A stretch of DNA of 32,000 bases from Candidatus Nanoarchaeia archaeon (GTDB lineage Archaea > Nanobdellota > Nanobdellia > Woesearchaeales > JANQNC01). Below the pieces are notes generated by a model. The model was not told the origin of the DNA, made no database searches, and worked only from the letters and a program-made list of their open reading frames with translations. Position numbers and translations under genes: made by a program. Below, piece by piece: positions 1 to 32,000 of the stretch; position 1 is the first letter of the stretch, and every line of letters starts with the position of its first letter. Where the stretch lies: positions 810,001 through 842,000 of the forward strand of contig JANQNC010000001.1 in assembly GCA_028279745.1 (NCBI GenBank), given 5' to 3'.

Positions 1-2
1 TT

Positions 3-632
3 AGTCAGTTAGGAGCATCAACACACCAGCCACTGTGGGCATTATTCCAACAAAGCATACCTGGATTGACAGAACAACAGATAGCAGGGTTAGCAGCAAT
101 GTACATATTGAATACTGCAGCACTTGTATTTCTTTTAGTAATGCCGATCTATTTCTGGTATGAGTTGTACAAAGGAAAACATATAGCATTCAAAGAACAC
201 TGGATAGCTCTATTCGCAACAGCGGTTGTAGTGCTAATACAAAAACCAATATTTGGTTTTGGACAGATAACACAGAAAAACTTGGCAGGTGTTGATATAA
301 CATCAAACATAATATCAATATCAGGAATGTGGCAAGTACTAAAGTTAGCAGCAATAGTTGGAATAGGTGTATTTGTACTTTCGTTCTTCTTAAGAAAATT
401 ATTGGAAATATTGATGATGGTAGTAATACAGGGGGTATTTGGGTATTATGTATATCTTTATTTCATTAACTTAACAGGATACTTCATAGACTCAATTATA
501 ATATTATTAGGAACACCACACAAATTTATAGCAGTATTTCTGTTCTTATTCTTCATGATGACAATAATATTCTATGTTGGGGGATTCTTTATTTTCTTAA
601 TCTCAACAGTAAAATCATACTTTAAAATCTGA
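3..632 (+). CDS. polytopic membrane protein, function unknown (probably 5'-truncated by the window edge)
   Basis: The frame is open from nt 3. The track start at 66 is a TTG and the first ATG is at 99. The first 65 nt are not AT-rich and show no TATA or SD, so the gene likely begins upstream. There are several long hydrophobic segments (AALVFLLVMPIYFW, IVGIGVFVLSFFL, FIAVFLFLFFMMTIIFYVGGFFIFLI). No family motif recognised. Confidence 0.5.
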   Translation, partial: SQLGASTHQPLWALFQQSIPGLTEQQIAGLAAMYILNTAALVFLLVMPIYFWYELYKGKHIAFKEHWIALFATAVVVLIQKPIFGFGQITQKNLAGVDITSNIISISGMWQVLKLAAIVGIGVFVLSFFLRKLLEILMMVVIQGVFGYYVYLYFINLTGYFIDSIIILLGTPHKFIAVFLFLFFMMTIIFYVGGFFIFLISTVKSYFKI

Positions 633-1088
633 ATCGTCTTCTAAATCATCAAATACTTTATTTACGATGTCCCCATCATAACCACGCATCTCAAGATTAC
701 TTCTGATACTTTCTTCAGTGTCGCCTTGAATTAATTGGTTAACTACAAAACGTTCAACAACATCCTCATCAGTCTCTTCATCAATCTCTTCTTTACTTTT
801 AACATCTAAACTTTTACCAAACTGTGAGAAAAAAAGTAGAACAAAAATAACAAAAGGGATAACTAACAAAGGTGCAGTGATTGCAACCCTCTTATCTTGC
901 ATAATTCCTGTAGCGTAACCTGTGATTGAATTAGTGGGGTGAGGTTCAGTGTCGTTATGATGTTCTAGTTCGTATGAAAGGTCTACTTTAGTATGAACTT
1001 CATCAAAATGCCACATCAACAAAGGCGCAGAACAGATAGGAATACTTAATATGAATAGTAATGCAAAGAGTATAATGTTTAACTTCAT
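615..1088 (-). CDS. membrane-anchored protein with N-terminal signal/TM, second TM and acidic cytoplasmic tail
   Basis: Start moved to MKLNIILFALLFILSIPICS (ATG 1088). AAAGGTTTATAAA (minus strand, 1111-1123) lies about 27 nt upstream, and the longer track start (1145) would run into the SRP RNA. A second TM is APLLVIPFVIFVLLFF. The tail VERFVVNQLIQGDTEESIRSNLEMRGYDGDIVNKVF resembles the tail repeats of the 703-aa protein at 30751-31020. Confidence 0.6.
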   Translation of the reverse strand: MKLNIILFALLFILSIPICSAPLLMWHFDEVHTKVDLSYELEHHNDTEPHPTNSITGYATGIMQDKRVAITAPLLVIPFVIFVLLFFSQFGKSLDVKSKEEIDEETDEDVVERFVVNQLIQGDTEESIRSNLEMRGYDGDIVNKVFDDLEDDSDFKV

Positions 1089-1110
1089 ACTAATTTCTTT
1101 AATTATTTTT

Positions 1111-1123
1111 TTTATAAACCTTT
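1111..1123 (-). promoter_or_regulatory. BRE/TATA box for the 615-1088 gene
   Basis: The minus strand reads AAAGGTTTATAAA, centred about 27 nt upstream of ATG 1088. This is leaderless geometry. Confidence 0.5.
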
Positions 1124-1129
1124 GTATAA

Positions 1130-1415
1130 GAAAGTGGACAAGCACATAAGACTCGACATACAGCTAATGCACTAGCTACCTTAGAATATCCTCAGTTCCG
1201 CTACCCTGACAGCATCAGTACAAAAAGTTAGGGCTGCTCCATTCCTGGCCTGACCCGGTTCCTTGAAGTACCGATCCGACAGGACAGAACGTCAACGTCC
1301 ATCCTAAGACCAGCACACCAAAAGCATACCTTATCTTATGCATCAACTCTGCCATGAAGCCCATTTGCAGTAACAAGGAAGGGCTACGTCCCCAGTCTAG
1401 CTTGTCCGAGTTCCT
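1130..1415 (-). ncRNA. signal recognition particle RNA (archaeal 7S/SRP RNA)
   Basis: A GC-enriched, ORF-free island in an AT-rich context. Minus strand 1258-1227 reads CCGGGUCAGGCCAGGAAUGGAGCAGCCCUAAC, matching the conserved SRP helix-8 core (compare E. coli 4.5S GGUCAGGUCCGGAAGGAAGCAGCC). A terminal helix forms between GGACAAGC (RNA 5' end, complement of 1400-1407) and GCUUGUCC (RNA 3' end, complement of 1136-1143). An A/T-rich TATA-like stretch (TTTTTAAAAAA on the minus strand) lies just upstream. Ends are approximate. Confidence 0.75.
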
Positions 1416-1480
1416 AGAAGAAGGCCTTTTTTAAAAATGTTATCCTTTTTCATCACCAAATGGATAAAATAAACCCCCAG

Positions 1481-1493
1481 AAAGGTTTATATA
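1481..1493 (+). promoter_or_regulatory. BRE/TATA box for the MBL-fold gene
   Basis: AAAGGTTTATATA, with the TATA centre about 26 nt before ATG 1516 (leaderless). Confidence 0.5.
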
Positions 1494-1515
1494 ATTAGTA
1501 ACCACCTTTTAAGTT

Positions 1516-2352
1516 ATGGTTGATAGAATACTGTTCTTAGGAACTGCAGGATCAAAAGAAGCAGTTGGGAAACAACTAAAAGGATCTGGTGGAATAGTAA
1601 TAGAATCAGGAATGAACCAGTTTATGATAGACCCGGGACCGGGTTGTTTAGCTAAAGCAAGATCATTTGGAATAAACCCAAGAGCAAATACAGCAATAAT
1701 CGTAACTCACACACATCTGGGTCACTGCAATGACTTGAATGCGTTAATTGATGCAACAACATTAGGTGGAGAAGATAGACATGCAGTACTATTATGTTCA
1801 AAATCTGTTATTGAAGGCACAGAAAACTTGAAACCTTTGCTTTTGGAGGAGTATAAAGAACAACTAGAAAGAGCTATCGTTTTAGAACCTGGAAAAAAGG
1901 TTGGGATAAATGAAGTAGAGATAGTATCAACAAAAACGAAACATTCAGATGAGACCTGCATAGGGTTTAAGGTATATGCTCAGAATTATACTATAGGGTA
2001 CACTTCTGATACCCAATTTTTGAAAGAAGTAGCAGAACAGTACAATGATGTTGACGTTCTTATAGTAAATATGAAAGAGCCTTTGATGGGAAAAAACAAA
2101 GATTGCTTGAATGGTGAAGATGTTGTTAAGATTCTTGAGGTTATTGAACCAAAGTTAACTGTTCTTACTCATTTTGGAACAAAAGTTCTTATGGATCCAA
2201 TACAACAAGCAAGAGAAATCCAAAGATCAACAAAGTGTCAAGTTGTAGCTGCAAAAGATGGGATGGCTATAAATCCAACTGGATTTGCTAGATCAATGAG
2301 ACAGCAGAAGTTGAAACAGTTTAGTGAAGAAACTGAAGAAGGAAGTGAATAG
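1516..2352 (+). CDS. metallo-beta-lactamase-fold hydrolase
   Basis: N-terminal LFLGTAGS...GG beta-strand start and an HTHLGHCND motif, a variant of HxHxDH with Gly at the Asp position. Later His and Asp residues are spaced as in the MBL fold. 278 aa with a leaderless promoter. Confidence 0.6.
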   Translation: MVDRILFLGTAGSKEAVGKQLKGSGGIVIESGMNQFMIDPGPGCLAKARSFGINPRANTAIIVTHTHLGHCNDLNALIDATTLGGEDRHAVLLCSKSVIEGTENLKPLLLEEYKEQLERAIVLEPGKKVGINEVEIVSTKTKHSDETCIGFKVYAQNYTIGYTSDTQFLKEVAEQYNDVDVLIVNMKEPLMGKNKDCLNGEDVVKILEVIEPKLTVLTHFGTKVLMDPIQQAREIQRSTKCQVVAAKDGMAINPTGFARSMRQQKLKQFSEETEEGSE

Positions 2353-2354
2353 TT

Positions 2355-3224
2355 TTATCTAGTACTTGTCAGGTAAGCTAGATAATCTTTTTTTGTATCA
2401 ATATCTTTTGTGAATACTGCATAGTTAGGATTGTTTAATTCAACCAGCTTTACGTCTTCACCATTTAGTTCGGAACCGATCTCTTCTAAGTTAGTTATAG
2501 ATAATTTTGAATTGCAGTATTTTAAGAAGATTTTTGGAAAAATTGAGGGCAGATATTTTAGTGCATTTAACTTTCCTTTAAGACTTCTAACCATCCTTAT
2601 GTTATAAAACACTCTCACAAACTCAGGGTTTATTTTGGTCGTATCTGCGATAACAAAGTCTAGAGCTTTGTAATTCTTGAAACTTCCATTATTTCTAAGT
2701 TTAGCGAAAAAAGGTCTTTCCCACGTGCCACTGTATTTTTCAAAGAATTCTTTAGTTATTACAGGAAAAAAGATGCTGTTTTCGTAACTTTGGTTAGCTA
2801 ATATATCATTTGCTGCAGAATCTATGGAATATCCATTTACATAGGGAAGGTCTGGAAGAAGTATAAAACAATATCCTGGATGCTTAACGTTTTCAGAACC
2901 TTTAGATATGGTTTCACCAATATGTCCTTCAGCTTCTATAATCGAAAAAGGTTTACCATTTGAATGCTTCAGAGCAAGTTTTTCCAATTCTTCGCACTGA
3001 TCAGGATTAGAAACAATAACCACATCACTTATAGTCTCAGCTTCAGACATAGCTTTTATTGACGAAGAGATTAAAGGCTCCCCGTTTAATAATCTAATAT
3101 CTGGAGAAAGAATCTTGTGCCGCATAAGATATTTATTTCCACCATAAAATGGAATATCGATTATATCAATCATTCCTTTTTTGTTTTCACCATCAGAAGC
3201 AACAATCATACCACTAATCTTCAT
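2355..3224 (-). CDS. putative MobA-like/GT-A nucleotidyltransferase-fold protein
   Basis: Start set at MKISGMIVASDG (ATG 3224) to avoid overlap with the upstream gene's end. The N-terminal beta-strand plus Gly-containing loop, LNGEPLI, VVIVSN and LLPDLPYV resemble the NTP_transf_3 layout (LAGGxxxR / GxPLI / gDxP), but the G-loop is degenerate. The functional call is weak. Confidence 0.45.
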   Translation of the reverse strand: MKISGMIVASDGENKKGMIDIIDIPFYGGNKYLMRHKILSPDIRLLNGEPLISSSIKAMSEAETISDVVIVSNPDQCEELEKLALKHSNGKPFSIIEAEGHIGETISKGSENVKHPGYCFILLPDLPYVNGYSIDSAANDILANQSYENSIFFPVITKEFFEKYSGTWERPFFAKLRNNGSFKNYKALDFVIADTTKINPEFVRVFYNIRMVRSLKGKLNALKYLPSIFPKIFLKYCNSKLSITNLEEIGSELNGEDVKLVELNNPNYAVFTKDIDTKKDYLAYLTSTR

Positions 3225-3267
3225 ACTATGTGGTAATGGTCTGTTATTTATTAAATCTTTCAAAAAT

Positions 3268-4155
3268 TTAGAATAACAAACTGACCAAGAAACCAACTAA
3301 ACATCCTGTGGTTAAGAAAGGCATTGCAGGATAGAACTTATCCTTCTTACTTAAGAATAACAAGAAACCTAAAGCAGCAGTTGAGAAAATAGGGACAATC
3401 ATAGCGTTAACAAATCCTACTGTGTAAAGAACTGTGCCTGTGAATAATAAACAGAAGCCGATATCTCCACCACCAAGTACTGCGTTCTTAACAGCTTTCT
3501 TTTTAACTTTAGCACCCTTAGGAATTTTCTTAGGGAGTTCATAAGGAACAAATAAGCCAGCAAAAACCTTACTCTTAGATTGGGCCTTAGCCAACTTAAT
3601 CATGTGCTTAGATTTCCAAACCGCCCAAGCGTCATAGATTGAGATTAGTACTAGTAGTCCGAATGCTGAAAATAAACTCATAACTGGAACGAATATGGCA
3701 GCAATCCCGCCATAAACAAATAACTCAGTTAAATTATGAACAATAAAGTTTCTTTTGAAAACCTTGAAGTAACCTAAAATTACTGCAATGATAAAACCTA
3801 CAACTGATATGATCTCTTCAGTAATTAAAGGAAGTATAAATCTAAGGATTGGTGCAAAAGCAATAGTCAAAGCTAATGAAACTGCTAAAAAGAACCAAAC
3901 TCTCCAAAGATTCCATACTTTAAAGAAAATAAGCAGGAATGCGATACCTGTTCCAATCAATATTGCCATAACAATATATACAAAAGAAACGTTTGCATCG
4001 ACTTCAGGTCTTTCTAACTCAACACCTGCCACAAAGATGGGTTCGAAGTTGCCTTCTGCAGCATTAAAATAAGAATTAATGATGAATAATCCAATAAATT
4101 GTGAAAGTAAAAATAGTATAATCAGAATTACAGATACATTAATCTTATGCTTCAT
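3268..4155 (-). CDS. presenilin/signal-peptide-peptidase-like intramembrane aspartyl protease (A22 family)
   Basis: About 8-9 TM segments. Catalytic motifs are YD (SIYDAWAVW) and GxGD (LGGGDIGF), with a C-terminal PAL-like PAMPF. Confidence 0.75.
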   Translation of the reverse strand: MKHKINVSVILIILFLLSQFIGLFIINSYFNAAEGNFEPIFVAGVELERPEVDANVSFVYIVMAILIGTGIAFLLIFFKVWNLWRVWFFLAVSLALTIAFAPILRFILPLITEEIISVVGFIIAVILGYFKVFKRNFIVHNLTELFVYGGIAAIFVPVMSLFSAFGLLVLISIYDAWAVWKSKHMIKLAKAQSKSKVFAGLFVPYELPKKIPKGAKVKKKAVKNAVLGGGDIGFCLLFTGTVLYTVGFVNAMIVPIFSTAALGFLLFLSKKDKFYPAMPFLTTGCLVGFLVSLLF

Positions 4156-4176
4156 AATATATCAGTTCCAAAAGCA

Positions 4177-4188
4177 TTATATAAACCC
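4177..4188 (-). promoter_or_regulatory. BRE/TATA box for the presenilin-like gene
   Basis: The minus strand reads GGGTTTATATAA, about 26 nt upstream of ATG 4155. Confidence 0.45.
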
Positions 4189-4234
4189 TTCGATTTAGGA
4201 AATCTTTAAATAAAGAAAAAAGGTAAGGGGTAAT

Positions 4235-5338
4235 ATGAATCAAGTAACACCTTGGGAAGTAAAAGGCGATATAGATTATGACAAACTAATCAAAGAGTTT
4301 GGGATAAAAGAACTGAAAGAACTTCCTAAAGAATTTAATGATAATGTATTGTTTAGAAGAAAAAAAATATTTGCGCATAGAGATATGCAAAGAATACTAG
4401 AAGCAATAAGAGACAAAAAACCCTTTGCAATGATGACTGGGTTAATGCCAACAGGAAAATTCCACATAGGTCATGCAATACTAGCACAACAGATGATATT
4501 CTATCAAAAACTAGGTGCTAAAGTGTACATAGCAGTAGCTGATGTTGAGGCTTATCATGCAAGAGGACAAAGCCTTGAGGAAAGTAAGAAGATTGCGATA
4601 GAAGAATACATAACAAACTATATTGCAATGGGGCTAGATGTAAAAAAATGTGAACTTTATTTCCAAAGCAACAGATCCAATGATTCAAAAAAATCAAACG
4701 CATTCTATAGGTTGCAGAACTTGTTGGCAGGACACGTTACGTTCAATGAATTCAAAGCAGTGTATGGAGAAATAACTCCTGGAAAAATGCTTTCAGGATT
4801 AATGCAAGCAGCAGACATGCTACACGCACAACTGCCAGAGTTTGAAGGAACAATGCCAGTAATCGTTCCAGTAGGAGTAGACCAAGACCCACACTTAAGA
4901 TTAGCAAGAGATATGACAAAAAGAATAAAAGCATACAAATTTGTACAACTAAGCTCAACATACCATGTATTCGTACCTGGATTAAATGGGGGAAAGATGA
5001 GTGCATCAGATCCTAATTCCTATATTGCTTTGACAGATGATGCGAAAACAATAAAGAAAAAAGTGAACAAGTATGCGTTTAGCGGTGGAAAAGAGACTGT
5101 GGAAGAACACAGAGAGAAAGGGGGAGACCCTGACATAGATGTCAGTTATCAATGGTTAACCTTCTTTGAAGAAGACGATGATAAACTGAAAGAGATTTAT
5201 GACAAGTACAAAGCAGGAGATTTACTGTCAGGTGAGTTGAAAGCGATACTTATCGAGAAGCTAACTGAAACTATTGGTGGTTATCAATCAAAACGGACAG
5301 AAGCACAAAAAACAGCAGAAAAATTATTCAAAATTTAA
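4235..5338 (+). CDS. trpS: tryptophan--tRNA ligase (archaeal/eukaryotic type)
   Basis: N-terminal TPWEVKGDIDYDKLIKEFG, characteristic of archaeal/eukaryotic TrpRS. HIGH motif (KFHIGHA) and KMSKS variant (KMSAS). 367 aa. Confidence 0.9.
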   Translation: MNQVTPWEVKGDIDYDKLIKEFGIKELKELPKEFNDNVLFRRKKIFAHRDMQRILEAIRDKKPFAMMTGLMPTGKFHIGHAILAQQMIFYQKLGAKVYIAVADVEAYHARGQSLEESKKIAIEEYITNYIAMGLDVKKCELYFQSNRSNDSKKSNAFYRLQNLLAGHVTFNEFKAVYGEITPGKMLSGLMQAADMLHAQLPEFEGTMPVIVPVGVDQDPHLRLARDMTKRIKAYKFVQLSSTYHVFVPGLNGGKMSASDPNSYIALTDDAKTIKKKVNKYAFSGGKETVEEHREKGGDPDIDVSYQWLTFFEEDDDKLKEIYDKYKAGDLLSGELKAILIEKLTETIGGYQSKRTEAQKTAEKLFKI

Positions 5339-5684
5339 ACTTATTTTTCTTTTTCTTAGCAAGATACTCATCAACATCTTCTATAGTTCTAAATAAAATC
5401 TTATAGAATTTACCTTCCCCATTCTTAATACACCCATCAGGATCGTGTTTGTGACACATAGTGGGTCGTTTATCATATATTTTACATCTGTTTTTTTCAT
5501 CAAGCTGATCACAGGGTGTGTGGAATTCAATCAGCCAGTCATCTTCATTATCTAGGTATACAATTATGTTTTTGTGAGCAACCTGCCACCTAATATCTTC
5601 CCAATCTTCTTTAGTGGTAGGTTCATCAATCTCAATCGCAACTGCTTTACAACAAGCAGCATCGCATTCTTCACATGTAATCAT
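5328..5684 (-). CDS. YkgJ-family CxxCxxCC cysteine-cluster (zinc/iron-chelating) protein
   Basis: CEECDAACC at the N-terminus, then C...NRCKIYDKRPTMC, the typical UPF0153/YkgJ pattern. Its 3' end overlaps convergent trpS by 11 nt. Confidence 0.65.
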   Translation of the reverse strand: MITCEECDAACCKAVAIEIDEPTTKEDWEDIRWQVAHKNIIVYLDNEDDWLIEFHTPCDQLDEKNRCKIYDKRPTMCHKHDPDGCIKNGEGKFYKILFRTIEDVDEYLAKKKKNKFKF

Positions 5685-5720
5685 TTTAACAGAAAAAGTT
5701 TTTAGGTAGTATAAAAACGT

Positions 5721-6020
5721 TTACTTTTTGAACAAAGCATCAAATTTTTCTTTAGCCTTTCTTTCTTTATGGTAAACAGAATGGGATGCTCTTTTTTCAA
5801 ATAGGGCAACACCTGCATTAACGATGTTAGTATCATTACCCAACAAACCTTTTTTCATCAGCAATGATTTAGCATCTTCTAAACATTGGTTTAATAGCGC
5901 TAGATTTTCCATTCTAGCAGTATTATCAATGTCTTTTTCTTCTTCATCAGTTAAAGTGATCTCTTCCCACTCAGGATAGCCCGTATCTTTTTTCTTAGGA
6001 AACGATTTTGAGAAAGTCAT
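5721..6020 (-). CDS. hypothetical 99-aa protein, translationally coupled to the HerA-like ATPase
   Basis: ATGA stop/start overlap with the upstream ATPase (6017-6020). Charged, predicted helical, no motif recognised. Confidence 0.5.
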   Translation of the reverse strand: MTFSKSFPKKKDTGYPEWEEITLTDEEEKDIDNTARMENLALLNQCLEDAKSLLMKKGLLGNDTNIVNAGVALFEKRASHSVYHKERKAKEKFDALFKK

Positions 6021-7345
6021 TCTTCATCAATACCCTTCTTTTTAGGATGGACAGCTGTTGGAGATTCTCCTCCATGCCAGGTAAACCTAGGACGCATCCT
6101 CATAGGAAACATTCTTTCGTTACTATCATCTAAAATGATAGCTGCACCCATAACTCTTGGTAGTTGATTAAGGAAAGTGTCAAGACCTTCCCTCATATAA
6201 GATTGCATCATAGTACCAAGAGCATCAGTATCCATCTTAGCAGTAATCCTGTGAGAAATTAAAGTATCTGACTGAGTCATAACATCTGTGTGAATCTTAC
6301 CTGGCTGTTGAGTTGCCAATATTAACGAAATTCCTGGCTGTCTACCTTCTCTCAATATTGTAACTAATGCATCGGTTGCAGAAGTCTTACCTTCTCTAGG
6401 AAGGAACTCGTGAGCTTCATCAATAACCAACCAAACTAAAGGCATCTCTTGTTTCTTCTTTTCTTCTTCACCAAAATAATGGACTGTTTCATGAATCTGT
6501 TGGTATTCCTCATTCTTCCTAGCAATCATCCGTTCAATGAATAAATTCTGTGCAATCAACCCAATAGCTAATGATTTAATGTGCCAACCACCGCCAGGCA
6601 TAGTAGCATAACAGCTAACATCCAAAACAGTGATGGTGCCTCCCTTAGCTAACTCTTTTAATGGAGTTCCTTCTTCAGAAAACAAACCCCACTCTTCACA
6701 ATTTAAGAATCTATTTTCAACAGCATCCTTAGTATTTTGATCAGCTCGTTTATCAGTCTTAACAGCTTCGATAATATCATCAATACTGAAATCACCTTTT
6801 GTCTTTTTTAGTTGGGTAACTATTCTTTCAATCAAAACACCAAAAGAACTAGTCTTATCAATACCAAAACTCATACACCATTGATCAGGATTAAGTTCAG
6901 AAGGTTTGATGCTAAACGGGTGGTCTGTAGGAATACCTTGTTCTTTGTAAGTTTTGTGATAAGCAGCAGGTGTGTAGATTTGAACATCCAGACCTTTACC
7001 TTCAAGACCCCATTGAGACAATAAAATATCGTCTTTTTTATTTGGATACTTCATAGTCCAATAAATACCCATCGTGTCTAGCAATATGATTGAGAGATTT
7101 TGAGAAATTTCCTTGGGCATATCAGCCAAGCCTTCAGCAATAACCCCCATAGTATAAGATTTACCTGCACCTCTTTTACCGCAAATGTAAACAACGTGGG
7201 CTCTAGCTATGTCAAGATAGATCCTATTTGATAAAGAAGTGGTTTGACCCATTGTTACATACTGCTTACCTATTAAGATGGTGCCAAGCATGCCAAACTT
7301 TTTTCTATCAGATTCATTCCTGCCAATAACAATATCATAAGCCAT
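6017..7345 (-). CDS. HerA/FtsK-superfamily (DUF87-like) P-loop ATPase
   Basis: Walker A is CGKRGAGKS and Walker B is LVWLVIDEAHEF. An arginine-finger-like region is REGRQPGISLILATQQP. Start set at MAYDIVIG (ATG 7345) because a TATA-like TTTTTAAAT on the minus strand lies about 25-30 nt upstream. The track start at 7402 would cross the divergent promoter. Confidence 0.75.
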   Translation of the reverse strand: MAYDIVIGRNESDRKKFGMLGTILIGKQYVTMGQTTSLSNRIYLDIARAHVVYICGKRGAGKSYTMGVIAEGLADMPKEISQNLSIILLDTMGIYWTMKYPNKKDDILLSQWGLEGKGLDVQIYTPAAYHKTYKEQGIPTDHPFSIKPSELNPDQWCMSFGIDKTSSFGVLIERIVTQLKKTKGDFSIDDIIEAVKTDKRADQNTKDAVENRFLNCEEWGLFSEEGTPLKELAKGGTITVLDVSCYATMPGGGWHIKSLAIGLIAQNLFIERMIARKNEEYQQIHETVHYFGEEEKKKQEMPLVWLVIDEAHEFLPREGKTSATDALVTILREGRQPGISLILATQQPGKIHTDVMTQSDTLISHRITAKMDTDALGTMMQSYMREGLDTFLNQLPRVMGAAIILDDSNERMFPMRMRPRFTWHGGESPTAVHPKKKGIDEE

Positions 7346-7437
7346 ACATTTTAACTGAAAATTCTGATTTAAAAACTTATCTGAAATATGGTGGATATAC
7401 AAAACTTTTTAAAGTAAGAAATGAAAGTATAACTTTA

Positions 7438-8457
7438 ATGGTAAAGAAAAAAGTAAAGAAGAAAGCTACAAAGAAAAAGACAAAAAAATCTTCTGTACAC
7501 AAAAAAAGAAAAGCAGTAGCTAAACAAGTAAAAGAAGTACAAGAAATAAGAAAGAAAATAAAAAGTTTACACACAGTAATAACTGCAGCAGTAGTTCTTT
7601 TAGTGTTCGCATTCATACTTTTATTGACACAACCAGTTTCACAAGGCAAAGTTGCAGCAGTTGTAAATGGAGATGAAATAACTGTTGACGAAATCGATCA
7701 GATGTATAACCAAATCCCTGAACAGTATAGAAGTCTTATTACTGAAGAGCAAGTGTTGAACCAGTTAATAGATGAAACTTTACTTGTGCAGAAGGCAAGA
7801 GAGTTGGGTCTTGGGGTATCACAAGATGAAGTGCAAAGTGCAATCAGTGATGCAATAAGCTCAACAGGAATGTCACAAGCACAATATGATGCATATTTAG
7901 TTGAGATAGGACTAACAAGAGAAGACATGTATGAATATTATGAGAAACAAATTATATTATATCAGAAGTTACCTAAACAAGTTGTGGGAGAAATTGTAAT
8001 AACTGAAGAAGAGATAGATAAATATCTAGAAGAAAGCCCACTAGCAAATCACACATTAGACATGAGAGGAGTAGTTAGAGGGTTCTTAGAAGCACAACAG
8101 GAAAAAGTATTGTTCATGCAGTATCTAGCAGATGTTAAAGAAAGTGCAGAAATAGAAATATTCTATGGTTCAGAAAGCGTAACTGGACAAGCAGTAAATG
8201 AAAAGTGCAGCGCTAAATATGTTGAAGAAGAAGTAATATTCTATTCTGAAGACTGGTGTCCTAGTTGCAATAAGATCAAACCTTTATTAGAAGATTACAA
8301 TGTTGCTTATGTTAGTTCTGATAGTCCAGTTATGAAGAACTGTTACTCAAATAAGATTGAAGAAGGGATGCCTCAACTAATATGCACAAACAACTGGAAA
8401 AGATTAACAGGAGATGTGACAAGCGAAGAGGTAAAAGAATTTATTTCTAAATGCTAA
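7438..8457 (+). CDS. membrane-anchored SurA-N-like chaperone domain fused to a glutaredoxin/thioredoxin-like CxxC domain
   Basis: Lys-rich N-tail, then one TM (VITAAVVLLVFAFILLL). AAVVNGDEITVDEIDQ...QLIDETLLVQKA resembles the SurA N-terminal domain, and no rotamase motif is seen. The C-terminal VIFYSEDWCPSCNKIKPLL looks like a Grx/NrdH-type fold. Confidence 0.55.
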   Translation: MVKKKVKKKATKKKTKKSSVHKKRKAVAKQVKEVQEIRKKIKSLHTVITAAVVLLVFAFILLLTQPVSQGKVAAVVNGDEITVDEIDQMYNQIPEQYRSLITEEQVLNQLIDETLLVQKARELGLGVSQDEVQSAISDAISSTGMSQAQYDAYLVEIGLTREDMYEYYEKQIILYQKLPKQVVGEIVITEEEIDKYLEESPLANHTLDMRGVVRGFLEAQQEKVLFMQYLADVKESAEIEIFYGSESVTGQAVNEKCSAKYVEEEVIFYSEDWCPSCNKIKPLLEDYNVAYVSSDSPVMKNCYSNKIEEGMPQLICTNNWKRLTGDVTSEEVKEFISKC

Positions 8458-8458
8458 A

Positions 8459-8965
8459 ATGACAAAAGTAGTAATGATCGTAGCAGCAGAAGGATTCAGA
8501 GATGAAGAATTATTTGACACACAAGCAGTGTTAGAAAATAATGGTGTTGATGTAGACACAGCTTCAGTAGGTGTGAAAGAAGCAAAAGGAAAACTTGGCG
8601 GTGTTGCGAAAGTAGACTTAGAGGTTGCAGCAGTAGACGCAAAAGACTATGATGGGATTGTTTTTGTAAGCGGGCCAGGATGCACAATGTATTTTGAAGA
8701 TCCAACCGCACACGAGTTAGCAAATGAGTTTTTCACATCAGGAAAAGTGGTTGCTTCAATATGCATGGCAGGATCAATACTGGCAAATTCTGATATCTTA
8801 GTGGGTAGAAAAGCAACAGCTTACTCTTCTGAAAAGCAGAACCTAATAGATAGAGGGGCAGAGTTTACAGGAGACTCAGTAACGGTAGATGGAAACATAA
8901 TTACAGGAAACGGACCTGATGCAGCAAAAGAATTTGGAGAGAAAATAGTGGAGGCACTAAAATGA
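8459..8965 (+). CDS. DJ-1/PfpI family protein
   Basis: Class I glutamine-amidotransferase-like layout. The nucleophile-elbow Cys lies in VVASICMAGSILA, and GDSVTVDGNIITGNGP is at the C-terminus. Confidence 0.8.
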   Translation: MTKVVMIVAAEGFRDEELFDTQAVLENNGVDVDTASVGVKEAKGKLGGVAKVDLEVAAVDAKDYDGIVFVSGPGCTMYFEDPTAHELANEFFTSGKVVASICMAGSILANSDILVGRKATAYSSEKQNLIDRGAEFTGDSVTVDGNIITGNGPDAAKEFGEKIVEALK

Positions 8966-9291
8966 AATTTATGATATTAGTGGGAATATTAGTTTTAATT
9001 GTAGGATGTACAACTGTGGAAGATACAAAAGATGAAAGTCTAGTTGGAGAAACTCAACTAATCACAGTAGAAGAACTAGAAACACATAATGCCGAAGAAG
9101 ACTGTTGGATAGGATATGAAGGAAAAGTATATGACTTAACTGGTGCAGACATTCATCCAAACATGGCAAAAACATTCTGGAGCCATTGTGGAACTGTAGA
9201 CAGTTTTGAAATTGCAGCAAAAGCAAGACATTCTGGAAGCAGTGAGAACCGAGTTGCTAACTATGGAGACTTAGTTGGTGAGATAGAGTAA
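8962..9291 (+). CDS. lipoprotein with cytochrome b5-like heme-binding domain
   Basis: ATGA overlap with DJ-1 and GGAGG 8 nt upstream. Signal peptide plus lipobox (LIVGC). TVEELETHNAEEDCWIGYEGKVYDLTG...HP matches the cyt-b5 domain start. Confidence 0.55.
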   Translation: MKFMILVGILVLIVGCTTVEDTKDESLVGETQLITVEELETHNAEEDCWIGYEGKVYDLTGADIHPNMAKTFWSHCGTVDSFEIAAKARHSGSSENRVANYGDLVGEIE

Positions 9292-9315
9292 TAAAAAAAA
9301 TAAATAAAGAAAAAC

Positions 9316-9416
9316 CCTGGAAAAACGAAGTTTTTCTGGGCACAACGAAACTAAGTTTCGTGTGCAAGAAAATTTAAAATTTTCTCTGCACAGAAAATCT
9401 TTCAGATTTTCTTGTG
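9316..9416. repeat. four directly abutting related palindromic hairpins, a possible bidirectional terminator array
   Basis: H1 9316-9340, H2 9341-9364, H3 9365-9388, H4 9389-9416. Each has a 10-12 bp stem, a 3-nt loop and one bulge or wobble near the base. Shared arms are CACA-GAAAA...TTTTC-TGTG. The array sits between convergent genes. Confidence 0.7.
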
Positions 9417-9419
9417 AAT

Positions 9420-10682
9420 CTATAACTGGTTAACAGTTAAGATATTAATTCTTGTTTCTTGTGGTTTGACTTTTGAATCTGAACCAATTATGTGCTTAAC
9501 AGATGTTCTTTCTGCAACACCAATCAATGGTTTATCAACACTGCCATCCAATACAACAGCATAGATTCCAGATCCTAAAGATTTAATCGTAGATTCAAGC
9601 TCAGTAATAGGAACTTTTCCTAAAATGTTAAGCTTGTTGTCCAAGATATAAGCACCTTTAGTTCCGATCAAGTCTTCAAGCATCTCTTTAAAAGCTTTCT
9701 TTTCACTCTCTGAAACAGCAACTCTTCTAGGTGCTGCAGCTTGATAAGGTCTTCTTGCTTGAGGTGCAGAAGATCTTTGCGGTGCTGTCCTTTGTGCAGG
9801 TGCAGCTCTCTGTTGAGGTCTCAAACTAGTTCTAGGTTCAGGTTTCTTATTGGTAAGTTCCATCTCAGCTTGTTCAGCAGAGATTCTTCCTCTAAGAGCT
9901 TTATGAATCTCTTTCTTAGTTATTTCCTCAACTTCTTTACCGTCAGGAGCTTTAGCTACGAAGTCAATCTCAGCGGCGTCAAGCAATCCTTTGATTATAA
10001 GGTCTCCACCTCTGTCTCCATCAACGAAAACAGTTATGGTCTTCTTCTTGCTTAACTCAACAATTGTCTTAGGAACTCCTGTGCCATTCAAAGCGATTAC
10101 GTTCTTGAAACCATGCTTCAATAAGTTAAGAACATCCGCTCTTCCTTCAACAACAACTATCTCATCAGATTCGTCAATAGTTGGGCCTGCTGAAAGTCTT
10201 TCAGTTCCGTACTCTGTAGCTTCCATAACTCTAACTGAGTAAGCTACTTCGTCTGCCAATTCTTGTGAATCAGGCATAGAGCCTTCCATCAGTTCTCTAA
10301 GAAGCTCTTTAGCTCTTGAAACAACTGCTTCTCTCTTGCTAATCCTTACGTCTTCAATCTTGTCAACTTTAACCTTAGCATTACAAGGGCCAATTCTTTG
10401 TATAATTTCCAATGAAGCTCCAACAATAACTGTTTCAGCCTTGTCCAAGCTTGAAGGAATAATGATTGTACCTGATGTCTTTCCTGCTCTGGTTTCAGTG
10501 TTAACTTCAATTCTTCCTATTCTTCCACTTCGTTGTAATTCTCTTAATTCTAAGTCTGCTCCAAGCAAACCTTCTGTCTGTCCGAAAACAGCTCCGATTA
10601 TGTCTGGTCTGTCAACCACGCCTTCGATGTTTATTGTTGCGTGGATTACATATTTTGATGATACTGGGCTTATTTTAGCCAT
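9420..10682 (-). CDS. dnaG: archaeal DnaG (Toprim) primase / exosome-associated protein
   Basis: The N-terminus KYVIHATINIEGVVDRPDIIGAVFGQTEGLLGADLELRELQRSGRIGRI is the hallmark of archaeal DnaG. Toprim elements are VVVEGRADV and VFVDGDRGGD. GGAGG lies upstream. Confidence 0.9.
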   Translation of the reverse strand: MAKISPVSSKYVIHATINIEGVVDRPDIIGAVFGQTEGLLGADLELRELQRSGRIGRIEVNTETRAGKTSGTIIIPSSLDKAETVIVGASLEIIQRIGPCNAKVKVDKIEDVRISKREAVVSRAKELLRELMEGSMPDSQELADEVAYSVRVMEATEYGTERLSAGPTIDESDEIVVVEGRADVLNLLKHGFKNVIALNGTGVPKTIVELSKKKTITVFVDGDRGGDLIIKGLLDAAEIDFVAKAPDGKEVEEITKKEIHKALRGRISAEQAEMELTNKKPEPRTSLRPQQRAAPAQRTAPQRSSAPQARRPYQAAAPRRVAVSESEKKAFKEMLEDLIGTKGAYILDNKLNILGKVPITELESTIKSLGSGIYAVVLDGSVDKPLIGVAERTSVKHIIGSDSKVKPQETRINILTVNQL

Positions 10683-10964
10683 TTTTTTTGCCTCCTTATA
10701 TTCCTATGAAGGTCGTATCAGAAAAAGTATCGTGATATAGTTATATCTTAACAGCAAGAGACTAAAGTTTCTTGATGTGATTCCAATGAATGTGATACTG
10801 TGCTTAGAACGTATAGAACCTGAAAAAATTTGTTTGGTTAATATTGATTTAAACCAGTTTATTAGTGAATATGAAGTTTAAATGTGAATATTTGTTCATT
10901 ACGTCCTTATTTTCTTGATTAATGACCTTTTAGGTTTTGTTTTTTCGTTTAAATTGATTATAAT

Positions 10965-11132
10965 GTTTTGGAGCCCGAAACACTAACTCCCAAGCTCATA
11001 GCTTGACTTTCGTCGTATGCTCCATTGAGTACTCTCGCGTCGGGCTTTAATTTGTAAAGATTTCGTCATTTACCTGCCGAAAACGGCTTTGAAGGCAAAT
11101 TCAGGCTTCTTTACCATAGCTTTACGCTATAA
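10965..11132. ncRNA. candidate structured RNA or element (unclassified, strand unresolved)
   Basis: A GC-enriched patch in a 429-nt AT-rich spacer. A 7-bp closing stem, AGCCCGA (10972-10978) / TCGGGCT (11040-11046), encloses the hairpins AAGCT-CAT-AGCTT and GAC-TTTC-GTC. Further hairpins are GCCG-AAAA-CGGC (11075-11086) and ATAGC-TTTAC-GCTAT (11117-11131). On the minus strand, GAC-GAAA-GUC carries a GNRA tetraloop and AUAGC-GUAAA-GCUAU a GNRA-like 5-nt loop. No ORF. Confidence 0.3.
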
Positions 11133-11169
11133 TGTTGTAATAGTTAGGTTGTTTTTAAATGTTTGTTTA

Positions 11170-11424
11170 TCAAAATAATTTATCATAAATATTTTTTACT
11201 TTACATGCTAAGGCACCTGTTATTGCGCCTGCAGTTCCTCCAAGACCTGTTGTTATGTTTATTTTTGTAAGAGCTTCAAGGTTGGTGTGGTATTCACCTA
11301 ACACTTCGTGTAAACCTAAAGCGCCTCCAATAATACAACCTGCAGCAAATCCTCTTTTAACCCACTTTTGGTAATTTGGGGTTTGTTGACTTCTGGGCAC
11401 TGCATAAACTTCTTTTGTTTCCAT
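11170..11424 (-). CDS. cassette protein P6: small two-helix glycine-zipper membrane protein
   Basis: GFAAGCIIGGALG and GLGGTAGAITGALA are GxxxG/A ladders. Start moved to the second ATG (11424, METKEV) because GAGGT lies 7 nt upstream of it but only 1 nt from the ATG at 11430. Confidence 0.6.
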   Translation of the reverse strand: METKEVYAVPRSQQTPNYQKWVKRGFAAGCIIGGALGLHEVLGEYHTNLEALTKINITTGLGGTAGAITGALACKVKNIYDKLF

Positions 11425-11456
11425 TTTCATTACCTCTTGTTGATACTTGATTTTGT

Positions 11457-12134
11457 TTATCTATAATTACGTAAACTTTCAAGTGATTCTCTTACTTGAG
11501 GGGGGAATCTTTCCTCAAGCACTTTGGTGTTGCCTTGGTTAGCTATTTGAAAAGTTGATCTGCCTTTGTATGCTACTGTTGAGTTGCCTTCAAAACCTCT
11601 ACCTGAAAGGTTTTTACAGTATCCAATCATCAATCCATCCTTATTTTGATGGGCTATTTTTGTTAGATTGTCCAAATTAACCACAGCAAGGCCATTTCTA
11701 TTGTAAACTTCTACTTTTTTCTTTTCAGTGGTGCTGTTTTGATGGGTGTTGATTATTTTATATGCACCAACTGCGATAACTACTGCTGCTAAACTTGTTA
11801 ATGCAACTCGTTTTAATGTTGATTTGTAAGCTTTATCACCGTCGTTATAGTGTGGTGTTTGATTGTTTTCTTGATCTTCTTTTAGTTGGCTTCTTTTAGA
11901 AACATAATTCTTGATTGTATCTACACCTGCACCAATACCTGCTCCAATGGCACCAATACCTCCTGCACCTATTATACCTGAGATTGTGGAAAGCATGATT
12001 CTAAATTGTAGAGGTATACCTTCTGTACCACTCCACTCTTTACTTGCCATTAATCCAAATCCAGTCAAGCCACCTAGCACACCTCCTGTTTGTGCGCCAG
12101 CAAATTCGTCTTTCTTTTCTTGATTATTTTCCAT
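11457..12134 (-). CDS. cassette protein P5: glycine-zipper hairpin + TM + C-terminal sequon-rich domain
   Basis: The glycine-zipper hairpin is GGVLGGLTGFGL and GIIGAGGIGAIGAGIGAG. A basic loop and a third TM (VALTSLAAVVIAVGAY) follow. The roughly 90-aa C-terminal domain has 4 N-x-S/T sequons and the motif RGFEGNSTV, shared with P2. GAGGTGA lies 7 nt upstream. Confidence 0.65.
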   Translation of the reverse strand: MENNQEKKDEFAGAQTGGVLGGLTGFGLMASKEWSGTEGIPLQFRIMLSTISGIIGAGGIGAIGAGIGAGVDTIKNYVSKRSQLKEDQENNQTPHYNDGDKAYKSTLKRVALTSLAAVVIAVGAYKIINTHQNSTTEKKKVEVYNRNGLAVVNLDNLTKIAHQNKDGLMIGYCKNLSGRGFEGNSTVAYKGRSTFQIANQGNTKVLEERFPPQVRESLESLRNYR

Positions 12135-12140
12135 TTTTTA

Positions 12141-12794
12141 TCACCTCTTATTATACTTTGAAAAGTTCATAATTCTTCTTAAAGTGTGGTAGTCTGATCC
12201 GCCGATTACAAATGAGTTTTTGTAGTCGTTAACTGGGAACATTCCATTGATTGTATCTATATCTTTGATTTCTGGAGAGTCAATGTCTGAAACATCGTGC
12301 TTAACAACAATTGATTCAACTCCTTTGAAATTTCTATTGAAATCTTTAATGAAATCTAGATCATCACTTTGAATTTTGGTGTTAGTGTTGCTATTTTCCA
12401 GCATCACTTCATAATTACTGATATCTTTTGCACTTACTATTACATCTTCAGGATGGTTTATTTTCTCTCTAGGATCTTGGTTTTCATAACGTATTGTCAT
12501 AAATGCTCCTTTTGGAACTGGGGCGTATTCTTCAGTTCTTGATTGGCCTTGTCTGTAAATATCTACGCTATCTTTTGATGCAGATGCATTTTCAATTGCT
12601 GATGATTGATTTGTTGCACATGTAATTGGTTGTGGTGTTTTTTCCATTTTATCCTCTTGCTGTTCATTGACTATCTTGGTCTGAACGCAGTTTTCTAATG
12701 ATCTTGAATCCAAAAATTCATTGACTGACCCAGTGGTATTGAGGTCTATTATTAAGTTTGTTATTACATCCTTAGGAATTTCTGGTTTTTTCAT
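12141..12794 (-). CDS. cassette protein P4: soluble 217-aa hypothetical protein
   Basis: No hydrophobic segment and no recognised motif. GAGGT lies 6 nt upstream of the ATG. There is a 13-nt gap to P3 and a 6-nt gap to P5. Confidence 0.55.
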   Translation of the reverse strand: MKKPEIPKDVITNLIIDLNTTGSVNEFLDSRSLENCVQTKIVNEQQEDKMEKTPQPITCATNQSSAIENASASKDSVDIYRQGQSRTEEYAPVPKGAFMTIRYENQDPREKINHPEDVIVSAKDISNYEVMLENSNTNTKIQSDDLDFIKDFNRNFKGVESIVVKHDVSDIDSPEIKDIDTINGMFPVNDYKNSFVIGGSDYHTLRRIMNFSKYNKR

Positions 12795-12807
12795 GTTTTT
12801 ACCTCGT

Positions 12808-13272
12808 TTAATTGTTATAACCTAAAGACCCTAAAAACATTTTTCTGGTGTCTTCATCTTTAATTTTTCCACTCATCTCCGCAACAATACATTCAGAAGG
12901 TGGGCCTGCTATCTTTGAGATGTATGCAAACTCATAGAAATTTCCAGATTTACATAAATCATTGTATACTTCTGAAACTAAGTGTTGGGGAAAAATTGGG
13001 TCCACATTTGTTTTTCTAGTTAAATCACGTATTGAACAACCATCCCTTTGTTTAAGCAGCTGTTGCTGTGCAGTTCTTACTTGACCTGGCGAAGGTTCAA
13101 CTTTTGGGTTAAGATCATACAATCTTTTGAACCACAAAGGTTTTTCTTCTTTTAGAAGTATTTCATACCCTCTTCGCACAGTTTCATTTGAAACTTTAAC
13201 TCCGTGCAGCTCGTTAATCAAGCCACAACTGATAAGGTTTAACTGTTCTTGTTGTGATGGTTTTCTTCTCAT
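12808..13272 (-). CDS. cassette protein P3: soluble 154-aa hypothetical protein
   Basis: GAGGT lies 6 nt upstream and overlaps the P2 stop. A weak internal duplication is possible (VRRGYEILLK...F...PSPGQV versus VSEVYNDLCK...F...PSECIV). No family recognised. Confidence 0.55.
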   Translation of the reverse strand: MRRKPSQQEQLNLISCGLINELHGVKVSNETVRRGYEILLKEEKPLWFKRLYDLNPKVEPSPGQVRTAQQQLLKQRDGCSIRDLTRKTNVDPIFPQHLVSEVYNDLCKSGNFYEFAYISKIAGPPSECIVAEMSGKIKDEDTRKMFLGSLGYNN

Positions 13273-13275
13273 GTT

Positions 13276-13602
13276 TTAACCTCGGGGAATCATTACGGGA
13301 AATTTAATGCTATAGTTGTCTTTGCTAAATTTAGAATCTGCTTTATCTGCTTCTCTAAATATCTTTTCAACGATGTGTTTTCCTTTTACCATCATTGACA
13401 TGTAAGCATTTTGAGCTTCTGATAGCATTCCAGCTTCTTTCTTTTCGTTGTCTTTTGCGAAATACATTCCTGTAGTTGCATCATGGTAAACTGTGCTATT
13501 GTCTTCAAATCCTTTCTTCTGTAGACTTGTGTAAACGCCACCTAATATTTTGTGGTCTTTGATGTCTTCAAGTTGAATTTTTGCGTTTGGTTTTTCTGCC
13601 AT
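13276..13602 (-). CDS. cassette protein P2: 108-aa protein sharing a domain with the P5 C-terminus
   Basis: KKGFEDNSTVYH aligns with P5 RGFEGNSTVAY, about 12 identities over 35 aa. AGAGGTGTAAAAAAAATG upstream is nearly identical to the P1 initiation region. Confidence 0.6.
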   Translation of the reverse strand: MAEKPNAKIQLEDIKDHKILGGVYTSLQKKGFEDNSTVYHDATTGMYFAKDNEKKEAGMLSEAQNAYMSMMVKGKHIVEKIFREADKADSKFSKDNYSIKFPVMIPRG

Positions 13603-13607
13603 TTTTT

Positions 13608-14063
13608 TTACACCTCTATCTTATCGATGGTTTTGTTGAGCTGGTAAGCAGCTAACATTCCTACAAGATTCTTCCTAGCTTCATCAGGTAGATCTCTTAC
13701 AGTGTCTACTTTTGACTGTGCCATGCTGTTTAATCTTCCGAGGATTGTGTTGTATATCTTACTCGTTCTATTAACAACTCTTTCACCGCTTTCTAAGACA
13801 TTATCTTCTCCGTATTGTTTTTCTGCAATCTTTTCAAAAGCTTCATTATCTGCTTCCATTTTGCTGTTTATAGAATTGATGTACTTGGGGGTAAGTTCTA
13901 CTTGTGTTAGTGAGTTAGCTAACCCTCGCATAATGTCTTTTGGGTTTTCAACAAAAGTTTGTTTAGCTTTTGTCTTAAGGTATTGTGCTGTTGCTTGTAC
14001 TAAGCAGGTAAGGTAACTTTGGGCCTGAATTTCAGCACCCTTGTTTTCGGATTGATTTTCCAT
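13608..14063 (-). CDS. cassette protein P1: 151-aa predicted all-helical hypothetical protein
   Basis: First gene of the cassette, with GAGGTG 7 nt upstream of the ATG. No TM and no recognised motif. Confidence 0.55.
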   Translation of the reverse strand: MENQSENKGAEIQAQSYLTCLVQATAQYLKTKAKQTFVENPKDIMRGLANSLTQVELTPKYINSINSKMEADNEAFEKIAEKQYGEDNVLESGERVVNRTSKIYNTILGRLNSMAQSKVDTVRDLPDEARKNLVGMLAAYQLNKTIDKIEV

Positions 14064-14120
14064 TTTTTTACACCTCTTTTCCCTTTGTGGGATTTTCTAT
14101 ATGGGGTAATGTATAACTGA

Positions 14121-14133
14121 TATATAAACCTTT
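14121..14133 (-). promoter_or_regulatory. BRE/TATA box of the six-gene cassette
   Basis: The minus strand reads AAAGGTTTATATA, identical to the 13-mer at 1481-1493. It lies about 60 nt upstream of ATG 14063, implying a leader of roughly 35 nt carrying the GAGGTG SD. Confidence 0.5.
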
Positions 14134-14180
14134 CTTTTTTTAGTCACTGTTAAGTGGTAAAAAATGACCATTAAACAGCC

Positions 14181-14195
14181 AAAGCTTTATAAATA
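14181..14195 (+). promoter_or_regulatory. BRE/TATA box for the M50 protease gene
   Basis: AAAGCTTTATAAATA, with the TATA centre about 26 nt before ATG 14216 (leaderless). Confidence 0.5.
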
Positions 14196-14215
14196 ACAGA
14201 AAGGCTCTGAGAAGC

Positions 14216-14782
14216 ATGATATTCACACTTAGAGAGCTTTTAGATGCAGTATTAATGGTGGCAGTCATAGGATTCATATTCAAAGACTACTTCAAAATAA
14301 GACGATTCAACAGAGAAGGGATACCGATAGAAAACAAGCAAAGATTCAAACCATTTCTAATGGCGATAGCAGTGACAGCACCTGCCATAATAATACACGA
14401 GCTAGGACACAAACTAGTAGCGATGAGTTATGGGCTGCAAGCTACTTTCCACGCACACTACCCTGGACTGGGTATTGGGTTGGCACTAAAATTGATAGGA
14501 TCACCATTCTTATTCTTCATACCTGCATTCGTACAAACCTCGGGAACAATTTCAGGAATACCAACAGCACTAATAGCATTTGCAGGGCCAGCTGTAAATT
14601 TAGTTTTATGGTTGGTGTCTAAGATTGTTCTAGCTAAAGCTAAAAACTTATCAAAAGAATGGAAAATATTTTTATTATTAACAAGAAAAATTAATGGGTT
14701 CTTGTTCATAATAAACATGATACCTATCCCCGGATTTGACGGATTCAAAGTATTTACCTCAATAGCAGAGGTAATAATGTAA
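14216..14782 (+). CDS. site-2 protease (peptidase M50) family intramembrane metalloprotease
   Basis: HExxH within a TM (IIHELGHKLVA) and the second signature NMIPIPGFDG (NxxPxxxxDG). A polytopic 188-aa protein. Confidence 0.8.
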   Translation: MIFTLRELLDAVLMVAVIGFIFKDYFKIRRFNREGIPIENKQRFKPFLMAIAVTAPAIIIHELGHKLVAMSYGLQATFHAHYPGLGIGLALKLIGSPFLFFIPAFVQTSGTISGIPTALIAFAGPAVNLVLWLVSKIVLAKAKNLSKEWKIFLLLTRKINGFLFIINMIPIPGFDGFKVFTSIAEVIM

Positions 14783-14795
14783 AGCTTTATTAATA
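14781..14795 (+). promoter_or_regulatory. BRE/TATA box for secF-secD
   Basis: AAAGCTTTATTAATA, about 28 nt before ATG 14818. Confidence 0.45.
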
Positions 14796-14817
14796 AAAAC
14801 CGAATAATCCAACAAAG

Positions 14818-15711
14818 ATGACTGAACAACAGAAAAAAGAAGAGAAACCAAAGAAGAAAATAAAACTATACAAAAAACTTCTAATCATACCACTTCTATT
14901 ACTAATACTATCGATAGCACAGATCTCATACCAAACAGCAACAACAGGAGACTTCGTAAAAAAAGACTACTCACTAACTGGGGGAGTAGAGGTAAGCGCA
15001 CAAACAACACAAGAGATTGACACTGTAATATTACAAGAACAATTACAACAACAATTCCCCACTATAAGTGAAGTTAGACTATTAACAAGAGCAGGAACAA
15101 CTACAGGCATTGCTGTAACAGACACAAACTTAGAAAATGCACAAGAGATAAAAAAATCATTACAACAAGAACTAACAGTATCATCAGATGAAATAAGCAT
15201 AAAAGCAGTAGGGCCAACATTAGCAACAACATTCTTCAAACAAACAGTAAGAGCAATATTAATTGCATTCTTATTCATGGGATTTGTAGTATTCCTATAT
15301 TTCAGAATACCAATACCATCAATGGCTGTGATCTTAGCAGCATTCTCAGATATAATAATAACACTAGCAATATTCAACACACTAGGGTTTGAGCTATCAA
15401 CTGCAGGCATAGCCGCATTCCTAATGCTAATAGGTTATTCAGTAGACACAGATATCTTGTTGAGTACAAGACTATTAAAGAGAAGAGAAGGAACAATAAA
15501 AGAAAGACTAAGAAATGCAATGAGAACAGGAATCCTAATGAATATAACAACACTAACAGCAATAACAGTAGCACTAATAGTATCACAATCACCAATAATA
15601 AAACAAATCATGACCATACTTATGATCGGGCTTTTAGTAGACATGGTAAACACATGGATACAGAATGCTGGAATCCTAAGATGGTACATGGAGAAGAAGC
15701 ACAATGGGTAA
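14818..15711 (+). CDS. secF: protein-export membrane protein SecF
   Basis: N-terminal TM, then a periplasmic domain and a 5-TM bundle (VGPTLATTFFKQ..., SDIIITLAIF, LIGYSVDTDILL). Overlaps secD by 8 nt, in the archaeal secF-secD order. Confidence 0.85.
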   Translation: MTEQQKKEEKPKKKIKLYKKLLIIPLLLLILSIAQISYQTATTGDFVKKDYSLTGGVEVSAQTTQEIDTVILQEQLQQQFPTISEVRLLTRAGTTTGIAVTDTNLENAQEIKKSLQQELTVSSDEISIKAVGPTLATTFFKQTVRAILIAFLFMGFVVFLYFRIPIPSMAVILAAFSDIIITLAIFNTLGFELSTAGIAAFLMLIGYSVDTDILLSTRLLKRREGTIKERLRNAMRTGILMNITTLTAITVALIVSQSPIIKQIMTILMIGLLVDMVNTWIQNAGILRWYMEKKHNG

Positions 15712-17383
15712 GCTAAAGAAAGTATTCACAAACTGGCGAATCATTATGTTGATAATCCTGCTAGTCTTATCACTATGGGCAATCAATCCACAAGTAGGAA
15801 GAGAAGGTGCAGCAATAAGGGCAGTAGAAAAAAACAGCCCAGGGGAATTAAGCGGGATATCAAATCCATTACCAAATGCACCACCAATGACAAGAGAAGT
15901 CATAATATCGTTAAACAATGAACCAATCAAAAATGAAAAAGAGTATTATGAATATCTGAGTCAGTTAACACCAAACGTAACACTACAAATAAAGACAAAC
16001 AAAGATATCTACAGGTTAACAGTAGGAGAAAAGATAAATAGAACAAGAACTGGCAACCTGATTAATGAGACCACTTTTGATAACGAAACAAACACAACAA
16101 AAACAATACAAGTACCAGAGTATTCTGAAGTAAGCACCGGACAACCGTGGGTTGGGTTAAGAGTATATGACGCGCCAACGACAAACATCAAAAAAGGATT
16201 AGACTTACAAGGTGGAACATCAGTGATGTTAGCACCAGAAGAACCAGTTTCTGATGAAACATTGCAGTTAGCAATAGACAACCTAAAAGAAAGACTAAAC
16301 ATCTATGGATTAAGTGACACAACAGTAAGAGAAGCTTCTGATTTAGAAGATAACAAGTACATCAAGATAGAAATAGCGGGAGCAACAGAAGAAGAAGTAA
16401 CAAAGCTATTAGGAAGCCAAGGAAAATTCGAATCAAGGATAGGAGATGATGTAATATTCACAGGCGGTGAAGATGTTAAATTTGTATGTAGAAGCCCAGA
16501 ATGTTCAGGGCCAGACCCAAGAACGCCCTGCGGAAAATCAGGAGAAGGATATGCTTGTCAGTATTATTTCCAAATATCTGTAAGTCAAGATGCAGCAAAA
16601 AGACAAGCAGCAAAAACAGCACAGCTAGATGTGGTGCCAGGACAACAAGGCGGGTACTTGAATGAAAGCATAGATCTATACCTAGATGATGAATTTGTGG
16701 AGACACTAAAGATAAGCCCAGACCTAAAAGGAAAAGAAGCAACAGACATTATAATCACACTTGGTGGTGCAGGAGCAACAAAACAAGAAGCGGCACTAGC
16801 AGCATCCCAAGAAATGAAAAGAATACAAACAATAATCCAAACAGGATCATTACCAGTAAAATTAAAGATAGTACAAACGAACCAGATCTCACCATTATTA
16901 GGACAAAATTTCTTGAAAAACGCAATATTGTTAGGAATAATAGCACTACTGGCAGTAAGCGTAGTAATATTCATCAGATACAGAAAATGGCAGATCTCAA
17001 TACCTATGATGGTGACGATGCTATCAGAAGTAACACTACTATTGGGGATAGCAGCAATCGTACCCGGATGGACAATAGACCTAGCAGCAATAGCAGGAAT
17101 AATAATCGTAGTGGGGACCGGAGTGGATTCACAAATCGTAATAGCAGATGAAATAACACGAGGAGAAAGAGAAAGAATACACGGAATAAAAGAGATGATC
17201 AAAAGAGCATTCTTCATAATCATGGCATCCTACTTCACAACAATCGTAGCAATGATACCCCTATTCTTCGCAGGAGCAGGACTGTTGAAAGGATTTGCAG
17301 TAACAACAATCATAGGAATATCATTCGGAACATTCATTACAAGACCTGCATACGCTAAAGCAGTAGAAATACTGATGAAATAA
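15704..17383 (+). CDS. secD: protein-export membrane protein SecD
   Basis: GLDLQGGTSVML signature and a large extracytoplasmic domain. The C-terminal TM bundle contains GTGVDSQIVIADE. Confidence 0.85.
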   Translation: MGKLKKVFTNWRIIMLIILLVLSLWAINPQVGREGAAIRAVEKNSPGELSGISNPLPNAPPMTREVIISLNNEPIKNEKEYYEYLSQLTPNVTLQIKTNKDIYRLTVGEKINRTRTGNLINETTFDNETNTTKTIQVPEYSEVSTGQPWVGLRVYDAPTTNIKKGLDLQGGTSVMLAPEEPVSDETLQLAIDNLKERLNIYGLSDTTVREASDLEDNKYIKIEIAGATEEEVTKLLGSQGKFESRIGDDVIFTGGEDVKFVCRSPECSGPDPRTPCGKSGEGYACQYYFQISVSQDAAKRQAAKTAQLDVVPGQQGGYLNESIDLYLDDEFVETLKISPDLKGKEATDIIITLGGAGATKQEAALAASQEMKRIQTIIQTGSLPVKLKIVQTNQISPLLGQNFLKNAILLGIIALLAVSVVIFIRYRKWQISIPMMVTMLSEVTLLLGIAAIVPGWTIDLAAIAGIIIVVGTGVDSQIVIADEITRGERERIHGIKEMIKRAFFIIMASYFTTIVAMIPLFFAGAGLLKGFAVTTIIGISFGTFITRPAYAKAVEILMK

Positions 17384-17385
17384 TA

Positions 17386-17844
17386 CTATCTAGGAAAATA
17401 ATTTCCTCTTTTAACAACATTTTTTTCATACTTCTTAGACTCAAATGCTTTTACCAAGAAGTTAGTTGCAAAATCATAATCAAAAGGTTTACAGCTAAAA
17501 AGATCTACAAAAGCATAACACTTCTCCTGAAAAGTATGAACTGAGATATGACTTTCAGCAATAAGAACCATACCAGTAATCCCTTTATCTTCAGAAACTT
17601 TGCCAGAGTAATTAAAGACGTAAGGTTGAGTAATCTTAGTCATGCCGATCATTTTAGGTAAAATATTCAAAAGATTGGAAACAAAATCTAAATCGCTCAA
17701 CTTTCTATAGTTGCATTGAGATAAATCAAGAGTCAGATGAGGTCCAAAATAAGAACAAGTGTTAGTTTTAGATTCAAGACGTTCTTTTGCATTTATCAAT
17801 TCAGAAATATTTACAGAATTAGCGTATTTAAAAGTTTCTAACAT
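17386..17844 (-). CDS. speH: S-adenosylmethionine decarboxylase proenzyme (SpeH-type, pyruvoyl)
   Basis: Self-cleavage and active-site motif AESHISVHTFQE, followed by VDLFSCKPFD. Start placed at the first ATG (17844); the track start at 17868 is a TTG. Confidence 0.8.
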   Translation of the reverse strand: MLETFKYANSVNISELINAKERLESKTNTCSYFGPHLTLDLSQCNYRKLSDLDFVSNLLNILPKMIGMTKITQPYVFNYSGKVSEDKGITGMVLIAESHISVHTFQEKCYAFVDLFSCKPFDYDFATNFLVKAFESKKYEKNVVKRGNYFPR

Positions 17845-18032
17845 CAAAGCAAATAAGAAAAAGAGCAAAAGTTCAGCCGAAAAGCCGAACCGATGCCCCT
17901 CATCATCTATCGAATAATAGTGAAATGCATATCGTATATAAAAATAACTATTGATTTAAAAGTGACTTACAAGGATTATGTTACAATTCTAAGAAATATT
18001 TATAAACTGTCTTCAATCCTTTAAATCCAACT

Positions 18033-18944
18033 ATGTTAATGTACAAGAACGTATTGGGGGTATGGATATTTGACGAAAATATGAAATTAGTCGACAAACT
18101 ACTCTTTAAACCAGAAGAAGCAAAAGAAAAGTTAGAGACAGATGTAGAAAAAGAATTAGTAGAAAAGCATAAAGCAAAAACAAAATTAAACAAAGAAGAG
18201 CTACAGAAAATTTTAACTTATTTTGAAGAGAACAATCTGAAAGACTTTTACCTGCCAAACCTTTACATAACTAAACGAGGAGTAAAAGAATCAGTAACTG
18301 AAGATAATTTCATAATCCAAACAATAAATCACATAGAAGAATTGAATAAAGTGATTAACATGCTTTCTAAACGATTAAGGGAGTGGTATGAACTCTATAA
18401 TCCCGAATTTTCCAACTCAGTTGAGAACCATGTGGCTTTGGCAAAAACAATAACAACTGAAAATCCAAAAAAAGAAAAGATGAGTATGGGTGCAGATCTG
18501 AAAGAAGAAGATCTAGAACCGATAAAAAGGATAGCGTTGAAAATAATTTCAGTTGATGAGTTGCGAGAAGAGCAAATAGGTTATTTGGAGAATGTCATGA
18601 AAGGATACTGTCCTAATGTTCAGACTGTGGCAGGAACACTAATCGGTGGAAAACTGGTCAGCATAGCAGGAAGTCTTGAAAAGTTAACAAACTTCCCAGC
18701 ATCAACAGTACAACTGCTGGGAGCAGAGAAAGCATTATTTAGACACATGAAAACAGGGGCGCGACCACCAAAATTCGGAGTGATAATGAACCACCATCTT
18801 GTAAACGCAGTTAAAGGAAAAGAGAAAGGAAAAGTGGCAAGAGTTTTAGCAAACAAAATCTTATTGGCAGCAAAAGTAGACAGATTCAAAGGAGAATTCA
18901 TAGGAGATGAGTTATTGAAATCAGTAGAAAAAAGAGGAAAGTAA
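18033..18944 (+). CDS. nop5: C/D box sRNP protein Nop5 (Nop56/58 homologue)
   Basis: Nop domain LLGAEKALFRHMKTGARPPKFGVIMNHHLV, with a coiled-coil middle region. TATA ATATTTATAAAC lies about 28 nt upstream. Confidence 0.9.
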   Translation: MLMYKNVLGVWIFDENMKLVDKLLFKPEEAKEKLETDVEKELVEKHKAKTKLNKEELQKILTYFEENNLKDFYLPNLYITKRGVKESVTEDNFIIQTINHIEELNKVINMLSKRLREWYELYNPEFSNSVENHVALAKTITTENPKKEKMSMGADLKEEDLEPIKRIALKIISVDELREEQIGYLENVMKGYCPNVQTVAGTLIGGKLVSIAGSLEKLTNFPASTVQLLGAEKALFRHMKTGARPPKFGVIMNHHLVNAVKGKEKGKVARVLANKILLAAKVDRFKGEFIGDELLKSVEKRGK

Positions 18945-18946
18945 AA

Positions 18947-19642
18947 ATGAAATATAAAATAACTGGAACTGTAATGCAAACACTGAACGTCGAGTTAAAA
19001 AAAGGCGAATCACTATATTCTGAAGCAGGAGGGATGTCTTGGATGTCTGACAATATACTAATGAAAACAAGGATGAAAGGCGGACTGTGGAAAGGAGTAA
19101 AAAGAAGATTTGCAGGAGAATCAATGTTCATGACTGATTTCATATGTGAAGCAGGAACTGGAACAATAACATTTGCATCAGAATTCCCAGGAAAAATAAT
19201 AGAGTTAGACATGACAAAAGTAAAAGAGATCATATGCCAGAAAGATGCATTCATGTGTGCAGAACAAACAGTAAAATTAGACCTGGTATTTAGAAAAAGA
19301 TTGGGTGCAGGATTATTTGGTGGTGAAGGATTCATATTACAAAAATTGTCAGGCAAAGGAAAAGCATTCGTAGAAATATCAGGCGAAGTCGTTGAGTACA
19401 CACTAAAAAAAGGACAATCAATCAAAGTAGACACGGGCCATATAGCAATGTATGAACCAAAGGTGGATTATGACATACAATTCATAAGAGGAGCAGGAAA
19501 CATAATCTTCGGAGGAGAAGGATTATTTTTAGCAACACTACGAGGGCCAGGAAAAGTATGGCTGCAAAGTATGCCGTTAGGAATACTGGCAGGAAAAATA
19601 GCAGCATACATAGCACCCCCTAGAGGAGGGTTACTAGGATGA
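18947..19642 (+). CDS. AIM24/DUF124 (TIGR00266) family protein
   Basis: Family-typical strings are GESLYSEAGGMSWMS, FAGESMFMTDF, LGAGLFGGEGFILQKLSG, FGGEGLFLATLRGPGKVWLQSMP. Confidence 0.8.
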   Translation: MKYKITGTVMQTLNVELKKGESLYSEAGGMSWMSDNILMKTRMKGGLWKGVKRRFAGESMFMTDFICEAGTGTITFASEFPGKIIELDMTKVKEIICQKDAFMCAEQTVKLDLVFRKRLGAGLFGGEGFILQKLSGKGKAFVEISGEVVEYTLKKGQSIKVDTGHIAMYEPKVDYDIQFIRGAGNIIFGGEGLFLATLRGPGKVWLQSMPLGILAGKIAAYIAPPRGGLLG

Positions 19643-19803
19643 TAGATTCATTTGCACTCTGGATAAGAATATTCATATTTTTATTAGTTGTAACAGCCAT
19701 CATCTATTACATCTGGCTAAGAAAACAGATGAAAAGAAAACACAAAAAAGCAAAAGGGAAAGCAATACAATATTCCTTAACACAGATGAAAGAGATAAAA
19801 TGA
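19639..19803 (+). CDS. 54-aa single-pass membrane micro-protein (below the ORF-track cutoff)
   Basis: MIDSFALWIRIFIFLLVVTAIIYYIWLRKQMKRKHKKAKGKAIQYSLTQMKEIK. ATGA overlaps occur at both ends, with the AIM24 stop and the flpA start. GAGGAGG lies 9 nt upstream. One TM plus a basic tail. Confidence 0.55.
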   Translation: MIDSFALWIRIFIFLLVVTAIIYYIWLRKQMKRKHKKAKGKAIQYSLTQMKEIK

Positions 19804-20441
19804 AAAACTTCCTAAAAAAGAAAAACAAACTATTTACTAAGAATTTAGTAAAAGGCAAAGAGGTCTACGGAGAAAGCTTAGTTAAATTAGATGGTGTTGA
19901 GTACAGGCAGTGGGTTACAAAAAGAAGCAAGATGGCAGCTGCAATAGCAAAAGGAATGAAAACCTTTGCTCTAAGAGAAAACAGCACAGTGTTGTATTTA
20001 GGTGCATCATCAGGAACAACAATCTCACATTTTTCAGACATATGCGAAAAAGGAACATTATTTGCACTAGACTTTGCACCAAGAGTTGTTAGAGAGTTAG
20101 TTGTTTTGGCAGAGATAAGAAAAAACATAGTTCCAATACTAGGAGACGCAGCACAAGTGGATGACTTGGCCCAGAATGTGACTATGGTCGATGTTGTGTT
20201 CCAAGACATAGCACAAAAAAACCAAACAAAAATATTCTTAGATAATGTAGATATGTTTCTGAAAAAAGGAGGAATAGGATATTTAGCACTAAAAGCAAGA
20301 AGCGTAAACGTAGCAGAAAAGCCACAAAAGATATTTAACAGAGTAAGAGAAGAGCTGAAGCCTAGAGTAAAGATAATTGAACAGTTAAACTTAGATCCAA
20401 TTGAAAAGGATCATTGTATGTTCGTGGTAGAGAAAAAATGA
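19800..20441 (+). CDS. flpA: fibrillarin-like rRNA/tRNA 2'-O-methyltransferase
   Basis: VYGE..V...G.EYRQW, SK.AAAI.KG and the SAM motif VLYLGASSGTTISHFSD, followed by ALDFAPR. Confidence 0.9.
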   Translation: MKNFLKKKNKLFTKNLVKGKEVYGESLVKLDGVEYRQWVTKRSKMAAAIAKGMKTFALRENSTVLYLGASSGTTISHFSDICEKGTLFALDFAPRVVRELVVLAEIRKNIVPILGDAAQVDDLAQNVTMVDVVFQDIAQKNQTKIFLDNVDMFLKKGGIGYLALKARSVNVAEKPQKIFNRVREELKPRVKIIEQLNLDPIEKDHCMFVVEKK

Positions 20442-21838
20442 GTTTGAAGATATTTAACACAATAACAAGAGAAAAAGAAGAATTCAAACCAATAGAAGAA
20501 GGAAAAGTAGGAATGTATACTTGCGGGCCTACAGTCTATAATTATGCACACATCGGGAACTTCAGAGCATACATGTTTGAAGATCTGTTAAGACGGTATT
20601 TGAAGTATAAAGGATTTCAAGTAAAACAGATAATGAATATAACAGACATAGATGATAAAACAATCAGAGATAGCCAAAAAGAAGGATTAAGCTTAAATGT
20701 TTTCACAAAAAAATATGAAGATGCATTCTTTGAAGATTTGAAAACATTAAACATAGAGAGTGCAGAAGAATATCCTGCAGCAACATCCCATATACCTGAA
20801 ATGATAGACATAGTTCAAGCTTTGTTAGAAAAAGGGATCGCGTATAAAGGAGATGATGGATCAATCTATTTTAGTATCAGCAAGTTTTCAGATTATGGGA
20901 AATTAGCACACATAAAAGTAGATGAGTTACAAGCGGGAGCAAGAGTAAACCAAGATGAGTACGAAAAAGACTCAGCATCAGACTTTGCACTATGGAAAAA
21001 ATGGGACGAAGATGATGGAGATGTCAAATGGGACAGTCCATTTGGAGAAGGAAGACCAGGATGGCACATAGAATGCTCAGCAATGTCAATGAAATACTTA
21101 GGAACAACATTTGATATACACACGGGTGGAGTAGATAACTTATTCCCACACCACGAAAATGAGATAGCACAATCAGAAGCAGCAACAGGAAAAAAGTTTG
21201 TCAATTACTGGATGCACTGCGAACACTTACTTGTAGAAGGGAAAAAAATGAGTAAGAGCGCAGGTAACTTTTTTACTTTACGAGACTTGCTAGATAAAGG
21301 ATTAAAACCAAAAGCGATAAGATATGTTTTATTGGGGGCACATTACAGACAACAACTAAATTTTACAATTGAATCAGTAGAAGCTGCAGAGGGAATTGTT
21401 CAGAAATTTATTGATTTCCTGCAGAAGATTGATGAGGTTGAAGGCAGTGAGGATAGCGTTGAGTTAAAGAAGATCATTGAAGAAGCATCACAAGGATTTG
21501 AGATGGCAATGGATGATGACTTAAACATAAGCAAAGCGTTAGGTCATATATTTGATTTCATGGGCGAAGTGAACAAGCTGATGGGTGAAAATAAATTAAG
21601 TTCTGGCGATGCACAAAAAGTGAAAGATACAATGTTATCATTCGATGCAGTTCTTGGAGTGATGGAAACAGAAAAAGAAGAAATAGGCTCTGAGGTAGAC
21701 GAGAAAATAAAACAAAGAGAAGAAGCAAGAAAAAATAAAGATTTCGAAACTGCAGATAAAATAAGAGATGAACTAAAAGAAAAAGGCATAATCCTTGAGG
21801 ATACTCCAAAAGGAATAAGATGGAAAAAAATAAATTAA
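20438..21838 (+). CDS. cysS: cysteine--tRNA ligase
   Basis: Start at MSLKIFNT (ATG 20438, ATGA overlap with the flpA stop). MYTCGPTVYNYAHIGN (HIGH), WHIECS zinc site and KMSKS. Confidence 0.9.
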   Translation: MSLKIFNTITREKEEFKPIEEGKVGMYTCGPTVYNYAHIGNFRAYMFEDLLRRYLKYKGFQVKQIMNITDIDDKTIRDSQKEGLSLNVFTKKYEDAFFEDLKTLNIESAEEYPAATSHIPEMIDIVQALLEKGIAYKGDDGSIYFSISKFSDYGKLAHIKVDELQAGARVNQDEYEKDSASDFALWKKWDEDDGDVKWDSPFGEGRPGWHIECSAMSMKYLGTTFDIHTGGVDNLFPHHENEIAQSEAATGKKFVNYWMHCEHLLVEGKKMSKSAGNFFTLRDLLDKGLKPKAIRYVLLGAHYRQQLNFTIESVEAAEGIVQKFIDFLQKIDEVEGSEDSVELKKIIEEASQGFEMAMDDDLNISKALGHIFDFMGEVNKLMGENKLSSGDAQKVKDTMLSFDAVLGVMETEKEEIGSEVDEKIKQREEARKNKDFETADKIRDELKEKGIILEDTPKGIRWKKIN

Positions 21839-21844
21839 AAAATT

Positions 21845-22192
21845 CTATTTGATTGCGTTAGCAAGTTGTTTTTTTACTGCTTTTGAATTTGTGTTGTTAA
21901 GCCTGTCGTAAAGGTTACTCTTAGGGCTTGGTGGAAAACTTACATAAGTCGCACCATTCTTTTCAACACACTTAAGATGTTGTCTTTTAACTTCCTGAGT
22001 GAAAGCAGAGTGTTGATTTTGGTTCATTAAGCTAACCAATCCATTTCTTATGCTGCTTTCATTACCTAGAGTATTTCCAATGTCTCCTTGTACTGCTGGT
22101 AAGAAATAGTCTGTAAACTCAGTTGCGTTAAACATATATCTTCTTTTTTGTTTTTTGTTTTTCTTGTAACATACTTCTATCTCATTCCTCAT
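21845..22192 (-). CDS. hypothetical 115-aa basic protein
   Basis: Start set at MRNEIEV (ATG 22192). GAGGGGG lies 8 nt upstream, and the minus-strand TATA (GGTTTTATATAT, about 22241-22252) would place the transcription start downstream of the track start at 22222. No motif recognised. Confidence 0.45.
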   Translation of the reverse strand: MRNEIEVCYKKNKKQKRRYMFNATEFTDYFLPAVQGDIGNTLGNESSIRNGLVSLMNQNQHSAFTQEVKRQHLKCVEKNGATYVSFPPSPKSNLYDRLNNTNSKAVKKQLANAIK

Positions 22193-22258
22193 GTTTTTAT
22201 CCCCCTCATAACATAAAATCATACCTAAAGGGAAGAACTGATATATAAAACCCTACTT

Positions 22259-24688
22259 TTATTTTAAAATACCAACAGAAACATCAAAGTTTTCACACTT
22301 TAAGTCAGCATTGTCATTGAATTCAACAGATTCTGCTTTGGTGACTGGCTTAAGATCTTCAACAACTTTCTCAAGAAGTTCTTTATGCTTATCTTCTTTA
22401 CAACTTATTGTAAGTTTGCTTAAAGGCTCTTTTAATGAAATGTTATTTTCAGATTTGTACTTTCTAACTATTGTTAAAACATCAACCAATAAGTCACCCG
22501 CTAACTCATTATCTTCGCTTATAGCTTTTTCATCACATTCAGGCCAACTGCTTATATGGATAGATTTTTTATCTTCTTTTTCTGAGAAATATAATTGATA
22601 AACAGCTTCAGTAATGTGAGGCATAATAGGTGCCATAAGTTTTAGAACTGAAAGAATTGATTGGTATAGGGCAAACTGAGCAGATAATCTTGAATCATCA
22701 CCATAAACTTCAGGTTTATACAACCTATCTTTAGCAATCTCTAGATAATTATCACATAAAATGTGCCAGAAGAACTTTTCAGTTTCAGCTCGGGTCTTTG
22801 AATATTCATATTTCATAAAACTATCAGTAGCATTCTTAATCAGTTTGTTAAGTTTTGATAACAACCATTTGTCCACAATATTTTCCTCTTTAGATTCGTT
22901 TAGCTTGTAATCTTCCAGATGCATTATCGCGAACTTAGAAGCATTCCACAACTTAGTAACCATCTTTTGACCAGTAATCAGATCTTTTTCATAATAGTTC
23001 AAATCTTCACCAAGCTTAGAACCTGCAGCCCAAAACCTCAAAGCATCTGAACCATAACTATCAATAACTTTTCTAGGATCAACAACATTGCCTTTAGATT
23101 TAGACATCTTCTCACCCTTAGGATCAGCAACATTACCTGAAATCATAATATCTGTCCAAGGGATCTCATCATTGTGGTAAATTCCTTTAACGATCGTGTA
23201 GAAAGCCCAAGTTCTAATTATGTCGTGAGCTTGAGGCCTTAAAGTATTAGGATAAGCATCTTTGAAATCAAGGTTGTACTCTTTGTCATCAATCCAGTTA
23301 GAAATAATCTGAGGAGTCAAAGAAGAGGTAGCCCAAGTATCCATAACATCTTTTTCTGGAGTTAAATCTTCTTTATTGTAACCTTCTGGAACGTCTGAAA
23401 GAGGGTCAACAGGAAGTTCATCTTCTTTAGGAAGAACAACATTACCTTCTTTATCATACCAAACAGGGAAAGGAACACCAAAATGTCTCTGTCTAGAGAT
23501 ACACCAATCCCAATTTAAGTTTTCAACCCAGTTATCATACCTCGCTTTCATACTTTTAGGATACCAAGTAATCTTATTTCCAGCTTCTAAGAACTTGTTT
23601 TTGTTTTCTAAAACCTTAACAAACCACTGTTCTGTCGCTAAAAATTCAATCTCAGTTCCACACTTATCGTGAACGTTAACATTGTGAGAAATATCTTTCT
23701 TTTCAGTCAATAGTCCTTTGTTCTCTAATTCTTCAAGAATAGCTTTTCTAGCATCTTTAAGCTTCATACCCTCAAACTTTTTAGCAAGATCATTCATCTT
23801 GCCGTCTTTTGTCAGTGTGATTCTTGGAGTAAGCTTTTTTCTGTTGATAGCATCAACGTCAAACCTATCCCCGTAAGAACAGATCATCAAAATACCAGAA
23901 CCTTTCTCAGGATCAGCAGACTCATCTGCAAAAATCTCAACTTCCTGCTCAAACAAAGGAACAATGGCTTTCTTACCAACTAAATCTTTGTACCTATCAT
24001 CGTCAGGATGAACAAAAATACAAACACAAGCGGGCAAAAGCTCAGGTCTTGTAGTTGCAATAGTGATATCTTTCCCTTCAGTAGTTTTGAAAGTGATATC
24101 TGAAAAGTTAGAACTCAGATCTTTATCTTCTAGTTCAGCTTGAGCAATAGCTGTTTGGCAGTTAACACACCACATACTTGGAGCGGCCTGCCTGTGAACT
24201 AACTCTTTATTATGAAGATCTATAAATGACTTTTGAGAAGTCTTAACACAATGAGGGTCTATGGTGGAGTAAGGGGTGCTAAAATCACAACTCATACCAA
24301 TCCGGATCCAGTCAGAAACAAAATCAGGCTTAATCTCCTTAATAGTTTCTCTGCATAACTTAACAAAATCGGGACGTTCCATCCTAGTAGATTTAACTTT
24401 CTTAAGTTTTTCAACTAGTCTTTCTGTAGGCAACCCATTGTCATCAGTACCAAAAGGATAGTATACATTGAACCCTTTCATCCTTCTGAACCTTGCAACA
24501 AAGTCCTGTTGAGTGTAAGAGAAAGCGTGACCGATATGCATATTACCAGAAACAGTCGGGGGAGGAGTATCTATGATAAACTTCTCACCTTCATATTTAG
24601 GGTCAAACTTAAAAAAAGATTCCTTCTGCCAAAACTCTTCCCACTTAGGCTCTTCCTCTTGAGGATTGTATTTTTTAGGTAAATCCAT
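22259..24688 (-). CDS. valS: valine--tRNA ligase (archaeal type)
   Basis: Class Ia pattern: PPPTVSGNMHIGHAFSYTQQDFVARFRRMKG, GTDDNGLPTE, WCISRQRHFGVPFPVWY, DTWATSS and KMSKSKGN. The 809-aa size fits archaeal ValRS rather than LeuRS or IleRS. Confidence 0.8.
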   Translation of the reverse strand: MDLPKKYNPQEEEPKWEEFWQKESFFKFDPKYEGEKFIIDTPPPTVSGNMHIGHAFSYTQQDFVARFRRMKGFNVYYPFGTDDNGLPTERLVEKLKKVKSTRMERPDFVKLCRETIKEIKPDFVSDWIRIGMSCDFSTPYSTIDPHCVKTSQKSFIDLHNKELVHRQAAPSMWCVNCQTAIAQAELEDKDLSSNFSDITFKTTEGKDITIATTRPELLPACVCIFVHPDDDRYKDLVGKKAIVPLFEQEVEIFADESADPEKGSGILMICSYGDRFDVDAINRKKLTPRITLTKDGKMNDLAKKFEGMKLKDARKAILEELENKGLLTEKKDISHNVNVHDKCGTEIEFLATEQWFVKVLENKNKFLEAGNKITWYPKSMKARYDNWVENLNWDWCISRQRHFGVPFPVWYDKEGNVVLPKEDELPVDPLSDVPEGYNKEDLTPEKDVMDTWATSSLTPQIISNWIDDKEYNLDFKDAYPNTLRPQAHDIIRTWAFYTIVKGIYHNDEIPWTDIMISGNVADPKGEKMSKSKGNVVDPRKVIDSYGSDALRFWAAGSKLGEDLNYYEKDLITGQKMVTKLWNASKFAIMHLEDYKLNESKEENIVDKWLLSKLNKLIKNATDSFMKYEYSKTRAETEKFFWHILCDNYLEIAKDRLYKPEVYGDDSRLSAQFALYQSILSVLKLMAPIMPHITEAVYQLYFSEKEDKKSIHISSWPECDEKAISEDNELAGDLLVDVLTIVRKYKSENNISLKEPLSKLTISCKEDKHKELLEKVVEDLKPVTKAESVEFNDNADLKCENFDVSVGILK

Positions 24689-24773
24689 AATATTTGAGTT
24701 GTTAGTTTATTATTTAAAAGGTTTGCTGTTAGAGTATAAACGTTTAAATAAAAGCTCAAGTTAGGAGTAAAAT

Positions 24774-25982
24774 ATGGAGCCATGGACAATTAAGCATCAA
24801 CCTGAGAAGATTTCTGAAATAAAAGGACAGGATAATGCAGTGAAGGAGATAGAGGAATTTCTAAAAAATTATGACAAGCAGAAAAAGAAAGCTTTGTTAT
24901 TACATGGGCCAACAGGTGTTGGAAAAACAGCTGCAGTTGTAGCATTTGCAAAAGAACATGATTATGAATTCTTAGAAGTGAATGCATCAGACTTTAGAAA
25001 TAAAGACAAGATCAATTCAATCATCGGTGAGAATTCAAAACAGATGAGCCTGTTTATGAGACCTAAATTAATATTGGTAGATGAGATAGATGGATTGTCG
25101 GGACAGAAAGATCGTGGAGGGGCGCCTGAGTTGGCTAGACAGATCAAAACAACAAATTTTCCAATAATAATGACTGCAAACGACGCATGGAACAAAAAAT
25201 TAAGTCCAGTACGAAAAGAATCAAAAGTTGTTGAGTTTTCTGATGTTGATAATGAAAGAATAATTGAAGTCTTAAGTTGGTTATGTGGAAAAGAAAATGT
25301 AGAATATGATGAACTAGTTTTGAAAGCAGTTGCAAGAAAGAATGCAGGAGATGTAAGAGGCGCAGTAAACGATCTACAATCATTAGCTAGAGAAGGAGGA
25401 AAGATAACAAAAGAAAAAGTAAATGAGTTATCTGATAGAAGAAAGACAGAAGAATTATCTTCCGCACTTATCAAAATATTCAAAACAACAGATGCAGACA
25501 TTGCTAAAGACGCATTAAATGATGTAAATGAGGATCTAGATGAATGTATGTTGTGGGTGGATGAGAATTTACCAAAAGAATACGAAAAACCAGAAGATTT
25601 AGCAAGAGCTTATGATAATTTATCAAAAGCAGACGTGTACAAAGGGAGAATAAGAAGGTGGCAGCACTGGAGATTCCTAGTGTATTATAATGCACTGATG
25701 ACTGCAGGAGTAGCAACAGCAAAAGATGAAAAATATAAAAAAATGATAAAGTATGAACAGACTAAAAGGTTATTGAAAATGTGGTTTGCGAAACAAAGCA
25801 ATTCTAAAAGAAACGCAATTGCTGAGAAGCTGTCAGAAAAAACACACAAATCAATAAAACAAACCATAAAAGAAACAATACCATACATGAAAGTTATTTT
25901 TAAAAATAATAAAGAGATGTCTGATAAGCTAGTTGAAGAGTTGGAATTAGAGAAAGAAGAAGTCGCTTGGTTAAAGAAGTGA
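24774..25982 (+). CDS. rfcL: replication factor C large subunit
   Basis: EPWTIKHQP...KALLLHGPTGVGKTAAV...EFLEVNASDFRNK, Walker B LILVDEIDGL and a basic C-terminal tail. Confidence 0.85.
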   Translation: MEPWTIKHQPEKISEIKGQDNAVKEIEEFLKNYDKQKKKALLLHGPTGVGKTAAVVAFAKEHDYEFLEVNASDFRNKDKINSIIGENSKQMSLFMRPKLILVDEIDGLSGQKDRGGAPELARQIKTTNFPIIMTANDAWNKKLSPVRKESKVVEFSDVDNERIIEVLSWLCGKENVEYDELVLKAVARKNAGDVRGAVNDLQSLAREGGKITKEKVNELSDRRKTEELSSALIKIFKTTDADIAKDALNDVNEDLDECMLWVDENLPKEYEKPEDLARAYDNLSKADVYKGRIRRWQHWRFLVYYNALMTAGVATAKDEKYKKMIKYEQTKRLLKMWFAKQSNSKRNAIAEKLSEKTHKSIKQTIKETIPYMKVIFKNNKEMSDKLVEELELEKEEVAWLKK

Positions 25983-26019
25983 AACTTTAAATATAATTAC
26001 TATTTTCTAATAGGAACAA

Positions 26020-27021
26020 ATGGATGAGTTTGATGAGGAAGAGTTTGAGGGTGAGGAATCTGAAAGCGATCTTGAAAAAAATTTAAGGGGGTTGCACTTA
26101 GATGCAGAACCTAATTTTGAAGAACAATTAGAACAAGAAAACCTAGAACCAAAAGTGCCTGGGAAAATAAGTCTGGAACAGAAGTATTACCAAATGCTCG
26201 AAAAAATAGTTGATGCCCCAGAAAACAAAATTCGTAAAAAACTAAAGAAGGGTTCTAATTTATCATACATAGCTGCTGCGTTTGTATCGATGCAAAAAGG
26301 GGAACTATCTAAAGATATAAGAGAATTCTCAACAGATTCAAGAGTAGCAACATTATCTTTAGTGGAAGAAGTTTGGTTTAATGACTCTATGATACAAGAT
26401 AACTTGTTTAATGCCTTAGAAGAAACTGAAGGGATTGTAAAAGATCAACAGATAGTAAACATAAAAACATTATGTGAAGATACAATATTGAAACTGGATA
26501 AATTAAAGAACAAACCAGATTTATTATTAGAACATAATATTTCAGATCCAAACTATATTCCTGATTATAAAAGACAATTTTTAATTATAAAAGGAAATGT
26601 AAAGGAATATCTTCAACTTATGGAAAAACTAGATGATGCGATAGAGCTAGATCGGGACAAAGAGATGTTAATAAGAGACAAAAGGGGAGAGTTCTTGGGT
26701 ATTAAAAGGGACTATAAACCACAAGAAGCACTTAACTTAAGACTGGATATGATATATAATGCATATGGGCAGATATCAAGAGGGATTGAAGAAAAAGATG
26801 AAAGAAAAGTAATCAATGCAATACGATCATTAAACAGTGCAGTAGTAGAGATGAATATCGGAAGAGAATACAAAGGAGGCGATGCTTTAATATCTGCACG
26901 TCATTATGTAAACGATATACATCCTGAAAAAATTAACTTCTTCGAACACTGTGCAAAAAGTATGGTGAAAGAAGACGAGGAGTGGGCAGCTAATCAACCT
27001 CCTAAAAACGAAAACCTTTAA
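26020..27021 (+). CDS. hypothetical 333-aa protein with strongly acidic N-terminus
   Basis: Leaderless geometry (CTTTAAATATAA about 28 nt upstream). MDEFDEEEFEGEESESD, no TM and no recognised motif. Confidence 0.5.
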   Translation: MDEFDEEEFEGEESESDLEKNLRGLHLDAEPNFEEQLEQENLEPKVPGKISLEQKYYQMLEKIVDAPENKIRKKLKKGSNLSYIAAAFVSMQKGELSKDIREFSTDSRVATLSLVEEVWFNDSMIQDNLFNALEETEGIVKDQQIVNIKTLCEDTILKLDKLKNKPDLLLEHNISDPNYIPDYKRQFLIIKGNVKEYLQLMEKLDDAIELDRDKEMLIRDKRGEFLGIKRDYKPQEALNLRLDMIYNAYGQISRGIEEKDERKVINAIRSLNSAVVEMNIGREYKGGDALISARHYVNDIHPEKINFFEHCAKSMVKEDEEWAANQPPKNENL

Positions 27022-27046
27022 ATATCCAATTTGAGTGCTGATTCTC

Positions 27047-28561
27047 ATGACATTAACAATAGACGAGATGGCAACATTTTGCAAGAAAAAAGGATTTGTA
27101 TATCCTTCATCAGAGTTGTATGGGGGGATAGCGGGATTCTTTGACTATGGGCCATTAGGTGCAGACCTAAAAGAAAATCTTAAGAGAAGTTGGTGGCAGT
27201 TTCACGTTCACGAAAGAGAAGACATAGTAGGGATAGATGGAAGCATAATAGCGCACCCAAAAATATGGCAAGCATCAGGACACGCAGAATGCTTTGGAGA
27301 TGTGATGGTGGAGTGTAAAAAATGCCATGAAAGATTAAGAGCAGATGTTCTGATTGAAGACACATTAAAAATACAAGCAGACGGATTAAGTGCAGAGGAC
27401 TTACAAAAATTAATTATTGAGAATAAGGTAGGATGTCCAAAATGTAAAGCAAATGATTTTACAGATGCAAAAGCATTCAACCTGATGTTCACAACAAATG
27501 TAGGACCAATCGAGAATGAAGAATCAAAAGCTTATCTACGAGCAGAAACAGCACAGATAATATTCTCAGCATTCAAGAATGTATTCGAAACATCAAGAAT
27601 GAAACTGCCGTTTGGGATAGCACAGATGGGGAAAGCGTTTAGAAACGAGATAGCTCCAAGAAATTTCTTATTCAGATGTAGAGAGTTCGAACAGATGGAG
27701 ATAGAGTACTTCATACACCCAGATGATACAAATAACTGTCCATTCATAGAAGAAGTGATGGACTATTCAATGTTGGTTTATAGTTCAGACATGCAACTAA
27801 ACAAAAAAGAACCAAAAGAGATGAAAATAAAAGAGCTACTTGAGAATGGAGTTATCAAGACACAATGGCACGGTTATTGGTTAGCAAAAGAACACCAATG
27901 GTTTGTAAGTTTAGGAGCTAATGGTTCAAAATTCAGAATAAGACAACACTTACCAGACGAAAAAAGCCATTATGCTTTAGATACTTGGGACTTAGAATAT
28001 GAATTCCCATTCGGATGGAAAGAGTTACAAGGAATGGCAAACAGGACAGACTTTGATTTACAACAACATATGAAACATTCCAAAAAAGATCTAAGCATAT
28101 TTGATGAAGGAACACAAAAGAAAATAGTTCCGCATGTAGTGGCAGAGCCTTCACAAGGTGTAGATAGAGCATTCTTGGTATTCATGTATGATGCATATGA
28201 AGAGGATAAAGAGAGAGGGAATATAGTTCTTAAGTTAAGTAATAAGTTAGCGCCAATTAAAGCGATAGTTTGTCCACTTATTAAGAAAGATCTATCTGAA
28301 TTGTCAAGAGAAGTATATGATGTGTTAAAAACTGAGATGCATGTTCAATATGATCAAGCAGGGAGTATAGGTAAGAGATATGCAAGAGCTGATGAGATAG
28401 GAATACCTTATGGTATAACGATAGATCACGATTCACTTGAAAAGAAGGATGTAACTATAAGAGATAGAGACAGTACAGAACAGAAAAGAGTGAAGATTTC
28501 AGAGCTGAAAGATGTGATGAAAAAGCTTATTTCTTATGAGATTAAGTTTGAAGATTTATAG
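27047..28561 (+). CDS. glyS: glycine--tRNA ligase (archaeal/eukaryotic alpha2 type)
   Basis: KKKGFVYPSSELYGGIAGFFDYGPLGADLKENL, class II motifs (FRNEIAPRNFLFRCREFEQMEIEYF) and a C-terminal anticodon-binding domain. Start at ATG 27047, with TTTAAATA 27017-27024 upstream; the track start is a GTG. Confidence 0.9.
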   Translation: MTLTIDEMATFCKKKGFVYPSSELYGGIAGFFDYGPLGADLKENLKRSWWQFHVHEREDIVGIDGSIIAHPKIWQASGHAECFGDVMVECKKCHERLRADVLIEDTLKIQADGLSAEDLQKLIIENKVGCPKCKANDFTDAKAFNLMFTTNVGPIENEESKAYLRAETAQIIFSAFKNVFETSRMKLPFGIAQMGKAFRNEIAPRNFLFRCREFEQMEIEYFIHPDDTNNCPFIEEVMDYSMLVYSSDMQLNKKEPKEMKIKELLENGVIKTQWHGYWLAKEHQWFVSLGANGSKFRIRQHLPDEKSHYALDTWDLEYEFPFGWKELQGMANRTDFDLQQHMKHSKKDLSIFDEGTQKKIVPHVVAEPSQGVDRAFLVFMYDAYEEDKERGNIVLKLSNKLAPIKAIVCPLIKKDLSELSREVYDVLKTEMHVQYDQAGSIGKRYARADEIGIPYGITIDHDSLEKKDVTIRDRDSTEQKRVKISELKDVMKKLISYEIKFEDL

Positions 28562-28750
28562 AGGTAAATAAGTATAAAAATAAGTATTTTTATATGTAAT
28601 TTTATTTGTATTATAATCAGTAATATAGTATGTAAAATAGTGTGTTTTAAAATATGTAATTAAATTGTTATAATAAAAAGTATATTATTAAGTATCTAAA
28701 TATGTAAATAGATAAGTTTAAATATGAGTATTTAAATAAGTACATTATAT
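28562..28750. promoter_or_regulatory. extremely AT-rich spacer built from recurring TATGTAA and TAAGTAT motifs
   Basis: TATGTAA occurs at 28593, 28629, 28653 and 28701. TAAGTAT occurs at 28569, 28581 and 28689, plus one-mismatch variants. Most of the few G residues sit in a GTA context. TATA-like TTTAAATA is at 28717-28724 and 28731-28738. Confidence 0.4.
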
Positions 28751-28915
28751 ATGGAATTTAAAAGAAAACTATACAAAAGAGGCAGCAGTTTTGAGACAAC
28801 AATACCTATGCCAATATTATTCTCAGTAGACGTTGAAAAGAAACAAAACGTAGTCTTTAAATTTGATAAAAAACAGAACAGGTGGTATGTGGATATAGAG
28901 GAGGCTAAAAAATGA
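28751..28915 (+). CDS. 54-aa AbrB/SpoVT-like (swapped-hairpin) small protein (below the ORF-track cutoff)
   Basis: MEFKRKLYKRGSSFETTIPMPILFSVDVEKKQNVVFKFDKKQNRWYVDIEEAKK. RKLYKRGSSFETTIP resembles the AbrB-type R-K-x-x-K-x-G-x-S-x-x-v-t-I-P start. The stop overlaps the ATG of the 703-aa gene (ATGA). Confidence 0.5.
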   Translation: MEFKRKLYKRGSSFETTIPMPILFSVDVEKKQNVVFKFDKKQNRWYVDIEEAKK

Positions 28916-31023
28916 GTGAAGCAAAACAATTTGCAATAGCGGGCTCAATCGCAATAGCAGTCTTCTTAGTCATGGGACTCTTAGGAGTAGGACCACAACT
29001 AACAGGATATTCTGTTTTAGATGAAAATTTAACAATCACAATAAACAACCCCGAACAAGGATCATCAATAAACTACACAGACGTAACTGTAAGTGTAACA
29101 ACAAATAAAGAAGCAGATTGTGAATTAAATAGTGAGTTGATGTTCACAACAGGAAGCACATTACACTTAGAGCCATTATCAGACTTAAGTGTTGGGGAGC
29201 ACCAATACAGTGTAGACTGTATGACAAATGAAACATCAGCTCAAGTAAATTTAGTGTTTACAATTGAAGAAAATGAAGTTGTAAACGAGACTGTTGAGAT
29301 TAATGAAACAGTAAACGAAACTGTAGATATCAACGAGACAGTAGATGTAAATGAAACGATAAATGAAACTGTAAACGAGACTGTTGATGAAACAGAAAAT
29401 ATAGTTCAGCAGATTCCTATAACGGTAACAAAGACAAGCCCGACACAATCAACACTAAGAGAAAAAAGTGCTTGGATAAATGTAACAACAAACATAAACG
29501 CAACATGTAAGTATGACGGTGTACAATTTGCTAATACTGGATCAGTAAAACACTCGCAGAAGTTAAGTAGTCTGGTTGAAGATGTGACATATTCTTACGA
29601 TGTTGAATGTTTGGATAATGGGAACAGCTCTAATAAAAAGAGGGTAACAGTAGGATTCAAGATAGACACAGAATACTGTGGAGATAATGTGTGTCAGAGT
29701 TCAGAAACAGCAAACGGTTGCAGAACTGACTGTGACTCAGATGAGGATGGAATAAAAGACACAGAAGACAAACTAATAGGATCAGTAGATGATGTAGATG
29801 TATCATATATAGATGACTTTGTGATAAAGATAGACGGATCAACAAACCTAAAAAAATCATTCTCGGGAGACAGAGAAATCAAATTCTATTCAGATGATGA
29901 ACTTATTGTAGAATTTGACTATGACTTCGATGAAGCACTAGACTTAAACAGTATAACAATCAAAAAACAATCAACAAGCAAAGACTATGGTTATATTTTG
30001 ATAAATGGGTTGGACATAGGAAATGAGGAAAAAACAGTTTATGTAGATTCGGTAGCTGACTCAGATAAGTTATGTGTACTAGATGAAAATGTAACATCAC
30101 TATCAGACCTTACAGATGAGTGTGATGGAGAAGACGAAGTATTGCTTAAATGTCCAGAAACAAGATCAGGCATAACTTGTGCAAAAGACGGAGACAGATA
30201 TGAGATAGTTGGGTTGGATCATAGCTTAGTTAAGGAGATGGAGAAAAACGAAAGTGAGAAGGCGGAGGATGAGATAGAAGAAAACTGCGCAAAATACTGG
30301 GTGTGTACTGCATGGAACCCATCAAACTGTCCACCAGAAGGAAGACAGACAAGATCATGCACAAACACTAAAGGATGTGGTGATGGAAAACCAACACTTA
30401 TGCAGACATGTACATACCAGCCTTCATGTGAAGACGGAATAAGAAACCAAGGAGAGATACAAACAGACTGCGGAGGACCTTGTAAAGCATGCTCAACAAC
30501 ATTCCAAAGAAGACAACCGATACCTGTAGCAACAACAGCAACAGGACAGGCAGCAGCAGAAACACAATCAGCAAAAAATATAGATGATGAAGAAGGAGGA
30601 AGCATATTCTTATGGTTGATCATACTAGTGATATTGGGAATAGGTGGGGCAGGAACATATATTTATGTGAAACCGCAGTTGAAAAACTTACATCTAATGA
30701 AAAAAGAAGAGACAGGCGGGGAATATTCATTAGAAGACGTAAAAGAAGCATTGTTACTATTGGAAGAACCAATCCACACAGCACTGATACAAGGAAACTC
30801 AGAACAGGACATCAAGAACTCATTAGTAGAACAAGGATGGGATCTAGACTTGGTAGAAGAGATACTGAAAGTGTACCAGTTTGAAGAACACCACAAACAG
30901 TTGTATGAATATATGAAAAAACAGATAGCAAAAGGCAAAGATATAGCTGAAGTTAGAAGAAACCTGATAGAGAAGAAATGGGATAAGAAGCTAGTGGATG
31001 AGATGATCAAAGTAGCTAAATAA
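28912..31023 (+). CDS. large cell-surface protein: signal anchor, duplicated domains, NET-sequon linker, Cys-rich module, C-terminal TM and tail repeats
   Basis: GGAGG upstream. N-terminal TM IAGSIAIAVFLVMGLLGV. Two paralogous domains of about 80 aa (..TTN..A.C...F..TGS..H..LS.L...Y..V.C). C-rich segment W.C...C..G.Q.R.C...C...Q.C...SCEDGIRNQGEIQTDCGGPCKAC. TM IFLWLIILVILGIGGAGTYIYV, followed by two tail repeats. Confidence 0.75.
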   Translation: MSEAKQFAIAGSIAIAVFLVMGLLGVGPQLTGYSVLDENLTITINNPEQGSSINYTDVTVSVTTNKEADCELNSELMFTTGSTLHLEPLSDLSVGEHQYSVDCMTNETSAQVNLVFTIEENEVVNETVEINETVNETVDINETVDVNETINETVNETVDETENIVQQIPITVTKTSPTQSTLREKSAWINVTTNINATCKYDGVQFANTGSVKHSQKLSSLVEDVTYSYDVECLDNGNSSNKKRVTVGFKIDTEYCGDNVCQSSETANGCRTDCDSDEDGIKDTEDKLIGSVDDVDVSYIDDFVIKIDGSTNLKKSFSGDREIKFYSDDELIVEFDYDFDEALDLNSITIKKQSTSKDYGYILINGLDIGNEEKTVYVDSVADSDKLCVLDENVTSLSDLTDECDGEDEVLLKCPETRSGITCAKDGDRYEIVGLDHSLVKEMEKNESEKAEDEIEENCAKYWVCTAWNPSNCPPEGRQTRSCTNTKGCGDGKPTLMQTCTYQPSCEDGIRNQGEIQTDCGGPCKACSTTFQRRQPIPVATTATGQAAAETQSAKNIDDEEGGSIFLWLIILVILGIGGAGTYIYVKPQLKNLHLMKKEETGGEYSLEDVKEALLLLEEPIHTALIQGNSEQDIKNSLVEQGWDLDLVEEILKVYQFEEHHKQLYEYMKKQIAKGKDIAEVRRNLIEKKWDKKLVDEMIKVAK
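29278..29394 (+). repeat. in-frame tandem repeat encoding (V/I)NETV(D/E) units (N-glycosylation sequons)
   Basis: Encodes VVNETVEINETVNETVDINETVDVNETINETVNETVDE, with 7 NET sequons. The 17-nt string GTAAACGAGACTGTTGA is exactly repeated at 29281 and 29371. Confidence 0.8.
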
Positions 31024-31103
31024 TAATTCTTTTTTATAAACCCCCAAAACCTTTATAAATACCCTCTTAACTTTTTCTAGATAACATAACGGAGGACATT
31101 AAG

Positions 31104-31469
31104 ATGAAAGTAAACGAACTACAAGCAAAACAAGGAAACGTGGACATAGAAGTAGAGATAGTATCAGTAGATGAACCAAGAGAATTCCAAAAATTTGGAA
31201 TGACTGGAAGAGTTGCAAACGCAACCGCAAAAGATGATACAGGAGAAATCAAAGTAACTCTATGGAACGAACAAATCGACCAGGTAAAAGCGGGAGATAA
31301 GGTTAAGATAACAAAAGGATACGTTAATGAATGGCAAGGTGAAAAACAACTTACAACAGGTAAATTTGGCCAGTTAGAAGTTTTAGGATCTGAGTCAACA
31401 GAAGGAACAGAAGCTAATGAAGAAGCTTCAGACGCAGTTGAAGACGCAACTGAAGAGAAAGTAGAATAA
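31104..31469 (+). CDS. single OB-fold ssDNA-binding protein with acidic C-terminal tail
   Basis: VDIEVEIVSV..PREF......GRVANATAKDDTGEIKVTLWNEQ...VKAGDKVKITKGYVNEWQGEKQL is an OB-fold pattern. The tail is EGTEANEEASDAVEDATEEKVE. GGAGG lies upstream. Confidence 0.7.
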   Translation: MKVNELQAKQGNVDIEVEIVSVDEPREFQKFGMTGRVANATAKDDTGEIKVTLWNEQIDQVKAGDKVKITKGYVNEWQGEKQLTTGKFGQLEVLGSESTEGTEANEEASDAVEDATEEKVE

Positions 31470-31495
31470 ATCTTGTGTTAATGGGTTGAGTTCAA

Positions 31496-31608
31496 GGGGA
31501 CGTAGCTCAGCCTGGGAGAGCACTACGCTGAAGACACACTCACTACGTTCGTAGTTTCAGAGTGTCTCTGAAACGTAGGTGTCCCGGATTCAAATTCCGG
31601 CGTCCCCA
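31496..31608 (+). tRNA. tRNA-Phe (GAA) with a roughly 39-nt intron at the canonical 37/38 position
   Basis: Acceptor GGGGACG/CGTCCCC and D arm GCTC-AGCCTGGGA-GAGC. The anticodon stem is CTACG/CGTAG, with loop CT-GAA-GA (GAA at 31530-31532). The T arm is CCGGA-TTCAAAT-TCCGG and the discriminator is A. The intron is about 31534-31572, with an internal hairpin ACUAC-GUUC-GUAGU and an exon-intron helix AGACAC/GUGUCU compatible with a bulge-helix-bulge site. Confidence 0.9.
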
Positions 31609-31620
31609 CTTTATTTTTCT
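31609..31620 (+). terminator. oligo-T tract after tRNA-Phe
   Basis: CTTTATTTTTCT immediately 3' of the discriminator base. Archaeal termination typically uses T-runs. Confidence 0.4.
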
Positions 31621-31655
31621 TAAATTTTATATAGTATGGGATAAAGTAGTTCTAT

Positions 31656-32000
31656 ATGGGGGAGAAGAATTTAGAGGAGAGGAGTGATCTAGATCTAATC
31701 AGAGAGTATAGACGAGGTAATAAAGAAGCAGCAGGAGTACTTTACTTTAGATATGAAAAAGCGATAAACCATATGTCTCAGAATACAGTAAGACTTCCAA
31801 GAACAACCCCTCAAGATAAAAAAGGATTAGTTCACATGATATTTGTGAATGCGTTTCCGATGTATAAAAATAAAAACAAAGCAGGATTCCTAACTTACTT
31901 GAAAAGATGCGTAAAGAATGGTTTACTTTCTGAATATAAGAAACTTATAGCACAAAAAAGACAAGGGGAGCTAACTACAATAAGCTTGGATTCAGAAACA
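31656..32000 (+). CDS. sigma-70 region-2-like (ECF-type) protein, 3'-truncated by the window edge
   Basis: Absent from the ORF track because it has no stop. The ATG at 31656 is about 24 nt after TTTTATATA and the frame is open to nt 32000. SDLDLIREYRRGNKEAAGVLYFRYEKAI mirrors ECF sigma region 1.2/2.1 (compare RpoE VLVERVQKGDQKAFNLLVVRYQHKV). FLTYLKRCVKNGLLSEYKK mirrors region 2.3/2.4 (F.TWL.RIA.N...D..R). Confidence 0.45.
   Translation, partial: MGEKNLEERSDLDLIREYRRGNKEAAGVLYFRYEKAINHMSQNTVRLPRTTPQDKKGLVHMIFVNAFPMYKNKNKAGFLTYLKRCVKNGLLSEYKKLIAQKRQGELTTISLDSET

Follow-up and report, generated by a model that had tools for sequence, protein, structure and literature searches.

Several described groups of proteins resemble parts of the locus reported here. 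Members of the glycine-zipper Pfam families Gly-zipper_Omp, Gly-zipper_YMGG, and Rick_17kDa_Anti and of the GlsB/YeaQ/YmgE type are short proteins with in-register GxxxGxxxG hydrophobic helices. Glycine-zipper helices are also typical of toxins such as the Cdz-type and class IId circular bacteriocins. A third category is that of the strain- or lineage-specific ORFan clusters in variable regions of DPANN and other small genomes, characterized by orphan genes, fast divergence, a bias toward small membrane proteins, and a gene content that differs at the same site in relatives. Although DPANN archaea rely on other cells to live, the membrane proteins behind this dependence are very poorly characterized.

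We analyzed a 32,000-nt stretch of DNA (the window) from a Woesearchaeales-type DPANN archaeon. An archaeal SRP RNA is present, and the best relatives of the encoded DnaG (63-71% identity) come from Woesearchaeota/Nanoarchaeia MAGs. The window contains a cassette of six minus-strand ORFs (P1 to P6, 11170-14063), whose neighbors are dnaG, an sRNA gene, and the S2P, secF, and secD genes. The features are as follows, in window positions:

14181-14193, plus strand: divergent partner box serving the S2P gene (motif scan)
14121-14133, minus strand: BRE/TATA element of the cassette, AAAGGTTTATATA (exact match)
14071-14076, minus strand: Shine-Dalgarno (SD) site of P1, GAGGTG (sequence inspection)
13608-14063, minus strand: P1, 151 aa
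13276-13602, minus strand: P2, 108 aa
12808-13272, minus strand: P3, 154 aa
12141-12794, minus strand: P4, 217 aa
11457-12134, minus strand: P5, 225 aa
11170-11430, minus strand: P6, 86 aa as the listed ORF; 84 aa from the second ATG (11170-11424)
10964-11114, minus strand: conserved double-hairpin H/ACA-like sRNA gene between P6 and dnaG (nhmmer, covariation), a boundary outside the cassette

The GxxxG/AxxxG ladders noted in P5 and P6 by the preliminary description are indeed present. P5 is a membrane ORFan with 20 small-xxx-small motifs, and P6, in its 84-aa form, is a predicted two-helix glycine-zipper hairpin with GxxxGxxxGxxxG twice, giving two four-rung zippers (G25/G29/G33/G37 and G62/G66/G70/A74). 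Hydropathy and motif counts place glycine-zipper segments of P5 at residues 12-30 and 46-72 and a conventional TM helix at 108-128; the ladder register read from the motif list is S49/G53/A57/G61/A65/A69. The topology of P5 by the positive-inside rule is ambiguous, with loop 73-109 and the C-terminal domain both net positive. Both proteins thus have an in-register GxxxGxxxG ladder in a hydrophobic helix, and the P6 hairpin is similar in size to the described short proteins. However, neither P5 nor P6 matched the Pfam HMMs of Gly-zipper_Omp, Gly-zipper_YMGG, or Rick_17kDa_Anti even at E ≤ 1, and NCBIfam YiaD_Gzip_OmpA reached 9.8 bits against a cutoff of 175. The cassette proteins also differ from these families in having no lipoprotein signal, in belonging to an archaeal host without an outer membrane and, for P5, in the addition of the conventional TM helix and a C-terminal domain of ~97 aa. 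We take P5 and P6 to be small glycine-zipper proteins integral to the membrane. Judging from this motif, their GxxxG ladders most likely pack the helices tightly against one another and so yield a homo- or hetero-oligomer in the membrane; the two proteins probably form a small glycine-zipper assembly.

None of the six proteins matched a family above cutoff in Pfam, NCBIfam, PHROGs, or PADLOC, or any PDB sequence, and with the PADLOC anti-phage defense HMMs all six proteins remained without a match at E ≤ 1. Fold searches with the P1 and P4 models returned no match at E < 0.8. When 1.84 billion representative proteins were scanned in full with HMMER, with recovery of the six self-hits as a positive control, the additional proteins numbered 5 for P1, 2 for P4, 1 for P6, and 0 for each of P2, P3, and P5. 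A search of 5.8 billion clusters in addition to these representatives returned only P5 itself for P5. The single homolog of P6 (P0015) is 43% identical over 53 aa and keeps the zipper. A literature search found nothing specific. The earlier observation that the six proteins show no recognizable motif holds in the Pfam, PHROGs, NCBIfam, and PADLOC comparisons, and their classification as orphans is supported from sequence. Two tiny new protein families, P1-like and P4-like, can now be defined.

P1 to P4 are predicted to be soluble cytoplasmic proteins. P1 appears to be an all-helical bundle (AF2 model with a pLDDT of 77.8 and a pTM of 0.65) without a fold match in PDB or in the viral BFVD. Its five homologs (30-37% identity in the HMMER scan) make up a very small family found on low-GC contigs only, several of which carry archaeal-type genes, and a search with the family profile added no members. 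The alignment shows invariant residues E39, D43, L57, F76, A80, Q83, Y84, R95, R99, Y104, and L133; a PhoU-like assignment based on the invariant ExxxD was rejected, as neither Pfam nor the fold search supported it. P2 is an ORFan with a weak resemblance to the C-terminal domain of P5 (BLASTP E = 0.003; shuffle z = 4.3), the two having the weak motif GFE[DG]NSTV in common. P3 is likewise an ORFan, with no family, PDB, or homolog match; two stretches resembling a helix-turn-helix by eye received no support from Pfam. In P4, a short N-terminal segment leads into a disordered linker (~34-93), which is followed by a C-terminal alpha/beta domain (96-217), for which the AF2 pLDDT was 65-91 as compared with 62 overall; the model had no PDB fold match. 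The P4 family has three members, the homologs being P0008 (35% identity) and P0009 (31%), and a metagenome scan returned just the contig already known.

The preliminary description had reported six same-strand ORFs separated by 3-32 nt, each preceded by GAGGT(G), and had viewed them as a co-translated unit with its own promoter. All six were recovered on the minus strand in the ORF listing of the window, with successive gaps of 5, 3, 13, 6, and 32 nt from P1 to P6. GAGGT(G/A) was present 6-8 nt before the ATG at 6/6 starts (GAGGTG, GAGGTG, GAGGT, GAGGTA, GAGGTGA, and GAGGTA for P1 to P6); in P6, it is the second ATG, at 11424, that has proper SD spacing, and the Logan gene call uses the same start. 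Three of these SDs fall within the last codons of the preceding gene, an overlap of stop and SD that is, by its predicted arrangement, translational-coupling geometry. SD use in the cassette exceeds the local background, as any SD was found in only 6/27 other window genes, always of the GGAGG/AGGAG type. Many other window genes have a TATA box ~30 nt before the ATG and hence look leaderless. The uniform SD-led cistrons of the cassette are an unusual local peculiarity. A 38-nt stretch over the SD and first codons, common to P1 and P5, was the sole notable repeat found.

The claimed promoter box precedes the P1 ATG by ~58 nt, a distance that would give the cassette mRNA a leader. The box was confirmed, but the motif is not special to the cassette: AAAGGTTTATATA is the window-wide BRE/TATA consensus, which occurs 10 times (≤2 mismatches) where 3.0 matches are expected. 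Most of these sites lie shortly before genes, and the motif is ~30 nt upstream of many other genes in the window. The cassette shows the features of an archaeal polycistronic operon, namely a common strand, short or overlapping junctions, internal SDs, one upstream BRE/TATA, and no internal terminator. All six genes are probably carried on one leadered polycistronic mRNA, and the proposed co-translated unit is supported as a predicted SD-led, translationally coupled operon. There is no clear oligo-T terminator 3' of P6, and read-through into the sRNA and dnaG could therefore occur.

The idea that the six genes form a coherent module kept together in relatives did not withstand comparison. None of them was found at 80 Woesearchaeal dnaG loci, and their homologs did not occur together on the contigs recovered (0.9-2.3 kb, a size that limits the view to 1-2 neighboring genes). 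P1-family genes occurred without P2 to P6 in every context recovered, either alone or as a tandem pair (P0016 is the tandem paralog of the P1 homolog on L085), and their neighbors were unrelated, e.g., housekeeping genes or a toxin-antitoxin pair. The closest relative (L082/L083) keeps only a P4 homolog at the same place upstream of dnaG; the ORFs beside it show no relation to P3, P5, or P6, and the space there is too small for P5/P6. Reading the flanking ORFs of L082 as diverged P3, P5, or P6 was rejected, with shuffle z-scores <1. Between L082 and the window, the P4 homolog is 31% identical, as against 81% nucleotide identity at the dnaG start (52/55 residues by our count) and 75% in the sRNA region, which indicates fast evolution of the cassette. 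Together with the lack of co-occurrence, this argues for a locally assembled gene set and not a dedicated six-part machine. That the six-gene module is not conserved is in itself a negative result of use.

Our preferred reading, which we consider reasonably probable, is that the cassette is a real, lineage-restricted, fast-evolving accessory operon of a Woesearchaeales-type DPANN archaeon, located in a variable region. The variable site of the cassette is flanked by the S2P-secFD genes on one side and the conserved sRNA-dnaG unit on the other; the BRE/TATA of the cassette would drive one leadered mRNA with six SD-led cistrons, three of them coupled by stop/SD overlap; and the GxxxG ladders of P5/P6 would pack helices into a membrane assembly. 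The whole would be a group of accessory genes associated with the membrane that came together locally and turns over rapidly. Among the described categories, a lineage-specific ORFan cluster in a variable region fits best: all of the characteristics listed above for such clusters are found here, and nothing essential differs.

The six orphan genes, their uniform SD use unlike that of neighbors of which many look leaderless, the variable region adjoining a small RNA gene, and the P1 homolog located among toxin-antitoxin genes would also suit what is left of a virus, plasmid, or other mobile element that integrated here and whose genes kept their own SD-led translation signals. We find this rather unlikely, since the cassette has no integrase, capsid, terminase, or replication gene and no PHROG match at E < 0.002. 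Single-protein scans found no viral-contig relatives of P1, P4, or P5, and P1 lacks a BFVD fold match. Moreover, no flanking direct repeats (att-like repeats around the cassette were looked for) and no adjoining tRNA were found, codon usage and GC are host-like, and the P1 homologs have strong SDs in ordinary chromosomal contexts.

A tight operon with uniform strong SDs, two glycine-zipper membrane proteins, and a DPANN host speak for the reading of the first description, in which six conserved components together would form or regulate a pore in the membrane or a structure by which an episymbiont contacts other cells. This proposal, already weakened because the genes do not co-occur, now seems improbable: P1 homologs stand alone or duplicated beside unrelated genes, the nearest relative retains just P4 at the site, P2, P3, and P5 have no homologs among the 1.84 billion representatives, and the 80 related loci contain none of the six genes. 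For a pore or cell-cell interface function as such, the searches gave no family or fold match that would speak for or against it. There is also a slim chance that P5/P6, with P1 to P4 as soluble partners, make up an undescribed glycine-zipper channel or surface-contact device of one Woesearchaeal lineage that evolves fast because it is host- or virus-facing. A lineage-specific operon that encodes two such membrane proteins makes a sensible candidate for tests of how DPANN archaea depend on other cells; at present, the cassette joins the many orphan clusters known from genomes of this kind, and a dedicated function has no comparative support.

The glycine zippers could also indicate that P5 and/or P6 are toxins or holin-like permeabilizing peptides, with some of P1 to P4 acting as immunity or chaperone partners. 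Indeed, P5 residues 47-81 show sub-cutoff matches to Bacteriocin_IId (PF09221; 19.0 versus 23.6 bits, E = 0.0016) and TIGR03651 (15.4 versus 30.7 bits, E = 0.018), and one P1-family member has a weak Imm71 match (E = 0.0014). However, these matches are below curated cutoffs and on glycine-rich low-complexity sequence, those of P5 being confined to a Gly/Ala/Ile-rich stretch. Unlike small secreted bacteriocins, P5 is a 225-aa membrane protein that is anchored by a conventional TM helix and bears a folded domain, and it has no leader peptide or signal. No ABC exporter, T1SS, or circularization gene lies nearby, no exporter, immunity, or maturation gene of a Cdz-type set adjoins the cassette, no transporter is found in or beside it, and PADLOC gave no match. 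We therefore regard a toxin role as unlikely.

The S2P gene (Peptidase_M50, with a HELGH motif in its translation) starts 153 nt from P1 on the opposite strand, and the TATA boxes of the two units are back to back. P5/P6 might thus be substrates or partners of this divergent site-2 protease, their glycine-rich, helix-destabilized TM segments being cut by regulated intramembrane proteolysis. This is very improbable, as a weak S2P-like match (26% identity) occurred in only 1/80 dnaG loci besides the window's contig, the cassette is at none of these loci, the adjacency is not conserved, and nothing else points to such a link.

For P2 to P6, none of the other five frames has a codon score as high as the coding frame, and the scores (0.17-0.22) are inside the host range (0.20 ± 0.06); that of P1 (0.054) is below its neighbors. 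The cassette shows GC1>GC2>GC3, the same as adjoining genes. Judged by codon usage like that of the neighbors, and by the homologs and conserved columns of P1, P4, and P6, the six ORFs are real genes. That some or all are chance ORFs, as the lack of any homolog of P2, P3, and P5 in the searches could suggest, is very improbable given ORF lengths of 108-225 aa in 35% GC DNA, the best codon score in the annotated frame, a strong, correctly spaced SD at each ORF, a strand A-skew that agrees with other coding regions, and the existence of homologs for P1, P4, and P6.

At the 80 Woesearchaeal dnaG loci, nhmmer matched the sRNA gene bordering the cassette 72 times (~70 times at E ≤ 0.01). Every match has the orientation of dnaG, and most are ~100-300 nt upstream of that gene (range 14-444). 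The sRNA has no Rfam match. Its helices covary, and the internal-loop strands are invariant. By inspection, ACA lies one nt past the basal stem in most of the 38 aligned relatives, and relatives likewise carry ACA after the first (upstream) hairpin. The distance from upper stem to ACA is ~15 nt by our count, within the ~14-16 nt expected between upper stem and ACA box in H/ACA RNAs. An AAUGAGC strand, which presumably resembles the K-turn/K-loop strand of Pyrococcus H/ACA RNAs, is present; the opposing GA sits in a covarying Watson-Crick helix, and a CAC/GUG pairing that covaries would make the putative guide pocket smaller. The window contains no rRNA as a candidate target. The sRNA thus resembles archaeal box H/ACA guide sRNAs in its covarying stems and in having, in most relatives, an ACA after both of its hairpins, and differs from them in belonging to no Rfam family and in the window's own copy, which has CCA or AAA in place of ACA. 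The analysis thereby exposed an unannotated sRNA by dnaG that looks H/ACA-like and is conserved across the sampled Woesearchaeal dnaG loci.

The cassette's six minus-strand ORFs were present in an ORF listing of the window, with the positions and tight spacing ascribed to them in the preliminary description (intergenic gaps of 5, 3, 13, 6, and 32 nt from P1 to P6):

13608-14063, minus strand, P1
13276-13602, minus strand, P2
12808-13272, minus strand, P3
12141-12794, minus strand, P4
11457-12134, minus strand, P5
11170-11424, minus strand, P6

P6 is given from the ATG at 11424, which is supported by a correctly spaced Shine-Dalgarno (SD) sequence and by an independent gene call; its longest ORF begins at 11430. 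We consider the cassette most likely to be a lineage-restricted, rapidly evolving accessory operon, and this reading is probable. The glycine zippers of P5 and P6 would pack both proteins into a small membrane assembly, and P1 to P4 would be cytoplasmic proteins encoded in the same operon.

GAGGT(G/A) and an A-rich spacer were found 6-8 nt before every cassette ATG, which bears out the GAGGT(G) motifs reported earlier, and three of these SDs are embedded in the final codons of the upstream neighbor gene. An SD of any sort precedes just 6 of the 27 other genes of the window, all of the GGAGG/AGGAG type, and the SD frequency in the cassette exceeds this background. Many of the non-cassette genes have a TATA box approximately 30 nt ahead of the ATG and no SD, and look leaderless. 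The operon signals are clear, and the six genes would be carried on a single transcript. It should be noted that, besides the six of the cassette, dnaG and a few further genes in the window are SD-led, with GAGGT(G) in the cassette and GGAGG or AGGAG elsewhere. A 38-nt direct repeat (79% identity; window positions 12112-12149 and 14041-14078) was also observed; in both P5 and P1 it runs from the SD through the spacer to codon 8 (MENNQEKK in P5, MENQSENK in P1), and it could reflect a local duplication or a convergence of translation-start regions.

The earlier remark that none of the six proteins carries a recognizable motif held, as no match above cutoff was obtained in Pfam, PHROGs, NCBIfam, or PADLOC, nor in PDB sequence searches with single proteins and profiles. 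Matches below cutoff disagreed between family members. A full HMMER scan of the six concatenated proteins against 1.84 billion representative proteins, with all six self-hits as a positive control, returned five homologs of P1 (30-37% identity), two of P4 (35% and 31%), one of P6 (43% over 53 aa), and none beyond self for P2, P3, and P5. When used as a query against an index of 5.8 billion clusters, P5 retrieved only itself. Exact copies of the cassette proteins were found at one place in NCBI, a 1.30-Mb contig, and on a single Logan contig (SRR20820740 assembly).

A remnant of a mobile element is an unlikely origin for the cassette, every hallmark being absent: no integrase, viral hallmark, or flanking repeats were found for it, no relatives were found on viral contigs, and its composition is host-like, with GC content and strand A-skew similar to those of the rest of the window. 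Strong SDs also precede the P1 homologs elsewhere; SD use thus characterizes these families and does not point to a foreign source.

A structured RNA (fold z = -3.8) lies within the 487 nt that separate P6 from dnaG (10683-11169):

10964-11114, minus strand, unannotated small RNA (conservation, covarying stems, two hairpins)

Of 80 Woesearchaeal dnaG loci used as references, about 70 carry this small RNA (76-88% nucleotide identity), on the dnaG strand in every case and mostly ~100-300 nt upstream of dnaG (range 14-444). Its stems covary, with 89.9% of cells paired versus 20-45% in slid controls, and in most relatives hairpin 1 and hairpin 2 are each followed by ACA. No Rfam family matches it. 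It looks like a candidate double-hairpin H/ACA guide sRNA with a putative K-turn and a putative rRNA target. The sRNA and dnaG thus make up a conserved unit, and the cassette sits on its variable side; gene content upstream of the small RNA varies widely among the 80 loci.

None of the six cassette genes was detected among all ORFs of these loci using tblastn, family HMMs, or phmmer. Contigs L082 and L083 represent the closest relative found: the start of their dnaG is 81% identical to that of the window at the nucleotide level, closer than in any of the 80 reference loci. There, the small RNA and dnaG are likewise preceded by a P4 homolog, P0009 (L082 330-1007; L083 160-837), in a position matching that of P4 in the window. 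Neither the ORF upstream of P0009 on L082 nor a 65-aa ORF downstream resembles P3, P5, or P6 (z<1), and P5 and P6 would not fit in the locus. P0009 shares only 31% identity with P4, against 75-81% for the non-coding and dnaG DNA next to it, a contrast that points to an unusually fast-evolving P4.

The P1 homologs lie on short low-GC contigs, several of which carry archaeal-type genes, either alone or as a tandem pair. Their neighbors include HtpX-like, DinB/Dpo4-like, proteasome beta subunit, and methyltransferase-like genes, as judged from ORF translations, or a PIN/MazE pair, and nothing resembling P2 to P6 follows any P1 homolog on the short contigs recovered. The tandem duplication is on an unrelated low-GC contig (L085 601-1101 and 1137-1637), where HtpX-like and DinB/Dpo4-like ORFs, read from translation, flank the pair.

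The cassette had been proposed to be a coherent module, and this did not survive the co-occurrence test suggested in the same description. Genes that do not co-occur contradict the idea of a conserved pore or contact apparatus with six parts, and we regard this idea as quite improbable. Taken as a whole, the accessory operon can be classed with the ORFan clusters familiar from variable regions of small genomes; it is real and was accurately described, but ordinary. The concrete new items are the P1-like family, the P4-like family, and the H/ACA-like sRNA.

Motif analysis confirmed the long glycine ladders of P5 and P6. For P6, the prediction is two zipper helices of four rungs each, arranged as an N-in/C-in hairpin. 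In P5, two glycine-zipper segments (residues 12-30 and 46-72) are followed by a conventional TM helix at 108-128 and a C-terminal domain of ~97 aa; the topology of P5 is ambiguous. Both may work in the way of glycine-zipper membrane proteins, to judge from sequence, and could oligomerize or even have some conductance, but neither belongs to the named glycine-zipper families, as every family HMM test fails. A glycine-zipper toxin/immunity set has little probability, since what points to it amounts to sub-threshold, low-complexity matches and no export genes are present. P2 shows weak similarity to the C-terminal domain of P5, centered on GFE[DG]NSTV (E=0.003; z=4.3). P1 to P4 lack hydrophobic segments (maximum 19-residue hydropathy <0.85). 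Residues E39, D43, Q83-Y84, R95, R99, and Y104 are invariant in the P1 family. Modeling with AlphaFold2 from small family alignments gave a usable helical bundle for P1 (pLDDT 77.8, pTM 0.65) and, for P4, a model confident only in part (C-terminal alpha/beta domain 96-217, disordered 34-93).

The cassette and the S2P (M50)-secF-secD genes diverge from a 152-nt spacer (window 14063-14216) with two back-to-back boxes:

14121-14133, minus strand, BRE/TATA box on the cassette side
14181-14193, plus strand, BRE/TATA box on the S2P-secF-secD side

The AAAGGTTTATATA box described as the cassette's own is indeed present at 14121-14133, 58 nt from the P1 ATG, which implies a leadered mRNA, but it is not specific to the cassette, as it corresponds to the BRE/TATA consensus used throughout the window (10 matches at <=2 mismatches versus 3.0 expected). 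Adjacency to S2P might suggest a functional link to this protease; such a link is very improbable, as the adjacency is not kept in relatives.

Chance ORFs are the least credible explanation and are ruled out by coding statistics: the annotated frame of P2 to P6 scores best among the six frames, their codon scores (0.17-0.22) lie inside the range of 25 neighboring genes (0.20 +/- 0.06), and GC1>GC2>GC3 holds as in host genes. P1 scores lower (0.054) but has homologs, and all six are thus real genes. As for the host, the window contains an archaeal SRP RNA, and its DnaG is 63-71% identical to those of Woesearchaeota/Nanoarchaeia MAGs. The Rfam tRNA model also matches a 113-nt stretch (31496-31608, plus strand) not reported by ARAGORN, which is presumably an intron-containing archaeal tRNA.
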